A stretch of 64,000 nucleotides of DNA, from the sequence record ON529851.1; one strand, written 5' to 3'. A model generated the notes under the pieces. It was not told where the DNA came from and made no database searches. It worked only from the letters and a program-made list of their open reading frames with translations. The position numbers and the translations under genes are program-made. This document shows positions 1 through 64,000 of the stretch, one piece after another (position 1 is the first letter of the stretch; each line of letters starts with the position of its first letter).

Positions 1-2799
1 GGTGCTGTCGTCGAGCGGGTTGGCGCTGAGCGCCAGACCTTGCGGGACTTCGGCGATCACCTTGCGCTCCACCTTCGAGTTGGTGTTCTCGGCGCGGCGC
101 GGCGTCGTCGAGCGGTAGTAGTAGAGGCTCTTCAGCGGCGCGCCTTCGCCGTCGGGGTCCCAGGCCATGTAGTGGACCTCGGTGGCGTAACCGGCGTCGG
201 CGTCGTGCGGGAAGGCCAGGTTGATCGACTGCGCCTGGTCGATCTCGCCCTGACGGTCACGGGCGTGCTGGACGACCCAGCGCATGTCCAGTTCCGTGAA
301 GGTCTTGAACACGGCGCGGACGTGTTCCCAGTCGTCGGCGTCCACGAAGGTGCCGAAGATGTCGTAGACCGCCGGCTCGCCCAGCTTCTCGATGCGGATG
401 CCCAGGTTCTGGATCGACCCTTCGTCCGCGACGATGGCTTTCCAGACTTCGGCCGTGTCCAGGTTCCGCTTGCGCAGTTCACGGATCAGGAAGGGGTTCT
501 TGACCGCGAAGGACCCCGACAGGGTCTTCTGGAGGTAGGCGTTGGCGCGCCACGGCTCGACCGACGGCGAGGTGTTGCCGCACAGGATCGAGGACGAGGC
601 GTTCGGGGCGATCGCCAGCTTGTGCGCAAAGCGCTCGCCGGTGCCGGCCATGTCCGGCGCCTCGCCGCGCTCGGCGCCGAGGTCCAGCGACGCCTGGTCG
701 GCGTCCGCGCGGATGTGGCGGAAAATCAGCTTGTTGATCTCACGCGCCGCATTCGATTCGAACGCGATCATCTTGCGCTGGAGCAGGGCGTGGAAGCCCA
801 GCAGGCCCAGGCCCACCGACCGCTCCTGGGTCGCCGAATAGACCGCATAGGCCAGTTCCGGCGGCGCATCGTTGATGAAGACCTCCAGGCAGTTGTCGAG
901 CATCCGCATCAGGTCGGGGATGAACTCCGGCACGGTGCTCCACTCGGGGTACTTCTCGCCGTTCACCGACGACAGGCAGCAGACGGCGGTGCGCTTGGCG
1001 CCGGTGTCGTCGCGGCCGGTCGCCAGGGTGATCTCGGTGCAGTTGCCGGTCAGGACGCCGTTGAAGACGCCGCGCGAACGCTGGGACTCGGTGAAGCAGA
1101 AGGTGTCCGACTTCCAGGCCAGGGGCTGGACATCGACGACGACCGGCAGCGGCGTCAGCTTGCCGATGTGATCTTCCGGCAAACGTGACTCCTGCTTGAC
1201 CAGCAGGCCCTTGTTCGCCAGGCGATGCACGTCATAGACGTTCAGCATGAAGCCGGCGCCGGTGTCGGTGATGCGCACGCGCGGGGTCAGCCCGGCTTCG
1301 AGCGCCGCCAGGCGCATCTCGCGCACCAGATCAGCGTCAGCCGTCGCGACCGACAGATAGTCCCGGAACCCGGTGGCGTCCGCCTGCTCCAGTTCGATCC
1401 ACTCGCCGGCGGCGTCCATGACGCCGGCGAACCAGGCCAGACGGGCGTCCTGCGACCAGCGCAGCGGCGCGCGGCCCGACGGGATCGTCTGGGGCTCGAA
1501 GCGGATATAGAGGCCTTCCGCGACCGTGTCGGCCTGGGAGTCCACCGACACCGACAACAGGCGCTTGAGCACGCCCACATCGGTTTCACGCGCGAACACC
1601 GACAGACGGTTCTTGTCTTCGAAACCGGTGAAGGTGGCGTAGCCCGCCGTATAGGCGGTGTCGATCGAATGGTCAGCGTCGTTCGGGTTGACGACGGTCG
1701 GGTGGTGAGCCGGCTCCAGGCGCAGGCCCGCCGTCAGTTCGCCGGCGCGCTTCAGGCCTTCGGTGGTGTAGAACTTGTGGTGGGGCGTGCAGTCGAGGTG
1801 CGAACCGTCCTCGAACCAGACGCGCACCAGTTCCTGGGCCGTGCCGGTCTGCTCGACCGTGGTGACGCTCCAGTCCTCGCCGTTCCAGACCTCGACCTGC
1901 TGGCCCTTGAGGGCGCCGATCGGCGCATAGCCGTCGCGCGTCAGGATTTCCGTCTGCGGCGTGACGCACAGGTTGGACTGGTTGACGCGAAGGCCCTTGG
2001 CCTTCTGCGTTGCCGGCAGGGCGGCGTTGGCGTGGTCGACGAAGAACAGATAGGGCTCGCCCGTCTGCTTGCGCGTCTCGATGATCAGGCGCCACAGCGC
2101 TCGGGCGTCCACCGTCTCGGTGACCGCCTTGGTCTTGGGATCGACCAGATCGAACGCGCCTTCATCGGCGACGGCCCGCATGAACTCGTCGGTGATGCAG
2201 ACGGCGTTGTGCAGGTTGGTGAACTTGCGGTTCTCGTCGCCGCCGGTCGGCTTGCGGCCGGTGATGAACTCGACCACCTCGGGGTGGCTGATGTCCAGAT
2301 AGGCCGCATAGGAGCCGCGACGGGTCCCGCCCTGGCTGACCGACAGGATCAGGCGATCGACGGTGGCGATGAAGGGCACCACGCCGGTCGAGGCCGAGCC
2401 CTTGGAGGTCTTGGCGCCGTTCGAACGCAGGCCGCCCCAGTAGCCGCCGACGCCGCCGCCGACCGACGACAGCCAGCCCGTCTCGGCCCAGTGGTCGAAG
2501 ATGCCGGCGCGGCTGTCTTCGGCGGTGGTCAGGAAGCAGGAGATCGGCAGGCCGCGATCCGTGCCGCCGTTCGACAGCAGCGGCGTCGCGAACATGAACC
2601 AGCCCTGCGAGACGTAGTCGTACAGGCGCTGCGCATGGGCCTCGTCGTCGGCGAAGGCCGCCGAAGCGCGTGCAAAAGCTTCCTGGGGCGAGGTCTCGCC
2701 AGGGATCAGGTAACGGTCCCGGAACGTCTGGAGGGTGAATTCATCGAACACCTCGTCACGCGTGAGATTAAGGCGAATAGACGAGCGGTCGACAGACAT
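1..2799 (-). CDS. nrdA: Class I ribonucleotide reductase alpha subunit (alphaproteobacterial type), intein-containing; 3' end runs off the left edge of the window
   Basis: Translated by hand; it is missing from the ORF track because there is no stop inside the window. ATG at 2799 gives MSVDRSSIRL...FMFATPLLSNGGTDRGLPISCFL...NQSNL[intein]CTEITL...LGLLGFH...LAIAPNASSSI...QAQSINL...LKSLYYYRS. These are canonical NrdA motifs. Confidence 0.95.
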   Translation of the reverse strand, partial: MSVDRSSIRLNLTRDEVFDEFTLQTFRDRYLIPGETSPQEAFARASAAFADDEAHAQRLYDYVSQGWFMFATPLLSNGGTDRGLPISCFLTTAEDSRAGIFDHWAETGWLSSVGGGVGGYWGGLRSNGAKTSKGSASTGVVPFIATVDRLILSVSQGGTRRGSYAAYLDISHPEVVEFITGRKPTGGDENRKFTNLHNAVCITDEFMRAVADEGAFDLVDPKTKAVTETVDARALWRLIIETRKQTGEPYLFFVDHANAALPATQKAKGLRVNQSNLCVTPQTEILTRDGYAPIGALKGQQVEVWNGEDWSVTTVEQTGTAQELVRVWFEDGSHLDCTPHHKFYTTEGLKRAGELTAGLRLEPAHHPTVVNPNDADHSIDTAYTAGYATFTGFEDKNRLSVFARETDVGVLKRLLSVSVDSQADTVAEGLYIRFEPQTIPSGRAPLRWSQDARLAWFAGVMDAAGEWIELEQADATGFRDYLSVATADADLVREMRLAALEAGLTPRVRITDTGAGFMLNVYDVHRLANKGLLVKQESRLPEDHIGKLTPLPVVVDVQPLAWKSDTFCFTESQRSRGVFNGVLTGNCTEITLATGRDDTGAKRTAVCCLSSVNGEKYPEWSTVPEFIPDLMRMLDNCLEVFINDAPPELAYAVYSATQERSVGLGLLGFHALLQRKMIAFESNAAREINKLIFRHIRADADQASLDLGAERGEAPDMAGTGERFAHKLAIAPNASSSILCGNTSPSVEPWRANAYLQKTLSGSFAVKNPFLIRELRKRNLDTAEVWKAIVADEGSIQNLGIRIEKLGEPAVYDIFGTFVDADDWEHVRAVFKTFTELDMRWVVQHARDRQGEIDQAQSINLAFPHDADAGYATEVHYMAWDPDGEGAPLKSLYYYRSTTPRRAENTNSKVERKVIAEVPQGLALSANPLDDST
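1042..1968 (-). mobile_element. Intein (309 aa) inserted at the NrdA catalytic cysteine (QSNL|CTEI), with a degenerate LAGLIDADG-type endonuclease region
   Basis: Starts CVTPQTEILTRDGY (block A), has LDCTPHHKF (block B) and ends TFCFTESQRSRGVFNGVLTGN followed by C+1. The internal AYTAGYATFTG and AWFAGVMDAAG resemble decayed LAGLIDADG motifs. 927 nt, in frame. Confidence 0.93.
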
Positions 2800-2878
2800 A
2801 GGCGTTTCCGTAGAAAAGGCTCTGCCCAGCAAAAAGTGCTGTCTAAACAGAGCCTTAGAGATTTAGTGAAAGGTGGTC

Positions 2879-2907
2879 ACTCTATCGAGAAACCGGCTGA
2901 TTGTCAA
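2879..2907 (-). promoter_or_regulatory. Sigma70-like promoter upstream of nrdA
   Basis: Minus strand TTGACA-N17-TAGAGT in an AT-richer intergenic gap. Confidence 0.65.
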
Positions 2908-2970
2908 TTATTACGGCAGTCAGTTAGGGAGATTGATTCCTTGACAGGCACTCATCCCGAAACGTGACTC

Positions 2971-3192
2971 CTACTCGTCCGCGTACTTCAGATTGGCCGC
3001 GCGCAGGATGTCCCTGACATTGCACAGCTTTCCATCCAGGGTGTAGCCCAGCTTGGTCTCTTTCATGCGCGGACCGAGGATCGCCTGGGCGATCTCCATC
3101 AGCGGCGGCGGATCATTGAAGGGCACCACGGGGTGATTGTCCTCGCGCGGCAGGCGCTTGGACAGCTTCTCGTTGACGGGTTTGCGAGCCAT
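2971..3192 (-). CDS. Hypothetical protein (73 aa)
   Basis: ORF track; tightly packed with minus-strand neighbours. Confidence 0.7.
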   Translation of the reverse strand: MARKPVNEKLSKRLPREDNHPVVPFNDPPPLMEIAQAILGPRMKETKLGYTLDGKLCNVRDILRAANLKYADE

Positions 3193-3195
3193 AGG

Positions 3196-3477
3196 CTAGG
3201 CGGCTCCTTTACAGGTCTGGGGGTGGGCGTTGTCCGGGACGACGCAGACGCGTTCGGTGCGAACGCAGATTTGGCGCGGGTGATCGACGGCGATCCATTG
3301 ACCCTGGATCAGGCGGCGCACCTGGCCCGGCTCCGTGCGGTAGGCGGCGCAGGTCGTCTCCCAGTACGGCCGGGGCTTGACCACCCCGACCGCCTTGGTG
3401 ATTTCATAAACGCCGCCCAGCGCGCCCGCGAGGACCACGCACCAGAACGCAATGCGAATCTGGGTGATGACCCGCAT
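3196..3477 (-). CDS. Hypothetical protein with N-terminal hydrophobic helix (93 aa)
   Basis: IAFWCVVLAGALGGVY; abuts its neighbours. Confidence 0.65.
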   Translation of the reverse strand: MRVITQIRIAFWCVVLAGALGGVYEITKAVGVVKPRPYWETTCAAYRTEPGQVRRLIQGQWIAVDHPRQICVRTERVCVVPDNAHPQTCKGAA

Positions 3478-3902
3478 CAGGCGCCGCGCACCCGGTCGTG
3501 GTGGGAGGTCTGGATCGGGCAGGGCGCCGTGATCTTGACCTTGGTGACCCGATGGGGCGGATAGTGGACCAGCACATGGGGCTGGTTCGTCTGGACCGAG
3601 CGATAGCCCGTTGCGACGATGGCCGAGGCGTGCTCGCGCGCGGCCTGCATCGACGGCAGATCATAGTCGTAGACGACGCCGTCGTCGATGTAGACCGAGA
3701 CGATCCAGTTCTGTCGAATCGCGCCGCCGCCGCTGGCCGTGCCGCCGGCGCCTTGATAGACGTCGCGGGGCACGGCGCTGCCGCCGCCAAGGGTGGAGAC
3801 CGCCGCTTCGCCGCCGCCCACGACGACCGGGACGTCGGCGGCGGACGCGTAGGGCCGCCCGGCGGCGTCTTCGCGGTCCATGCCCAGGAAACCGGGGCTC
3901 AC
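3477..3902 (-). CDS. Hypothetical protein (141 aa)
   Basis: ORF track; 1-nt overlap with the downstream gene. Confidence 0.6.
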   Translation of the reverse strand: MSPGFLGMDREDAAGRPYASAADVPVVVGGGEAAVSTLGGGSAVPRDVYQGAGGTASGGGAIRQNWIVSVYIDDGVVYDYDLPSMQAAREHASAIVATGYRSVQTNQPHVLVHYPPHRVTKVKITAPCPIQTSHHDRVRGA

Positions 3903-3905
3903 GCC

Positions 3906-4280
3906 CTAGCCCTCGACGGTCGAGACGGCCCCGGCCAGGGCTTCGTCGGCGGCGTCCGCGACCGCGTCTTCGTCCGCGCCGGCTTCAAGCTGACGGGTGA
4001 CGTCGCGCAGGGTCTCGTTGACCAGGTTGACGGCGCTGCGGAAGTCTTCCGGCTGCGTCTGGATGATGTTCGACACCGCCAGGGCGATCACGTCGACGAT
4101 CGACACCGGGAACGACTTGTCCGGGTAGAGTTCGTTCATCTTGGCGCCGTGCAGGCCGAGGCCGACGGTGAAACCGCCGCCGGGGGCTTCGGTCAGGGTG
4201 ATGATGGACTTGGGGGCTTCGGTCATGGCGGACTTCTTGGCTTGACGGCGCTGGAGGCGCGACTTGGAGGCGGTGGTCAT
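3906..4280 (-). CDS. Hypothetical protein (124 aa)
   Basis: ORF track; protein-like composition with an acidic C-terminus. Confidence 0.7.
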   Translation of the reverse strand: MTTASKSRLQRRQAKKSAMTEAPKSIITLTEAPGGGFTVGLGLHGAKMNELYPDKSFPVSIVDVIALAVSNIIQTQPEDFRSAVNLVNETLRDVTRQLEAGADEDAVADAADEALAGAVSTVEG

Positions 4281-4292
4281 GGGGACCCTCGG

Positions 4293-4595
4293 TTAGGCTG
4301 CGGGCGGCTCGTCGTCGCGCCGCAGCAGGTGTTGGATGCGGTTGGCCGCGTCGACCTCGTTGATCGAGCCCGACGCCAGCAGTTCATCCATGCGGTCAGC
4401 GATCAGCCCCTCTTCGTCGAGGGACAGGACCGCCAGGAGGTAAAGACCGGCCAGAGAGACGTGCTTGCGAATGTCCGGCCGCTCGGGGAGGTTGACGATC
4501 AGTTCCACGTCCGCTTCTTCGTCGTCGCCGATGTCGAAGAGGTTGAGCGTATATTGCCGCAGCGAAAACAGATCGGCGGTGGAAGAAGAGGTCAT
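4293..4595 (-). CDS. Hypothetical protein (~100 aa)
   Basis: ATG at 4595 (MTSSSTADLF) chosen within ORF 4293..4637. Confidence 0.65.
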   Translation of the reverse strand: MTSSSTADLFSLRQYTLNLFDIGDDEEADVELIVNLPERPDIRKHVSLAGLYLLAVLSLDEEGLIADRMDELLASGSINEVDAANRIQHLLRRDDEPPAA

Positions 4596-4677
4596 GACCG
4601 GCGGGCTCCAGATCGTCATTGCCGTAATTGTTGGCAATCAATGTCACGATGGCTGACGCCGGTCAACGCGGTTTGAC

Positions 4678-4947
4678 CTAAGAAACCCTGCTGGTTGAGG
4701 CGGTTGAGCCGAAACGCGCAGGAGGGTGCGGCAGCGGCGTCCACCATTCGTGGTAGCCCGGCCAGCCGCCCAGATCGACCACGGTGGTGAAGTCGCCGAT
4801 CGACAGTTCGTAGCCCCGCCCCTGACACAGGGGCGAGCCGACATAGGGCGCCTCGGAAACCGGGTTGGTCCACCACAGGACGTCGCCCATGTCCTCGTGC
4901 CACTCGTCGATATGGCGGGCGTCAGGGGTCGGAGGACGCGCGGTCAT
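4678..4947 (-). CDS. Hypothetical Trp-rich phage protein (~89 aa)
   Basis: IDEWHEDMGDVLWW...EAPYVGSPL...WPGYHEWWTPLP; overlaps the upstream stop (ATGA-type coupling). Confidence 0.65.
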   Translation of the reverse strand: MTARPPTPDARHIDEWHEDMGDVLWWTNPVSEAPYVGSPLCQGRGYELSIGDFTTVVDLGGWPGYHEWWTPLPHPPARFGSTASTSRVS

Positions 4948-5165
4948 GCCCATTCTCCCCGGTGCAGACGCGCGTCGCCGTATTGGCGCTCACGCGGGTC
5001 CTTGAAGATCACCTCTTCGACGCCGTGCAGCTTCCTGGCGTAGTCCGGCACGAACAGGCCGGCGAGGCTCGGATTGTCGAGCCAGGCCTGCCAGTCGGCG
5101 CGCCGGGCGTGCTCGACCAGGAACCACATCCCCTCGACCTGGGTCAGGAAGTAGTAGCCCTTCAT
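4944..5165 (-). CDS. Hypothetical protein (73 aa)
   Basis: MKGYYFLTQVEG... start coupled to the thyX stop; the longer ORF-track extension overlaps thyX. Confidence 0.65.
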   Translation of the reverse strand: MKGYYFLTQVEGMWFLVEHARRADWQAWLDNPSLAGLFVPDYARKLHGVEEVIFKDPRERQYGDARLHRGEWA

Positions 5166-6100
5166 CACAGGCACTCGTTGGGCACGAACTTGCGGAACTG
5201 GGCGAAGCCCTTGAGATTGCCCTGCACCCAGTCGGGCTCGACGTCGAAGGCGATGCGGGCCTGGTGCTCCAGGGGCGAAGCGTGCAGCGGCGTGGCGCCG
5301 GCCAGGCGCAGATAGAGGTTGAGGTCGGTGTCGATCTCGGGGCGGGCTCCGTCGTGCTTGGAATAGCTGACGCGGCAGCAGCGGGCGGTGGAGATCGCCA
5401 GCAGCAGCGCATCGACCGGCGACACGCGCTCGAACGGTCCGCCCAGGTTCTCGACGCCGCACAGGGTGTCGATGATCTGGTAGGCGAGCGGGTGACGATT
5501 GAGTTCAAGCACCACCCGCTTGGCGTCGGCGATGTCGTCTTCGGTGACATAGGGCAGATGCCAGTCGCCTTCGCGCAGCAGGCGCGGTTCGGCGTCCTGG
5601 CGCGCCTGCTTGATCGCCTGGGCCAGATGCATGATCTCGTCCTGGGCGTCGGTGTGGTCGCGCAGGGCGTCGAAGTTCGACCAGGTGGTCGAGGTGGCGA
5701 CCACCTCGATATAGCCGAACCACTCCAGCGGGCGGTTGACCCACTGCTTGTGCACGTTCAGGCCGTCCTTGGCCGCCAGCAGGCGGGTCTTCTCCAGGAC
5801 GAAGTCCGCCATTTCGCGCCAGATCGCCTCAGCCTCGGCCTGCTGGGACGGCGACAGGAAGTCGCCCGGCTGCATGCCCGGCTGATTGACCCGGAACTGC
5901 GGGACATAGATGTCGGCGTCGCGGATCGTCAGCGAGGCGTGGGGAATGGCGCGGCTCGACGAGGCGTTGCGGCTGAAGACGCGGTGCGTCATGAAGTCGG
6001 CGTGCACCATGCGCGGGTAGCGCAGTTGCAGGGTGTCGATGCGCTCGCCGTCCTCGGTGATCGAGGAGGCGATGGATTTGGCGGTGATTTGAGGAATCAT
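5165..6100 (-). CDS. thyX: FAD-dependent thymidylate synthase
   Basis: THRVFSRNASSSR matches the ThyX RHRxxSxxxxSxR signature; also LHASPLEHQA. Confidence 0.92.
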   Translation of the reverse strand: MIPQITAKSIASSITEDGERIDTLQLRYPRMVHADFMTHRVFSRNASSSRAIPHASLTIRDADIYVPQFRVNQPGMQPGDFLSPSQQAEAEAIWREMADFVLEKTRLLAAKDGLNVHKQWVNRPLEWFGYIEVVATSTTWSNFDALRDHTDAQDEIMHLAQAIKQARQDAEPRLLREGDWHLPYVTEDDIADAKRVVLELNRHPLAYQIIDTLCGVENLGGPFERVSPVDALLLAISTARCCRVSYSKHDGARPEIDTDLNLYLRLAGATPLHASPLEHQARIAFDVEPDWVQGNLKGFAQFRKFVPNECL

Positions 6101-6339
6101 TCGGAAGGCTTCCAGTCCTTGGACCAGCTTTGCTTGATCGCGGCGGTGAAGAGTTGAACGGGGCGGCTGTAGAAGTCGGCGAAGGCGTCCCAGGCGTCAC
6201 CCAGGGCGCTGGGGAGAACCCAGAGCACGGTCGGGGTCATGCCGAGCACCATCACCGGCACGGCGACGAAGATCACCGCCAGCCGGCGCAGGAAGGTGGA
6301 CCGGATGCCGCCGATCAGGCCGTTGGGACCGAGGGCCAT
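6097..6339 (-). CDS. Small membrane protein (80 aa)
   Basis: Hydrophobic LAVIFVAVPVMVLGM; 4-nt overlaps with neighbours. Confidence 0.6.
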   Translation of the reverse strand: MALGPNGLIGGIRSTFLRRLAVIFVAVPVMVLGMTPTVLWVLPSALGDAWDAFADFYSRPVQLFTAAIKQSWSKDWKPSE

Positions 6340-6959
6340 CAGAGGTCCTTGCCCGGAGCGGCGAAGGTCGCCAGCGGCACGGCGCTGGCCGGCGCCAGCA
6401 GCAGGGCGGTGTCGCGCAGGTCGCGGGCCGTGCGATCGTTGATGATCGTCATGGACACGGGCAGGAGAGGGATTTCGCGTTCCGACGCGTGGGCGCCGTA
6501 GACGTCCACGATCTTCTGATCGTCGCCGTGGTTGTTCATCTTGCGCGGGTCGGTGATGCGGATCAGCGAGGCCCCCATGGCGCGCAGCATGGCGGCCTCG
6601 TTCAGGAAGCGGCAGTCTGAGCAGACCACGCCTTCGGCGCCGTCGCGCAACAGGTCGTTGACGGTGCGCTCGAACGCCTTGACCCAGGTGTCGTCGAGGT
6701 AGCCCCGGAACATCTCGGTGCCGATCCGCTGGAGCAGTTCGCGCGGCGACTTGAACGGATAGCGATCCAGGACCGTCTCCTTCAGCACCGGGTCGAGCAT
6801 CTCGATGTAGGAGACGCCGTACACACGGTGGCAGACGTCGCGCACCGGATCGGCGAAGTTGACGTGGGCGTAGCCGTAGGTTTCGGTCAGGGCTTCGGCG
6901 GCGGTGGTCTTGCCGTGGCCGCGCAGCCCGGTGAACGCGATGATGGGGCGGGCGCTCAT
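6339..6959 (-). CDS. Deoxynucleoside monophosphate kinase
   Basis: P-loop IIAFTGLRGHGKTT, then NFADPVR, SPRELLQRIGTE, VCSDCRFLNE, HASE: the T4 gp1-like dNMP kinase pattern. Confidence 0.9.
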   Translation of the reverse strand: MSARPIIAFTGLRGHGKTTAAEALTETYGYAHVNFADPVRDVCHRVYGVSYIEMLDPVLKETVLDRYPFKSPRELLQRIGTEMFRGYLDDTWVKAFERTVNDLLRDGAEGVVCSDCRFLNEAAMLRAMGASLIRITDPRKMNNHGDDQKIVDVYGAHASEREIPLLPVSMTIINDRTARDLRDTALLLAPASAVPLATFAAPGKDL

Positions 6960-6984
6960 GGGCGCAGTCCTTTCGGGCAGGAGA

Positions 6985-8331
6985 TCAAACAAGGATTTTG
7001 AGGGTTTCGGCCGCACGGGTGATGCCGGTGTAGAGGTGCTTGTCGGCGTCCTCGCGGAAGCAGCCCGACTCGTCGATGAGCACGACATGGTCCGACTGCG
7101 AGCCCTGGAAGTTGTGCACCGTCAGCGCATAGGCCCAGTCGAGTTGGATCAGACGCTGCTTGGCGCGGTAGGCCGAGCGGCTGTCGGTCGAGAAGGAGTT
7201 CTTCTTGGTCGTGTAGTGCTCTTCGAACAGACCCTGGAACACGGCCTTGTCCATGTATTGCGCGCCGTCCTCGTCCTCGAAGGACATGCGGCAGGCGTTC
7301 TGGCCCGGCGAGAGGTTGACCTGCTCCGACAGGCAGGTCGCCAGGGCGCCGTTGACCAGCGCCGGGTGCTCCTTGGAGTTCTTGCGCACGATCAGCGGCT
7401 CGCCGCCGACCGGTCCCGAGGCCAGGCCTTCGCGATACATCCGCGTGATGCGCCAGCGCGTCCGGTTCGTGCCGCACAGCACCTGGGGCACCTCGACGTC
7501 GAGGCCCTGACGCCGCTCCGCCGCCGCCTGGATGGCGCTCTCGGGGTCATAGTCGCGGCGGCTCATGACCTCGGCGCGCACGACGCCCGAGGAATCCTTG
7601 AACTGCCCCATCGGCAGGTCCTTGCCCTGACGGGCCAGGGTGGCAAGCTGGATGATGGGGTTGTCGGCGGCCTGGCGGTGGATTTCGGTCAGGAAGAAAT
7701 CGGGGTCGCCCGCCGTCAGACCGGGCTTGTCGCCGACCGGCGGAAGCTGGCCCGGATCACCCATGGCGATGATCGGCACCTTGAACGACATCAGGTCACG
7801 CGTCATCTGGAGGCCGACCATGGAGGCCTCGTCGACGACGATCACCTTCTTGTTGGCGATCGCGCTGTCGCCGTTCAGTTGGAAGTTGATGCGGTCCTCG
7901 ACGTAGCAGTTCTCCAGATCGGCTTCGAGACGCCGGATCGTGGCCTGGACCTTGACGATCTCGGCGTGGGCGCCGCCCGACTTCAACAGGGCGTCGCGCG
8001 CGACCTGGGCGGCGTACAGTTCGTTCTCCAACTGACCCACGGGCGCCGGCTTGGCGCGGTAGATCGCCGAGTGAATCGTCGAGGCGAACGGCAGGGCGAA
8101 CTTCTGCGCCTTCAGCTTGGCGCTCATGATCTTGGCGGCCTTGCCGGTCGGCGCGCAGAAGCCGATCTCTTCCGGGCTGAAGCCCAGATCGTCCAGGATG
8201 AAGGGCAGGATGGTCGACTTACCGGTGCCCGCGAAGCCGCCGATGTAGGTGACTTCCTCCGGGTACTCGCCTTTCAGGCGGGCCGTGACGACGCGCACGG
8301 CGTCGCCCTGGTGTTCGGTAAGGGTGGTCAT
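6985..8331 (-). CDS. RecD/Dda-like SF1B helicase
   Basis: GFAGTGKS (Walker A), APTGKAA, VVDEASMV, GDPGQLPPV, LTEIHRQ, YALTVHNFQGSQ, LYTGITRA. Confidence 0.92.
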   Translation of the reverse strand: MTTLTEHQGDAVRVVTARLKGEYPEEVTYIGGFAGTGKSTILPFILDDLGFSPEEIGFCAPTGKAAKIMSAKLKAQKFALPFASTIHSAIYRAKPAPVGQLENELYAAQVARDALLKSGGAHAEIVKVQATIRRLEADLENCYVEDRINFQLNGDSAIANKKVIVVDEASMVGLQMTRDLMSFKVPIIAMGDPGQLPPVGDKPGLTAGDPDFFLTEIHRQAADNPIIQLATLARQGKDLPMGQFKDSSGVVRAEVMSRRDYDPESAIQAAAERRQGLDVEVPQVLCGTNRTRWRITRMYREGLASGPVGGEPLIVRKNSKEHPALVNGALATCLSEQVNLSPGQNACRMSFEDEDGAQYMDKAVFQGLFEEHYTTKKNSFSTDSRSAYRAKQRLIQLDWAYALTVHNFQGSQSDHVVLIDESGCFREDADKHLYTGITRAAETLKILV

Positions 8332-8462
8332 ATCCGAAAGGTGCGCCAAGGGGCCTTGGACGGGATCACACTGCGGGAGGTCGGCGGCCGTTCAGGCGCA
8401 CGCACGCTCCCCCAGTCGAGCCGACTGAGAGCGATGAAGAGGAAACGGGTGGGAGGGGAAGC

Positions 8463-8488
8463 GCCCCGCCCGGCGAACCGGGCGGGGC
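8463..8488 (-). terminator. 11-bp GC hairpin with UUCG loop downstream of the SSB-like gene
   Basis: GCCCCGCCCGG-TTCG-CCGGGCGGGGC on the minus strand; weak U-tract. Confidence 0.55.
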
Positions 8489-8503
8489 CTTCAGTCGCGT
8501 CGC

Positions 8504-9337
8504 TTAGAAGCGACGGCCACGGCCGGCGGGGGCCGCAGCGGGAGCCGCCTGCTCCTGGGTTTCAGCCGGAGCGGCGTTGGCCGAGCGGGGGGTGCCCGCC
8601 GAGGCCGGCGCGTCGCGGCGTCCGCCACGCTTGGGGGCTTCGGCGGCCGGTTCCGGCGTGGGTTCCGGAGCCGGCAGCGCCGCCTGCTGAGCCGCCGGTT
8701 CGTCAGCGACGTAGTCGTCGGCGTTGGAGCCTTCGCCTTCCTTGTAGCCGGCGAACTCGTCCTGGGTGATCCAGCCCTTGATCACGAACTTCGGCGCGTG
8801 CTTCTTGACCTTGCGGCCGCCGTCGCGGGGCTTGGCCTCGAACTCGTTGGCGCCGAGTTCGATGACCGGCACCATGCCGGGGTTGCTCTTGAACTGACGC
8901 GCGAAGTCTTTCATGACCGCTTCCAGCGCGTTCATCTTCGAGCGGTTGTTCGCCTGGAACAGCAGGGCCGGGGCGTCGCCTTCGATCGGCACGAACTCGA
9001 TCGTCTTCTGCTCCGACCAGCCGTCGTCCTGGCCGTAGGGGCCATAGTCGGGCAGCAGGTGCTTCTGCGGCGGCACGCCCTCTTCGAGGGTCATCATGAT
9101 CTCTTCCTGGACCTTGCCGTCCTTCCAGCAAATCCAGCCGCGCTTCAGCGTGCGCGGGTCCATCGCCGCCTGGGTGCCGATCTCCAGATCGGTGTCATCG
9201 GCGCCGTAGCTGTAATAGCCGTCGTTGCCGTTGAACTTCAGGAAGGCCGATCCGCCGCCACCGCCACGGTAGCTTTGGGCTTCGGCCGCGAGGGCGGCGT
9301 AATAGTCGTCCGTGGACGTAACGAGAGCGTTGCTCAT
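8504..9337 (-). CDS. Probable single-stranded DNA-binding/annealing protein
   Basis: Aromatic beta-rich N-domain (FLKFNGNDGYY, RGWICWKDG) and an acidic Ala/Pro tail; lies between an exonuclease and a helicase. Function inferred from context. Confidence 0.55.
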   Translation of the reverse strand: MSNALVTSTDDYYAALAAEAQSYRGGGGGSAFLKFNGNDGYYSYGADDTDLEIGTQAAMDPRTLKRGWICWKDGKVQEEIMMTLEEGVPPQKHLLPDYGPYGQDDGWSEQKTIEFVPIEGDAPALLFQANNRSKMNALEAVMKDFARQFKSNPGMVPVIELGANEFEAKPRDGGRKVKKHAPKFVIKGWITQDEFAGYKEGEGSNADDYVADEPAAQQAALPAPEPTPEPAAEAPKRGGRRDAPASAGTPRSANAAPAETQEQAAPAAAPAGRGRRF

Positions 9338-9438
9338 CTTCTTCTACTTCTAATTCTAAGACTAAGTCTAAGGTTGGGGGTTATCCCGCCCGACTACGCG
9401 CCGGGCGGGAGTTGTCCTTCCGACTACGCGCCGGATGG
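9338..9438 (-). promoter_or_regulatory. Structured 5' leader: two hairpins with identical 11-nt loops, then five UAG repeats at 6-nt period
   Basis: Seen directly. Plus strand TCCCGCCC-GACTACGCGCC-GGGCGGGA and GTCCTTCC-GACTACGCGCC-GGATGGAC; minus strand CCT TAG ACT TAG TCT TAG AAT TAG AAG TAG AAG AAG ATG. Confidence 0.6.
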
Positions 9439-9542
9439 ACGGGGTCTTTCGTCAGACCGCTTTGCGTTTATTTGTTATTGTCGAGAGGTGGCTTCGACGA
9501 ATATAGTCTTAGCACAAATCTCATCTTGGCGGAAGTAAAACG

Positions 9543-10640
9543 CTACTCCTCGTCAGAGATTTTTGGACCCTTTTCCTTAATGGTCAGACGATCATGACCT
9601 TCGGACGTCTTGGTGAAATCTTCCACCGGAAGCCCTGCGGCCCGCATGGCTTCAACGTCGTAGGTCTTCCTGCCCTTCATCCAGGAGAGGGAAACCTTCG
9701 CCAGACCGGGCACCTCGGCCCGACGAACTCCAACGTCGCGGAACCAGGCCTTAAGTCTCTCTGAGGCTGACCTGTATGCCGCTTCCGAGGTCTTGCGCGC
9801 TGCGGACGCCGCCCGCTCTTCGCGCAAGATGTCCTCGAATTCCTTCATGATCGGCAGCGCCATGTTGCTGGCGTTCGCCTCGCCCGACGTGGGGGTCGAC
9901 AGCCGCGACGCCTTGGCGCATGCCTGGGTGAACTTGCAGTAGGTGCAGCCGCCGTCGACCTTGCCCTCGGGGTAGACCTGACCGACATCCTTGATCTTGT
10001 AGACAGACCGAGCGCGCTCCTTGGCGATGTCGTATTCGATCTGATCGAACGGGATCACGAACACTTCGATGTCGTCGAAGAAGGAGGCGTCGATATAGAC
10101 GATGACCGCGTAGTTGGGCTTGTAGTCTGTCGTCTCGCGAATCGTTCCCATCTGCACCTGGGTCTGGCCCCGGTGAATGCTTTTCTCTTCCTTCAGATTC
10201 ACCCGAGGGTCGATCGACTTGATCTCGAAGTTGAAGCAGCCGGAGCCGCCGAGACTGGGGATGCCGTAGACCGCCAGGGCGTCGTCGTCGGCGTCGATCA
10301 CCAGACCGTCGGGCGTGGCGGTCAGGGGCGCGTCGGCCGCCTTGAACGTCTGCTGGTCGTCGCCGCCCCAGATCAGGCGCGTGTCCCAGAAGTGGTTCTC
10401 CAGGAACCACTTGACGGCGGGCTCGGCGAAATGCTGCTCGATCAGGTCGCCGCGTTGCAGGGCGCCCCAGCTTTCGACATAGTCCTTGTCGACCTCGCCG
10501 CCGTGTTTGGCGAACCACGTCTTGCGCAGGCAGCCGAACGCCTCGGACGCGCCGACCGTCTTGGAGCGGTCGTGCGCCCAGACCTTCTGGTGGCCTTTGA
10601 CCCAGGTGTCGTAGGCTTCCTTGAAGTCAATTGCTGCCAT
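9543..10640 (-). CDS. Cas4-like PD-(D/E)XK exonuclease with Fe-S cysteines
   Basis: ASEAFGCLRK, ATPDGL, FEIKS, QTQVQM, CTYCKFTQAC. Confidence 0.85.
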   Translation of the reverse strand: MAAIDFKEAYDTWVKGHQKVWAHDRSKTVGASEAFGCLRKTWFAKHGGEVDKDYVESWGALQRGDLIEQHFAEPAVKWFLENHFWDTRLIWGGDDQQTFKAADAPLTATPDGLVIDADDDALAVYGIPSLGGSGCFNFEIKSIDPRVNLKEEKSIHRGQTQVQMGTIRETTDYKPNYAVIVYIDASFFDDIEVFVIPFDQIEYDIAKERARSVYKIKDVGQVYPEGKVDGGCTYCKFTQACAKASRLSTPTSGEANASNMALPIMKEFEDILREERAASAARKTSEAAYRSASERLKAWFRDVGVRRAEVPGLAKVSLSWMKGRKTYDVEAMRAAGLPVEDFTKTSEGHDRLTIKEKGPKISDEE

Positions 10641-10777
10641 TACGGATTTCGTGACTCATTCAAACCGGCGCGGCGCCGGACGTGTTGGGCGGGTCGCCGG
10701 GCATGAAGAGCGCGACGAGCAAAAGCAGGAGGGCCAGGGCTTCCATCAGTCCGGCAAGGCCCGGTGCAGGGCCTCGG

Positions 10778-11392
10778 TCATGCCGCCGCCTCGGCCTTGG
10801 CGGCGCGTTCGGCCGCCAGGTGGTCCTGGATGAACCAGAAGAGGTCGCGGCAGTCGATGACGTCGCCGATCGCCTGGTGCGCCGAGGTCGGTTCGCGGTG
10901 CAGCAGCTTGCGCACCGCGTCTTCCAGCTTGGGCCAGGCGTAGCCCTGGTAGCCGTTCTTGTTGGGGAACTTGCAGATCGGGATGCCGGTCTGCATGGTG
11001 CAGAACTGATTCTTACCCTGGAAGACGTCGAGCGACGAATTGCCCGACAACAGCCGAGCGGCGTTGTTGATGATGTTGACGTCGAACTCGATGTTGTGCG
11101 CCACCACCACGTCCGCGACCGCGACCATGTCGCAGAACACGTCCAGAACCGGGCCTTCCGTCAGACCGATCGCCCGAGACACCGCCGTGGTCGTGCCGTG
11201 CACATTGGACGAAGCGAGCGGGATCGGCTGGTCGCGATAGACGATCATGTCCATACGCATGAGTTCGGCGCGCGTCTCGCTGTCCTGGAGGATGGCGGCG
11301 ATCTGGACGATGCGCGGCTGGTCCTGATGACCGCACGCCATGCGCTTGTTCCACAGACCGGTGGTTTCGGTGTCGAAGAAGAGCAGGTTCAC
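10778..11392 (-). CDS. DEDDh 3'-5' exonuclease (DnaQ/epsilon-like)
   Basis: FFDTETTG, VAHNIEFD, CTMQ, PKLED, AHQAIGDV. Confidence 0.92.
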   Translation of the reverse strand: MNLLFFDTETTGLWNKRMACGHQDQPRIVQIAAILQDSETRAELMRMDMIVYRDQPIPLASSNVHGTTTAVSRAIGLTEGPVLDVFCDMVAVADVVVAHNIEFDVNIINNAARLLSGNSSLDVFQGKNQFCTMQTGIPICKFPNKNGYQGYAWPKLEDAVRKLLHREPTSAHQAIGDVIDCRDLFWFIQDHLAAERAAKAEAAA

Positions 11393-11393
11393 G

Positions 11394-11900
11394 TCACGCG
11401 TCTCCCGAGGGCTTCGGGTTCTTCAGGGCGTCGAGCCGCTCCTTGAGGAAGTCGGACATATAGGCGACAGACCCCTCGGGCGCGGGGCGCTCCGCCGGCT
11501 GGGCGGCGCGATTCTCGGCGACCATCTGGTCTTGCGCCGCCGCCATGGCGTTGGCCTGAGCCTGGGCGTAGGCCGCCAGGGTCGTCAGGACGTGCGCGAC
11601 GATCAGGGTATAGCCTTCAAACGCACCGCGCGTGCGGGCGGCGACCAGATGGTTGATCAACGCCCAGGCGGCGTTGAAGACGAACCAGCCGACCGCCGCC
11701 AGCCAGGTGATCCGATACAGCCCCGCCGTCGGGGCGCCGATGAAGCCGGGCGCCAAAGCATGGCCGACGGTGAAGAACAGCGTCAGCCCGCCGGTGATCA
11801 GCAGCAGCAGCGTCGTCAGCGCGCGGAAGCCTGCCGCATCGGCGGCGGGCTGGTAGGGCGCCGGTTTCGGCGGGGTGTTCGGGGGAGTGTCGGGGGACAT
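11394..11900 (-). CDS. Hypothetical membrane protein with two TM helices (~168 aa)
   Basis: Hydrophobic segments; ATG at 11900 lies downstream of a TTGACA-N17-TAACAA promoter (11954-11926). Confidence 0.65.
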   Translation of the reverse strand: MSPDTPPNTPPKPAPYQPAADAAGFRALTTLLLLITGGLTLFFTVGHALAPGFIGAPTAGLYRITWLAAVGWFVFNAAWALINHLVAARTRGAFEGYTLIVAHVLTTLAAYAQAQANAMAAAQDQMVAENRAAQPAERPAPEGSVAYMSDFLKERLDALKNPKPSGDA

Positions 11901-11991
11901 CGGGGCGTCTCGCTCTTGAGGGACCTTGTTAACCATATTGGCGGTGAATGTCAACATTCCCGGCAGTGATCCGCCGGAAAATGTGACTCCA

Positions 11992-14475
11992 TCAGTGCGT
12001 TTCCGACCAGCGGCGGCCGAACTTGGTGTCCACGTCGACCGGCAGGCGGAAACCGAACCCGGCGCCGGCGTCGTAGGCCGCGTCCTTGATGTTTTTCTCG
12101 CAGATCGCCATGATCCGGGCGTCATCGCGGACCGCCACCTGGAGTTCGTCGTGAATCCAGGCCACGATGGCGAAGTCGCCGTCCCAACCGTGTTTCAGGC
12201 CGTCTTCCAGGCAGTATTCGTGGAAGTTCACGCACCACTGCTTGGCGATCGTCGCGCCGGCGCCCTGGAGCAGGGTGTTCAGCGCGGCGTGCTGCGCCCG
12301 CACGAACAGGCGGCGCCCGTCCATCGCATCCAGCATGCCGGACTTGGCCTGCTTCTGGATGTTCTTGACCACCATGCCCAGAGCGGGAATGCGGGTCATC
12401 AGACGGCGGCGCATTTCGGCCCCGACCTTCTTGGCCTCGGTCGGCCGCAGCGCCAGCGCCGGGTCGATGACCGTGCCCAGCTTGAAGTCCTGGGCGCCGT
12501 AGATGAGGGCGTAGATGAAGGTCTTGGCGGTGTCGCGGTTGTTCAGTTCGAGCGCGGCCGTGTGCAGGTCGTGCGGGTCGGATTCGACCACCAGGCGGCC
12601 GTAGACGCCGTCGTCGAACTCGGCCATGAAGTGACCCAGGGCGCGCAGTTCGATGCCCTTCTGGTCGGAACCCATGAGAATCCAGCCCTGGGGCACGATG
12701 AAGAGGTCGCGGCAGTTCCAGCCGTGATCGCCCGGACGGCCCTTCAGCATCTGCTTCTTGGTCAGGACCTTCTGACCCTCATCCAGCAGATACCAGCCGT
12801 CGCGGCCCTCGATCGCCTCGACCCGGACGAACTCGCCCTTCTCGTTGACGTAGCCGTTCAGGCCGTCGCGCACGATGACGTCGAGCGGCGAACCGTCCTT
12901 CATCTTGGCCTTGGCGGGGTTGCCCTCAAGCTGTTTGCCGGTCAGCGGATCAAGCAGCGGCGTCAGGTCGGCGCGGTGCTCGAAGACCTGCTTGTCGTCA
13001 GGACCGTCGACCCAGTAGCCGTAGATGATCTTGCCCTTCTGGAAGTCGATGCCGACCCCCGGCTCCAGCCACTGCTTCAGCTTCTTGAAGACGACGCGCG
13101 GGACCTGGGCGATGTTCGGATTGGCGTGCGAGGCGCGGTTGGTCACCGTCCCCCCGACGTTGAACGTCGGGTGGATGCGACCGTCGCCGCGCTCCATCGC
13201 CTTGCCGATCCAGCCGTTCTTGCCGTCGACAAGCTGGCCGAGCCGCTTGTTGTAGTAGAACAGTTCGGCCAGTTCGTCGCAGATCGGGATCGTCTGGGCG
13301 AGGTCGCGCAGGATTTCGTCGTTGACGGCGATGCCGCCGGCCTCCGTCTTGTCGCGGTCGTCGTGGTCCCAGCCGTAGACCTTTTCCAGGCGCTCGATGA
13401 TCTGCGGGCGCGAGCCGGGGTTGAACTCCTTCAGTTCCACCGGGCAGTAGGCGCAGCCTTCCATCCGGTCCGGCTTGCCCGAGCCCGGCTTGAACTTCAT
13501 CGTCTTCTTGGGAACCGTGATGTCGCCCCAGTTGGAGCGACCCAGGTCTTCGCCGTGCTCGGTGCGCGGCTTGTAGGCGATCTTGGTCTTCTTGATCTTG
13601 CCGTTGTCGTCCAGCAAGGGCTTGCCGGTCTCGGGGTCGAGCATCTCGACCGTGTATTCCTTGCCGATCGTCTTCCACTTGGACGGCACCCACCATTCGC
13701 CGAAGTGCGCGATCGCCTTGCGCTCCTTCTCCTCGACGACGGCGCGCAGTTCCGCTTCCAGGGCGCGCGCGGCCTCCATGTCGAAGGGGAAGCCGTTGTT
13801 GGTGACTTCCTCCATCAGGGCGTGGACCCGATGCTCCAGCGTGATCGACTGTTCGGAGTGACGACGCGGGTCGACCTCCATCAGGCGCCACAGGGCCTCG
13901 TTGACGTTCAAGTCCTGAACGCAGTAATCCTCCATCTCCTGGCTCCATTCGGACCAGACGAGACGGATCAGTTCTTCCTTGGGATAGTCCGGGTAGAGGG
14001 ACTTGTAGTAGGCCTGCTTGGTCTTGGCGTAGTCGCCCTTGGGGAAGCCCAAGCGCTGGCCCCAGGCCTCCAGGCCGTGTCGGCCGATCTGGGCGCCTTC
14101 GATCTCGTCGCGCTTGAAGCGGCGGAAGTCGCGCTCTTTCTCGTCCGCGTAGAAGATGCGGCTGAGCACCATGGTGTCGCGCACCAGGGCGTTGCACTGG
14201 AACTGCGGGTAGAGCAGTTCGATCGCGGGAATATCGAAGCCGACGATGTTGTGCCCGACGAGCAGATCAGCCTCGGCCAGCATCGCCACGCCGCGCGCGA
14301 TCTGGTCCGTCCGCTTGTTCTTGCGGAAGACGTGCGTCTGACGCGTGGTCAGATCGCGGATCGCGAGGATGTGGATACGGCTCTTGACGTCGTCGCCCTT
14401 GTGGGCGGTCAGATAGGGCAGCAGGCCCGTCGTTTCGATGTCGAAGAGGTACTGCTTACCGGGGGGCAGTTGCAT
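11992..14475 (-). CDS. polA: Family A DNA polymerase, T7 gp5-like
   Basis: LFDIETTG, VGHNIVGFD, YCVQD (exonuclease); FNPGSR after a thioredoxin-binding-like insert; SHANPNIAQVP, DQKGIELR (motif A), AKTFIYALIYG (motif B), WIHDELQV (motif C). Confidence 0.97.
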   Translation of the reverse strand: MQLPPGKQYLFDIETTGLLPYLTAHKGDDVKSRIHILAIRDLTTRQTHVFRKNKRTDQIARGVAMLAEADLLVGHNIVGFDIPAIELLYPQFQCNALVRDTMVLSRIFYADEKERDFRRFKRDEIEGAQIGRHGLEAWGQRLGFPKGDYAKTKQAYYKSLYPDYPKEELIRLVWSEWSQEMEDYCVQDLNVNEALWRLMEVDPRRHSEQSITLEHRVHALMEEVTNNGFPFDMEAARALEAELRAVVEEKERKAIAHFGEWWVPSKWKTIGKEYTVEMLDPETGKPLLDDNGKIKKTKIAYKPRTEHGEDLGRSNWGDITVPKKTMKFKPGSGKPDRMEGCAYCPVELKEFNPGSRPQIIERLEKVYGWDHDDRDKTEAGGIAVNDEILRDLAQTIPICDELAELFYYNKRLGQLVDGKNGWIGKAMERGDGRIHPTFNVGGTVTNRASHANPNIAQVPRVVFKKLKQWLEPGVGIDFQKGKIIYGYWVDGPDDKQVFEHRADLTPLLDPLTGKQLEGNPAKAKMKDGSPLDVIVRDGLNGYVNEKGEFVRVEAIEGRDGWYLLDEGQKVLTKKQMLKGRPGDHGWNCRDLFIVPQGWILMGSDQKGIELRALGHFMAEFDDGVYGRLVVESDPHDLHTAALELNNRDTAKTFIYALIYGAQDFKLGTVIDPALALRPTEAKKVGAEMRRRLMTRIPALGMVVKNIQKQAKSGMLDAMDGRRLFVRAQHAALNTLLQGAGATIAKQWCVNFHEYCLEDGLKHGWDGDFAIVAWIHDELQVAVRDDARIMAICEKNIKDAAYDAGAGFGFRLPVDVDTKFGRRWSETH

Positions 14476-14607
14476 CAGAAGTGACCAGTTGGCGCAGGTC
14501 CCCGGCCGTGAGCGGGCCGGGGCTGAGCAGTTGTTGGATCAGGGCGGCGGACAAGCCCTCCGCCCTCAGAATCGTCGCGGGGTCGCGGGACATCAGCAGC
14601 GGCGGAG

Positions 14608-14636
14608 GAGTCACGCTGCTTCGCGTTTCATGACTC
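14608..14636. repeat. Dyad GAGTCACG-N13-CATGACTC
   Basis: Overlaps the C5-MTase stop; same arms and spacing as the copies at 56945 and 60888. Confidence 0.6.
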
Positions 14637-15618
14637 CATCCAGACGTTCGCCGAGCCAGCGGACGACCGGAACGGCCAGGGAGTTGCCGATGGCGGTGCG
14701 GCGCGCCGTCACCGAGGCGCCGGGGATGTCGGTGTAGCCGTCCGGCATCCCTTGCAGGCGCTCGTACTCCACCGGGGTCAGGGCGCGCACGACCCAACGC
14801 CCTTCGTGCTGGGTCAGGACCTGGGCGACGGAGCCGCCGCCGGCGGCCGTGCGCAGGCAGTTGGACACTTCGTCGCCTTGCTCGATCTGCTGGGCCTTGA
14901 CGCCCTTCAGGACGCGTCCCCGGATGGCGATGCGATAGGCAGGGGCGACAGCGCCTCCAGCAGTTCCGGCGACAGCGTCCGTCCCGCCGCCCGCGCGTTC
15001 GCCAGCAAGGTCGCCTTGCGGTCCTCGCTCAAAAAGAACGTCGCGGGGATCGATTCCGCCCCGAGGACACGCGACAACGTAGACGCGCTCGCGTTGTTGG
15101 GGCAGGCCGAAGTGTTGTGCGTCCAGGACTCGCCAAGCAATGGCCCGTTTGGGGCCAAGCACATAACCAGAGTTCGTCCACCGATCCCCTGACGGGACGA
15201 GGTTCCCAAACTCTCCGGCCAGGGCTCCGAGGAATTGTCCAAAGGCGTTGCAGTCATCGGTAAGCAGTCCGGGCACGTTTTCGAAGAAGAAGACATCAGG
15301 ATCGATCTCGTCGATCAGCTTGATGCCAGCGAGGGTGAGGAAGCCGCGACCGCCGTCGACGCCGGCCTTCTTGCCGGCTTCGGAGAAGTCCTGGCAGGGG
15401 AAGGAGGCCCAGAGGATGTTGACGGCCTTGCGGAAGGCTTCGCCGTCGATCGTCAGCAGGTTGCCCAGGTTCGGCGTTTCGCCGTAGCGGTGATGCAGGA
15501 AACGGGTGGGGAAGGCGGCGTTGTCGGCGAAAAAGACCGGCGTCAGCTTGAGGTCCTTCCACGCCAGCGAGACGGCTTCAATGCCGGAGCAGAGGGTGGC
15601 GAAGGTGCGTTGGGTCAT
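14611..15618 (-). CDS. DNA (cytosine-5) methyltransferase
   Basis: FATLCSGIEA (motif I), SFPCQDFS (PC), FENVPG (ENV), PQQRERVY, LTPVEYERLQG, IGNSLAVPV. Start set at ATG 15618 downstream of TTGACT-N17-TAACCA. Confidence 0.95.
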   Translation of the reverse strand: MTQRTFATLCSGIEAVSLAWKDLKLTPVFFADNAAFPTRFLHHRYGETPNLGNLLTIDGEAFRKAVNILWASFPCQDFSEAGKKAGVDGGRGFLTLAGIKLIDEIDPDVFFFENVPGLLTDDCNAFGQFLGALAGEFGNLVPSGDRWTNSGYVLGPKRAIAWRVLDAQHFGLPQQRERVYVVACPRGGIDPRDVLFERGPQGDLAGERAGGGTDAVAGTAGGAVAPAYRIAIRGRVLKGVKAQQIEQGDEVSNCLRTAAGGGSVAQVLTQHEGRWVVRALTPVEYERLQGMPDGYTDIPGASVTARRTAIGNSLAVPVVRWLGERLDGVMKREAA

Positions 15619-15679
15619 GGGTCCGGTATGGTTAACGAATGCCGTGGATGGAGTCAAGGATTGACGGGAAAGCTGACAA

Positions 15680-16465
15680 TCACTCCACCTGACCCGGCCA
15701 GACCCGGTCCGCCAGGCGCAGCAAGGCGCCGATGACCAGCTTCTTGTCCTTGCCGTTGACGAAGGGGCTCATCGTCTCGGGCCAGCGCGGGGGCAGGCCC
15801 ATGAAGGGCAGGGTGCGCTCGGCCGCCGCGAACTCCGAGGCGGCGAAGCCGGCGACCTGGTGGAGGCCGACGGCGTAGGAGTGCAGGCCGTAAAGCTTCT
15901 CGTTGTCCCCGTCGTGGTAGCCCATGCCGAGGCGGATTTTCTCGATCTCGCTGTCGTAGGCCATCCAGCAGAAGCGGCCGTCGGGCAGGTCCAGATGCTG
16001 GGTGTCCCAGTCGAGCGGATGCCCGAAGGCGTCGATGCGGCACCGGTCGACCGCCTGGGCGAAGGGCGCCAGGCGGCCGATCGCCTTGATGGTCGCAACC
16101 AGCGGCATGAACCGCCCCGCCGACAGTTCCAGGCAGGGGGTCCGGTCCAGCAGGGCGCGGTATTCCGCCACCGTCTGGCCGGCGCTCGACAGCGGATGGC
16201 GCTTGCCTTCGACCTGCTCACGCAGCAGCAGGCCGTCGACGGGATCGCGCGACGCCAGCCAGTCCACGAAGGCCGAGACGTGGTATTCGTGCACCTGCGG
16301 CCCCAGGATATGGGCGCGCTGGAGTTCGTTGACCGATTCCATGCCGAAGCCGATGTGCAGGCTGTTGTTCTCGTCCTGATGCAGGGCGTAGAGGAACAGC
16401 CGGCTCGCGCCGGTGGCCTTCAAAGGCGTGCGTTCATAGGCGTTGAGGAGGCTCACAGGCGCCAC
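15680..16465 (-). CDS. Hypothetical protein (261 aa)
   Basis: ORF track; overlaps the upstream gene by 13 nt. Confidence 0.7.
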   Translation of the reverse strand: MAPVSLLNAYERTPLKATGASRLFLYALHQDENNSLHIGFGMESVNELQRAHILGPQVHEYHVSAFVDWLASRDPVDGLLLREQVEGKRHPLSSAGQTVAEYRALLDRTPCLELSAGRFMPLVATIKAIGRLAPFAQAVDRCRIDAFGHPLDWDTQHLDLPDGRFCWMAYDSEIEKIRLGMGYHDGDNEKLYGLHSYAVGLHQVAGFAASEFAAAERTLPFMGLPPRWPETMSPFVNGKDKKLVIGALLRLADRVWPGQVE

Positions 16466-18165
16466 TTCGCTCCCTGCATGGTGATGATCTGCCGGTGACC
16501 GTTGCGCAGGGTCACGACGTGGGAATGGGACCAGCCCGACAGGCCCTTGTTGTACCCCATGTCCAGCTTGGACGTGGTGCCCGCCACATAGGCCCCGTCG
16601 ATGATCTGACAGGCGTGGGTGTGGCCGGTGGTCGACTTGGCGCCAGCGCGGGTGAACTGCTTGGGCGCCCCGCGCGCGCCATTGGCGCCCAGGTGGCCGT
16701 GCATGCCCTTCTCGATGTCCATGACCATGAAGGATTCGTCTTCACGGAGGAACCGAACGCCTTCGCAGGAGACGTCGTCGAAATGGTCGGTCAGGACGTA
16801 TTCGAAGACCGAGAAGCCCTTCTCGCGCTCGCGGATCGACTGATAGGTGCGCCGCTGGCACGCCAGGAAGAACTCGGCGTTGCGCGGATCATGGCGATAG
16901 TCGGCTTCCTTGAGCCAGCGCTTCAGCGCCAGGTCGTGGTTGGATTCCACCACCACGGTCTGGCAGAAGTCCCGGCGCGTCTTCTGGATGAAGTCGCCGA
17001 CCTCGTGCAGTTCGGTCTCCACCGAATCCGCGCCGTCCACGTAGAGCGAGAACATGTGGTGCGGATCGCGCAGGTTGTGGTGATTGCGCGCCTGGAAGTC
17101 GCAGACGTCGTGGAAGAATTGATACGACGGGCGCAGAGCGTCCAGGATCGGCATCGGATCGCCGGACGTAATCGTGTCCCAGCGGCGCCCTTGTCCCCGG
17201 CCCTTGTCGTCGAGCGGATAATAACCGAAGCAGGCCTTGGCGACGACGGGGTCGATCTGCGCGACGTGCAGGTCGCCCCAGTTGACGGAGGCGACGCGGT
17301 GGCGGCTGGTGATCACCGGCGTATTGCCCCGCGTCGACTTGTCCAGGCGCGTCTCGACGCGCACGTCCAGGTCCATGAAGGACCCGTCCGGCTCGGCGAA
17401 CAGGTGCCGGCAGAAGAACTCGCCCTGGTCGTTCATCTCGACCAGTAGCGCCGCGACTTCATGGTGGAAGGCCGCCTTGATGCCCGCCTTCTTCTTCACA
17501 TAGTTCGGCAGGGTGATCGAGCCGGTGGTCATGTTCAGCTTGGTCGGGGCGTGCTTCATCGTCGGCACCGACTGAAGCTGGACCTTGGCGTGGGGGAAGA
17601 TGCCCCAGCGATGCTTGGTGTAGGTCTCAAAGCCGCTGAGCGGATTGACCGCCGTCGGCTGGGTGTTCATCTCGCCGCAGTAGTCGATCTTGTCGCCCAG
17701 CCGGATGCGCTTGTTCGAGATATAGGGAATGACCCGGAAGTGGTGGCTGGGCTCCTTCTCGTTCTTGCCGCGATCGTCGCCGTCCTTGGCGTGGCCCCGG
17801 TACAGCTTCTTGTTGTAGGTGTAGCCCGAGATCATGATCTCGCACGGCCCGTCCTTGGCGAGGTGGTCCCGATAGACTTCCAGGTTGGTCAGGAAGTCCT
17901 CGTGGATCGCCGTTTCGGTCTGGGCCGAGGTCAGGATGAAGCGCCGGACGGTGCCGGGCTCCACCACGATCTTCTGCGGATCGACCGGCGGGATGTAGCT
18001 GAACGGGTCGCGATGCACCTTGTGCAGGCGCAGTTGCAGGGTCGAGCGCGCCACGCCATAGTGGCGGCTGAACTGCCGCTGACCGCCCATGTCGGTGACG
18101 ATGCGGTCAAGTTCCTCGGGCGAGACGGAGTCGAGGTCGAAGGACCCCTTGGCTTCAGCCGGCAA
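16453..18165 (-). CDS. T5 A1-like protein (HTH plus metallophosphoesterase-type nuclease)
   Basis: RFILTSAQ, WGDLH, HDVCD, ESNHD, MHGHLGANGARG and TGHTH metal-binding motifs; N-terminal HTH-like FSRHYGVARSTL. Resemblance to A1 is from memory and was not searched. Confidence 0.65.
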   Translation of the reverse strand: MPAEAKGSFDLDSVSPEELDRIVTDMGGQRQFSRHYGVARSTLQLRLHKVHRDPFSYIPPVDPQKIVVEPGTVRRFILTSAQTETAIHEDFLTNLEVYRDHLAKDGPCEIMISGYTYNKKLYRGHAKDGDDRGKNEKEPSHHFRVIPYISNKRIRLGDKIDYCGEMNTQPTAVNPLSGFETYTKHRWGIFPHAKVQLQSVPTMKHAPTKLNMTTGSITLPNYVKKKAGIKAAFHHEVAALLVEMNDQGEFFCRHLFAEPDGSFMDLDVRVETRLDKSTRGNTPVITSRHRVASVNWGDLHVAQIDPVVAKACFGYYPLDDKGRGQGRRWDTITSGDPMPILDALRPSYQFFHDVCDFQARNHHNLRDPHHMFSLYVDGADSVETELHEVGDFIQKTRRDFCQTVVVESNHDLALKRWLKEADYRHDPRNAEFFLACQRRTYQSIREREKGFSVFEYVLTDHFDDVSCEGVRFLREDESFMVMDIEKGMHGHLGANGARGAPKQFTRAGAKSTTGHTHACQIIDGAYVAGTTSKLDMGYNKGLSGWSHSHVVTLRNGHRQIITMQGAKWRL

Positions 18166-18892
18166 AATACATCTCCGCCTTGGCGTGCGGGGCGGTCAGG
18201 GCCTTGCGCCAGTCCCAGACGTACCAGGCGTAGGAGAAGCGCGGGCTCTTGGAGTCCTCGCCCGCCTTCTTCTCGATCCAGACCGGACGGAAGCGCAGGG
18301 TGATCTTGGCGATGAAGGCGGGGTGGTCGATCAGGTGGGCGCGACCCTTGGCCGTGTCCCACTCATGGCGCATCAGCATGGCGACGTAGCCCTGCTCGGC
18401 CTCCATCAACTCCAGCGCCTTCTCAACCGCCAGCACGGCTTCCTTGCCGTAGGGCGGGTTGGTGATGATGCAGTCCGGGCGGAAGCCCAGGGCCGCCTCG
18501 ACCTCGGACATGGAGATCGGACGGGCGGGCGCTTCGTTTTTCGTGACTCCGCCGTCCAGCGTCGCCTTGTCGATCGTGCGCTCCCAGGCCGCCACGGCGA
18601 TTTCGTGGGCGTCGCCGTCGGCGTAGATGTTGAAGAAGTCCAGCATCGCCGTGGGGTCGAGGCCCTCGTAGCGGTGAATGTCGCTGGTGGCTTCCAGCCG
18701 GCACAGCGGGCCGACCAGTCGGGAAATGGCGCCGTTGCCGGCAAAGGGCTCCCAGAAGGCCATCTGCTCCAGGTCGTCCTCGACCACAGAGATGAAGGCC
18801 TCGGTCGCGCGGGCCGGGGTCGGGTAGAAGTCCAGGGCGTTCCGGGGGTAGTTCGTACCCCCCAGCATGGAGGGGTCTTGACGCGTGGTCAT
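18155..18892 (-). CDS. DNA amino-methyltransferase (N6-adenine or N4-cytosine)
   Basis: DFYPTP, WEPFAGNGAI (SAM-binding), IITNPPYG (catalytic NPPY). Confidence 0.9.
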   Translation of the reverse strand: MTTRQDPSMLGGTNYPRNALDFYPTPARATEAFISVVEDDLEQMAFWEPFAGNGAISRLVGPLCRLEATSDIHRYEGLDPTAMLDFFNIYADGDAHEIAVAAWERTIDKATLDGGVTKNEAPARPISMSEVEAALGFRPDCIITNPPYGKEAVLAVEKALELMEAEQGYVAMLMRHEWDTAKGRAHLIDHPAFIAKITLRFRPVWIEKKAGEDSKSPRFSYAWYVWDWRKALTAPHAKAEMYFAG

Positions 18893-18969
18893 TCAGCAGG
18901 CCGTTTTGATGAAGGGGATGCGCGGTCGGAGCGCTTGCGGCCTTCTTGGTCTCACGATTAACCACGAAC

Positions 18970-18986
18970 GTCAAGATTTACGTCAA
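18970..18986 (-). promoter_or_regulatory. Promoter region with tandem TTGAC boxes (TTGACGTAAATCTTGAC)
   Basis: Identical 17-mer at 37006-37022; lies upstream of the replication module. Confidence 0.6.
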
Positions 18987-19011
18987 TGGGAGTCAGTTAC
19001 ACTGGCACACT

Positions 19012-19424
19012 TGCGCCGGGGCCGCCCTTGGTCTATTCGGTGGGCTTCGAGAAGACGACGAGGATCGTCGAGCGTCTCCTGGCCGCGCATGGGTCAGGAT
19101 CAACGCCGTCGTCTCAGGGAGACGCGGACCTAAGGCGATAGGGCTCCGCGTCAATGGGTGAAGTGAGGAACGGACGGCGCATCCGTGTTGGAGCCATAGT
19201 CCAGGTGGGCGATTCACTGCCTTACCCGGTCCGAGTCGCGGTGATCGAATACCGCCGCGTGACGTGACGCCGACCGACAGTAGAGGATGGCGTGACCTAA
19301 GGGGAGAGGCCCATGCAGGGCGGACCGCGTCGGACGCGGCCGCCGACTAGCCGGAGGGGCTGCACACCCGATGGACAGGATCGCCCCGCCCGCGAAGAAG
19401 CGAATGGGGGATGACGCCGGCGCG
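19012..19424. ncRNA. Candidate ~410-nt structured RNA (R1), strand uncertain
   Basis: No credible ORF; end-closing helix 19012-19019/19417-19424; several internal hairpins; motifs shared with the adjacent R2. Confidence 0.4.
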
Positions 19425-19446
19425 GCCGACACAGACGACGCGCACG

Positions 19447-19479
19447 AAAAAGGCCCCGATCTTGCGATCGGGGCCTTTT
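19447..19479. terminator. Bidirectional intrinsic terminator
   Basis: AAAAA-GGCCCCGATC-TTGC-GATCGGGGCC-TTTT. The minus strand has a GCAA loop and U5; the plus strand has U4. Confidence 0.88.
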
Positions 19480-20030
19480 GAGTCGTGGCGGGGTCCTCGG
19501 TTTTCATCGTCGCGGCCGGCGTGCCTTTCGCTAAACGATCCCGCATCTCTTCGCGCCGGGCGGACCCGGACTACTTTACCGCCGGCCCCCATACGGTGAA
19601 CCTAGAAGGCAGGGCCTCAAGCGCATCCTAGCAGCGCCATAGCGGTGTGTGAGGAAGGACTTCTCACCTCACGACCTTGGAAGTGGACGACCGGGGAAGC
19701 GTCCCGCCGGCCTGGTCGTCCGGGCATTGCGCCCTTGAAAGCGAAACGGCAGGTGGGGACGGACCCGACCTGCCGCTCTGTGACCAGGGGAGAGGCGTAC
19801 CTGTCCCGTTGGTCGGTGCGGCGGCGCATGGTCCGAAGACCAGAGGAGCCTGTGATCCGGGGTAACTCGAAAGTCCCGCGCGCTCACCCGCTGCTGTTTA
19901 TTCTGATGCCCCGTCGTTCCAGCCGGGGACTGCGTGTGGCCGTCGCCAATACCGCCTTGGTCCGTTCCAGGAGCCACCCTGCCTGAGCAGTCGCCAGCGA
20001 AGCCGTACTATAAGCGCCTCGCCGAGAAGA
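19447..20030 (-). ncRNA. Candidate ~580-nt large structured non-coding RNA (R2)
   Basis: Near-consensus promoter at 20065-20037, strong terminator at 19447, no credible ORF between them, dense hairpins including C(UUCG)G and GCAA loops on the minus strand. Confidence 0.6.
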
Positions 20031-20036
20031 GGCCGG

Positions 20037-20065
20037 ACTATAATCGTAGTTTTCTGTTATGTCAA
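20037..20065 (-). promoter_or_regulatory. Strong sigma70-like promoter
   Basis: TTGACA-N17-TATAGT just after the last lysis stop codon (20083), pointing into the ORF-free interval. Confidence 0.8.
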
Positions 20066-20082
20066 GATCGACGGCAGAAAAA

Positions 20083-20442
20083 TTAGCGGCCGAAGCGGAA
20101 AAATCGCTTCAGCGGCGATTCCGTCTCGCGCTTGTATTGCTCGGCGTAGTCGGCCTTGCGTTTCTTGGTCTCGCCGACGGTGTCATGGCAATCCGCCCAG
20201 GCGCCGTGCAGGTCCCGATCGTAGGCGGCCTTGTCCTCATCCAGACGCGGCAGTCCCGGCGCGGGGCGCGGGGGCACGACGGGCTCGTCCCGGCACTCGG
20301 TGATCGAGTCCGGGTAGAGGCTGTCAGGGGACAACAACACCGTCGGGCTGCTTGCGCAGGCCGACAGCAGCAGGCTGGTCGTCAGCAGGAGCGCCGCCAA
20401 TCGGGCGGGCTTGCGCTTCCGCGCGGCGGTCGAGGGCTTCAT
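20083..20442 (-). CDS. Outer-membrane spanin (Rz1-like lipoprotein)
   Basis: Lipobox LLLSAC, Pro-rich; partly overlaps the i-spanin in another frame. Confidence 0.8.
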   Translation of the reverse strand: MKPSTAARKRKPARLAALLLTTSLLLSACASSPTVLLSPDSLYPDSITECRDEPVVPPRPAPGLPRLDEDKAAYDRDLHGAWADCHDTVGETKKRKADYAEQYKRETESPLKRFFRFGR

Positions 20443-20857
20443 CTTGGGCTCCGTGATAGTCGGGTCGTTCGGCGGCGATACCGTCAAGGGCGGCGTCGTG
20501 TTTGCGGCCCTGGGGGGCCTGTTCAATCCGCGTGGTGATGCGGTCGTTCTGGGTGCGGCGCACGTCGCGCTGGGCGGCGCGCCGCGTCTGGGATTTCTGG
20601 GCGTCCTCGTCCGCCTGGGCCTGGCGGGCGGCGCCGGCGATCTGGGCCTCAAGGGCGTCGGCGCGCTTCTCCGAGTGGGCGAAGGCCAGGACCGCCAGAA
20701 CCAGGCCCAGGACGAACCAGGTGCGGATGTCGGCCGCGATCTTCATGACGAACGCCGGCCCCACCGTGAACCACAGGGCGACCACGGCGGCGCAGACCGC
20801 CGCAATCGTCCACAGGGTGGCGGGGTTGAGCAGGAGGGCCAGAAGGATGGAGAACAT
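20324..20857 (-). CDS. Inner-membrane spanin (Rz-like)
   Basis: N-terminal TM helices, then an Ala/Gln-rich coiled region; follows the endolysin. Confidence 0.75.
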   Translation of the reverse strand: MFSILLALLLNPATLWTIAAVCAAVVALWFTVGPAFVMKIAADIRTWFVLGLVLAVLAFAHSEKRADALEAQIAGAARQAQADEDAQKSQTRRAAQRDVRRTQNDRITTRIEQAPQGRKHDAALDGIAAERPDYHGAQDEALDRRAEAQARPIGGAPADDQPAAVGLRKQPDGVVVP

Positions 20858-21318
20858 CAGCGCTTGAACGTCACAGGGTGGATGCCCTGGCGATAGCCTG
20901 AGCCGTTGTAGGTCAGGTTCTGCTGGCGCATCCGGGGGTTGAAGGAGATGTGTACCCACCAGGCGCCGTTGGGCTTGCGCTCGTGGATCAACTGGTCGTA
21001 GTCCAGTTCGGAGGCGGCGATCTCGCGGCAGATCGCCAGGGGATCGCCGAAGCCGGGGCAGGTGAAGTCGACGGCCCAGCCCAGGGCGTGGTCGGAGTTG
21101 GGCACGCCGCCCACGGCGCGGTTGACGGCCGGGTTGCGGTAGGCCGAGTTGACCCGGATGGCGTTGTCGCCCAGCACCCAGCGCACCTGCTCCATCCGCT
21201 GGGCGGTCTGGCGCATATTCTCCAGGTGGGCTGGGGTCGGCATGTTGTCGTTGCGCAGACGAGCGGCGGCGTCTGACCGCACAAACTCTGCAAGCGTGAA
21301 ATGGTCAGACAGGCGCAT
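20857..21318 (-). CDS. Peptidase M15 family endolysin
   Basis: FTLAEF, SAYRNPAVNRAVGG..SDHALGWAVDF, DQLIHE, WVHISF (Zn ligands). Confidence 0.9.
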   Translation of the reverse strand: MRLSDHFTLAEFVRSDAAARLRNDNMPTPAHLENMRQTAQRMEQVRWVLGDNAIRVNSAYRNPAVNRAVGGVPNSDHALGWAVDFTCPGFGDPLAICREIAASELDYDQLIHERKPNGAWWVHISFNPRMRQQNLTYNGSGYRQGIHPVTFKR

Positions 21319-21839
21319 CAGTCCGTCACCCCCGTGTCCGAGGCCTTGTCGTCATCGACAGAGGGCATGGGGCGTCCGCCCCGGAAATCATTGCGGCCGC
21401 CGAACCCGCCGTAGCCGCCTCCGAAGCCGCCGCCGCTGTAGTCGTCGTCCTTCTTGCCGCCGCCGAAGCCGTAGTCGACGTTGCGCGAGGTGGACGGATC
21501 GACATCGGGATCGTCGGCGGTGGTGACCAGGGTCAGACCGGCGCCGCCCGGCCCCTTCAGCGACAGGCCCTTGATCGTGCCCAGCATCGAGATGATGACC
21601 AGGGCGAACAGGCCCAGGAAGATGTAGCCGTAGTTGATCAGGCCAGTGATGATCTGGGTCTGGAGGCCGTTGTATTCGGCCGTGTAGGTCACGGCGAACC
21701 AGACCAGCACGATGATCATGCCGACGAACAGCGGGAACAGCGACATGCCCGACAGGATGATCGACACGCGCTGGAGATGGTCCGGGCGATCGCACAGGAC
21801 GTCCATGGTGTCGCGCATCCAGCGGAAGAAGCGGCTCAT
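21318..21839 (-). CDS. Probable holin or membrane lysis protein
   Basis: Two TM helices and a Gly-rich charged tail; lies between the two endolysins. Confidence 0.55.
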   Translation of the reverse strand: MSRFFRWMRDTMDVLCDRPDHLQRVSIILSGMSLFPLFVGMIIVLVWFAVTYTAEYNGLQTQIITGLINYGYIFLGLFALVIISMLGTIKGLSLKGPGGAGLTLVTTADDPDVDPSTSRNVDYGFGGGKKDDDYSGGGFGGGYGGFGGRNDFRGGRPMPSVDDDKASDTGVTD

Positions 21840-21886
21840 GTTGTGGCGCAGCCGCAGCGGCGACGGCGAGGTCGGCCAGCCGGACA

Positions 21887-22495
21887 TCAGCGGTAGGACC
21901 AGGCGGTCTGAAGCGACTGGGCGGCGGGGTGGCCGCCGTAGACCATCAGTTCGGCCAGGCGGCGGCGATAGAGCCCCAGCGCCCACTTGCCGTTGGCGTT
22001 GGACCAGCGGGCGAAGGCGATCTGGATGTTGACCGGTTCGGCCTTGGCCTTGGACTGCGCCGCCAGGCCCGACATGGAGATGTTGCCGACCTTGCGGGCG
22101 CCCTGGGCGTGCAGACGCGCGACCGCCGAGGAGCGGAACCCGGCGGTGCCGATGTTGAAGCACATGGAGACCATGGCGTCGAACTCGCCCTGGTAGGTGC
22201 GGGCGTCGGCGATCCGGTTGACCTCGGCGACGTAGCGCTTGAGGTCGTCGGTCAGCAGGGCGTCGGCTTCGGCGACGGTGATGTGCTGTTTGCCGAACAT
22301 CCGCTGCATGGCTTCGCGGGTCAGTTGATCCGCGCGCGGGCGGCCGAAGACGTCATAGTCGATGATCTGTCCCGTCGGCGTCGTCAGGGCGTGGCCCCAG
22401 CCGATGGTCGAGACGTGGGCCGAGCAGTAATAAGGCTCGGCCTCGAACTGCTCGGTGGACTGAATCAGCTTCAGCCCTTCCGAGGAAATTTGCAT
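21887..22495 (-). CDS. GH24 phage lysozyme
   Basis: E-x8-C-x5-T triad (EQFEAEPYYCSAHVSTIGWGH), FDAMVSMCFNIG, GLYRRRLAE. Confidence 0.9.
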   Translation of the reverse strand: MQISSEGLKLIQSTEQFEAEPYYCSAHVSTIGWGHALTTPTGQIIDYDVFGRPRADQLTREAMQRMFGKQHITVAEADALLTDDLKRYVAEVNRIADARTYQGEFDAMVSMCFNIGTAGFRSSAVARLHAQGARKVGNISMSGLAAQSKAKAEPVNIQIAFARWSNANGKWALGLYRRRLAELMVYGGHPAAQSLQTAWSYR

Positions 22496-22531
22496 TGTAA
22501 TGGAGACACGGGCTGTCAAAAAGTCTGGCAG

Positions 22532-22560
22532 ATTGTGCCAGACATATTGACATTCGTCAA
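22532..22560 (-). promoter_or_regulatory. Lysis-cassette promoter with a dyad over the -35 box
   Basis: TTGACG-N17-CACAAT; the dyad TTGAC-N4-GTCAA spans 22547-22560. Confidence 0.65.
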
Positions 22561-22595
22561 GAACTCCACTAGGGGCGCGCCCGCGTCGCGCCGAC

Positions 22596-23720
22596 TCAGT
22601 CCTCGGGCGGCAGCAGCGTCAGGCCCGGCGGCACGGGCGCGCGAGGATCGATCCCGGCGGCGGTCCAGGCCCGATGCGGCACCTGGAGCGTCGATCGCCC
22701 TTCCAGCGCGCGCTCCAGCGCCTGGCTGAAGCGGGGCAGGGCCAGGCCGGTGCCGTAGGTCCAGATGTGGTCGCCGTGCCGGCGCAGGCCGAAGGAGCCG
22801 ATCTCAATGCCCGCCAGCATCAGATCGCGGCCCTCGTCGGTCTTCTCCTGGGACAGGGCGGCCTCTGGCGCGCCGAGGCGAAGCGCCAGTGCATGGGCGT
22901 CGGCCAGCATCGCCTTCCAGCCCGTGTCGCTGGCGTAGGTGGTGTCGTAGAGTTCGACCTTCATGAAGGTCGGAAAGTGCAGGTCGTCCTCGGCGTCGCC
23001 CAGCCGGAAGCAGGGCGTGCAGGCGACCATGGGGCCGTGGCCGATGGCGCCGTCTTTATCCAGGTGGAGGAAGGACTGTTCGGCGGAGCCCACCAGATAG
23101 CCCAGTCCCTCCACCCGCGCGGCGTATTCGGGGTTCGGGCAGGTGATGTCGACGGTGTCCTTGGACACCGCCCAGGGCGTCTCGACATAGCGGTAACCCT
23201 CGGCCTCGTAGAAGGCCAGGGCCTCGCCCAGCAGGGCGTAGTCGATGCGCGGCATCCGGGGCAGGTCTTTGTGAGCCGTGATGACAGGATGGCGCCCGCG
23301 CATCTGGCTGATCTCGTTGCGGATCACGCCGACCCAGCGCGACTGCTTGGGCGAGCCGGTCTCGGCGTGATCGATCGCCTCCAGCGGCTGGTCGTTGAGG
23401 TGCGCCAGCGGGGCCGACAGGCCGTAGCGCTTGTGAATTTGCGCGCGCACATAGTCGGGCCACTCAATATCGCTGGCCCGATAGAAGCGCCAGTCCGGCG
23501 GCGGCGGCGGGCTCGGACGGCGGACCTGCTCCGCCGCTATCAGGGCGCGCAGCTTGGCCTCCAGCTTGGGACCGTAGCCGGATTGGAACCAGGGCGTGGG
23601 CCGCGCCATCATGTCGTCCAGCGTCACCGTGGGGTGAAACTCCGAGGTGAAGACCGCCTCCTCGAACCGCTCCAGGTCCAGGTCGATCACAAAAACAGAA
23701 CGCCAGTCAGCGTCGTCCAT
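22596..23720 (-). CDS. Class II aminoacyl-tRNA synthetase-like catalytic core (SerRS-like, no evident tRNA-binding domain) with an unrelated N-terminal extension
   Basis: Motif 1 GYRYVETPW; LVGSAEQSF; motif 2 TPCFR..D..H...FMKVEL; GIEIGSFG; motif 3 YGTGLALPRF. Confidence 0.75.
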   Translation of the reverse strand: MDDADWRSVFVIDLDLERFEEAVFTSEFHPTVTLDDMMARPTPWFQSGYGPKLEAKLRALIAAEQVRRPSPPPPPDWRFYRASDIEWPDYVRAQIHKRYGLSAPLAHLNDQPLEAIDHAETGSPKQSRWVGVIRNEISQMRGRHPVITAHKDLPRMPRIDYALLGEALAFYEAEGYRYVETPWAVSKDTVDITCPNPEYAARVEGLGYLVGSAEQSFLHLDKDGAIGHGPMVACTPCFRLGDAEDDLHFPTFMKVELYDTTYASDTGWKAMLADAHALALRLGAPEAALSQEKTDEGRDLMLAGIEIGSFGLRRHGDHIWTYGTGLALPRFSQALERALEGRSTLQVPHRAWTAAGIDPRAPVPPGLTLLPPED

Positions 23721-24183
23721 TGACGAAAGCCCTTTCGGTGATGTCGGCCATGGTGTCCAGGTCCGCCATGGTGAGATTGAAGCGGGCGAGATAAGCCCGG
23801 ATGGCGCCCTGGAGGTCCGCCAGTTCGACCAGGCCCATGATGGTGGCACCCTGCTGGACCGCGTCGGCGAACTCGGCCGCCTCTTCGATGATCTTGGAGG
23901 GTTCGCCGAGCACGCCCTTGGCGATCGGGGTCAGGTGGTAGCCCGGTCTAACTTCCTCAGCCGCCTCGAACGGCCTCATCACCTGGGCGAACTCGTGGGC
24001 GGTCATTCCGCCGTCGTTCAGGCCGTCAAGGGCTGCGCTGGCATAGCGATCATATTGGTCTTTGTTCGGCCCTTCTCGCGACGTATCGCCGAACTCGCGC
24101 AGGCTCTCGTAGTCATGGCCGTCCCGGCGCGCGAGATGCGTCACGATTGCCGTGAACTGGCGTTGGTAGAGGTCGTCTAACAT
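23707..24183 (-). CDS. MazG/HisE-like all-alpha NTP pyrophosphohydrolase-domain protein
   Basis: C-terminal GEPSKIIEEAAEFADA..Q...LVELADL acidic metal-binding pattern; overlaps the aaRS-like start. Confidence 0.65.
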   Translation of the reverse strand: MLDDLYQRQFTAIVTHLARRDGHDYESLREFGDTSREGPNKDQYDRYASAALDGLNDGGMTAHEFAQVMRPFEAAEEVRPGYHLTPIAKGVLGEPSKIIEEAAEFADAVQQGATIMGLVELADLQGAIRAYLARFNLTMADLDTMADITERAFVNGRR

Positions 24184-24189
24184 CCGCCA

Positions 24190-24218
24190 CGGTTACGTCA
24201 GCGACCCGCTGGTGTCAA
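24190..24218 (-). promoter_or_regulatory. Promoter predicting a leaderless mRNA for the MazG-like gene
   Basis: TTGACA-N17-TAACCG ends 6 nt before the ATG at 24183. Confidence 0.55.
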
Positions 24219-24844
24219 GCAACCTGACGGTGGTTGACGGGAATCTCGTCATCCGCCAGCAGGTCCGCCAGCGGGCGTTCCGGAATATAGGTCAGCGACG
24301 ACGGCGTCGCGCGCACGATCTCGATCCCGCGTGCCTGGAGCGCCGCGATCAGGGGCGGATAGAGAGGGCCGAAGGCCTTGGTGTAGTTGGTTTCCTTGGT
24401 CGGCACCGGATGACCGGCGTGCCAATGGGAGGCCGTGCCGCCCTGGAACCCCATGTCGTAGCCCAGCAGGACGATCCGGGCGACGCCCAGGTGCAGACAC
24501 AGGTTCAGCGCCATGTAGCCGCTGTCGTGTCCGGCGAGGTGTTCAGGATCAGTCGACAGCGCCGGGCCGCCGGCCTCGAAGCGCATGTCGCGGTAGAGGC
24601 GTTCGACCCGACGATCGACGGTCGGCGAGGGCGTGAGGATGCGGCCGGAGAAGGTCGGCGGCACGCGGTCGCGATGCCAGTCCCACCAGCGGGCGTCGGC
24701 GAAGAAGAGGATGTCGGGGTCGGGGACGATCTGGTAGGCGTTGTTCAACGCGATCGTGCGTCGGTCGCGCAGTCCGCTCAGGTCCATGCCCTTCAGGCTC
24801 GGCCCGCCGCCGATGATGTAAGCCGTCTCGCCGCGCCAGTCCAT
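24215..24844 (-). CDS. DUF115/MptE/Maf-like nucleotide-binding transferase
   Basis: AYIIGGGPSL, IALNNA, FFAD, SGYMALNL...IVLLGYDM. Confidence 0.7.
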   Translation of the reverse strand: MDWRGETAYIIGGGPSLKGMDLSGLRDRRTIALNNAYQIVPDPDILFFADARWWDWHRDRVPPTFSGRILTPSPTVDRRVERLYRDMRFEAGGPALSTDPEHLAGHDSGYMALNLCLHLGVARIVLLGYDMGFQGGTASHWHAGHPVPTKETNYTKAFGPLYPPLIAALQARGIEIVRATPSSLTYIPERPLADLLADDEIPVNHRQVA

Positions 24845-24924
24845 GCGTCCCCTCTGTCAACGATCGCCGTCAGAGCCCTCATAGAGGACCCGACGGCGAT
24901 GTCAACAAGGACGGCAATGAAGGC

Positions 24925-26004
24925 CTATTGCGTGACCTTCCAGCCGAACTCGGCCGCGTTGACTTCGGCGGCGGTCCAGGCGCCGCCGCCGGGGCGGGGC
25001 AGCACGGTCTGCTCGGCGCGGTAGGCGTTGGTCATCTCAATCAGGACCGCCTGGGGCGCCCCATCCGCCTCGGTCCCCGCCAGCCGGGCGACCGGCGCGA
25101 TCTTGCGCGGCGACATGCCCGGCGTCCGCGCCGTCATCGTGGCGACGACCGCGTGAACGGTGGCCGCCGCCGCCCCCGCCGACAGGTCGCCGTAGACGTA
25201 GGTGTCCTTTGACCCGACGGCGCTGATCGCGGCGTAGGAGGTGTCGTTGTTCGGCACCACTTCGGAGACCGCCTGCCAGGCCGTCGCCGCGCCGGTCGGC
25301 GTGGACTGGGTCGTGGTGCCGGGACCGGTCGGCCGGATCGTCTCCATGACCAGGTCGCCCAGGAAGCCGTTCATCGTCGATCCTGCCGAATTATGGATTT
25401 GAGGATCGTCAAGTCGCCAGCTACCGTTCGTGTGGAACGAGGCGCTGTAGATCGACTTCGCACCCGCCTGATAGAGGTCTCCGGTGAAGTCGATGACGGT
25501 GGCGCCGTTGAGGCGGATTTCGGCCGTGCCGCCCGTATCGTCGATATTGGCGACGCGCATCTCAACGCGCAGCCACGCCCCCAGCGCCAAGGGCATGTCA
25601 GCCGTGGCGATGACCGTATTGTTCCGCAGCAGCACAAGCTGCCCCGTGTTGTTGATCCCGACGCAAACCCAGGTGTCCAGCGTGCCGGCGGGGTTCGATC
25701 CCGTGGTCGACGACGGGCCGGTATTGACGGCGCTCATGAGGTGCCGAAGGTTGGACGGGGTCGACAACATGTAGATGGAGGCGGACAAAAACAACGTGTC
25801 TTGGCCCACCCCGCAATGCGGCGTCGGGAGGGCTTTCGAAAGAATGCCCTGGGCGGTCACCGTAGACCCGATGAGGCTGACGCCCCCCAGGCGCCCGGTC
25901 GTGGTCGAGAGCGTCTGTGAGGTCGTCGGCGCTGCGTCCCACTTGCGCGCGAGGTCGGCGACCGCCGCATGGGAGTCGAGAGAGTCGTTGAAGATATGCG
26001 CCAT
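24925..26004 (-). CDS. Tail-associated protein with a ConA/LamG-like beta-sandwich
   Basis: WLRVEMRV...AEIRLNG; beta-rich; lies at the end of the fibre operon. Confidence 0.6.
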   Translation of the reverse strand: MAHIFNDSLDSHAAVADLARKWDAAPTTSQTLSTTTGRLGGVSLIGSTVTAQGILSKALPTPHCGVGQDTLFLSASIYMLSTPSNLRHLMSAVNTGPSSTTGSNPAGTLDTWVCVGINNTGQLVLLRNNTVIATADMPLALGAWLRVEMRVANIDDTGGTAEIRLNGATVIDFTGDLYQAGAKSIYSASFHTNGSWRLDDPQIHNSAGSTMNGFLGDLVMETIRPTGPGTTTQSTPTGAATAWQAVSEVVPNNDTSYAAISAVGSKDTYVYGDLSAGAAAATVHAVVATMTARTPGMSPRKIAPVARLAGTEADGAPQAVLIEMTNAYRAEQTVLPRPGGGAWTAAEVNAAEFGWKVTQ

Positions 26005-26007
26005 GTC

Positions 26008-27081
26008 TTAAGGGGTCCGAATGATTTCAATCGTTTGTTGGGTCGTCTGGACGGCCTGTGCTGCGCGGGCCACGAGGACCTCCACCGTCTCTTGGGTCAC
26101 GCGGGTCGGCTGGGCCGTCCGCACCGTGAGGGCCTCCAAGACGTGATGCGTCAGGCGCACGGGTTGGGGATCGTCCGCGTGGGCGCGGATGACCATCACG
26201 CCTGCACGCCCCGCCGTGGCGTAAAGGCCGCCATAGCCGAGTTCGCTTCCGGGGTAGTCTGTATCGGTGATGTTGACCGGCGTACGGCTGATCCCGCCCC
26301 CCGCAAATTGCGGCAGGTCGTAATAGAGATGGTAGCCGTCCAGGCGCCACGACGATCCGCCGCCCGCCGGACCGCTGTAGAGGGTGTCGTTGCGGTAACC
26401 GCCGCCGCCGCCGTAATAACCGCCGCCGCCGCCGCCACCGCCGTTCTCAAGCGCCCGGATCGACGTCATATAGCCCTGCCCGCCGTGCAGATAGCCGCCG
26501 CGCGACAGGGGATTGGCGTTGAGCGGCAGGCCCTCGCCCCCCTCTGACTGGGCGCCGCCCGTAGCGTGCGCGCTGGAACCGCCGACGGCGCCGCCGCCGC
26601 GTCCCGCAAAGGTGTTCAGGTTGCCGGCCCCGCCGCCGCCGGCCGCCACCAGGGCCAGTTGGCCCTGAAGCCACAGGCGGGTTGAGCCGCCGCCGCCGCC
26701 CGAGATGGAGGCGATCGTTGAGCCTGTGTGACGCCCGCGACCGCCGTCGCCGCCGTCAGGCCAGCCGCCATAGCCGCCGCGTACGTCGCCCGTTAGGAGG
26801 CCGAGTTCGCCGCCGCCGCCGACTTCGATCGCGATCAGGTCGCCCGGTGTCACCTCGAAGACCCGAGAAATGTAACCCCCCGCGCCGCCGACGATCGAGC
26901 CAAAGGTTCCGTAGGGGACGCTGGCGCCCCCCGCGCCCCAGGCCTTGACCTCAATTAGGCGACACCCTGCGGGGATTTTCCGAATTTCACGGCTCCGCGT
27001 GAAGTTGACGATATTCAGTCCCAGCGCGAGCGGGGCGGCCGAGGCGTTGCGGGCGGCGGCGACGAAGCCGGGAATCAACAT
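26008..27081 (-). CDS. Glycine-rich-domain tail fibre-associated protein
   Basis: VKAWGAGG, GAGGY, GGWPDGG, GGGGGS, GGGGGYYGGGGG. Confidence 0.75.
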   Translation of the reverse strand: MLIPGFVAAARNASAAPLALGLNIVNFTRSREIRKIPAGCRLIEVKAWGAGGASVPYGTFGSIVGGAGGYISRVFEVTPGDLIAIEVGGGGELGLLTGDVRGGYGGWPDGGDGGRGRHTGSTIASISGGGGGSTRLWLQGQLALVAAGGGGAGNLNTFAGRGGGAVGGSSAHATGGAQSEGGEGLPLNANPLSRGGYLHGGQGYMTSIRALENGGGGGGGGYYGGGGGYRNDTLYSGPAGGGSSWRLDGYHLYYDLPQFAGGGISRTPVNITDTDYPGSELGYGGLYATAGRAGVMVIRAHADDPQPVRLTHHVLEALTVRTAQPTRVTQETVEVLVARAAQAVQTTQQTIEIIRTP

Positions 27082-30000
27082 TATACCGGCTCCAGATCGC
27101 CGAACAGCGACCAGACGTCGGTCGCCGTCTGGACCAGGGACGCCACCGAATGGGGGCGACGCAGGCGCGGCAGCATGTCCGCCGGGTATTCCAGCGTGAC
27201 GCCCGCCCCCGCCAGGACCGTGAGCGTGCCGGCGCCGCTGCGCCGCACCGAGACCGAGGCCCCCAGGGGGAAGGCCACAGCCGAATGCGGCGGCACCGTG
27301 ACGGTCCGGTTGAACGTCGAGGAGAAGGACCGGAACCCGCGCCGGTCGGAAAGCGCGAGCACATAGTCCCCGTCTGCTTCAGCCTGGACGCTGATCTTCA
27401 ACAGGTCCTGCTCGAACGCCGGAGCGAGATCGTCGGTCGTCGACAGACGCCGCCACCCTTGCACCGGCGGAGTCGAGACCATGACGATCTGGCCCGGCGC
27501 GCCGGGCACACCGGACGCGGGCGTGTTCGTCGGCGGAACGCCAATGCCGATCCCGGTCTGATAGTGGGGATCATCCGTACCGCCAGGCACGAGCCGATCG
27601 CCCGCAACGAGGGTGCCGACAACGCCTGCGGCTGCGTTCAGGTAGCCAGACCCGCCGCCGCCCGCGCGACCATCGCCGCCGCCGCCGCCGCCGCCGTAAT
27701 AGCCGCCGCCGCCGCCCGCGCCATCGTCCGCCGTCGTCACGAAGCGATCAGCGCCCGCGCCGCCGACGCCGCCCATCAGGTAGCCGCCGAACTTGTCCGA
27801 CGCCGCCGGTGTGGCGGCGGCATAACCACCCGCCGTCTGCGTGCCGCCCGTGCCGCCGCTGCTGCTGGCGTTTTGACCCGCCACGCCGCCGCCGGCGCCG
27901 CCGGCCGTGACATAGCCGCTGCCGCCGCCGCCGCCGCCAGCGACCGCCATCAGGACGCCATTCTTCCATACACGGGCCGAACCGCCGCCGCCGCCGGGCA
28001 TGACGTCGCCCATGCGGCCTTCGCCGCCGTCAGGCCAGCCGCCGAAGCCCGCGCCAACAGACCCCGGCGTGCGAATCCCTGCGCCGCCGCCCGTGGGAAC
28101 GTCCAGTTCGATGACGTCACCGTCCGCGACCGGAATGGTCGCCACGGTGAACCCGCCTGCGCCTGACGTTCCCCCCTGGGAGCCGCTATAGGAGCCGCCG
28201 CCGCCGCCCGCGCCCCACATGTGGAACGTCAGGCTGGTGTAGGGGCCGACGACCGTGAAGGTCTGCCGGGCGCCGGTGGCCTGATAGGTCTGGGTCGCGG
28301 GCAGGGTGTTGGGCACCAGAGTCGCAACCCAGGCCTCGCCAATGTCGTCGCGACGCTGATAGATGGTCCCGAGCGGCGCGACGACTTCCGGCTCGCCCGT
28401 GCCGGCCACGCCGGTTTCCGGCGTTTCCGGCGTCCACTGGCCGTCCCGGTAGGTCAGCACCGTCCCTTGAGTCGCCGCCGTGTCGGCGACGTTGACCAGG
28501 TCCGTCAGCGACAGATTTCCGGTGTAGCGCGACCACCCGCCCTGCGGCTCCGCCGGCCCCTTCAGGATCACGGAGACAAAGCCCGCCTCCGTCATGCCCG
28601 TGAAGGCCGCCTTCGGGGCGATCGACGCGGAAGCCGAGACGACGGCCGAAGCCAGGACGGCGCGGCGGTTTGAAGTGCTCACCGTGCCGGAGTCCTGCGC
28701 CAGGACGGTCCAGGGCGCGGTGACCGTCAGGGTCGCCGAGGACGGTCGCACGGCATAGAGCGCCAGGGCCAGAGAATCATGGTTCTCCGGGGCCGTCAGC
28801 GGTGCGCGGTCGACCCCGGAGGCCGACGCCAGGTAGGTCGTCTGATCTTCCCAGACGATTCCCGCGACGGCGTCCTCCCACGACGACAAGCCGGCAATCT
28901 CGAAGATCGCGACGGCGCCGGCGCTCGTGATGCTGGGCGTGGAGCCCGTGACGAAAGGCGTCAGGGTGGCGGTGTCGGCTCCGGTCGCCTGTCGATAGGC
29001 CATGGCCGGGATCACGCGATCCGCGCTCGAAACCGGCGCGTCCGGCACCAGGGTCCAGCCGGAACCTGCCGTCGGGACGGTCTGCTCACACAGCAGCGCC
29101 ACGAGCCAGTTCCCCGCTTGGGGCGTCGCCGGCAGGACCGCCGTGACCGGCGCGGGACCGGAGGCCCCCGTCGACACCATGGCGAGAACCTGCTGGACGA
29201 TCGTCGGCGCCGGTGCCAAGGTCGGGGGATGGAAGTCGCTCTGGTAGACCTGCTGGGTCAGTTCGTCGATGTAGAACGACCCCGCCGGCTTCAGGTCGAC
29301 CGGAGGGCCTTCCCCTGAACCGATTTCGGCGTTCTCCAGGAAGAGCCCGCGTACGCCTGCGCCGGGACGCCAGGCGCCGTCTTTGAACGTGAGGACGTTG
29401 TCTTCCGCAGGCGGCGTGTCAAACGTGACGTCGGTCAGTTCCGACAGGGCGGGAACGCCGCCCGACGACGCCGGCAGATTGCGGGCGCTCCAGACGCCAT
29501 CCTTGAAGGTCAGGACCTGATCCGCCGCCGGGGCGGTGCTCAGGTCGACGCCGTCAAGCTGCCCGAGACGATCGGGCAGGCGCTGCCACTGTCCGCTCGT
29601 GCCCGGCGCATCCGTCGCGCCGTTCACCAGGCAGATGTAGAAGACGCCGTCATGGGTGACGGTGTCGCCGGCCACATAGGGCTCGGCTGAGTAGACGCCG
29701 TTGCAGCGGATGTAGCTGAGCCGCACGTCGTCGGAACCACGATCAGACGTACCGTCTTTAGCGTACCGCAGGCGGATGGTGCGGGTCCCCGTAGCCAAGG
29801 GCGTCGTGAAGGTCTTGAAAGGATTCTCGGCGCCGCTGTCGGACAGGACCTGCACGTCGTCGACGTACACCCGGAAAAGATCGACAGACGGTTCACTCTG
29901 CACCCGATACCGCAACGTGAGGTTGGGCGTCGTGGCATCAGCCACGACGGTGAAGGTGAACTCCGTCGCCGAGTTGGCCCCGATGATCGGAGACTTCAGC

Positions 30001-33000
30001 ACCTTGGTGTAGGGTGCGTCGTCTTGATCGACAATGGCCCAGCCGGCGGCGTAGGCGTTAGCGAAGACGTCGGGAGGGAATCCCTCGAAATCGTAGGTGA
30101 CGTATCCCGTCGTGACCCCATACTCGCCACGATGCGTCGGAATCTTCAGCGTGCCGTCCGCGAAGGGCAGGAACTCCAGCCCTTGCCCGTCCGCACGGAC
30201 CGCGACGACCTTGCCGCCCTGGCCGGCATAGCTGGCGGGGGCGTCGATCAAGCGCGTGAAGGCGATCCGGTCCCGCGACCCCGTGGGGTAAAGGGTCGGC
30301 GCGGTCCATCCGGTCGCCGTGCCGCGCGAATAGGCGGTGGTCCAGTTGGTGCCGTCATCGGAATACTGGACATCCCAGGCGATCGCGCCGGTGCGGGTTC
30401 CGGCCGTCGTCAGCGAGACGTGCCCGATCTCGACCGGAGAGGCGAAATCGTACCGCAGCCACGTCCCCGTCGAGGCGCTGAGCACCGACTGCCAATAGGT
30501 CGCGGTGTCCGCGTCGAACGCCTTGTCGGCGCTGTAGGTCGCGCTGCGGGTCGAGGACGCCGTAGGCGTTCCGCCGACCGCCAGTTGCGGGCCGCCGAAG
30601 ACATGGGACATCACGACGTCGCGCACGGTGATGTAATCGGACACCGTCGTGCGGAAGTAGATACGCCAGCGCGTGTGAGCGCCAAACGACAGGTGCGCTG
30701 ATACCGGCGCCACGTCTGACAGCCAGGCGCCGTTGCGGTAGGTCATGACCTGGTCCGCCGTAGGCTCGACGGACACGTCCGACAGGTCGTTCAGCTTCGT
30801 GACCGACGGCACATAGGTCAGCGCCACGCCTGCGGCGTCCACGGCGACCAGCTTGCCGCCCTGCCCGCCCAGAGGGCCGGGTCCATCACCCAGCCGCGCG
30901 AAGGCCTGCTTCGACTGGGTCGGAGCCAGTTCCAGCGTCGCTCCATTGGCCCAGGAGGCGCGGACGTCCTTCCAGGCCGTGATCCAGGTGACGCCGTCAT
31001 CGGAATACTGGACGCCGAGCGACGTCGCCGTGCGGCTGCTGTCCACGGTCAAGGTGACGTGGTTCACCTCCACCGGCGTCGGGAAGGCATAGCGAATCCA
31101 GGCGCCGTCGTTGTCGCCGTTGTTCTGCCACTTCGTGAGCGGATCGCCGTCAAACGCGTTGGCCGCGACCTGCCCAGGCCAGGCCGTGGACGACGATGCC
31201 GTCCCGCCCGTCGCCAGTTGCGGGCCTCCGGCCGCCGCGCGGAAGATCAGTTCCTTGGCCGTGACCCAACTGGCGGTGGAGGTGTTGTGGAAGATCACGC
31301 GCCAGTAGGCGTGGGCGCCGAATTTCACTTCGGACGGGGGCGGGGTTTCATGCTGCCAGGCGCCGTCGCGGAAGGTCAGGACCTCACCCGGCTGCGGCGC
31401 GGCCGTCCAGGGGCCGACATCAGGCAGGTCCGCCAAGGCCGGATAGGTCGAGGAGACCATCACCTGACCAGCGAAAGAGTCGAAAGCGCCGTAGTTCCAG
31501 GTGCTGGTGCGCGTCGAGTTGGCGACGAGGCGCACCGATCGCGTCAGTGGCGGCAAGGCGTGCGTTACCGTCCCCGTCTGCCACGCGGCCGTGGTGAGGT
31601 ACTGAGGCGAGGCGCCGCTGTCGATCGGCACGCCGGCGGCGTCAAGAGCCTCGATCGTGACCTGAGCCCGAGTCGCCTCCGTGCTGGTATAGATGTAGCG
31701 GAACGCCACAGTCACCGTGCCGCGCCCGGCGTCGATGAAGTCCGCGAGCGCGGGATCAAGCGCAATCGTCTGCGCCATTTCACACACGCCGGTATTCTGC
31801 GTCGCGCGGAAAGCATTGGCGCCGTCCGAGCCCGGCACAGCACCGGCCGTAAAGGCGCCGGCCGTCATCGTCCAGCCGGTCACACCCAACTCGGCTCCGG
31901 GATTGACGATCTCCAGCGGCAGGGCCTGACGCGCAGGATCGAGTTCGGCGGGGGCGAGATCATCCGCCGTCCAGACTCCGTCGCGATAGACGAGGCCCTG
32001 GCCGTCAACCGGCGGGGTCGTCAGATCGACGTCGGTCAGCGCCGCCAGGCTGGTGGTCAGGGCGTCGCCGTCCAGGGCGACCTTGATCCAGGCCGGCTCC
32101 AGGTTCTCCCCGTAGCGGTGCAGGGTGTCAAAGTAGATCGCCGCATAGGCCCAGAGCGGCGAACCGGCGCCCAGGGTGGCCGTCACGGTGGCGTCGGCGT
32201 CCGGGTCGAGCGACCACGTCCCCGCGACGGACATGTTGAGGGCGTCGACGCGGTCCGCAATCGGCTCGTTGCCGAATTCACCCCGCAGGGTTCCAGGCGT
32301 GGTTCCGCCCTTCTCGAACAGGGCGCCGATCGCGAACGTGTAGGGACTGGAGGTCGGGGCCGTGTAGGCGGCCGGGGCGAAGGCGCCCGACGTCGAACCC
32401 GCCGCAAAGGCGGTCTGGTAGAAGTCAGCCCAGGCGTCGCCCAGGCCTGACACCTCATAGACAGCCCAGGCGTCTTCCGGGGTCGCCGTCGCCGTGATCG
32501 GCAGGGGGCTGGCCTCGGTATCGTCGATCTTCCGATAGGCGATGGTGACGTTGATGTCGGCGCCGGGCGCGGTGTTCACCACGGTCCACAGGGCGTCAAG
32601 CGACACCGGTCCGGAGGTCCCCGACGCGTACACCAGGATCAACCAGTTGCCGGTCTGAATCGGCTGGTCGTAAGCCCAGGTCAGCGGCCCCGGATTCGGC
32701 GACACGAAGCCACGGGTCTGCTCGATCTTGGCCGCCAGGCGCGGCGTCGCGCGCGACACATAGAGGTCGCCGGGATCGTGGCGCATGTAGAGCGACCCGG
32801 ACGGCATGGCCCAGTCGGGCACGCCGACACCGGATTCAATCTGGCGCCCATCGTAGATATAGATCGGATAGTCGCCGCCGGGTCCGGAACCGTCCGGCGT
32901 CCGGGCTTCCCAGTAGCCGCTGCCCTCGACCCCGGAGTCGATCCAGGTCAGGACCTGACCATTGGTCGGGTTGGGCGGCTGGCGCACATCGCCCAACATG

Positions 33001-36000
33001 CTCAGGCGCATGCGGCGGGCGCGCCAGACGCCGCCGACGTCAACGACGTTGACGTAGGTCAGAACCTCGCCGAATTCAGGCGAGGGTTCCGTCAGGTCAA
33101 CGTCGACGAGATCGTCCAGCGTGGTCGGAATCATCGGCGGGTTCAGCAGGTCAGCGTAGTCGACCTTGGCCGCGTCCTCGGCCGTCCACACGCCGTCTTT
33201 GAACGTCAGCAGTTGATCGGCCGTCGGCGCGACCGTGAGATCGACGTCCGTCAAGTCGTTCAGCGTCGCCGGGATCGACGGTTTGGGGACGAACTCCAGT
33301 CCACTCTCGTCGGCCTTGACCTGGACCAGCTTGTTCGCCTGGGCGACGTAGGTCGAAGGCGTGTCGCGATGGTCAAGGAAGCTGGTGGTCACGCCCGGTC
33401 GCGTGAAGACGCGCTGCTGCGCGGTCGTCCATCCGGTCTGGCCCGTCACGGTCCAACCGGCGAACCAGGTCACGCCGTCGTCGGAATACTGCACACGCAG
33501 CACTTCAGGCGAATAGTTGGTCGCCCACCCCGCCACCGCCGACGCGGTGACGGCGATTTCCTGCAACGCCACCGGGGCGGCGAAATGATAGCCGATCCAG
33601 GCGTCCGGAAGCGCGGCCGTCCAGGCGTCCCCGGTCGTGCCGTCAAAGGCGCCGTTCTGGTTCCCGCCCGTACCGATCGCCGTTCCGCCGGTCGCCTGTT
33701 GCGGCCCGCCGGGGACGGCGCGCAGCAGCAGTTCCGCGATGACGACGGTGGTCGTTCCGGGATAGGCGGCGGTGTCGTCCACGACGACGCGCCAGTAGGC
33801 GTGGCGACCGAGATCGGTCGGGCTCGTGACCGGGGTCCAGAGCCCGCCGCGACGGCCCAGGAGATCACCATCCTGCTGACCGGCGGTGGCGGCGTCCGTG
33901 AGATCATCCAACGCGATGTCAGGCAGGACGGTCGCCGCCGGCGGCTCCGCGATCCATTCGCCGTCCTTGAAGGTCAGCACCTCGCCGTTGACCGGCGCCG
34001 GATTCAGGTTGACGTCGCCCAGGTCGGCCAGGTCGGAGATCGGCGGCGTGAACACCGCATACTCCAGCTTGGTGCCATCCTCGCTGACCCGGACGACCTT
34101 GCCGCCATGGGCCGTCATCGGCCCCGGAGAATCCGAAAGCTGGGCGAACGACAGCTTGGCGCGCGTGGGAATCGATTCGAGCGTCTCGGCGGCGCCCCAG
34201 CCCGAAACCCGCGTCTCGCTCCAGGCGGTGATCCAGGTCAGGCCGCCGTCGTCCGAAAACTGTACGTCCCAGGCAATCGGCAACTGGCGCAGCGCCGCCG
34301 GCGTCAAGGTCAGGGCGTTGATTTCGACAGGGGCGGCGAAGGTGTAGCGCAGCCAGGACTCATCGGCCGCGTCGGACGGCGCGCGCCAATAGGTGGCGGG
34401 GTCGTCGTCGAAGGCGGCGGCGGCGGGGAAGCCCGAAGGCTCCGCGCTGGCGGCGGGCGTCCCGCCGACGGCCGCCTGAGGCAGGCCCGCCCCCTCACGC
34501 AAGATCAGCGCGGTGATGTCGATGGCGACGGCGGCGGGCGTGCGGAAGAACAAACGCCAGTCGCGGTGTTCGCCGAAGCGCAGGCCTTCCCCGGCGATCG
34601 CCTGGGGCGGAGCGTAGACCCAGACGCCGTTGTAGAAGGTCAGCAGGTCGCCGTTCAAGGGCGTGCCCGCCGAGAAGTCGACATCCGTCAGGTCGTCGAG
34701 CGCCTGGGGGATGGCCGCCGTCGCCGAGGGTTGCGGAGTCCAGAAGCCGCTTTTGTAGGTCAGGACGTAGTCTTCGGTCGGCGGGCCGTCGGGATAGGCG
34801 ACGTCCGTCAACTCGACCAGCGCGTTGGCGCCGCCGCCGGTTGCGGGCACGGGCTCGGAGCCCCAAACGCCGTCGCGGTAGGTCAGCACCTCGCCCGCCG
34901 CCGGATCGACGATCGTGACGTCCGTCAATTGGTCGAGGGTGGTCGCACCGCCGCCGCCGCCGCCCGAGGGGGCCGGCACGAAGATCAGGCCCGTGCCCGC
35001 CGGGTTGACGGCGACGAACTTGTTCTGGGCGTTCTGGTAGTTCGCGGGCGTGTCGGTCAGACCGATGAAGGCGACGTCCACCGCGTTGAGGACGTATTCG
35101 AATCCGTCCTCATTACCGTTGACGCGGACGAAGCGTCCGCCGGCGCCGACCATGGAGGCGACGCCGGCCATTTCAGTGATCGAGGGGCGCACATATTCCA
35201 GCGCCGTGCCGTTGGCGTTGACCCGCAGATAGCGCAGCGCGTTCGCCGGGGCCATCGCGCCGGGGCCGTCGGACAGATCAGCCAGCTTCAGGCGGCCGAA
35301 GACCATGCCGCTCTGGGTCGAGTTGACCCGCAGCACCATGCCGGCGGCGTCCGTATAGACGTTCGGCGTATCGGACAGTTCGGTGAGGCGCAGGGTCCCG
35401 AAGATCAGGCGATCTTCATCCGTGGCGACCCGCGCCAGCTTGCCGGCCTGCCCCGTGAAGCTGTTCGGCGTGTCCAGGAGTTCGGTGAAGTTGACCGGAC
35501 CGCCCGTTCCCGGCGCATATTCCCAGCCGGTGCCCGCCGCGTTGACGCGCAGGTAGGTGAGGGCGTCAGCGAACACCGGGGCGCCCGGACCATTCGACAG
35601 GTCGGCGACCGTCGGCATGGCGAATTGAACGCCGTTGTTGGTGGCGTTTACCTGGACGAACTTGCCCGACTGCCCGGCATAGGAGTTCGGGAAATCCGAG
35701 TTCTCGCGCAGGTAGGGGGTGGCGTAGGTCAGGCCAGAGCCGCCGGCGTTGACGACGACGTGGCGGTTTGCGGCGCCCGCGTAGCTGTTGGGCGTGTCGT
35801 CCAGATCGACAAACGAGTTGACGTTGGCGGCCGAGGAGACGAACTCCAGCCGGGTGCCGGCGGCGTTGACCGCCACCAGGCTGCCGGCGTTCCCCGCCAG
35901 GGAGGAGGGCGTGTCCGTCAGTTGGGCGAACGACATCGCCAGCGTCCACGGACTCCAGGAATTGGTCGCGGCGTTGTAGCGGAGCAGTTGCCCGTCGGTC

Positions 36001-36428
36001 GGCATTCCCGACACGTCGGACAGGTCGCGCAGCAGTCCCATGCCCGAAATGGGGTCAGGAACGACGAAGCGCACGTCGGCGCCGTCCGACACCACCAGGC
36101 CGATCCGATTGGCGGGAAGTTCCGCCGACAAGCCGGTTCCGGCGACCTTGACCACGACCGAGGCCGTGCCCTGGTTCTCGATGGCGAACCAGCGCGGCGT
36201 CCCCGGAACCGTCACGGTCCGCGCCGCCGTATGCCCCGCGAACTGAAGCAGGAAATACTTGGTGAACTGATCGGTGTTGAGGGTGACGTCACCCGCTGCC
36301 AGCGACACCGTCAACGCGTCGTTCATCGCCGCTTCGAGAATGGCGATCGCGGTATTGATCGTCGCCTCCTTCTGCTCCTGGTTGGCGGCAACCTGGGGCA
36401 GGTGGAGAATCGGGGTGTAGTCGGTCAT
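27081..36428 (-). CDS. Giant (3115 aa) tail fibre/adhesin: DUF2793-like N-terminus, ~20 L-x-x-L-x-D-V spacer repeats, four discoidin-like modules, a CBM-like module and a Gly-rich domain
   Basis: ORF track plus repeats visible in the translation. Confidence 0.88.
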   Translation of the reverse strand: MTDYTPILHLPQVAANQEQKEATINTAIAILEAAMNDALTVSLAAGDVTLNTDQFTKYFLLQFAGHTAARTVTVPGTPRWFAIENQGTASVVVKVAGTGLSAELPANRIGLVVSDGADVRFVVPDPISGMGLLRDLSDVSGMPTDGQLLRYNAATNSWSPWTLAMSFAQLTDTPSSLAGNAGSLVAVNAAGTRLEFVSSAANVNSFVDLDDTPNSYAGAANRHVVVNAGGSGLTYATPYLRENSDFPNSYAGQSGKFVQVNATNNGVQFAMPTVADLSNGPGAPVFADALTYLRVNAAGTGWEYAPGTGGPVNFTELLDTPNSFTGQAGKLARVATDEDRLIFGTLRLTELSDTPNVYTDAAGMVLRVNSTQSGMVFGRLKLADLSDGPGAMAPANALRYLRVNANGTALEYVRPSITEMAGVASMVGAGGRFVRVNGNEDGFEYVLNAVDVAFIGLTDTPANYQNAQNKFVAVNPAGTGLIFVPAPSGGGGGGATTLDQLTDVTIVDPAAGEVLTYRDGVWGSEPVPATGGGANALVELTDVAYPDGPPTEDYVLTYKSGFWTPQPSATAAIPQALDDLTDVDFSAGTPLNGDLLTFYNGVWVYAPPQAIAGEGLRFGEHRDWRLFFRTPAAVAIDITALILREGAGLPQAAVGGTPAASAEPSGFPAAAAFDDDPATYWRAPSDAADESWLRYTFAAPVEINALTLTPAALRQLPIAWDVQFSDDGGLTWITAWSETRVSGWGAAETLESIPTRAKLSFAQLSDSPGPMTAHGGKVVRVSEDGTKLEYAVFTPPISDLADLGDVNLNPAPVNGEVLTFKDGEWIAEPPAATVLPDIALDDLTDAATAGQQDGDLLGRRGGLWTPVTSPTDLGRHAYWRVVVDDTAAYPGTTTVVIAELLLRAVPGGPQQATGGTAIGTGGNQNGAFDGTTGDAWTAALPDAWIGYHFAAPVALQEIAVTASAVAGWATNYSPEVLRVQYSDDGVTWFAGWTVTGQTGWTTAQQRVFTRPGVTTSFLDHRDTPSTYVAQANKLVQVKADESGLEFVPKPSIPATLNDLTDVDLTVAPTADQLLTFKDGVWTAEDAAKVDYADLLNPPMIPTTLDDLVDVDLTEPSPEFGEVLTYVNVVDVGGVWRARRMRLSMLGDVRQPPNPTNGQVLTWIDSGVEGSGYWEARTPDGSGPGGDYPIYIYDGRQIESGVGVPDWAMPSGSLYMRHDPGDLYVSRATPRLAAKIEQTRGFVSPNPGPLTWAYDQPIQTGNWLILVYASGTSGPVSLDALWTVVNTAPGADINVTIAYRKIDDTEASPLPITATATPEDAWAVYEVSGLGDAWADFYQTAFAAGSTSGAFAPAAYTAPTSSPYTFAIGALFEKGGTTPGTLRGEFGNEPIADRVDALNMSVAGTWSLDPDADATVTATLGAGSPLWAYAAIYFDTLHRYGENLEPAWIKVALDGDALTTSLAALTDVDLTTPPVDGQGLVYRDGVWTADDLAPAELDPARQALPLEIVNPGAELGVTGWTMTAGAFTAGAVPGSDGANAFRATQNTGVCEMAQTIALDPALADFIDAGRGTVTVAFRYIYTSTEATRAQVTIEALDAAGVPIDSGASPQYLTTAAWQTGTVTHALPPLTRSVRLVANSTRTSTWNYGAFDSFAGQVMVSSTYPALADLPDVGPWTAAPQPGEVLTFRDGAWQHETPPPSEVKFGAHAYWRVIFHNTSTASWVTAKELIFRAAAGGPQLATGGTASSSTAWPGQVAANAFDGDPLTKWQNNGDNDGAWIRYAFPTPVEVNHVTLTVDSSRTATSLGVQYSDDGVTWITAWKDVRASWANGATLELAPTQSKQAFARLGDGPGPLGGQGGKLVAVDAAGVALTYVPSVTKLNDLSDVSVEPTADQVMTYRNGAWLSDVAPVSAHLSFGAHTRWRIYFRTTVSDYITVRDVVMSHVFGGPQLAVGGTPTASSTRSATYSADKAFDADTATYWQSVLSASTGTWLRYDFASPVEIGHVSLTTAGTRTGAIAWDVQYSDDGTNWTTAYSRGTATGWTAPTLYPTGSRDRIAFTRLIDAPASYAGQGGKVVAVRADGQGLEFLPFADGTLKIPTHRGEYGVTTGYVTYDFEGFPPDVFANAYAAGWAIVDQDDAPYTKVLKSPIIGANSATEFTFTVVADATTPNLTLRYRVQSEPSVDLFRVYVDDVQVLSDSGAENPFKTFTTPLATGTRTIRLRYAKDGTSDRGSDDVRLSYIRCNGVYSAEPYVAGDTVTHDGVFYICLVNGATDAPGTSGQWQRLPDRLGQLDGVDLSTAPAADQVLTFKDGVWSARNLPASSGGVPALSELTDVTFDTPPAEDNVLTFKDGAWRPGAGVRGLFLENAEIGSGEGPPVDLKPAGSFYIDELTQQVYQSDFHPPTLAPAPTIVQQVLAMVSTGASGPAPVTAVLPATPQAGNWLVALLCEQTVPTAGSGWTLVPDAPVSSADRVIPAMAYRQATGADTATLTPFVTGSTPSITSAGAVAIFEIAGLSSWEDAVAGIVWEDQTTYLASASGVDRAPLTAPENHDSLALALYAVRPSSATLTVTAPWTVLAQDSGTVSTSNRRAVLASAVVSASASIAPKAAFTGMTEAGFVSVILKGPAEPQGGWSRYTGNLSLTDLVNVADTAATQGTVLTYRDGQWTPETPETGVAGTGEPEVVAPLGTIYQRRDDIGEAWVATLVPNTLPATQTYQATGARQTFTVVGPYTSLTFHMWGAGGGGGSYSGSQGGTSGAGGFTVATIPVADGDVIELDVPTGGGAGIRTPGSVGAGFGGWPDGGEGRMGDVMPGGGGGSARVWKNGVLMAVAGGGGGGSGYVTAGGAGGGVAGQNASSSGGTGGTQTAGGYAAATPAASDKFGGYLMGGVGGAGADRFVTTADDGAGGGGGYYGGGGGGGDGRAGGGGSGYLNAAAGVVGTLVAGDRLVPGGTDDPHYQTGIGIGVPPTNTPASGVPGAPGQIVMVSTPPVQGWRRLSTTDDLAPAFEQDLLKISVQAEADGDYVLALSDRRGFRSFSSTFNRTVTVPPHSAVAFPLGASVSVRRSGAGTLTVLAGAGVTLEYPADMLPRLRRPHSVASLVQTATDVWSLFGDLEPV

Positions 36429-36462
36429 TGAGGCGTCGCCGGAGAACAGGCTGGAAGAGAAG

Positions 36463-36834
36463 TCAGGCGGTCAGCAGGAAGACGTCGACGCCGTCCGAAA
36501 CCACGAGACGGCGCGCGCCGACCGCAAGAGCGGCGGTCGCGCCCGTCGGCGAGCATTGCAGGGTCAGCGCCGCCGAGCCCTCGTTGGAGGCGGCGAAGAA
36601 ACGCGGCGTCGCCGGAAGGGTGACCACCAGCGGCACGGCGTGGCCGCTGAACCGCAGGTGGAAGGCCCGCGTGAACTCCGCCTTGCTCAGGGTCTTCGGA
36701 ACCGTGGTCAGGGTGATGACGCGCTGGGCGTTGGCGGCCTGCTCCAGCACCGACACCGCCGTATTGATCGTCGCTTCTTTTTGGTTCTGGTTGGGGCTGA
36801 CCTGGGTGATGTCCAGGATCGGGGAGTTCGCCAT
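36463..36834 (-). CDS. Short paralog of the giant fibre N-terminal anchor (123 aa)
   Basis: NQNQKEATINTAVSVLE versus NQEQKEATINTAIAILE. Confidence 0.8.
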   Translation of the reverse strand: MANSPILDITQVSPNQNQKEATINTAVSVLEQAANAQRVITLTTVPKTLSKAEFTRAFHLRFSGHAVPLVVTLPATPRFFAASNEGSAALTLQCSPTGATAALAVGARRLVVSDGVDVFLLTA

Positions 36835-36915
36835 CTATCATCCATGCCGAAACCGGCCGTCGCACAGGACAGCGCGGGAGCGCCGGACAAGCCCGGCGCG
36901 ATTACAGAGGGGGTC

Positions 36916-39900
36916 TTAAAAATCCTGCCAGGGCTCGATCGAACGAACACCGGGGAAACCACGGCCAACCGCAGTAGATAGTTGATAGATCAGAACGTGG
37001 ATCGAGTCAAGATTTACGTCAAAGGGTTCCAGGAATCCCGACACATCGAACGTCAGCATCGCGCTGTCCGTCTCCGCCCGGTAGAGCACCTGGCTCTCGG
37101 CAGGGACCTCGTCGCTGCGCGACAGGTCGCCGGAGAACGGCGCCTTGAGGATGAAGACCTCATAGCGTTCACGGCCTTCATTCAGCGGGACCGATCCGGT
37201 CAGGTCCTGCATATTGCCGCCCATGCGCGTCCGCCGCTTCCACGTCAGGGTCACGCTGGAGCCGCTCACGGACCGGCGGATGTCCTTGGGCGCGTAGGGC
37301 ATCAGATCGCGCGGCTCGTAGCGGGTGATGGTGGCCGGCGACAACTCCGGCTTGATCCCGTCGCCGACCGCCCGGTGCCAGCGGGTCTTTGCGCGCTGAT
37401 CCAGCAGTTCGGCGCCCGGTTCGATCGTGTTCGGCGAGAGGACGACGAACATCTCGCCCAGGCCGTGCGAGGCGCAGGCGTATTCAGTCCCGCGTCGTCC
37501 GCGCAGGAGATTCCAGATCGTCCAGGACCCGTCGGCGTTCTCCACGCAATCGCGGAACTGGATCAGTTCGGCGCCGAGCGCGCACAGGTTGGCGCCGTCC
37601 CACAGTTCGTCGTCGGTGATCGATTCCAGTTCGAACCAATCGATCGTCGGCCAGAGCGTGATCCGGGTCTCCCAGTCGAGCCCGTGCGCGCCGTGTCGCG
37701 GCGGCGGCACGATGCCCGACACCTGCGCCCACTCCGTATCCTGATCCGTCAGGTAGACGAGTTCATAGCTGGCCCCGTCAACGGACCGCCACATCCCGGC
37801 GCCGTCGAACGGCGTCTGTCCGCCGTGGGCCACACCGAGATAGTGCAGCGAATAGGCGCCGCCCGTATCGTCGGCGTCGCGCATCAGCGGGGTGTTCAGC
37901 ACGATCGCCTTGGCGGCGCGCGGCGGGATGAACGGGAGAGGATCGATCACCCCCGACCCGCCGTCCGCCACGGCGTCGCTTTCATAGGCCATAGAGTCCT
38001 GGCTGAAGGTCTCCAGGGCATAAGCCCAGTTGGCGCCGAACTCGGTCTGATGCAGACGTTCGCGATAGCGGCGGCCGTCGGTGAAACGCACGTCGACGAT
38101 GTCGGCGGGATCGAGATCGATGTAGGCCCAGGGCAGGCTGGTGGTGTGTTGCGTGCGCTCGGCCCACTGCGCCCAGAGCATGCGATTGACCTGATCCTTC
38201 GCCTCTTTCGCCGTCATGACGACGCCGATCTCCATCGACACCTGCTGATAGGAGAACATCGCCGGGATCGGATTGGAGATGCGCCGGGTCTGGGCGGTCG
38301 AGGTCTCGAAGTCCTGATCCCAGTTCATGTAGGACAGGTGAACGCGGCGCGGCATGTCGGCGTCCTGGATGCGGCTTTCCTTCCAGTAATCGACCCCCTG
38401 GCCGTCGCCGCTCGTGCCCAGAAGTCGGGAGGTGATGCGGCGCACGGGCTGGCCCACGCGCGTTTCGTTCGATCCCGCCCCGCGCATGACGCCGACCATG
38501 ACGCCGTTGCGCTCCACCAGGTCGAACATGTAGAGCATGCGAAGCTGCGCCAGCACCGAGCGCAGGTCGGACAAAGACGCCCAGCCGTATCCGCGCACAG
38601 GTTGAGTCTGCAAGGCGGTGAGGTCGTACTGCGCCGGCGTCAGGCCCGCCCGATTCAGCAAAAGCGCCACGAGCCCCGCCAGCGTCGTGGACTCAGCCTT
38701 AACCGTCAGGCCCTTGCGGATGACCTGGACCCCCTGGGTGCCCCCGTAGGTCACGATCTGACCGTTGGCCGGATCAGCGTACTGGCTCACGACCGTCAGG
38801 AAGTTGACCGTGTTTCCGGTCGGTCCGTAGATGGGCTGGCCGCGATAGAGGAGATTGGACTGAGTCGTCTCCACGGCCGCCTGCGACATCCAGTCAGGAT
38901 CGATCGCCGCGTAAGGGTCGTGAATCTCGACGATGTAGTCGCCGGAGGCTGCGTTCATCTTGTAGAGACGCGACCCGGACACCCACCAGAACTCGCCCGT
39001 CGTCAGCACGGACGATTGCACCCCGGCGACCCCGGCGTTGAGCGCGTTTTTACGCCAGGCCCAACGGTTCTGTTCCGGCAGATACTTGCCGATGAAATGA
39101 CGTTGGGCGTTACGCCACACCAGCAACACGCCCTTGTCGGCGGGGTCGTAGTGGCATCCCAGCACCTGGAAGTTGCTGATCGCCCCCTCATTCTCAATGG
39201 CGACGACTTCGGTTTTCGCCCATCCACCGGCCTGGGACACGCGATACAGGCGCAGGTGCGTGACCATGCCGCCCGAGGAGTCGCCGCCCTCGAAGATGTA
39301 GAAGGTCGCGCTCGGCTCGCCAGAGACCCCCACGTAGTAGCTGGAGCCGTAGACGCCGCGACTCTGCGACCCCAGATCGGCCAGGCCGCCCAGACCGAAC
39401 GACGAGGTGCACAAGGCGCGCTGATAGCCCAGCACGCTGGCATACATGCACCATTCACGGCCCTCGCGATCGACGCTGAACGCGCCCACGCGGTTGCCGG
39501 AGGGAAACTCGGTCGTCGAGTTGGACGACTGCCCGAACCGCCCGATCACCTCATAGGTCACAGGGTCGTAGAGAATGAACGGCTCGGAGTTGGAGAACCC
39601 GCCGTCGCCCTGGGTGACCAGGGCGCCCGTGCTGGGCGAGACGCCCAACAAAGCCGCCAGACCCGGCGTGGCGCCGCGCCCTTCCTCACTCTGGCTGGAG
39701 GGACGCAAGGTGGCGATGCCGCCGTTCGTCAGGCCCACGGCGAGCATGTCCATCTCGCCGTTGTAGGCGACCTCAGACGTCTGGTAGCTGGTGATGCGCG
39801 AGAAGGCGATCGGCGAGGCGCGGCCGATGATTTCGCCCTCTCCGTCGCCCTGGGCGAACACCTCGACGCTGATCTGAGGGATCGAATTACCGAAGTCTTC

Positions 39901-40386
39901 CAGAGGCATGTCCTGGAACAGAATATAGGCCAGGCCGCGATAGGCCGGCGTATTCCCTTCTCCCACGATCTTCTCGATCGTCGGATCGGGCATCTGGTTT
40001 TCCCCACCGTCGTAGACCTTGAATTTGAAGGTCTTCTTGATGGCGAGTTTGCCGGTGCCGGTGGCGTCGTAGATCAGCTTATGGTTGGCCCAAATCTTAC
40101 GAACGTTCGTGATCGGACCCCGGCAAATCGCCATCGCGAACGTGCCGGTGTAGAGGTAATATTTGTAGCGCTTTAGCGCGACCGTCTTCTTCTTCTTGAT
40201 CTCCTTGATCTTGTCGGTCCAGATCATGTTGCCCGCCACCCGGACGATTCCATAGGCGTTCGGGATCGCCGCTCCATAGGTGGAGGCGGAGATTTTCAGG
40301 TCCTTCAGGCGAGGTCCTTCGGCCGGGAACAGGAAACCGATCCCGATCTGGGCCACCGCCATAACGGCGAACGAAAACGGGTCCAT
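36916..40386 (-). CDS. Central tail-tip/baseplate protein (GTA g15 / phage-tail_3 type), copy 2
   Basis: EGPRLKDLKISASTYGAAIP, PAYRGLAY, DFGNSIPQIS, LWNLLRGRRGTE. Confidence 0.88.
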   Translation of the reverse strand: MDPFSFAVMAVAQIGIGFLFPAEGPRLKDLKISASTYGAAIPNAYGIVRVAGNMIWTDKIKEIKKKKTVALKRYKYYLYTGTFAMAICRGPITNVRKIWANHKLIYDATGTGKLAIKKTFKFKVYDGGENQMPDPTIEKIVGEGNTPAYRGLAYILFQDMPLEDFGNSIPQISVEVFAQGDGEGEIIGRASPIAFSRITSYQTSEVAYNGEMDMLAVGLTNGGIATLRPSSQSEEGRGATPGLAALLGVSPSTGALVTQGDGGFSNSEPFILYDPVTYEVIGRFGQSSNSTTEFPSGNRVGAFSVDREGREWCMYASVLGYQRALCTSSFGLGGLADLGSQSRGVYGSSYYVGVSGEPSATFYIFEGGDSSGGMVTHLRLYRVSQAGGWAKTEVVAIENEGAISNFQVLGCHYDPADKGVLLVWRNAQRHFIGKYLPEQNRWAWRKNALNAGVAGVQSSVLTTGEFWWVSGSRLYKMNAASGDYIVEIHDPYAAIDPDWMSQAAVETTQSNLLYRGQPIYGPTGNTVNFLTVVSQYADPANGQIVTYGGTQGVQVIRKGLTVKAESTTLAGLVALLLNRAGLTPAQYDLTALQTQPVRGYGWASLSDLRSVLAQLRMLYMFDLVERNGVMVGVMRGAGSNETRVGQPVRRITSRLLGTSGDGQGVDYWKESRIQDADMPRRVHLSYMNWDQDFETSTAQTRRISNPIPAMFSYQQVSMEIGVVMTAKEAKDQVNRMLWAQWAERTQHTTSLPWAYIDLDPADIVDVRFTDGRRYRERLHQTEFGANWAYALETFSQDSMAYESDAVADGGSGVIDPLPFIPPRAAKAIVLNTPLMRDADDTGGAYSLHYLGVAHGGQTPFDGAGMWRSVDGASYELVYLTDQDTEWAQVSGIVPPPRHGAHGLDWETRITLWPTIDWFELESITDDELWDGANLCALGAELIQFRDCVENADGSWTIWNLLRGRRGTEYACASHGLGEMFVVLSPNTIEPGAELLDQRAKTRWHRAVGDGIKPELSPATITRYEPRDLMPYAPKDIRRSVSGSSVTLTWKRRTRMGGNMQDLTGSVPLNEGRERYEVFILKAPFSGDLSRSDEVPAESQVLYRAETDSAMLTFDVSGFLEPFDVNLDSIHVLIYQLSTAVGRGFPGVRSIEPWQDF

Positions 40387-43300
40387 CAGAAGGTCTCGTC
40401 GGGAGCAACGGAGCGCAGCGCCGGGAAGCCCCGGCCCACGGCGTCGGAAAGCTGGTAGATCACCAGATGCAAGGTGTCGGTGAGAGGGTCGAAGCCGTCT
40501 TCGGCCTGGGCCGCCGTGTCGTAGACGAACTGAGGCGTGGCCGTCTCGTACCGGCGGCGGTAGGTTTCGGGGCCGCGCCCGCGTGACCGGTCGCCGTCAA
40601 AGGGGGCGTCCAGCACGTAGGCCTCATAGCGCTCGATCCGTTCCGCCAGGGGCACTTCGCCGGTGCCGTCCTGCATGTTGCCGCCGAAACGGGTGCAGCG
40701 GCTCCAGGTGACCGTGAAGTCGTTGGTCGTTTCAGCCTTCGCCCGGCGCAGATCGGCCGGAGGATAGGGCATGAGGTCACGCGGTTCGTAGGCCAGGCTC
40801 AGAACGCCCTGGGTCGCCAGCGATCCGCCCGAGGCGACCGCCTTGAAGAAGCGGGCCTGACCGCGCGCGCTGGTCTGGTCGACGGCGAAGCCGACCGTAT
40901 CCGACGACAGGAAGACAAAACGTTCGCCGGCTTTGTGGCCGTCGCAGGCGTATTCCGTGCCCCGGCGCGCGCGCAGCAGATTCCACAGACTCCAGGTGCC
41001 GTCTTCGTTCTCGACGCAGTCCCGGAACTGAATGATCTCGTCGCCGACCAGGGCGAGGTTGGCGCCGGCCCAGAGTTCGTCGTCGGTGACGGATTCCACC
41101 ACGAACCAGCCCACCGCCGGCCGGATCGTCAACCGGCTGGTCCAGTCCAGGGCATAGGCCCCGAACGGCGGCGGCGGCAGAACGTCTCCGATGACGGTGC
41201 CCCACTCCAGGTCGGAGTCCGGCGACGGGATGACGTCATAGTCGAGGTTATTGACCGAACGCAACAAGGCCCCGCCCGTCCAGGTCTGCTCCATGCCGTT
41301 GCCGAGCCCGACGTAGTAGATGCTGGCCGACCCGCCCTGATCGTCCATATCGCGCATCAGGGGCGTATTGAACACGAACGGAAGCGCCAGGCCCGGCGGC
41401 AGGATGGCGGACGACCCTCCAGACCCTGCGCCGCCGTCCGCCTCCATTTCATCCCACCCGTCATAGGCGCCAGAGTCCTGGGCGTAGCATTCCGTGCCCA
41501 TGATGAAGTCGGCGCCGATCTCGGTGCGGTCGATGCGATCCTCATAAAGGCGGCCGTCGTCCATCCGCACATTGATGGTGTCGCCAGGATCGAGCATCAG
41601 GTAGGACCAGGGCAGGAAGGTGCGATGGCGCACCCGTTCCGCCCACTGCGCATACAGCATCTTGTGGACCTGGGCCTTGGCCTCTTTCGCCGCCATGACG
41701 ATGTTGATCTCCATGCTCACCTGCTGTCGCGAGAACATGGTCGGGACCGGCGAGGCGATCCGCACGGAATGGGCCGTCGAGGTCTCAAAGTCGCGATCGA
41801 CGTTCATGTAGGAGATCGTGACGCGCGCCGGCAGATCGGCTTCCTGAAGGCGCGTTTCGCTCCAGAAATCGGTGGCTTCCGGCGATGACGACCCCAGCGC
41901 CGCTTGCGGGATGACCTCGACCGGCACGCCCATGCCGTTGGTGTCGTCCGCCCGCATGGACGCCACCAGCAGGCCTTCCCGCTCCACCAGATCGAACAGG
42001 AACAGGCGACGCAGTTCGTCGAGCACGCCCTTGATGTCGGTGGCCGACGCCCAGCCGTAGCCCCGGATCGGAATCGCATAGAGCGCCGACAGGTCGGTGC
42101 GCATCAGCGGCATGCCGCCTTCTTCGAGAAGGCGCGCCACGATGGTGCCGACGCTGACGCCGGTGGCGATGTTCGTCGCCTTGACGACGCCGTCCACTCC
42201 GTCGAGTGCGATCAGCAACCCGCGCTGGGCGTCGATCGCCTGGAGCGTCGCCACGCCGCCGACGTAAGGCTCCTTGAGCGGAATACCCGCGCCTTGCGTG
42301 CTCTCGATCATGTTCACAGTGCGCCCTGCCGCCTGTCCGCCGGACATGTAGTCATGCTGCGCATAGGCTTCAGGGCTGTCGGCGTAGGCCCAGCCGAATT
42401 CGTAGTAGTCCGCCAGAACCTGAGGATAACGGGCCAGATAGTCCGCCCAGTCAGGCGTGCCGGTGGCTTCACCGGCGTCTTCGCCGTCGATCGGCGTGCC
42501 CGTTGCGGTGTCCAGGAGATAGACGCGCCCCTCCACGAGCCATGCAAGCTGGGACTCCAGCGTGCGGCTCTCCGGCGCGATTTGGGGCGGGTATCCGGGG
42601 ATGGCGCGCGACCAGGCGACGGCGCCGGTGTCCTCGTTCCACTTGGTCAGATAGGCCTGACCGCCGCGCTTCATGAAGATCAACACGCCGGGCATGCCGG
42701 CATCCCACAGGACGGGTCCGACCTCGGTCCCCTCGATCTCGGCGAGGTCTTCAATCCCGTCGGCGGTCACACGCGACAGGCGCAAGGACGCGCCCGTCGG
42801 GCGGACGACGTAGAAGATCGCCGAAGCGGCGATGTCGGTCGGGTCGCGACCGACCATCCGGGCGCCGGAGCCCAGAGACCCCGTCCAAAGGACGTCGAGC
42901 GTGGCGGCGTCGTGCAGGCAGGCGACTCCAGGCCCATCTACAGCCAGGACCCGCATCGCGCCGTTGCTGGCCGAGGCGGGGGCCGCGCGGACGTACTGGA
43001 GCGAGGGCGTATGGGTGGCGACCAGTTGCAGGGAGAAGGGGTCCAGGCGGCCCAGGGCGTTGGGGCCGCCCTCGGGGCCGAACAGGGTGAACAGGGAGCC
43101 GTCGACGCCGCCGCACAGGAGACGGTTGAGCCGCTCGCCCTCGGGATAGCCAAGGGTCTCGGCCGGGTAGAAGACGCGAGCCTTGCCGTCGCGCAGGCTG
43201 ACGGATTTAATGGCGTCGTCGTAGCGCAGGTAGAAGATCGCGCGCGGGAAATCGAAAACCGCTTCACCCTGGTCGCGCTCGCGGTCAAGGTCCGTGACGC

Positions 43301-43943
43301 CGTCCTGTTCGGTCAGCGGCGTCACCACCACGGTGGTGGTTTGCTCACCCACCATCACCTCGGCGGTGATCTGGGGAATGCGGTTGCCGAAATCCTCCAG
43401 AGGCATGTCGTCGAACAGGATATAGGCCAGCCCCCGGAAGGCCGGCGCGTTGCCTTCGCCCAGGTTGGTTTCGATGGCGGAATCCGGCAACTGATCCTCA
43501 TCGCCGCGATAGAAGCGCATCCGGTATTTGGAAACGCCCTGCCCCGTCACACGCTGGGTGATCGCTTCCTTGACCGAGTTGGGTTGGGTCGCCTGCGTGG
43601 GGCTGACGCCGCCCGTGGCGTCGTAGATCAGCTTGTTGTCGGCCCAGATGCGACGGATTTCGCGCACCGGCCCCTGGCACAGCCCCATGGCGAAGGTGCA
43701 GAAGTAGGTATACTGGTTATAGTATCCGCCCTTGCCGGACTTCTTCTTCTTGTTCTCCCGGATCGGCATCGACCAGATCATGTTGCCCGGCACCCGCGTC
43801 AGGCCGAACACCCAGGGAATGGCGGCGCCGTAGGTCGAGGCGCTGATCTTCAGGTCCTTCAGGCGCGGGCCTTCGGACGGGAACAGATAGCTGATCCCGA
43901 CCTGGGCCACCGCCATCATCGCCATGCTGAACGGATCAGCCAT
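40386..43943 (-). CDS. Central tail-tip/baseplate protein (GTA g15 type), copy 1
   Basis: EGPRLKDLKISASTYGAAIP, PAFRGLAY, DFGNRIPQIT, LWNLLRARRGTE. Confidence 0.88.
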   Translation of the reverse strand: MADPFSMAMMAVAQVGISYLFPSEGPRLKDLKISASTYGAAIPWVFGLTRVPGNMIWSMPIRENKKKKSGKGGYYNQYTYFCTFAMGLCQGPVREIRRIWADNKLIYDATGGVSPTQATQPNSVKEAITQRVTGQGVSKYRMRFYRGDEDQLPDSAIETNLGEGNAPAFRGLAYILFDDMPLEDFGNRIPQITAEVMVGEQTTTVVVTPLTEQDGVTDLDRERDQGEAVFDFPRAIFYLRYDDAIKSVSLRDGKARVFYPAETLGYPEGERLNRLLCGGVDGSLFTLFGPEGGPNALGRLDPFSLQLVATHTPSLQYVRAAPASASNGAMRVLAVDGPGVACLHDAATLDVLWTGSLGSGARMVGRDPTDIAASAIFYVVRPTGASLRLSRVTADGIEDLAEIEGTEVGPVLWDAGMPGVLIFMKRGGQAYLTKWNEDTGAVAWSRAIPGYPPQIAPESRTLESQLAWLVEGRVYLLDTATGTPIDGEDAGEATGTPDWADYLARYPQVLADYYEFGWAYADSPEAYAQHDYMSGGQAAGRTVNMIESTQGAGIPLKEPYVGGVATLQAIDAQRGLLIALDGVDGVVKATNIATGVSVGTIVARLLEEGGMPLMRTDLSALYAIPIRGYGWASATDIKGVLDELRRLFLFDLVEREGLLVASMRADDTNGMGVPVEVIPQAALGSSSPEATDFWSETRLQEADLPARVTISYMNVDRDFETSTAHSVRIASPVPTMFSRQQVSMEINIVMAAKEAKAQVHKMLYAQWAERVRHRTFLPWSYLMLDPGDTINVRMDDGRLYEDRIDRTEIGADFIMGTECYAQDSGAYDGWDEMEADGGAGSGGSSAILPPGLALPFVFNTPLMRDMDDQGGSASIYYVGLGNGMEQTWTGGALLRSVNNLDYDVIPSPDSDLEWGTVIGDVLPPPPFGAYALDWTSRLTIRPAVGWFVVESVTDDELWAGANLALVGDEIIQFRDCVENEDGTWSLWNLLRARRGTEYACDGHKAGERFVFLSSDTVGFAVDQTSARGQARFFKAVASGGSLATQGVLSLAYEPRDLMPYPPADLRRAKAETTNDFTVTWSRCTRFGGNMQDGTGEVPLAERIERYEAYVLDAPFDGDRSRGRGPETYRRRYETATPQFVYDTAAQAEDGFDPLTDTLHLVIYQLSDAVGRGFPALRSVAPDETF

Positions 43944-43947
43944 TGTC

Positions 43948-44364
43948 TTAGTCCTCCACGCCGGGGAAATCGAGCACGCAGCGCAGGCGGGTCGACCAGT
44001 AGCCGTCCCATTCCTCTTCGATCACGCTGCGCTTGGAGAGCGAGGCGTGCAGGAGGTAGGGTCGGTCGTATTTTTCAGTGATGATGCCGATGTGGCAGGG
44101 TTGGTGCTGGTCGCGCAGGATCACCGCCGCGCCCGGCGCGATCACCTGGGGGTCGCGGTAGATCATGAAGCGCTTGACGTGATCGACGAAGCGGCCGTCA
44201 GGGTTTCGCGAATAGCCTTCGATGTCCTCGTAAGGCACGTCGAAAGCCGCGCCCACCACGCAGACCAGGCCGATGCAGTCGACGCCGGTCGAGGTGCGCC
44301 CCCGGTGGCGCCAGGGCACGCCCAGCAGTCGGCGGGCTTCATTGATGATGTCTTGACGCAGCAT
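43948..44364 (-). CDS. NlpC/P60 tail-associated peptidase (GTA g14-like)
   Basis: ARRLLGVPWRHRGR..GVDCIGLV, HIGII, LLHA. Confidence 0.92.
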   Translation of the reverse strand: MLRQDIINEARRLLGVPWRHRGRTSTGVDCIGLVCVVGAAFDVPYEDIEGYSRNPDGRFVDHVKRFMIYRDPQVIAPGAAVILRDQHQPCHIGIITEKYDRPYLLHASLSKRSVIEEEWDGYWSTRLRCVLDFPGVED

Positions 44365-44368
44365 GGAG

Positions 44369-46042
44369 TTACATCGCCGGGGCGTTGGGGGTCTGGTAGT
44401 ATTTGTCCTGGCCCGGCACGTCGGGTTCGCCCCGGAAGTTCAGGATGTTCGCGAACTTGTCCTTGCAGGTGGCGCGGGTCTTGTCGCAGCCGGGGTGGAT
44501 GACGAAACGGTCGCCGGCGCGGGGGATGTGGTAGGGGCGCTGGAACAGCGTCACGGAGGCGGCGGCGGACACCTTGATCTCCTGGGCGCGACCGGCGTTC
44601 AGGCCGGTCTCCCACATGATCAGGCCGCCGTCGTAATAGCCGACGGCGTCGCCCAGCGCCGAGGTCACGACCGTGCGGCCGCCGTCCGAGGTGCCGATCA
44701 CGGTCATCGACTTCTTGTAGGACTTGACCGCTTTCCAGGTGACGGCCCCGTCCTGAATAGTGTCCCCCAGGAGGTTCGACCAGGCGGGTTCATCGGCGCC
44801 AGAGACGCCCGAGGTGACGCACTGGAAGGCCACGTCGCCGTACTGGGACGACGACCCGAGCGTGCCGTTGGGGAAGTTGACCGCGAGCGTGACCGTGTCG
44901 AAAGCGGCGCCTTCGGAATAGCGGCTGCGCTTGTGCGCGAAGAGGTCGACCCGCAGGCGGCGGGTCCCCGCCGGGATCAGGACGTCGCGCACGATCTCCT
45001 GGAACCAGCGGTCTTCGGCCGTCTTTTTGAGACCCGTGTCGTAGATGGCCGAGGCCCCGATCTGGACGCCGGCGCCGTCCAGGGCGAAAACCCGGAACCG
45101 CGCCCCCGCTTCCTTGGGGTTGACGCAGGCGTACCAGACGGTGGCGAACAGGCGGCACAGGCCGGTGTCGAGTTGTTCCGCGTCGCCGCCTTGGGCGATC
45201 AGGTCGACATCCTGATACATGCCGATGTCCGCGACCGTGTGGCCGCCGCCATCGTTGTTGGTCAGGTCCGACACGGTCCAGCCGTCGTCGGTGCCGAAGG
45301 CTGCGTAGGAATCCTTGCCGCCGAGCCCGAAGAAGGGAGTCTGGCGGACGGTCCAACGCCCGCGCGCGTCGCCGTAGCTGGTCCAGCCTTCAATATCGCG
45401 AACCGTCACGGGCAGGGTGGCCGCGTCCTGGTCGAAGGACGGGTTTTGCAGCGACAGGTTCAGGTATCCGGTCGCCACATTGATGATGCCGCGCACGACG
45501 TCGCCTCGGCGATAGAAGCCGCCGGGACGCCAGTCGGCGGGGCTGATCGCCACGCGGCAGCGGCGATCGCCCAGGTCCGCACGGCACTCGGGCGCGTAGC
45601 CCTCGCCGATGCGGTAGGTATAGACCTGGGTCAGCCCACGCAGTTCGGCGATGAAGGTCGAATCCTCGTTCATCGTCACTTCGCCGAGCCAGCCCGTGCG
45701 CAGGGTCGTGGACCCCGAATCCGGCTCCATCCAGTTGACGATGAAGACGCGGACCTCGGCGAAATCAAACAGGCCGCTCGCCACGTCGGAGCGCGCGATG
45801 TGCTTGGAATTCAGGATGCCCCGAACCTCCATCTGGTCGACTTCCAGATCGAGGCCGGTGGTGATGGAGGTGCGGGCGAACGAGGAATAGGGGACGTATT
45901 CCGAAGAGCCGATCCGCAGGACCTGATCGTGGTCGGTGAACCGGAACGAGCGCCCGTCCTTGCGGATGATCTCCAGGCAGGTGCACAGCGTGGTGACGCC
46001 TTGGCGGATATGGCTCTTCAGGGCGGGAGTGAGGTCTTTCAT
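44369..46042 (-). CDS. Baseplate hub (DUF2163, GTA g13-like) with an inserted carbohydrate-binding-like module
   Basis: FRFTDHD, CRADLGDRRC, GCDKTRATC..KFANILNFRGEP. Confidence 0.9.
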   Translation of the reverse strand: MKDLTPALKSHIRQGVTTLCTCLEIIRKDGRSFRFTDHDQVLRIGSSEYVPYSSFARTSITTGLDLEVDQMEVRGILNSKHIARSDVASGLFDFAEVRVFIVNWMEPDSGSTTLRTGWLGEVTMNEDSTFIAELRGLTQVYTYRIGEGYAPECRADLGDRRCRVAISPADWRPGGFYRRGDVVRGIINVATGYLNLSLQNPSFDQDAATLPVTVRDIEGWTSYGDARGRWTVRQTPFFGLGGKDSYAAFGTDDGWTVSDLTNNDGGGHTVADIGMYQDVDLIAQGGDAEQLDTGLCRLFATVWYACVNPKEAGARFRVFALDGAGVQIGASAIYDTGLKKTAEDRWFQEIVRDVLIPAGTRRLRVDLFAHKRSRYSEGAAFDTVTLAVNFPNGTLGSSSQYGDVAFQCVTSGVSGADEPAWSNLLGDTIQDGAVTWKAVKSYKKSMTVIGTSDGGRTVVTSALGDAVGYYDGGLIMWETGLNAGRAQEIKVSAAASVTLFQRPYHIPRAGDRFVIHPGCDKTRATCKDKFANILNFRGEPDVPGQDKYYQTPNAPAM

Positions 46043-46045
46043 GGG

Positions 46046-46696
46046 TCAGCCCTGGAACAGGTCGTTCCAGTCGCGGACTTCGACCAGGGGGATCGAGGAC
46101 CAGGACTGGGTCAGCCAGAACTCGTGCGTCGAATCGAGGTGGTCGGTGTCGAAGCGCACCGGAACATGGAACTCGGCCGCGCCGATCATGATCGGCGCGG
46201 TGTTGAGCGGCGGGACGGCGAAGATGATCTTGCCGGTGTCGTGATCGATCGTGTAGTCGACGCCCTGCACTTGGACGGCCGCGCCCATCTTGACGCCGGC
46301 CACGGTGTTCCAGGCGATCTTGTAAAGCTTGCGCTGATAGACGTAGTTCTGCGCCGTCGCCGGGTTCTGGTCGTTGTAGGTCTTGATGATCTGGAACTCG
46401 GTCTGCACGCCGTCGCCCAGCGCGATGACCTGCTGCTTCAGGCGAAAATCGTTGTAGTCCTTGAAGCGGAATCCGAAGGCGCGGCCGCGCCGGGCGTAGA
46501 AGAACGCCGTCAGTTCGTCCATCTGCTCCTGGCTCTTGATGCCGTGGCTGACGTCGTACTCGGCGCGCGTCATCGACCAATCGATGTTGCGCTGCTCGTA
46601 GCCGGAGTCAGCGGTGAAGATCGTCGTCTTGAATTTCGGGCCGCCCGACGAGCCGTAGGAAATCTCCGTCGGGAAAAGCACCTCGTGAAAGGCCAT
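46046..46696 (-). CDS. Distal tail protein (DUF2460, GTA g12-like), short copy
   Basis: FHEVLFP.EISYGSSGGP.F.T, FFYARRGRAFGFRFKD, EFHVPVRFDTD. Confidence 0.92.
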   Translation of the reverse strand: MAFHEVLFPTEISYGSSGGPKFKTTIFTADSGYEQRNIDWSMTRAEYDVSHGIKSQEQMDELTAFFYARRGRAFGFRFKDYNDFRLKQQVIALGDGVQTEFQIIKTYNDQNPATAQNYVYQRKLYKIAWNTVAGVKMGAAVQVQGVDYTIDHDTGKIIFAVPPLNTAPIMIGAAEFHVPVRFDTDHLDSTHEFWLTQSWSSIPLVEVRDWNDLFQG

Positions 46697-46698
46697 GG

Positions 46699-48486
46699 TT
46701 AGTCCAACTCCAGTTCGGACCAATCCCGCACTTCGACGAGGGGGATGGAGTCCCAGGACCGATAGGTCCAAAAATCATGCTTCATGTTGAGGTGATCGGT
46801 GTCGAAGCGGACCCCGATGTGGAACTCGGCGCTGTCCAGGGTCAGCACTTCCGGCGCGGTGTACGCGACGCCCTCGAAGTCCGTGGAATAGACGGAGGGC
46901 GGGTCGATGGTCGGGATGCCGCCGAACGCTGCGACGTATTTGCGGCCGGGGTCGTAGACCTGATATTCGCCGCCCGATTCTGGCGTCCGGCGCGACACCA
47001 GGACCCCGGTCTCGGTGTTGATGCTCCACAGGCGATTGCCGAACGGCGTGCCGACGCCCCGCACCCAGCAGAGTTCGCCGTTCAGGACCGTCTGGCCGTT
47101 GGTCAGGGCGCGGAACGGCGTCAGCGACGGCGGCATGCGGCGGGTCCAGGCCCATTTCCCCTCTTCCGGCAGGAATAGGCCGCACCAGTAGTCGTAGCTG
47201 AACGAGGAGTTGTTGATCCCCTCCTCGCCGTTCCAGAAAATCAGAAGCCCTTCGGTCTTCTTGTCGTAATAGACCGCGTCGGGACGCGCCGTGCTCGCGC
47301 CCCACTCGACGGCGGTCCAGACCGTGCCGCCAAACCAGATCGACAGACCGCAGCCGTTCCCCGGCGAGGTGTCCGGCCGCTCATGAACGAAGGCGAAACC
47401 GTTGGTCTTGTAGGGGCAGGCGGCGATATACCGCGCGTTGATGGACAAGCCGCCATACTGCCCCAGGCGCGCCACCCGTTGCAGGGTTTCGGTGGAATAG
47501 ACGTCCACATACCCGAAGGTGTCGCCGTTCAGCAGGTACTGCTCGTTCATGGATACGGCGCCGGGCGCGATCGGCTCCTGGATCACGGGATTCCATACGG
47601 TTCCGGGCGCGCCCTGGGCGACGAACTGCATCGTACGTCCGTCGATTTTCGCGATGGTGTTCGCCATCGTCAGGTAGACCATACCGGCCGGACTGACGGC
47701 GACGATGTGGTTGAAGGGCGCCCCGCCTGGAATCTGCATCGTCAGATGCGTCGCCTGAGCGTCTTCCTTGGCGGTGGGAAGGTGGAAGCGCCGCAGGACG
47801 AAATAGCCCAGTCCCGTCCCAGCCCAACCTCGGGCAAAGGCGTGCCCGGACTCCGAGGCGTAGAACAGGACCGGCCGCGTCACTGACCCGCTGCCGTAGC
47901 TGTTCCCGAGGAGCGCGCCCGGATCAAGCGGCGGCTGGAAGGTCACCCGCTGGTAGGGCGCCGTCGCCGCGTAACGGCCGCCCCACATCGGCGTGTTCAA
48001 GGACAGCTTGCCGGTGTTGTAGTCCAGCTTGTAGTGACGCGACGCCGAGATCGACTTCGTCAGGGTCGAACCGTCGATCTGAACGCCTTTCTCGGAGTTC
48101 CACTCGACCTTCTCGATCCGACGCGTGGTGAGGAACGTCTGTCCCGTCGCCGACGTGTTCCGGTATTCCTTGTGAAGCGGGTAGGTGTGCGTGGCGTAGT
48201 CGCCCTGACCCAGGGTGACGTTTTCCAGGCGGTAGTCGTTGAAATCCTTGAACCGGAACCCGAAGGCGCGGCCGCGCCGGTTCATGAAGAAGGTCGTCAG
48301 GGCCTCCGCCTGATCCTGCGACTTGACGCCGTGACTGACGTCATATTCCGCACGCGTTTCAGGCCAGTGGTCGACCCGCGCCTCGAAACCGGAGTCCGCC
48401 TCCCAGACCGAAGTCTTGAACTTCGGTCCGCCCGACGATCCATAGGAGATGTCAGGCGGGAAGAGGACGTCGTGAAAATCGGACAT
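46699..48486 (-). CDS. DUF2460 distal tail protein, long copy with a ~380-aa insertion
   Basis: Same N- and C-terminal motifs as the short copy (FHDVLFP..ISYGSSGGP; EFHIGVRFDTD) flanking a large insert. Confidence 0.9.
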   Translation of the reverse strand: MSDFHDVLFPPDISYGSSGGPKFKTSVWEADSGFEARVDHWPETRAEYDVSHGVKSQDQAEALTTFFMNRRGRAFGFRFKDFNDYRLENVTLGQGDYATHTYPLHKEYRNTSATGQTFLTTRRIEKVEWNSEKGVQIDGSTLTKSISASRHYKLDYNTGKLSLNTPMWGGRYAATAPYQRVTFQPPLDPGALLGNSYGSGSVTRPVLFYASESGHAFARGWAGTGLGYFVLRRFHLPTAKEDAQATHLTMQIPGGAPFNHIVAVSPAGMVYLTMANTIAKIDGRTMQFVAQGAPGTVWNPVIQEPIAPGAVSMNEQYLLNGDTFGYVDVYSTETLQRVARLGQYGGLSINARYIAACPYKTNGFAFVHERPDTSPGNGCGLSIWFGGTVWTAVEWGASTARPDAVYYDKKTEGLLIFWNGEEGINNSSFSYDYWCGLFLPEEGKWAWTRRMPPSLTPFRALTNGQTVLNGELCWVRGVGTPFGNRLWSINTETGVLVSRRTPESGGEYQVYDPGRKYVAAFGGIPTIDPPSVYSTDFEGVAYTAPEVLTLDSAEFHIGVRFDTDHLNMKHDFWTYRSWDSIPLVEVRDWSELELD

Positions 48487-48588
48487 GGTGGGGGTGCGGC
48501 TCGGGAGAGAACAGCCTTGATGCCACGTCAGGCCCCGTTCGTCAAGATTTACGGCAGTGGGCGCCGTGATTCACGGCGCCCTTTACAC

Positions 48589-51500
48589 TTAACTCAGGTT
48601 GCGGGTCGAAGCGCGCTTGAGGTCCCGGTTCTGCTGGCGCTGGATCGAGCCCTGCGACTTGCGGAACGCGTCCGGGTTGGGCGCAATGACCGTGATGTTC
48701 GACGTCACGTTGGCGCCGCCGCCCGTCTGGACGTTGCCCATGTCGACAGGGACCGAGCGCCCGTTCGGCAGGGGAATGATGGCTTCATTCGGGTGAACGA
48801 TCGCCGGCATGCCGCCGTTCGAGGTGTTGGCGGTGCCGACGTCGTAGTGCGGCGCCTTGCCCCAGTCCATGCCGGCGTTGGTGACGTAGCCGCCGTCGGC
48901 GAACTGCTTCATCACGCCGGACGCCATTTCCATGTAGGTCCCCACCTTACCCCAGGTGCCGCCGGTCAGCATGTTGGCCCCGAAGTTGATCACATCCGCG
49001 ATCGGGTTGGAATGAGCGGCGATCGCGGTGGCGTCGACCGTCACGCCGCGATGTTCGCCGATGACGCCCTTGACGGCCTCGGGGTCCTTCTCAGGCGTCT
49101 TCTTCTTCTTGAAAAGGTCCGCCAGGGTGCTGATCAGGGCAGCCCCCTGCATGAAGCCAGCGCCCCGTTCTTCCATGGTCCGACCCTTGCCGAACATTTC
49201 ACCCACGAACGACAGCGGGCTGTCCGCCTTGCCGTTCTTGCCCCGGCCGAAGACGTTCGACATGGTCGGCATGGTGAACTTGCCGCCGCCGGCGAAGCCG
49301 GGCAGGCCGTCGACCAGGCCGCCGTTGGCGTAGGCCTTGCCGTTGTTGATCGCTTCCAGGAGGGCGCGGTTCTGCGACGTCGCGGCCGCGTTGATGACGA
49401 ACTCGCCGTTGGACAGGCGGGCGTTGATGTCATCCGAGCGCGGGCCGCCGCGACCCGAGACATAGCCGCCGTCAGCATAGAGACCGGTCAGGTCAGGCGC
49501 GAACGACTTACCTTCGAAAGTGAAGCCTGAGGTGGCGTCGCCGCCGCCGAGGCCTGGGATCGAAGGCATGCCTCCGCCGGAGCCGCCGGAGCCAGCGAGC
49601 GCGGCAGCCGCCTCCGTGAGCGCGACCGTCGCCTGGTTGAATTGCTCGATCGCCATTTGGAACTGGGCGATCACCCCGTTGAACCCACCGGACACGCTCA
49701 TCAGGGCGCCCGCAGCGGACTGCAAGGCCTGGCCGGAGGCATCTGCGCCCGAGCCTGCCGACAGGGCGTCCGCCGCCAGAGCGACAGGACCGGGCGCCGG
49801 CGCCGTCGCCGCCGCGCCCGCCGTGTTGAAGCGCGAGGTGCGCTCCGAAGTCGGGGAGGCTTCGCCGCCGAACAGGTTCAGCGCCTTACGGAAGATGGAC
49901 GTGGTGTCGCGGTTGCGGCCGACATTGTCAGGCGCGGCAGGCAGCGTGCTCTGCACCGTGGGGGCGGTCATCAGGCGACCCAACGACGGCAGCGGCGACA
50001 GACTGACCGACGCCATCGGGTCCATGACTTCGCCGCCGAGCGACGGCGCCTTCAGGCCGAGCGTCGTCATCGTGCGGTCCATCAGGCCCTGGACGTAATC
50101 CAGGGGTCCGGCCGGCGCAGGCGCCGCAGCGGCCGCCGCCGGGGACTTCAGTTGACCCGGTTGGATGGTGCCGTTGCGCACGCCGGCGGCGGTCGTCAGC
50201 GTGCTCTCGCTGGTCGACTTGAGGATGCGCGAGATCGCGCCGTCGGGGTCGAAGTAGGCCGCGATGGTCGTCAGGGCGTTCGCGGCGTCGGTCAAGGCCT
50301 TGACCTCGGCGTTGACCGCTTCCTGCTGGTTCTTCTGGGCGTCGAGCAGCGCTTGCTGGGCCGCCAGGTCCGACTGTGCGTCTGCCTTGGTCTTGTCGAT
50401 CATCGCCACGGCGGCGTTATACTGAGCGGTGGCCGCCTCCAGCCCGGCTTGCGCCTCCGAGCCCGGCTTCTTGACGCCCATGACGCCAAGCAAGCCGCTG
50501 AGCGCGTCATCCACCGTCGCCTTCACGATCTGACGGCGGATGTTCTTGAACATCGCCTGCCAATCGACGTCTTCGCCCATCAATTCATCGGTGATGCCGT
50601 CGGAGAGGCCTTCCATGAAGGCGCCCTTGATGCTTTCCATGCGCTGGGCGAACGGCTCCAGGCCGTCGACCCAGGCCGCGAAGCCGGGCGGGTTCTCGAT
50701 GGTGTGGCGGGCTTCAGCCAGAGTCTTCGCCAGCTTAGCCATGACCGGCTCAGCCGCTTCAAGCTGCGCCAGGGTCGCGTTCGGCATGTTCGTCAGATCG
50801 CGCAGGATGTCGCGATAGGAGGCGCGGTATCCTCGCATCGTCTTATCCGTCGCAGAATCGATGCCGTCGCTCAGACCAACGATGATCGAGCGCAGGGTCT
50901 CGGCCTGATCCGACATGGCCTGAACGTCGGCCGTGCGGGACAGGGCCGTCATCAGGGCCGGGTTGGCCTCGACCTGGGCGCGCTTCTGATCGAAGGTGCC
51001 GCCCTGAACCGACTGGTTGATCAGGTCGTTCAGATAGGTGTCGCGGTTGGACACGGCGCCGCTGACCTTGCCTACGCGCATCTGCGCTTCGTTCAAGGTG
51101 TCCATCAGGCGCACCTGGGCTTCCAGAGCCTTGGTGCGGTCCCGTTCCATTTCCCATTGCTGGCGGGCCGTGTTCAGGCTCTCGACCTGGATGTCCTTGC
51201 CGGTCAAGCGCAGGCCGTTGACGTGTTCCGCCCACTTGGCCTCGTCCTGCATCAACTCGATCGGGTAGCCTTGCTCCTTCAGTTCGTTGATGCGGTCCTG
51301 CCACTCGGCCTCCTTGCCCATGCCGCGCAGCGTCATGAGGGTCAGGTCGTTGGTTTCGCGCGCCAGCCGGTTCGCCTTGGCGACCGGGTTCATGGCGTCT
51401 TGCAGTTGCTTGGCCTGACGAGCGATGGCGTCGGCGATCTGGTCGCGGATCGGCGACGTGACCAGGGCGGCGTCTGGTCCGTTTTCCTTACGCAGGTCTT

Positions 51501-54500
51501 CATCGGCCTTGGCGATGTCGTTCAGCTTCTCCAACATGGCGTCGAAGGTCGCGTTCGCCTGAGACGCCGGGTCCGGCAAGGCGAGGATGGATTGCATCGC
51601 CTTCCAGGTGTTGAGGTGCTTGTTCTGCGCCTTCTCAATGTCGTCGGACGCCGCTGCGGCCACGCCCGTGACATCAGACGTATCGAACCCTTGGCCGCGT
51701 TGACCGACCTTGCCCTGGCCCCAGTTGTAGAGGTCCTGGAGCGTCGCGGTGCCGTTCTTGAAGACCGGATTCTTGTTGTATTGGTCCTGGTTTCCGACGC
51801 GGGCTTGGGCCACGGTCTGCGTGGGGTCCTCAGCATACTTCGTCAGCATGTTCTTGGCGCCAGACGTGCCGAGGAAGTGGGCCAGATACTGCTCGCCGGC
51901 GTTGGCGTCGCGCTTCAGGACGTCGCGCAGCGCCGCCTGATTTTCCGCCATATAACGCGCGGTGGCTTCCATGTTCAGGTTAGCGTCGCGGCGGGGATCG
52001 GCGGCGCCCATCGTGCGGCTGGTCACTTGCGGACCATCCTTCATGACGCGGTTCCACGTCCCGAGGGTGAACTGGCCGAGGCCGACGGCGTCGCCGCCCG
52101 TGCCCGCGATGTTCTTGTCCCAAGAACTCTCAGCCTGGATCAGGCGCGCCATGACCGCCGGGTCGACGCCGTTCTTAGTTGCCGATGCGTTCATCGCCGC
52201 GCGATACTGCGTGGGCACGTTCACGCCGCCCAGGGAGGCGCGTTGCGCCGCGTATTCCTGGGTTTTGGCGACGGTTTGCGAGGCGGTGAAGGCGGCGTAA
52301 TCGCGGTTCCAGGCCGCACGCGTCTCTTGATTCAGCGGCGTCGAGGACTGCGGCGCGATCATGTTGGTCGCCAGGCCCAGAGCCGGGTTCAGAGCACCCG
52401 CGACGCGAAGGCCTCCACGCACCAGCGGGTTCTGCAACAGGGCGTTGGCCGAACCCGGTCGAGCGGGCGCGGGCACACCAGGCGCCTGGGTGCGAGTGCC
52501 GAAAGTCGGCGCCAGGGCGTTCGGTCCGGCCGCCTGGTAGTGATCGAAGATCGCCTTGGCGAGGTCTTCTTGCGAACCCGCCGTCAGGCGCTTGCCGCCG
52601 ATAACCTGCGTATAGGTTTGGCGCGAGCCGGCGGCGGCCGCCGTCGGTGCTGCGGCCGGGGCCGTCGAAGCCGTTGCGGCGCGCGCCGTTTCAATGTTGC
52701 GGGCGGTGCGTTGTTCAGCCGTCAGCGACGGGTTGGCCTTGTCGAAAGAGCCGTCCGCCAGGGCGTTGATGCGCTCCATGACCGAGTTCACGGTCGGGAC
52801 CTTGAAGTTGTCCTTAAGCTTGTTGGCGGCTTCCAGTTGCATGTTGGCCGCGCGCAGTTGGTCGTCCGCCGCCTTCTGGGCCTGAAGTTGGCGCGTGGCT
52901 TCGCGCAGGCGCTCCTCAGCCGCCTCATTGCCGCGCTCGCTTTCGCGGCGCTTGTTCGCAGCGGTCAGGGTCGCGGTGATGCCGTCCGTCATCCGCTTCT
53001 GGATCGAATCCGGACCGTTGTCCGCCCAGTCCTTGGACATGGCGCCCATTTCGGCCTTGGCGCCGGCGACGTCGCCCGTGGCGACCTTGTAGGCCGCCAC
53101 GCCCAGGTGGACGAGCACGCCGATGGTGTCGCCGAGGACTTCTCCCAGATAGGAGAGCAGAACGGTCGTGGTCTGGAACGCCATGCCCATGGCGTCCAGG
53201 GATTCTTGCGGCCCCTTCGTGCCCAGCATCCGGCCGAACAGGTCCTGGAACCAGGTGCCGATCTTATCGCTGACGCCCGACAACCAGCCCATCATGATGT
53301 CGCCGAACTTGACGGTGTTGTTGCCCAGCTTGGTCGTCTTGTCCGACAGGATCGTCAGGGCGGCACCCACGCCGACGGCGGCGATGCCGAGCGCGCCGAA
53401 CGTGACGCCCAGAGCCATCGCCCCCGACTTGAGCGCGCCCATGGCGACCGAAGGCGCGGCGCGGGCGGCGGTCATCGCGCCGGCGCCCAGGGTGGACATG
53501 AGCGGCGTGCGCGCGGTCTGGGTCGCCAGACCGGCGTTGCGCATCGACAGCACTTCAGCGGTCGCGCCCATAGGACGCTGGATGTTGGAGAAACGGGCGC
53601 GGCGGCCGAAGCCGCTCATCGGCGGTACAGGGGGAGCCGCGTTCATCTGCGCCAGGCGACCCGCACCCGGTGCGTGGCCGCGCGCGTTGCGCCAGTTCTG
53701 GATGTCGACCATGGTGGCGCCGCTCAGGGCCGCGTCGGCGGCGAGTGCGGGTCCGTTGACCTTGATCCGGCCGCGCGCAGCCGGAATCAGGTCCCCGGCG
53801 ATGTCGGAACCCTCGACCGCCTTCTTGGCGATCGCAAGACCGGTGATCGCCTTGGTCAGTTGCGTGATCGAGCCCACCGCCGTCATGGCGGACTGGCCCC
53901 AGGACAGGAAGGTCTTGGCGACGAACATGGTCGCCAGCGCCTTGCCGGCGAACAGGACCTTGTCGAAGTTCTCGGCCAGCCAGGCTGCGGCGTCGGCCGC
54001 CTTGCGAACCATCGCCGCCAGGTTCTGACCCAGTTGCTGGGCGAGGGCCTGGAACTTCGGCTTCAGTTTGAAGATGCCGTTCTCGGTGGTGCCGAACATC
54101 TCGGCCAGACGGCTGAACTGGACGCCGAGTTCAGCAATGAAGCCGGACTTGCCGATCTCTTGCTGGAAGACCGTGAAGGCCGTCTTCAGTCGGTTCAGTG
54201 CAACGTCGGGACGATCTTTGACCAGTCCCATCAGGCCGCCGAACATGGTGTTCAGTTCTTCAGCCCAAAGCTTAGTGAACTCGGGCGACATGATCTTGCC
54301 CAGGCTCATTTCCTTGAAGAACTGAGCAGTCGACACTGCTTCACCCTTCATGCGCTGCAACGCGCGTCGACCTGCTTCAGCGTTACCGGGGATTTGCTCG
54401 CCGATCTGGCGCGAAAACTCTTCGGAGGAGACTTTTCCTTTTTGAATCATCTGCGTAAGCCCGTACATGGCATACCCAGTTTGCTCAGCGGAGGCGCCGA

Positions 54501-55887
54501 CAACTTGCAGAGTTTGAGTGACCGAGCGGAAGATCGCGGACGATTCCTTGGCGCTCATGCCCGCCGCACCCGACGAGATCGTGAAGCGGCCGAACGGCTC
54601 GGCGACCTGGTTCAGCGCCAGGCCCATGTCGAAGACGGTGCCGATGAACTCCTGCGTCGCCTGCTTGGAGCCTTCCGCCGACTTGGTGGAGAAGAGCATC
54701 GCCTTCTCCAGCTTCTGGAGTTCGATGCTGGCGTCGTAGACGCCCTTGATCATCCCGCCGATGGTGAAGGCGCCGAAGGCGTGGGTGAACAGGGTGGAGG
54801 CCTGGTAGGCGAGGTCGAACCGGTGGTTCAGGCCGCGCAGGCGCTCTCCCAGGGTGTAGGAGGATTTGCCGGCCTTCTCGGCCTGGGCCGAATAGGCGTC
54901 GAGCGAGCCGCCGGCCTTGCCGGCGCCCGAGGCGGTGCTGTTCAGTCCCGGACCATGGTCTCCGCCGCCGCCGCCCGCAGCCGCACCGGCCCCGCGACGC
55001 CGTCCGCCGCCGCCCAGGTTGAACCGACCGCCAGGCATGGCGGACAACGCCGACGCCGCGCGCGTCGCGGACGCCGCGATCAGGTCGAGGTCGTGCGCCA
55101 CCGCGCGTGCGTTGGGGATGGGCTTGGCCGAGGCCAGCACCCGGAACATCTTGTCGAGACGGTCGATCGAGCCCTTGCCCGGCGCCTTGAAGCCTTCCAT
55201 GGCGCGACCGAACTCCATCAGGGAGCGGGCGGTGGCGGGATCGAACTTCAGGCGCTGCGAGCGCGCGGCGACCTCAATGAAGTCGACCCAGGACTTCAGC
55301 TTGGACTGGCTGATGGCGCGGGTCTTGGCCGCGTTGTCCATCGCCTGGGCGAACATGTTGAAGCCCACCATAGCAGCGGCGCCGCCGCCGCGCAGTTGCG
55401 CAGCGCGGGCGCCGACTTCGATGAACTTGACCCAGGAGGCCAGCTTGGAAGAGGAGATGTCGCGGGTCTTGGCGGCGCGATCCATCACGCCGATGAAGGA
55501 GTTCATGGCGGCGACCGCGCCGCCGTCCATCTTCAGGCGCGAGGTCTGGGCGCCGATCTGGATGAACTTGGACCAGGAATCGATCTTGGACTTTTCGATT
55601 TCCTTGGTGCGCGCCACAGCGTTCATCACGCGCGCGAACTCGGCGACGGCCTTGGTGCCGTCGGAGTTGATCTTGATCTTGTTGATCGCCGCAGCGACCT
55701 GGGCGAACCGCTCCATGTTCGCCATGGAGCCCTTGATCGCCCGGTCGGCGCCGGCCATGCCTTGCGACAGGCCGGTCGCCATCCGGTTTGCAGCCGCTCC
55801 CGTTTCGTCGAGCGCACGCGCCAGGGCGTGCAGGTCGGCCTGAGCCGAACCCGAATCGATTTTTACGTTAAGCGGTTGAGTATCCAT
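48589..55887 (-). CDS. Tape measure protein (2432 aa) with an internal lytic transglycosylase (SLT) domain
   Basis: Tape-measure motif QMIQKGKVSSEEF; SLT motifs MARLIQAESSW, VGLGQFT, YLAHFLG; C-terminal AIVHPNEAIIP. Confidence 0.93.
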   Translation of the reverse strand: MDTQPLNVKIDSGSAQADLHALARALDETGAAANRMATGLSQGMAGADRAIKGSMANMERFAQVAAAINKIKINSDGTKAVAEFARVMNAVARTKEIEKSKIDSWSKFIQIGAQTSRLKMDGGAVAAMNSFIGVMDRAAKTRDISSSKLASWVKFIEVGARAAQLRGGGAAAMVGFNMFAQAMDNAAKTRAISQSKLKSWVDFIEVAARSQRLKFDPATARSLMEFGRAMEGFKAPGKGSIDRLDKMFRVLASAKPIPNARAVAHDLDLIAASATRAASALSAMPGGRFNLGGGGRRRGAGAAAGGGGGDHGPGLNSTASGAGKAGGSLDAYSAQAEKAGKSSYTLGERLRGLNHRFDLAYQASTLFTHAFGAFTIGGMIKGVYDASIELQKLEKAMLFSTKSAEGSKQATQEFIGTVFDMGLALNQVAEPFGRFTISSGAAGMSAKESSAIFRSVTQTLQVVGASAEQTGYAMYGLTQMIQKGKVSSEEFSRQIGEQIPGNAEAGRRALQRMKGEAVSTAQFFKEMSLGKIMSPEFTKLWAEELNTMFGGLMGLVKDRPDVALNRLKTAFTVFQQEIGKSGFIAELGVQFSRLAEMFGTTENGIFKLKPKFQALAQQLGQNLAAMVRKAADAAAWLAENFDKVLFAGKALATMFVAKTFLSWGQSAMTAVGSITQLTKAITGLAIAKKAVEGSDIAGDLIPAARGRIKVNGPALAADAALSGATMVDIQNWRNARGHAPGAGRLAQMNAAPPVPPMSGFGRRARFSNIQRPMGATAEVLSMRNAGLATQTARTPLMSTLGAGAMTAARAAPSVAMGALKSGAMALGVTFGALGIAAVGVGAALTILSDKTTKLGNNTVKFGDIMMGWLSGVSDKIGTWFQDLFGRMLGTKGPQESLDAMGMAFQTTTVLLSYLGEVLGDTIGVLVHLGVAAYKVATGDVAGAKAEMGAMSKDWADNGPDSIQKRMTDGITATLTAANKRRESERGNEAAEERLREATRQLQAQKAADDQLRAANMQLEAANKLKDNFKVPTVNSVMERINALADGSFDKANPSLTAEQRTARNIETARAATASTAPAAAPTAAAAGSRQTYTQVIGGKRLTAGSQEDLAKAIFDHYQAAGPNALAPTFGTRTQAPGVPAPARPGSANALLQNPLVRGGLRVAGALNPALGLATNMIAPQSSTPLNQETRAAWNRDYAAFTASQTVAKTQEYAAQRASLGGVNVPTQYRAAMNASATKNGVDPAVMARLIQAESSWDKNIAGTGGDAVGLGQFTLGTWNRVMKDGPQVTSRTMGAADPRRDANLNMEATARYMAENQAALRDVLKRDANAGEQYLAHFLGTSGAKNMLTKYAEDPTQTVAQARVGNQDQYNKNPVFKNGTATLQDLYNWGQGKVGQRGQGFDTSDVTGVAAAASDDIEKAQNKHLNTWKAMQSILALPDPASQANATFDAMLEKLNDIAKADEDLRKENGPDAALVTSPIRDQIADAIARQAKQLQDAMNPVAKANRLARETNDLTLMTLRGMGKEAEWQDRINELKEQGYPIELMQDEAKWAEHVNGLRLTGKDIQVESLNTARQQWEMERDRTKALEAQVRLMDTLNEAQMRVGKVSGAVSNRDTYLNDLINQSVQGGTFDQKRAQVEANPALMTALSRTADVQAMSDQAETLRSIIVGLSDGIDSATDKTMRGYRASYRDILRDLTNMPNATLAQLEAAEPVMAKLAKTLAEARHTIENPPGFAAWVDGLEPFAQRMESIKGAFMEGLSDGITDELMGEDVDWQAMFKNIRRQIVKATVDDALSGLLGVMGVKKPGSEAQAGLEAATAQYNAAVAMIDKTKADAQSDLAAQQALLDAQKNQQEAVNAEVKALTDAANALTTIAAYFDPDGAISRILKSTSESTLTTAAGVRNGTIQPGQLKSPAAAAAAPAPAGPLDYVQGLMDRTMTTLGLKAPSLGGEVMDPMASVSLSPLPSLGRLMTAPTVQSTLPAAPDNVGRNRDTTSIFRKALNLFGGEASPTSERTSRFNTAGAAATAPAPGPVALAADALSAGSGADASGQALQSAAGALMSVSGGFNGVIAQFQMAIEQFNQATVALTEAAAALAGSGGSGGGMPSIPGLGGGDATSGFTFEGKSFAPDLTGLYADGGYVSGRGGPRSDDINARLSNGEFVINAAATSQNRALLEAINNGKAYANGGLVDGLPGFAGGGKFTMPTMSNVFGRGKNGKADSPLSFVGEMFGKGRTMEERGAGFMQGAALISTLADLFKKKKTPEKDPEAVKGVIGEHRGVTVDATAIAAHSNPIADVINFGANMLTGGTWGKVGTYMEMASGVMKQFADGGYVTNAGMDWGKAPHYDVGTANTSNGGMPAIVHPNEAIIPLPNGRSVPVDMGNVQTGGGANVTSNITVIAPNPDAFRKSQGSIQRQQNRDLKRASTRNLS

Positions 55888-55908
55888 TGGCCCTAAGGGG
55901 GATCACCC

Positions 55909-56331
55909 CTAGTGAGGGTTACCCAAAGCGTTGGTGCGCTGTTTAGAAGGAGGGGGCTTGTTGCCGTGTTTCTGCGCTTCCTTTTCTTGGGAATCCTTGA
56001 CGAAGCCCATATACTTCTCGTCGAGACGTTCGACGTAGAAGAGGAAATCTTGAGACTGCTCGTAGCTGAACCGCCGCAGACGGCAGTAGGCTTCGACTTC
56101 AGTGATCGGGATGCGCTGTGGGCCGGAGAAGCCAATGGGACGCACGTTCGAGAGCCGCCAGAAGCCGTCCATTGCCCAGCGAAGGTCGTCGTAGACCGGA
56201 ACCGGGGGAGGACCCTCGGGCTCAAGGGGAGGGAGCCCCTTGAGCGCGCGAGCCTCGTTTTTGAACGCCAGGGCCTTGAGGTCCTGGGGGGTGGACTTCA
56301 GCGTGCTTTCGAGCGCGCTTAGGAGTTTCCC
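55909..56331 (-). CDS. Tail assembly chaperone frameshift extension (gpT-like), read in the -1 frame
   Basis: The -1 frame is open from the slippery site through PVYDDLRWAMDGFWRLSNVRPIG..IPITEVEAY to the stop at 55909. Confidence 0.85.
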   Translation of the reverse strand, partial: GKLLSALESTLKSTPQDLKALAFKNEARALKGLPPLEPEGPPPVPVYDDLRWAMDGFWRLSNVRPIGFSGPQRIPITEVEAYCRLRRFSYEQSQDFLFYVERLDEKYMGFVKDSQEKEAQKHGNKPPPSKQRTNALGNPH

Positions 56332-56735
56332 ACCCCGCCCTCGCGGGCCTCGTCCTTGAAGTTCTGCGCTTCGAGCGAGAACTGGATGACGAAGTTCGCC
56401 ATCTTGGGCAGGGCCTTCAGGATGGCGTAGGCTTCGTCGGCGGTGTACGGAACGATGTCGCCAGCGGCGTTTTTCACGTTCTTCCAGTCGGCGATGACAG
56501 CGCCGGCCAGGACCCGCAGGCCGATTTCTTCGTTCTTGTCTTCGGGAATCTTGGAGCCGACGCGCACCAGTTGCGCGTAGGGCTTCATCAGGTCGTCGCG
56601 CAGGTCCGAAACGACCTTGGCGCCGAAGGCCCGAATCTTGAAGGCGGTGCCGGAGCCGAGTTCGACCCAGCGGCCGTGCTCTTCGCTTTCCTTGTTGGAG
56701 GCGAAGATGTCGAAGAGGTTCAGAGCGTCGCTCAT
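56319..56735 (-). CDS. Tail assembly chaperone (gpG-like)
   Basis: Lies between the tail tube and tape measure genes; GAVIADWKNV; ends in G GGA AAC TCC TAA. Confidence 0.85.
   Translation of the reverse strand: MSDALNLFDIFASNKESEEHGRWVELGSGTAFKIRAFGAKVVSDLRDDLMKPYAQLVRVGSKIPEDKNEEIGLRVLAGAVIADWKNVKNAAGDIVPYTADEAYAILKALPKMANFVIQFSLEAQNFKDEAREGGVGNS
56325..56331 (-). other. Programmed -1 frameshift heptamer GGGAAAC
   Basis: X XXY YYZ in the correct phase; frame continuity checked by hand. Confidence 0.88.
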
Positions 56736-56944
56736 GAGGTTTTCCTTAAAGTCAGGGAGAGGAAAAAGAGGGGGCGCGTCCCTGGGGTACAGCGGGCAGC
56801 CGGGACGCGAAGCTGGCCGTGATCTTGTTCGAGCACCCTCGGGGAAGGGTGGGCGGTGCTGGCCCCGACTCCTGCACCGCCCTGCTCACGCGTGAGACTT
56901 TCGATGCCCGAAGGCGATCTCTGGTCTATCGGGGAAAGAGGGGA

Positions 56945-56973
56945 GAGTCACGTCAGCCAGGCTAACGTGACTC
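56945..56973. repeat. Dyad/hairpin GAGTCACG-N13-CGTGACTC
   Basis: Lies just after the tail tube stop. Confidence 0.65.
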
Positions 56974-56979
56974 CGTAGA

Positions 56980-58815
56980 TTAAGCCGTGGTCGCCAGGAT
57001 CGACGAGTAGCGGTCGATCTGGATTTCGCAGCCCGTGACGGCGTCGCGCTTGGCGCCGAACTCCATGTTCTCCATGACGTCCTGGTTGCCGCCGGGCGGG
57101 TTCACGGTGTCGGTGGTGAAGTTCGCCGCCGGGACCGTGTATTCGTAGTGGTTGCCCAGAACGTCTTCGATCGAGAACTCGATCGACACGGTGCGGTGTT
57201 CGATGAACTTGTCCCACAGCGAGCCGTCGGCGAAGTAGGCCACCAGGTTGCCGGTGATTTCCATGCGGCCCGCGCCGATGCCGGCGGGGAACTTGTAGGA
57301 AACCGCGTTCTGGTCACGCAGGTTGTTGTTGCCGTTCATCGTGATCGACTGGATCGCGGTGGACAGTTCTTCACCGTTGATGATGATGGCGCCGACGTTG
57401 ACGGTCGCGTTGGCGACCGGGGTCGAGGTCGTCTCCAGGACGGTGTAGGGCGCCGCGCCCAGCTTGGTGGTGCCCTGACGCTTGGTCTGGCGGCCGTTGA
57501 AGCCGAACGATCCGGTCAGGATCGAGTTCGAGGCGATGTTGTAGCTGAAGGTGCCGACGCGCAGGCCGTCGGTGATCCAGTATTGGTCGACGTCTTCGAA
57601 GCCGGTCTCGATGGTGAACGACTGCGGCGTGATCTCGTCGGCGTCCGACGGGTTACGCAGCATCGAGCCCTTGATCGTGACCTTCAGTTCGCCGGCGTTG
57701 TCGAAGGTGTCAGGCGACGGCGTGACCGTGATCTTGTCGTCGGTCATGGTGTCGACCTTGAACACGCCGTGCAGGGTGGCGTTGCCGCCCGCGAAGTCGA
57801 CGACCGCGATGGCGTTGCCCGAGTCCAGGGTCTCCAGCATCTGACCGCCGGTGCGCAGCAGGTTCTTGACGGTCACGACGCCCAGGGCGGCCGTGGCCGA
57901 GACTTGCAGTTCGCCGCGCACGCGCTTGGCGTTCAGTTCGGCCGCGAACTTGGCGGCCTGTTCGGTGACGTCAGCGCCGAGGTCGACGCCTTCAGCCGAA
58001 GGCGGAACCGAACCGCCGAACTGGAAGACCAGGGTCTTGTCGCCGTCCGAGACGGTGACGCGCGAACCCACGGCGGGAACCGCCGAGAAGGTGATGGTGC
58101 CGGTCTCGATGCCCAGGCCGTCGATGAACAGCTTCTGGCCGACGTGCAGTTGGCCCGCCGCAATGGCGCCGGCGAAGGCGTTGGTGCCGTTCGAATCAAA
58201 GGCCGATTCACCGGCGGTGCCCGCACGAATGTCGGTGTTGTTCAGCACGATGACGTCGTTGGCGTCGATCATCGCGGTGTAGGCGGAGCCGTTTTCGGCT
58301 TCGCCGGTCGTTTCAGCGACCGTGATCTCGGTGCGGTTGGCGCCGGCGTTCCAGGTGATCGAATCGATCTGCCAGTAGGCGTTGTTCGCCGACTTCAGGA
58401 AGCCCGAAGTCTTGATGCGGCGGCCCGTGAAGAAGTAGTTGGTGACGTCCACGCCCTTGACGTGCAGGACCGAGGCCGAGGCCCAGGCCAGGGCGGTGCC
58501 CTTGACCGAGTCGAAGGTCATCGGACGCGTCCAGGCGCCGTAGACGAACGCTTCCATCAGGTCGTCATGCGAGCCGGCCGAATATTCGATGTTGATTTCA
58601 CCGGCCGAGCGGGCGCCCGTTTCGATGTAGTCAGCCACCATGCGGTCAGCCCGGATTTCTTCCGAGGTCGCGGTTTCTTTGTTGGCGTTGATGGTCGAGC
58701 CGGTGTAGCGCACTTCACGAGTGCGGCCGGCAGCGGGAGTGGTGCCCCAGGCGTTGTCGTCTTCCTTCAGCATGCGAAGACGGGCGCGGTTGGAGTCAGC
58801 GAAGATTTGGACCAT
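56980..58815 (-). CDS. Major tail tube protein (611 aa)
   Basis: MVQIFADSNRARLR, SEEIRADR, SAGEINIEYS, GRMEITGNLVAYF; promoter TTGACA-N17-TAGGGT at 58915-58887. Confidence 0.85.
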   Translation of the reverse strand: MVQIFADSNRARLRMLKEDDNAWGTTPAAGRTREVRYTGSTINANKETATSEEIRADRMVADYIETGARSAGEINIEYSAGSHDDLMEAFVYGAWTRPMTFDSVKGTALAWASASVLHVKGVDVTNYFFTGRRIKTSGFLKSANNAYWQIDSITWNAGANRTEITVAETTGEAENGSAYTAMIDANDVIVLNNTDIRAGTAGESAFDSNGTNAFAGAIAAGQLHVGQKLFIDGLGIETGTITFSAVPAVGSRVTVSDGDKTLVFQFGGSVPPSAEGVDLGADVTEQAAKFAAELNAKRVRGELQVSATAALGVVTVKNLLRTGGQMLETLDSGNAIAVVDFAGGNATLHGVFKVDTMTDDKITVTPSPDTFDNAGELKVTIKGSMLRNPSDADEITPQSFTIETGFEDVDQYWITDGLRVGTFSYNIASNSILTGSFGFNGRQTKRQGTTKLGAAPYTVLETTSTPVANATVNVGAIIINGEELSTAIQSITMNGNNNLRDQNAVSYKFPAGIGAGRMEITGNLVAYFADGSLWDKFIEHRTVSIEFSIEDVLGNHYEYTVPAANFTTDTVNPPGGNQDVMENMEFGAKRDAVTGCEIQIDRYSSILATTA

Positions 58816-58954
58816 AGGTCGAACGGTTCCACGAGGTTGGAGACAGGCGGGCAGCGACCGCCCCGGTCTACGCCTCGAATGCACGGACCCTACTCGAAAA
58901 GACCCTCAATGTCAAGATTTCAGGCATTGACTGCCGCGTTTCGCGGCAGTAGGC

Positions 58955-59434
58955 TTAGTCGCGGAAGCCGCTCGCCTTCGGATCGCGGTGGTAGAAGTGG
59001 AACGTCCCGTCGCAGATGATCTGGAAGTAGCCGTTCTTGGCCCCCGTGAACGGGGTCTTCACGTTCGACACCAGCAGCTTCAGATGCCCGTCCGGCGCCA
59101 CTTCCTTTTCGCGCCGGTTCATCTCGCGTCGGATGGCGTCAGCGACCGTGATTCCGGGGCCGGACCCGATCGCCTCGGGCACCATGATGTCGAACTGATA
59201 GATGCCCACGGTCATTTCGAAACCGCGTCGGCCGCCGAGTTCCGCCTGGCGAGACCCGCCGGTGCGGAACCAGAAGGAGGCGTAGATCGCCGCCTTCTCG
59301 CTGCCCTTCTTCACCGCCGGCTTGGTGAAAGGCTCGTTCATCAACTCCACGCGCGTGCCGTCGAGGCCGCCTTTGAGGGCGGCCTGGAGGGCGGCTTTAT
59401 CGAGCACGCGGCGCAGGCTGTTGAAGACGTCCAT
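58955..59434 (-). CDS. Probable tail terminator
   Basis: Immediately upstream of the tail tube gene; GIYQFDIMVPEAIGSG pattern. Confidence 0.65.
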   Translation of the reverse strand: MDVFNSLRRVLDKAALQAALKGGLDGTRVELMNEPFTKPAVKKGSEKAAIYASFWFRTGGSRQAELGGRRGFEMTVGIYQFDIMVPEAIGSGPGITVADAIRREMNRREKEVAPDGHLKLLVSNVKTPFTGAKNGYFQIICDGTFHFYHRDPKASGFRD

Positions 59435-59463
59435 GAAGAGTTCCTTGGCTGCAAGTTCCGGGC

Positions 59464-59955
59464 CTAGAAGACCCCGGCTTGCACCTCCGCGATCGCCAGT
59501 CGCACAATGCCCTTCTTCGAGCGGGACAGTTCCGGGGTCGGCAGTTGGCCGTACTCCAGCCCGACGGCGCTGTCGGAGGTGTTGGTGAGATAGATGTCGA
59601 CCGGGGTCTTGGCCTTCAACGCCGCCGCCAGCGAGCGCCGGGGGCGCTGTTCGTTGACCTTACGGCGGGGCTCGTCGCCCAGAGCCATGGAGTTGGTCGG
59701 CCCCGGATCAATGCCGGCGCCGCGCGGCGCTTCATGGGCGGTGTCCGGGCGCAGGGTCGACCAGCGCCAGTTCAGGATCGTGTCGCCTTCCCAGACCGGG
59801 GTGTTCGCCAGGATGCGCTCATTCAGCGCCACCAGGATGGCGTCCGCCTTGCGATCGTAGGTGGTCTCGACGTGGTCGAAGAACTTCTCGAACGTGTGGG
59901 CGAAGGGATTGTTGACCTGGACCCCGACCTTGGTCCCGCTACGGGAAAAGGCCAC
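59464..59955 (-). CDS. Probable neck/tail-completion protein (HK97 gp10-like)
   Basis: ILANTPVWEG...WRWS; gene order. Confidence 0.6.
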   Translation of the reverse strand: MAFSRSGTKVGVQVNNPFAHTFEKFFDHVETTYDRKADAILVALNERILANTPVWEGDTILNWRWSTLRPDTAHEAPRGAGIDPGPTNSMALGDEPRRKVNEQRPRRSLAAALKAKTPVDIYLTNTSDSAVGLEYGQLPTPELSRSKKGIVRLAIAEVQAGVF

Positions 59956-60330
59956 CTAGCTGGCCCGGCATTGCAGCTTCGCCAGCAGCGAAGCCGGATC
60001 GGTCAAAACCCGAATGATCTGCCACTTCAGGCCTTCGTCATCGGTCAGGATGTCGGTGTCCTTGGGGAAGACGCCCAGTTCGTCCATGGGGAAGAGGACC
60101 TTGGTGTCGGTCACCACGATCAGAGGGTCGGCCTCTTTCTCCTTCGACGAGAAGGAGGTGAAGACGACCAGGTTCAGGGTCTTGTCGGCATAGCCCTGGG
60201 TCACCTCTCCGGTGTCCAGGTCGCGCGTGGGCGCGGCGCCGGCGATGTGATAGGTCGCCTTGCGCGGGACGTCGTCCAGCGCCAGGAAAGCTTGCCGCAC
60301 GGCGCGGCGAAGGGTCGCCTTCAACGCCAT
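59956..60330 (-). CDS. Probable head-closure protein
   Basis: Size and position in the neck module. Confidence 0.55.
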   Translation of the reverse strand: MALKATLRRAVRQAFLALDDVPRKATYHIAGAAPTRDLDTGEVTQGYADKTLNLVVFTSFSSKEKEADPLIVVTDTKVLFPMDELGVFPKDTDILTDDEGLKWQIIRVLTDPASLLAKLQCRAS

Positions 60331-60335
60331 GGCGG

Positions 60336-60866
60336 TTAGGTCCGGACGATGCGCTTGAAGCCGGGACGACGGCCGGTCTTGGCGGCGCCCAGGTCCTCCA
60401 GCATCGCCAGCAGGAACTCCGGCATGACGCCCTCGCGTTCACCGCTGTCCTTGAACTTGACCTGGATGACGTCGACCTTGATCTCGCTGAACTCGCCCGA
60501 ACCGCCGTCGGCGTTGGCGCGGGTCCAGTCGGACGTCATCAGATAGGCGGCGAACTCCGCCGTCGCCTCTTTCAGAAGGCGGGGGATCACGTTGTCCGGG
60601 ATCATCACGCCGTCCAGGGTGACGCCGGCGCGCGGCCAGGCCAGACCGGAGTCCGGCTCGACGCGCGTGCCGTGCCATTTGAAACGGATGTCCAGCACCT
60701 TGGAGGCGCGGACGAGGAGGCGCTGCTTGTCCTCCTCCTCCTGATCGAGCCAATCGGCCGAGATGTGACCGTTCGCCTCGATATAGTCGTCGGCGAATTC
60801 AACCGTGCAGTAGGAGTTGGCCTGGGGGTCGCCGAGACCGTCCTCGACCACAAAGTTGAATGCCAT
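60336..60866 (-). CDS. Probable head-tail adaptor (DnaT_2-like)
   Basis: FVVEDG.G...ANSY, GLAWPRAGV, IKVDVIQVKF. Confidence 0.7.
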   Translation of the reverse strand: MAFNFVVEDGLGDPQANSYCTVEFADDYIEANGHISADWLDQEEEDKQRLLVRASKVLDIRFKWHGTRVEPDSGLAWPRAGVTLDGVMIPDNVIPRLLKEATAEFAAYLMTSDWTRANADGGSGEFSEIKVDVIQVKFKDSGEREGVMPEFLLAMLEDLGAAKTGRRPGFKRIVRT

Positions 60867-60887
60867 TCTGGGAAAGTGCTCCGAACA

Positions 60888-60916
60888 GAGTCACGCTTCG
60901 TAGGGAAACGTGACTC
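60888..60916. repeat. Dyad/hairpin GAGTCACG-N13-CGTGACTC
   Basis: Lies just after the phoH stop. Confidence 0.65.
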
Positions 60917-60917
60917 C

Positions 60918-61709
60918 TTAACGCGGCGCAGAGTGCACGAAATCGGGCAAACTGTCAAGGTTTCCGTGGCCCGCCTGGGCCGCCTGAGCGGCCTTGCGCA
61001 CGCGGTTGCGATGCGAGATGGCCTTGACCCACTTCTTCGCCATCTCCGAGCGGACGACGTCGTCCTCGGTGAACTCGACGATGTCCATGATCTCCCAGTC
61101 GTCGGAGATGTTGACGATCTCTTCCAGGCCGGAGTTGTGGATGTCGATCTGCGAGTGGTCGCCGGCGACAACGACCTGGGTGCCGTTGCCCGTGCGGGTC
61201 AGCAGCAGGTAGAGGTCGTCGAACTCGGCGTTCTGGGCTTCGTCCAGGATGACGCAGGCGTTGTCGAAGGTGCGGCCGCGCATGTATTCGAACGGCACGA
61301 TCTCGAACTTGCCCTCCGACTTCCACATCTCCAGTTGGGTCTTGGAGACCTCGGCGCGGATGCCTTCGATGACCGGCGTCAGCCAGGGGGCCATCTTGGC
61401 TTCGATGTTGCCGGGCAGGAACCCGATCTGGTGACCCTTCTTGGAGGCGGTCACCCGGCTGATGATGATCTTCTCGATGTCGCCTTTGAGCATGCGCTGG
61501 GCGGCGATCCGGGCGGCCAGGTAGGTCTTGCCGGTGCCCGCCGGCCCGATGGCGAAGACCGAATCGCCCTCCTTCAGCACTTCCAGGTAGTCCGCCTGGT
61601 TCTCGGTCTTGGCGACCAACGGCTTGGCCGTGTGCTTGGTCTGCTTGGCGGAGCGTTCGGCGCGGCGGGCCGCGCGTGCTTGAGCCTTGGTGAGGGGCCG
61701 TTCGTGCAT
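60918..61709 (-). CDS. phoH: PhoH-like ATPase
   Basis: GPAGTGKTYLA, IGFLPG, YMRGRTF, ILDEAQN, GDHSQID, DVVRS. The ORF-track TTG start coincides with a TTGACT box, so ATG 61709 is preferred. Confidence 0.93.
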   Translation of the reverse strand: MHERPLTKAQARAARRAERSAKQTKHTAKPLVAKTENQADYLEVLKEGDSVFAIGPAGTGKTYLAARIAAQRMLKGDIEKIIISRVTASKKGHQIGFLPGNIEAKMAPWLTPVIEGIRAEVSKTQLEMWKSEGKFEIVPFEYMRGRTFDNACVILDEAQNAEFDDLYLLLTRTGNGTQVVVAGDHSQIDIHNSGLEEIVNISDDWEIMDIVEFTEDDVVRSEMAKKWVKAISHRNRVRKAAQAAQAGHGNLDSLPDFVHSAPR

Positions 61710-61769
61710 CGGTTCGAACGGGGAGTAGGCGGGTTCAGTCAAGCAACTGTCCTGGGCTATGGCTGGTGA

Positions 61770-62021
61770 TCAGCCGGGTGTGGCCTCCAGACGGATCGCG
61801 CTGGCGGCCTGACAGTGGAGGAGGTTGGAGCGGAAATGCTCCACCAGGTCTCCGAGGATCGCCATGCTTTCAGGAGTGAGGTCCTCCAGGAGCATGTCGT
61901 TCATCGCGGCGGCGCCGCGAATCATGTCCATGTGTCGAGACGCGATGTCCACGCTGGGCGACTCCACCGTCTGAACGAATGCCGCCACGGGCGGGAACGA
62001 AGGAGCGAGTGCGGCGTTCAT
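61770..62021 (-). CDS. Hypothetical protein (83 aa)
   Basis: ORF track. Confidence 0.55.
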   Translation of the reverse strand: MNAALAPSFPPVAAFVQTVESPSVDIASRHMDMIRGAAAMNDMLLEDLTPESMAILGDLVEHFRSNLLHCQAASAIRLEATPG

Positions 62022-62123
62022 CGGGGTTCCCTCAGAGGAAGTGCTTAACTGAGAGGAACCTAACCCGACCTTAGGGGAAGGCGCAAGGACGGTCTGGGAA
62101 CATTCCCCTACCGCGTGAGTGGT

Positions 62124-62564
62124 TTAGCCTGCTCCCGTAACCATGGTTACAATGGCGCCGACGACCGCCGCCAGCAGGGCCGAGCCCCCGGCGGTCAGCG
62201 GACCGATGATGATTTCCATTCGCGTCAGGCGCTTTTCCAACGCCAGCTTGTCGGCGGTGAACTCGCGCTCAAGCCGATCCAGTTCATCGGCCGCCTCTTT
62301 TTCGACGCGGGCGGTTTCCTGGGCGGCGGCCTTGAGGTCGCGTTCCAGGCTGGCGATCTTCTGCGGCTGATCCTGGGCTTCGATGCGCGTCAGGCGGTCG
62401 CGCACATCCTTCATGTCTTCCCGGAAGCCGTCGAAACGGGTGTCGACCTTGTCGACAAGCCGATCCATCTTGTCGTTCAGCGTCGTGAAGAGACGATCAA
62501 CGGCGTCGCGGAAGCGATCCTCGGGGGTCATGCCCACCGCCGGAATGGGACTGTTACCGGCCAT
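62124..62564 (-). CDS. Coiled-coil protein with a C-terminal TM anchor
   Basis: Heptad-like body, then IIIGPLTAGGSALLAAVVGAIVTMV. Confidence 0.7.
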   Translation of the reverse strand: MAGNSPIPAVGMTPEDRFRDAVDRLFTTLNDKMDRLVDKVDTRFDGFREDMKDVRDRLTRIEAQDQPQKIASLERDLKAAAQETARVEKEAADELDRLEREFTADKLALEKRLTRMEIIIGPLTAGGSALLAAVVGAIVTMVTGAG

Positions 62565-63054
62565 CGACAGAGACCTCCTCGATCTGAGCGATGCCGCACA
62601 CTGCGACCACGTCTCCGTTCACCATGATGGGCCACTTCCAGCCCGCGAAGCGCAGCAGGGCGCCGCTGGTCGCGTGGGGCACCACGCCGTCCACCAGGAT
62701 CGTGCGGCGCTCAATGACGCACTGAAGGTCTTCATCTTCAAATTCACTGGCGTCGCCGTGGTCCCAGATGGCGTGGTCAGGCTGCGCCAGGTAGTCGAGC
62801 GCGGTCACGCCGGTCATGGCGGTGTAGGGGCGATTGACGTGCACCATGACGAACGATCCGTCCGCTTGCAGCGCCTTGATCCAGGCCGGCAGGGGCATGT
62901 GCTCGAAGAAGCCCGTCATCAGCAGACAGGGGTCCTCCGACCGGCACTCTTCGGCGGCGTCGCGCAAAATGTTAAGCAGGGCTTCCACGTCTTGACGCGG
63001 TTTCTGCGGGATACCCGTCGGGTGGGCCGAAGGGCTGTTGTCGTTGTTCGACAC
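62554..63054 (-). CDS. Stand-alone PAS-domain protein
   Basis: FFEHMPLPAWIK...FVMVHVNRPY..MTG......D..IW.....F..ED..V...KWPI...GDVVAVCGIA, a PAS_4-like pattern. Confidence 0.75.
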   Translation of the reverse strand: MSNNDNSPSAHPTGIPQKPRQDVEALLNILRDAAEECRSEDPCLLMTGFFEHMPLPAWIKALQADGSFVMVHVNRPYTAMTGVTALDYLAQPDHAIWDHGDASEFEDEDLQCVIERRTILVDGVVPHATSGALLRFAGWKWPIMVNGDVVAVCGIAQIEEVSVDGR

Positions 63055-63095
63055 GGCCTTCGTCCCCGACGGTTAGCACGTTGATAATGACGCGG

Positions 63096-63129
63096 AGGCT
63101 ACGCGGAAACCCCTTGAAAGTCAAGATTT
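63096..63129 (-). promoter_or_regulatory. Promoter AAATCTTGACT-N17-TAGCCT
   Basis: Upstream of the PAS gene; carries the recurring AAATC extension. Confidence 0.65.
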
Positions 63130-63179
63130 TTGGCAACGATTGCCAGCCAATAAATTCCTTGACGAAGCACAGCGCCGGA

Positions 63180-63280
63180 ATCACAACACCCCGCACCGGA
63201 CGGGGGCCAGTGCGGGGTGTTGCTTGACGACGGAGGACAGGGTCAGCCGGACTAGGCCCCGTGGCTGACGACGTGCCTGA
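63180..63280 (-). ncRNA. Candidate ~100-nt two-hairpin small RNA
   Basis: Promoter TTGACA-N17-TACAGA (63313-63285); hairpins GTCAGCC/GGCTGAC and a 13-bp CAACACCCCGCAC/GTGCGGGGTGTTG. Confidence 0.4.
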
Positions 63281-63330
63281 TGCTTCTGTACGTGGAGGCG
63301 CAGCGCGTGTCAACCCTCTCGGTCAGATAA

Positions 63331-63411
63331 TGGCGGGGGCGGAGGGAATCGAACCCCCTGGTTGACGCCTTCGGAGGGCGTTGCCTACATTCCGGTCGGC
63401 ACTTCGCCCCC
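63331..63411 (-). tRNA. tRNA-Arg(CCG), atypical D-arm
   Basis: Acceptor GGGGGCG/CGCCCCC, G73, CCA; anticodon stem ACGCC/GGCGT with loop CTCCGAA; T-loop TTCGATT. Confidence 0.7.
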
Positions 63412-63449
63412 GAGGCGGTGGGCCGGGCGGACCCGGCGTTAAGTAAGAG

Positions 63450-63531
63450 TGGCGCCCAAGGCAGGATTTGAACCTGCGTTTGCAACTCCGCTACGGATAA
63501 GGCCTTCGTAGGACCCCTCGGTTACTTGGGC
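63450..63531 (-). tRNA. Aberrant tRNA-like RNA (possible anticodon CCU, no U33)
   Basis: Perfect acceptor GCCCAAG/CTTGGGC, G73, CCA and T-arm GCAGG-TTCAAAT-CCTGC; D-arm and anticodon arm non-canonical. Confidence 0.55.
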
Positions 63532-63534
63532 ATT

Positions 63535-63618
63535 TGGCTCCTATGAGAGGACTCGAACCTCTAAGTCTTGCGACGGTCGATTAACAGTCGACTGCGTTTA
63601 CCATTCCGCCACATAGGA
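63535..63618 (-). tRNA. tRNA-Asn(GUU) with a long variable arm
   Basis: TCCTATG/CATAGGA, G73, CCA; anticodon stem GTCGA/TCGAC with loop CTGTTAA; V-arm GTC-GCAA-GAC. Confidence 0.85.
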
Positions 63619-63643
63619 ACAAACTGAATACTGATGTTTTACC

Positions 63644-63717
63644 TGGTTCTGGCTCTAGGAATCGAACCTAAATCTCGGAGACCAAAACTCCGCGTGATAC
63701 CGTTACACTAAGCCAGA
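63644..63717 (-). tRNA. tRNA-Gln(UUG)
   Basis: TCTGGCT/AGCCAGA; anticodon stem CGGAG/CTCCG with loop TTTTGGT; encoded CCA. Confidence 0.9.
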
Positions 63718-63728
63718 TCAGGAAAACT

Positions 63729-63806
63729 TGGTAGGAGGTACTGGATTCGAACCAGTGAAATGTCGGTATGTAACACCGATGCCTTGGGCCGCTTGGCGAA
63801 CCTCCC
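63729..63806 (-). tRNA. tRNA-Val(UAC)
   Basis: GGGAGGT/ACCTCCT, A73, CCA; anticodon stem TCGGT/ACCGA with loop GTTACAT. Confidence 0.85.
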
Positions 63807-63851
63807 ATGAAAGAGTAGCGTATCTCCACTACTCAGTGACAAAAGTAAAGT

Positions 63852-63928
63852 TGGTCCTAGCACCAGGATTTGAACCTGGGACCGAGCGGTTATCGACCGC
63901 GCGCTCTACCAAACTGAGCTATGCTAGG
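63852..63928 (-). tRNA. tRNA-Ile(GAU)
   Basis: CCTAGCA/TGCTAGG; D-arm GCTC/GAGC; loop TCGATAA; encoded CCA. Confidence 0.92.
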
Positions 63929-63932
63929 GCTG

Positions 63933-64000
63933 TGGTAGCGGATACAGGAATCGCACCTGTGCTTGTCGGCGTGTCATACCGATGCCTTTCTACTTGGCTA
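63933..64000 (-). tRNA. tRNA-Val(GAC), 5' end cut off by the window edge
   Basis: Anticodon stem TCGGT/GCCGA with loop ATGACAC; T-arm ACAGG-TGCGATT-CCTGT; A73 and CCA. Confidence 0.75.

Follow-up and report, generated by a model that had tools for sequence, protein, structure and literature searches.

Truncated paralogues of class II aminoacyl-tRNA synthetases (aaRSs) are a source of unexpected chemistry, including the modification of EF-P, asparagine synthesis and the loading of carrier proteins, and cases with protein acceptors are established. EpmA/PoxA, AsnA, the SerRS-like amino acid:carrier-protein ligases and HisZ are all stand-alone class II domains that lack a tRNA- or anticodon-binding module and have a dedicated partner. 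In Z-genome phages, the MazG-type enzyme MazZ supplies a nucleoside monophosphate to which PurZ attaches aspartate in an ATP-dependent reaction; to our knowledge, MazZ and PurZ are not fused. There is another way in which phages bring activated amino acids into the chemistry of nucleic acids: a single phage enzyme is reported to use host aminoacyl-tRNA for the tRNA-dependent hypermodification of DNA at adenine (PMC13219725). The gene pair that we describe here likewise couples a stand-alone class II domain to a dedicated partner, but the partner is an all-alpha pyrophosphatase instead of EF-P, a carrier protein or HisG. We found no characterisation of this pair in the literature, including a comparative genomics paper on jumbo phages.

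The pair lies in a 64,000-nucleotide stretch (the window) that matches the giant Brevundimonas phage vB_BpoS-Marchewka (ON529851.1) at 100% identity. Both genes are on the minus strand and are supported as ORFs and as GenBank CDSs, in which they are labelled as hypothetical proteins. MARCHEWKA_05510 (23707..24183) encodes a HisE/MazG-like protein of 158 residues and MARCHEWKA_05500 (22596..23720), downstream of it, a class II aaRS-like protein of 374 residues. The ATG of MARCHEWKA_05500 is at 23720 and the stop codon of MARCHEWKA_05510 ends at 23707, giving an overlap of 14 nt (23707..23720, minus strand). A preliminary description of this DNA had placed two overlapping ORFs between fibre and lysis genes, and this layout is correct: one flank consists of tail/fibre-type genes (24925-26004 and 26008-27081) followed by the gene of a tail protein of very large size; on the other flank is a lysis cassette with lysozyme, holin, M15 peptidase and spanins. 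An MptE/DUF115-like gene directly upstream (24215-24844) was considered as a further member of the module and rejected, as Kikimora lacks it and CcrColossus has other glycosyltransferases in its place.

The pair had also been credited with its own leaderless-type promoter, which our analysis does not confirm. Only 31 nt separate its first gene from the gene upstream, and the short spacer read from the sequence (24184..24218, minus strand) has a TTGACA hexamer (24218-24213) that overlaps the stop codon of that gene. As a -10 element, the hexamer found 17 nt further downstream matches poorly, and a scan with the sigma-70 consensus called no promoter in the spacer. A terminator scan located a GC-rich, terminator-like hairpin with an 8-pair stem and a T-run (22513..22543, minus strand) after the pair and before the lysozyme gene, so that the transcription unit of the pair probably ends ahead of the lysis genes. 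In the Ma-LMM01 transcriptome, the primase gene adjoining the pair belongs to the middle class; the main text of that study does not name gp131 and gp132.

The pyrophosphatase domain of MARCHEWKA_05510 occupies only its C-terminal approximately 80 residues (residues 76-158; 23710..23958, minus strand) and is assigned on the basis of Pfam, AF2, Foldseek and conservation. It is preceded by a helical extension (residues 1-75; 23959..24183, minus strand) that is lineage specific and restricted to the Marchewka-type group, most homologues beginning at a GYH motif. The PRA-PH family (PF01503) scores 15.2 bits on the window protein, below the threshold of 21.3, and gives weak matches in 27 of 32 relatives (best E 5e-4), compared with 2 of 32 for MazG (PF03819). 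In the AF2 model, pLDDT exceeds 90 across residues 76-158, and Foldseek matches it to 1yvw (probability 0.98), 2a7w (0.99, with an rmsd of 1.7 over 57 columns), HisIE (0.85-0.92) and iMazG (0.5-0.7); a helical match of 60 residues is expected to give weak E-values, and those found here are weak (0.4). The fold is the helical hairpin of HisE and of small MazG-type enzymes (iMazG, DCTPP1), with which the protein shares the EExxE...ExxD metal site. Among 149 unique domains, conservation is 100% at E100, E101, E104 and D123 and 99.3% at E120, so the site is intact; K97 is 100% conserved as well. Apart from the score of the window protein below the PRA-PH threshold, what sets the family apart from HisE is its own motifs, an invariant N-terminal G-Y-H and a C-terminal Arg-containing motif. 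MARCHEWKA_05510 is thus assigned, from its sequence and predicted structure, to the all-alpha NTP pyrophosphohydrolase superfamily, nearer to HisE/PRA-PH than to MazG proper. The earlier label of a MazG-like NTP pyrophosphatase is therefore right as to the superfamily and is refined, on both Pfam and Foldseek evidence, as to the branch. No histidine-pathway genes lie beside the pair in the surveyed loci.

In MARCHEWKA_05500, AF2, Foldseek, profile and conservation data delimit a class II aaRS catalytic core with motifs 1-3 at about residues 156-345 (22686..23255, minus strand). The preceding 155 residues (23256..23720, minus strand) form a lineage-specific extension with a proline-rich insert that is missing from most homologues, the majority of which are 180-200 residues long and consist of the core only. 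At the position of this extension, Caulobacter-phage relatives have a domain matching Pfam RNA_pol_A_CTD (PF03118); an equivalence between the window's extension and the alpha-CTD of the CcrPW homologue was dismissed, the similarity (E 0.28) not being significant. The AF2 model has a pLDDT of 92-98 over residues 160-340 and low to moderate values in the extension. The core model has at least 500 matches in the PDB at E <= 0.001 by Foldseek, and the best 50 listed are all catalytic domains of PylRS (top match 1e-10, probability 1). Matches to predicted viral structures in BFVD include Ser-, Pro-, Asp- and Gly-tRNA ligases. The structure models cover the window's own two proteins. Single-sequence searches of the PDB with the two window proteins returned nothing useful, and a profile of the C-terminal half of the core, intended to align motif 3 to solved aaRSs, gave chance matches only. 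We are confident that the catalytic domain, as modelled, has the class II aaRS fold.

At the level of sequence, the core of SerRS, a class IIa enzyme, is the best match of the family profile among PDB sequences (E 1.4e-5). The S-A-E amino-acid-binding loop, the C-F-R of motif 2 and the F-x-K-x-E strand fall residue for residue on the corresponding SerRS elements, and SerRS is the top true aaRS among the viral predicted structures matched by the model, although PylRS cores stand above it among the Foldseek matches listed. Compared with SerRS, the family lacks the N-terminal tRNA-binding arm, has a core of approximately 185 rather than approximately 300 residues, and has a shorter, acidic motif-2 loop. 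That loop measures 11-12 residues with 26% D+E and 6.5% K+R, and the cores as a whole are acidic too (median pI 5.15). In 430 unique cores, the motif-2 arginine (R239) is conserved at 99.8%, the motif-3 arginine (R330) at 97.9% and P182 of motif 1 at 95%, and the S-A-E, F-x-K-x-E and E-x-G-S elements at 98-99.8%. In the clade of the window, unlike in the family majority, the acidic residue two positions past the motif-2 arginine is replaced (G241, followed by D242). Neither Pfam nor NCBIfam detects a tRNA- or anticodon-binding domain. The preliminary claim of a class II core without such a domain therefore survives, as do the three motifs; the conserved core is, however, roughly 185-190 residues long rather than the approximately 215 suggested.

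The databases mislabel this family as 'histidyl' or 'seryl tRNA synthetase'. A complete serS is excluded, since TIGR00414 scores 11.4 bits against a cut-off of 301.65 over the motif 1-2 region only and there is no coiled-coil arm. The HisRS/HisZ label used by PHROGs and RefSeq has no counterpart in Pfam, NCBIfam, PDB sequences or the listed Foldseek PDB matches; the sole HisRS match, from a giant virus, comes eleventh in the list of BFVD matches (E 2e-3), and the label appears to be a loose transfer. The signals for the aaRS subclass disagree, pointing to SerRS by sequence, PylRS by fold, and PheRS or Asp/Lys by Pfam. None of the family models of EpmA/PoxA, AsnA, the carrier-protein ligases or HisZ matches the aaRS-like protein above noise, and while HisZ lacks catalytic residues, the present family keeps them.

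The two genes are linked far beyond this phage. MARCHEWKA_05500 matches phrog_4806 (1.4e-44) and MARCHEWKA_05510 matches phrog_6408 (7.6e-28); homologues occur in 276 of 50,697 phage records and in 267 phage records, respectively. The aaRS-like family comprises approximately 1,200 clusters at 50% identity, and its carriers include phages of E. coli, Acinetobacter, Klebsiella, Campylobacter and Microcystis as well as some DPANN/CPR genomes; the inspection of loci covered carriers other than the Campylobacter phages. In 114 of 117 related loci the partner is adjacent and on the same strand, most commonly with a gene overlap of 4-17 nt, and it is retained in 54 of 56 clusters (50% identity). The two domains form a single fused ORF in 17 loci, and among locus and database proteins the fusion order is aaRS-HisE in 20 cases and the reverse in one. 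Chance adjacency of two unrelated genes is ruled out by these fusions. Since the two genes nearly always lie side by side and are in some cases fused, the pair very probably represents one two-part enzyme. The coupling asserted in the preliminary description is thus upheld, and of the two outcomes that would have told against it, absence of a class II fold and no co-occurrence elsewhere, neither holds.

We found no third neighbour that is conserved across all lineages in the surveyed neighbourhoods. The genomic context favours a role in nucleotide chemistry. A class I reductase alpha subunit comes next after the module in 17 viral loci, a module gene in phAPEC8 overlaps one for ribonucleotide reductase, CcrBL9 has thymidylate kinase next to the pair, a Nudix gene recurs alongside the pair in Saccharibacteria loci, and a MoaA/viperin-like radical SAM gene is on the same strand in 8 DPANN/CPR loci. 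The roles suggested in the preliminary description, namely making an aminoacylated nucleotide, protein or tRNA or countering defences, are still hypotheses.

On the basis of the folds, the intact catalytic residues and the near-constant linkage, fusion included, we tentatively propose, as a reading that may well prove wrong, that the pair combines a tRNA-independent amino-acid-adenylating ligase with a nucleotide pyrophosphatase and that both act on a shared nucleotide-derived metabolite. The aaRS-like protein would be a minimal class II catalytic core, derived from or most like that of SerRS, and the conservation of its catalytic residues predicts that it converts ATP and a small alpha-amino acid, or a similar carboxylate, into an acyl-adenylate. 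Since there is no tRNA-recognition module and the motif-2 loop is short and acidic, we infer that the activated acyl group is most likely passed to a non-tRNA acceptor. The HisE-like protein would hydrolyse the alpha-beta bond of a nucleoside-triphosphate-type substrate. Either the pyrophosphatase yields a monophosphate that the ligase then decorates, or the ligase modifies a triphosphate that the pyrophosphatase then trims; in both cases the joint product would be an amino-acid-bearing nucleotide. MazZ and PurZ are the best precedent for this logic, but PurZ has the adenylosuccinate synthetase fold whereas the ligase here has that of an aaRS, and nothing in our analysis points to a replacement of DNA bases by the pair. 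The enzyme reported in PMC13219725 is unrelated, and we saw neither homology nor linkage to the pair. NARP3 (PMC13464706) was considered as a relative and is unrelated, being a PnuC/NadR system. Two features of the family count against the proposed scheme, namely the motif-2 replacement in the window's clade and the inconsistent aaRS subclass. It should also be noted that neither enzyme has an obvious chemical need of the other, and that adenylation would be opposed by the pyrophosphate that the pyrophosphatase sets free.

A further point against the scheme is the proximity of tRNA genes, which lie within 6 kb of the pair in 24 of 80 viral loci; in approximately 12 of these (raw counts) the pair sits within a tRNA array and is directly flanked on the same strand, and it is inside the tRNA array in CcrBL9 and CcrSC. 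The pair of phiTE has a CCA-adding enzyme and a second nucleotidyltransferase no more than 4 kb away, and in one archaeal locus a D-aminoacyl-tRNA deacylase gene is 2.5 kb away. Together with the alpha-CTD-type helix-hairpin-helix domain of the Caulobacter-phage relatives, which could bind nucleic acid, these observations suggest an alternative in which a phage or host tRNA, or a tRNA-like RNA, is aminoacylated by the core or is acted on by it at the 3' end in some other way. The HisE-like partner would then belong to that repair or charging route as well, processing a nucleotide or RNA-end pyrophosphate. We regard this as unlikely but not remote. The majority form of 180-200 residues has no domain for recognising tRNA or anticodons, the motif-2 loop is short and acidic and the cores are acidic, and in 70% of viral loci no tRNA lies close by. 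The flanking tRNAs vary between lineages (Met/Val, Gln/His, Gly/Thr/Glu/Asp, Pro), so that no cognate tRNA emerges. Moreover, the tRNA arrays of large phages occupy the same early/middle accessory regions, and proximity may therefore be incidental. The suggestion that the pair charges the odd tRNAs at 63.3-63.6 kb of the window finds no backing: these are the nearest tRNAs and lie approximately 39 kb away, many phages with the pair have no tRNA close by, and the flanking isoacceptors differ from lineage to lineage.

Ap4A synthesis is a known side reaction of several aaRSs, both catalytic centres are intact and the alpha-beta bond of a nucleoside triphosphate is where either enzyme acts, so the core could make Ap4A-type compounds via the adenylate while the HisE-like enzyme cleaves these or related signals, tuning or countering nucleotide signals during infection; the Nudix family that recurs in Saccharibacteria includes Ap4A and nucleotide-sugar hydrolases. 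This is improbable in our view, as there would be no point in fusing a synthase to an enzyme that hydrolyses what it makes, and the strictly conserved amino-acid-binding loop suggests that an amino acid is a true substrate, not a cofactor. There is also no literature link, and no PADLOC defence model matches either protein, the fusions, the cupin fusion (see below) or the upstream neighbour. A shade less probable again is a protein-modifying ligase resembling EpmA or the SerRS-like amino acid:carrier-protein ligases, which would transfer the amino acid to a protein, perhaps the HisE-like partner or a host factor. The partner is indeed small, helical and almost always present, with an invariant Tyr, His and Lys outside the metal site, and one family member has a weak NCBIfam match to EpmA (E 0.057). 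The partner's complete pyrophosphatase metal site, 99-100% conserved, would however be needless in a passive carrier, and the associated genes are nucleotide enzymes rather than translation factors. A carrier-protein ligase system in particular was rejected, the neighbour being HisE-like and the Pfam matches of 32 partners including no PP-binding family. Finally, HisZ shows that a class II paralogue can team up with a nucleotide enzyme from the histidine pathway. With a HisE-like partner, the aaRS-like protein might be a non-catalytic subunit that only responds to an amino acid and thereby controls the pyrophosphatase. We consider this very improbable: its ATP- and Mg-binding residues are 98-99.8% conserved across the 430 sequences, which would not be expected of a degenerate sensor, there is no match to a model of HisZ, HisRS or HisG, and the neighbourhoods contain no HisG gene.

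The linkage makes a single, testable enzyme system out of two 'hypothetical proteins', corrects a widespread annotation of the aaRS-like family and points to amino-acid-nucleotide chemistry that is missing from current maps of phage auxiliary metabolism. A broader version, which we consider doubtful but worth stating, is that the pair belongs to an undescribed pathway of large phages, DPANN archaea and CPR bacteria in which amino acids and nucleotides are joined without tRNA and, in some lineages, the product is tailored by a cupin-like oxygenase or a MoaA/viperin-like radical SAM enzyme. If true, such nucleotides bearing an amino acid would constitute a new class of metabolite, one that plays a part in infection or in how cells with reduced genomes function. 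The candidate oxygenase is an optional third domain, phrog_4784, without a PDB or Pfam match; the signs of a cupin are its one weak PHROG match ('cysteine dioxygenase', 1.5e-5) and an H-D-H ... H motif. For the radical SAM partner, a search for a close solved relative found none.

The window matches Brevundimonas phage vB_BpoS-Marchewka (ON529851.1; 348 kb; Dolichocephalovirinae) at 100% identity, and four sister phages are 90-98% identical to the region. Two minus-strand genes, each a GenBank "hypothetical protein", form the pair of interest: MARCHEWKA_05510 (23707-24183; 158 aa), encoding an all-alpha NTP pyrophosphatase-like protein of HisE type, and MARCHEWKA_05500 (22596-23720; 374 aa), encoding a protein with a class II aminoacyl-tRNA synthetase (aaRS)-like core. 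The ATG of MARCHEWKA_05500 precedes the end of the MARCHEWKA_05510 stop codon by 14 nt, and the GenBank coding sequences match exactly the two overlapping ORFs proposed in the preliminary description. The placement between fibre and lysis genes is likewise correct: the same-strand genes upstream encode a 209-aa MptE/DUF115-like protein, two proteins associated with the fibres and a very large tail protein, and those downstream encode lysozyme, holin, M15 peptidase and spanins. Phages Kikimora and CcrColossus retain this position.

The coupling of the two genes, previously suspected from the window alone, proved far stronger than could be known from one genome. Of 50,697 phage records searched by tblastn, 276 carry the aaRS-like protein and 267 its HisE-like partner, and the two genus distributions are nearly the same (Escherichia, 112 and 112; Acinetobacter, 61 and 59; further homologues in Caulobacter, Pectobacterium, Cronobacter, Brevundimonas, Klebsiella, Erwinia and Campylobacter), while Microcystis (8) appears at the head of the aaRS-like list only. 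We then scored 80 IMG/VR loci and 37 loci from one-genome-per-species GTDB genomes with a clean profile of each domain. The HisE-like coding sequence adjoins the aaRS-like gene on the same strand in 114 of these 117 loci, usually immediately upstream with a 4-17 nt overlap (downstream in 4), and a single ORF holds both domains in 17. After dereplication at 50% identity, the partner is kept in 54 of 56 clusters and fusions occur in 7. Database proteins include fusions in both domain orders (P0183, P0198 and P0199 versus P0173). The gene neighbourhoods surveyed contain no further neighbour common to all lineages. At two loci, L018 and L024, tblastn places a HisE-like sequence directly upstream, yet the ORF caller gave no intact ORF.

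Residues 158-338 of the aaRS-like protein match the PHROGs family phrog_4806, labelled 'histidyl tRNA synthetase', at 1.4e-44; Pfam and single-sequence PDB searches with the window protein were silent. In a 33-sequence alignment, class II motifs 1-3 are all present alongside several invariant positions, and its profile matches solved SerRS cores at 1.4e-5, aligning the S-A-E loop, the C-F-R of motif 2 and the F-x-K-x-E strand with the same SerRS elements. For some relatives, the scores against Pfam tRNA-synt_2 or tRNA-synt_2d are high enough to reach threshold. AlphaFold2 models residues 160-340 with high confidence (pLDDT 92-98). Foldseek against the PDB gives at least 500 matches at E <= 0.001, the best 50 listed all being PylRS catalytic domains (top 1e-10); against viral models, family members such as the phAPEC8 protein come first, followed by giant-virus SerRS. 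Despite the phrog_4806 label, no HisRS or HisZ model matches the protein, and with serS it reaches 11 bits where the cut-off is 302. From profiles and predicted structure we therefore assign it as a distinct minimal class II core, neither a histidyl- nor a seryl-tRNA synthetase; the names 'histidyl tRNA synthetase' and 'seryl-tRNA synthetase' given to the family in databases are best regarded as misleading. An exhaustive profile search over 1.84 billion representatives returned 1,213 clusters at E <= 1e-30, and relaxing the limit to 1e-3 added only about 200; by this measure the family is large and clearly set apart from canonical aaRS. The majority of relatives are 180-200 aa long and consist of the core alone, without an RNA-binding module, in keeping with the earlier view that motifs 1-3 are present and a tRNA-binding domain is absent. 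In the window protein the core is preceded by an N-terminal extension of 155 residues. The extension of Caulobacter-phage relatives holds an RNA-polymerase alpha-CTD-type domain, to which that of the window protein has no significant similarity.

The partner had been called MazG-like, which holds at superfamily level; HisE-like describes it more precisely. Of 32 relatives, 27 give weak matches to Pfam PRA-PH (HisE) and only 2 to MazG. The AlphaFold2 model has a mean pLDDT of 88 (above 90 in the HisE-like domain), and Foldseek retrieves HisE structures with probability 0.98-0.99 (rmsd 1.7-3.0), HisIE with 0.85-0.92 and iMazG with 0.5-0.7. Residues 80-158 match phrog_6408, and residues 1-75 form a helical extension that only the Marchewka group has. 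Invariant features of the family alignment are a G-Y-H motif, a Lys, acidic residues in the pattern EExxE...ExxD and, towards the C-terminus, an Arg motif. Apart from the promoter discussed below, the original observation is real and its structural identification is right with refinements.

Both halves appear catalytically intact. Among 430 unique aaRS-like cores, conservation is 99.8% for the motif-2 Arg, 97.9% for the motif-3 Arg, 98.4% for the Glu/Ser of the E-x-G-S strand and 99-99.8% for the S-A-E-Q loop; across 149 unique HisE-like domains, conservation is 100% for the Lys, all three Glu of EExxE and the Asp of ExxD, and 99% for the Glu of ExxD. Such near-invariance suggests that both centres are catalytically active and speaks against a degenerate sensor like HisZ. 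A caveat applies to the window's clade: two positions past the motif-2 Arg, where about two thirds of the family have E or D, it has Gly, then Asp.

What the ligase might act on is suggested by its charge and by its neighbours. The cores are acidic (median pI 5.15; 4% basic), and the motif-2 loop, which in true aaRS contacts the acceptor stem, has 11-12 residues with 26% Asp+Glu versus 6.5% Lys+Arg. With the lack of an RNA-binding module, these sequence features favour a non-tRNA acceptor. A tRNA-directed role ranks second: the pair sits within a tRNA array in CcrBL9 and CcrSC, a tRNA lies within 6 kb in 24 of 80 viral loci (a raw count) and a CCA-adding enzyme is 3-4 kb away in phiTE, but the isoacceptors flanking the pair vary between lineages. 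In the window, ARAGORN calls four tRNAs at 63535-63928 (Asn, Gln, Val, Ile), including an unusually long tRNA-Asn (63535-63618; 84 nt), and Rfam adds weak tRNA-like matches lacking an ARAGORN call at 63453-63531 (32 bits) and 63331-63411 (tmRNA model, below threshold). The proposed connection of the pair with the tRNAs at 63.3-63.6 kb finds no support: they are about 39 kb apart, and nothing links them. A further tRNA is truncated by the window end. Same-strand tRNA arrays surround or directly flank the pair at L007, L011 and L125 (CcrBL9, CcrSC) and at about 10 further viral loci; the array of CcrBL9 includes an 87-nt tRNA-Lys.

Neighbouring genes point to nucleotide metabolism. In phAPEC8, helicase, HisE-like, aaRS-like and ribonucleotide reductase genes follow one another with overlapping stops and starts, and the order RecD2-like helicase, pair, class I reductase alpha subunit is repeated in 17 metagenomic viral loci. 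A thymidylate kinase lies beside the pair in CcrBL9, thioredoxin and glutaredoxin adjoin it in a T4-like Acinetobacter phage, and Saccharibacteria loci have a divergent Nudix gene nearby. Eight DPANN/CPR loci from genome bins (L083, L095, L098, L100, L102, L107, L116 and L118) combine an aaRS-HisE fusion with a same-strand radical SAM gene of 221-228 aa (L118:8813-9478, for example, where the two genes overlap). Its best NCBIfam matches, all sub-threshold, are MoaA, a tungsten-cofactor maturase and prokaryotic viperins; the substrates of MoaA and viperins are nucleoside triphosphates. The best-supported mechanism is one in which a tRNA-independent adenylate-forming ligase and a HisE-type pyrophosphatase would act together on a nucleotide-derived metabolite. 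In Z-genome phages MazZ feeds PurZ, which would be the closest logical precedent for such joint action. We found no publication on the pair's function.

In 11 of 117 loci there is also a third domain, phrog_4784 (about 185 aa), fused to either HisE-like end or located between the genes (L004:5421-5984; fused forms in L012, L021, L025, L033, L043, L050, L052, L084, L087 and L104; proteins P0223-P0250). It is absent from the window. A cupin-type oxygenase is a possible identity, given its H-D-H ... H motif and one weak match to a PHROG labelled 'cysteine dioxygenase'.

A pattern scan detected the family in 37 of 185,579 species genomes, a lower bound as only two peptide patterns were used. These cellular copies are mostly in CPR bacteria and DPANN archaea, which also hold most fusions. 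The archaeal locus L118 has an ordinary cellular context (D-aminoacyl-tRNA deacylase, EamA transporter, E1 dehydrogenase), and a Mesorhizobium copy lies in a low-GC island that also encodes an AAA ATPase and a metallophosphoesterase. Viruses are thus not the only carriers of the module.

The leaderless-type promoter previously assigned to the pair was not recovered. The pair begins just 31 nt after the upstream gene ends; a TTGACA hexamer (24218-24213) overlaps the stop codon of that gene, the sequence at a 17-nt spacing from it makes a poor -10, and a consensus scan calls no promoter in this region. Between the aaRS-like stop and the lysozyme start, a hairpin with a T-run (22543-22513) suggests that the transcription unit probably ends before the lysis cassette. 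A promoter-like site on the minus strand (22513-22560; TTGACG, 17 nt, CACAAT, with an upstream TG) overlaps this hairpin and T-run within the 100-nt gap ahead of the lysozyme gene, a possible boundary between the two units.

The upstream MptE/DUF115-like neighbour (24215-24844, minus; phrog_4603, labelled 'alpha-2,3-sialyltransferase') is outside the conserved pair and may have a role in virion or fibre glycosylation. At its position CcrColossus has other glycosyltransferases and a methyltransferase, and Kikimora has none. Further upstream, a glycine-rich, 357-aa protein annotated as lectin-like (26008-27081, minus) coincides with a 2-kb bin in which local GC reaches 0.71 and GC skew reverses.
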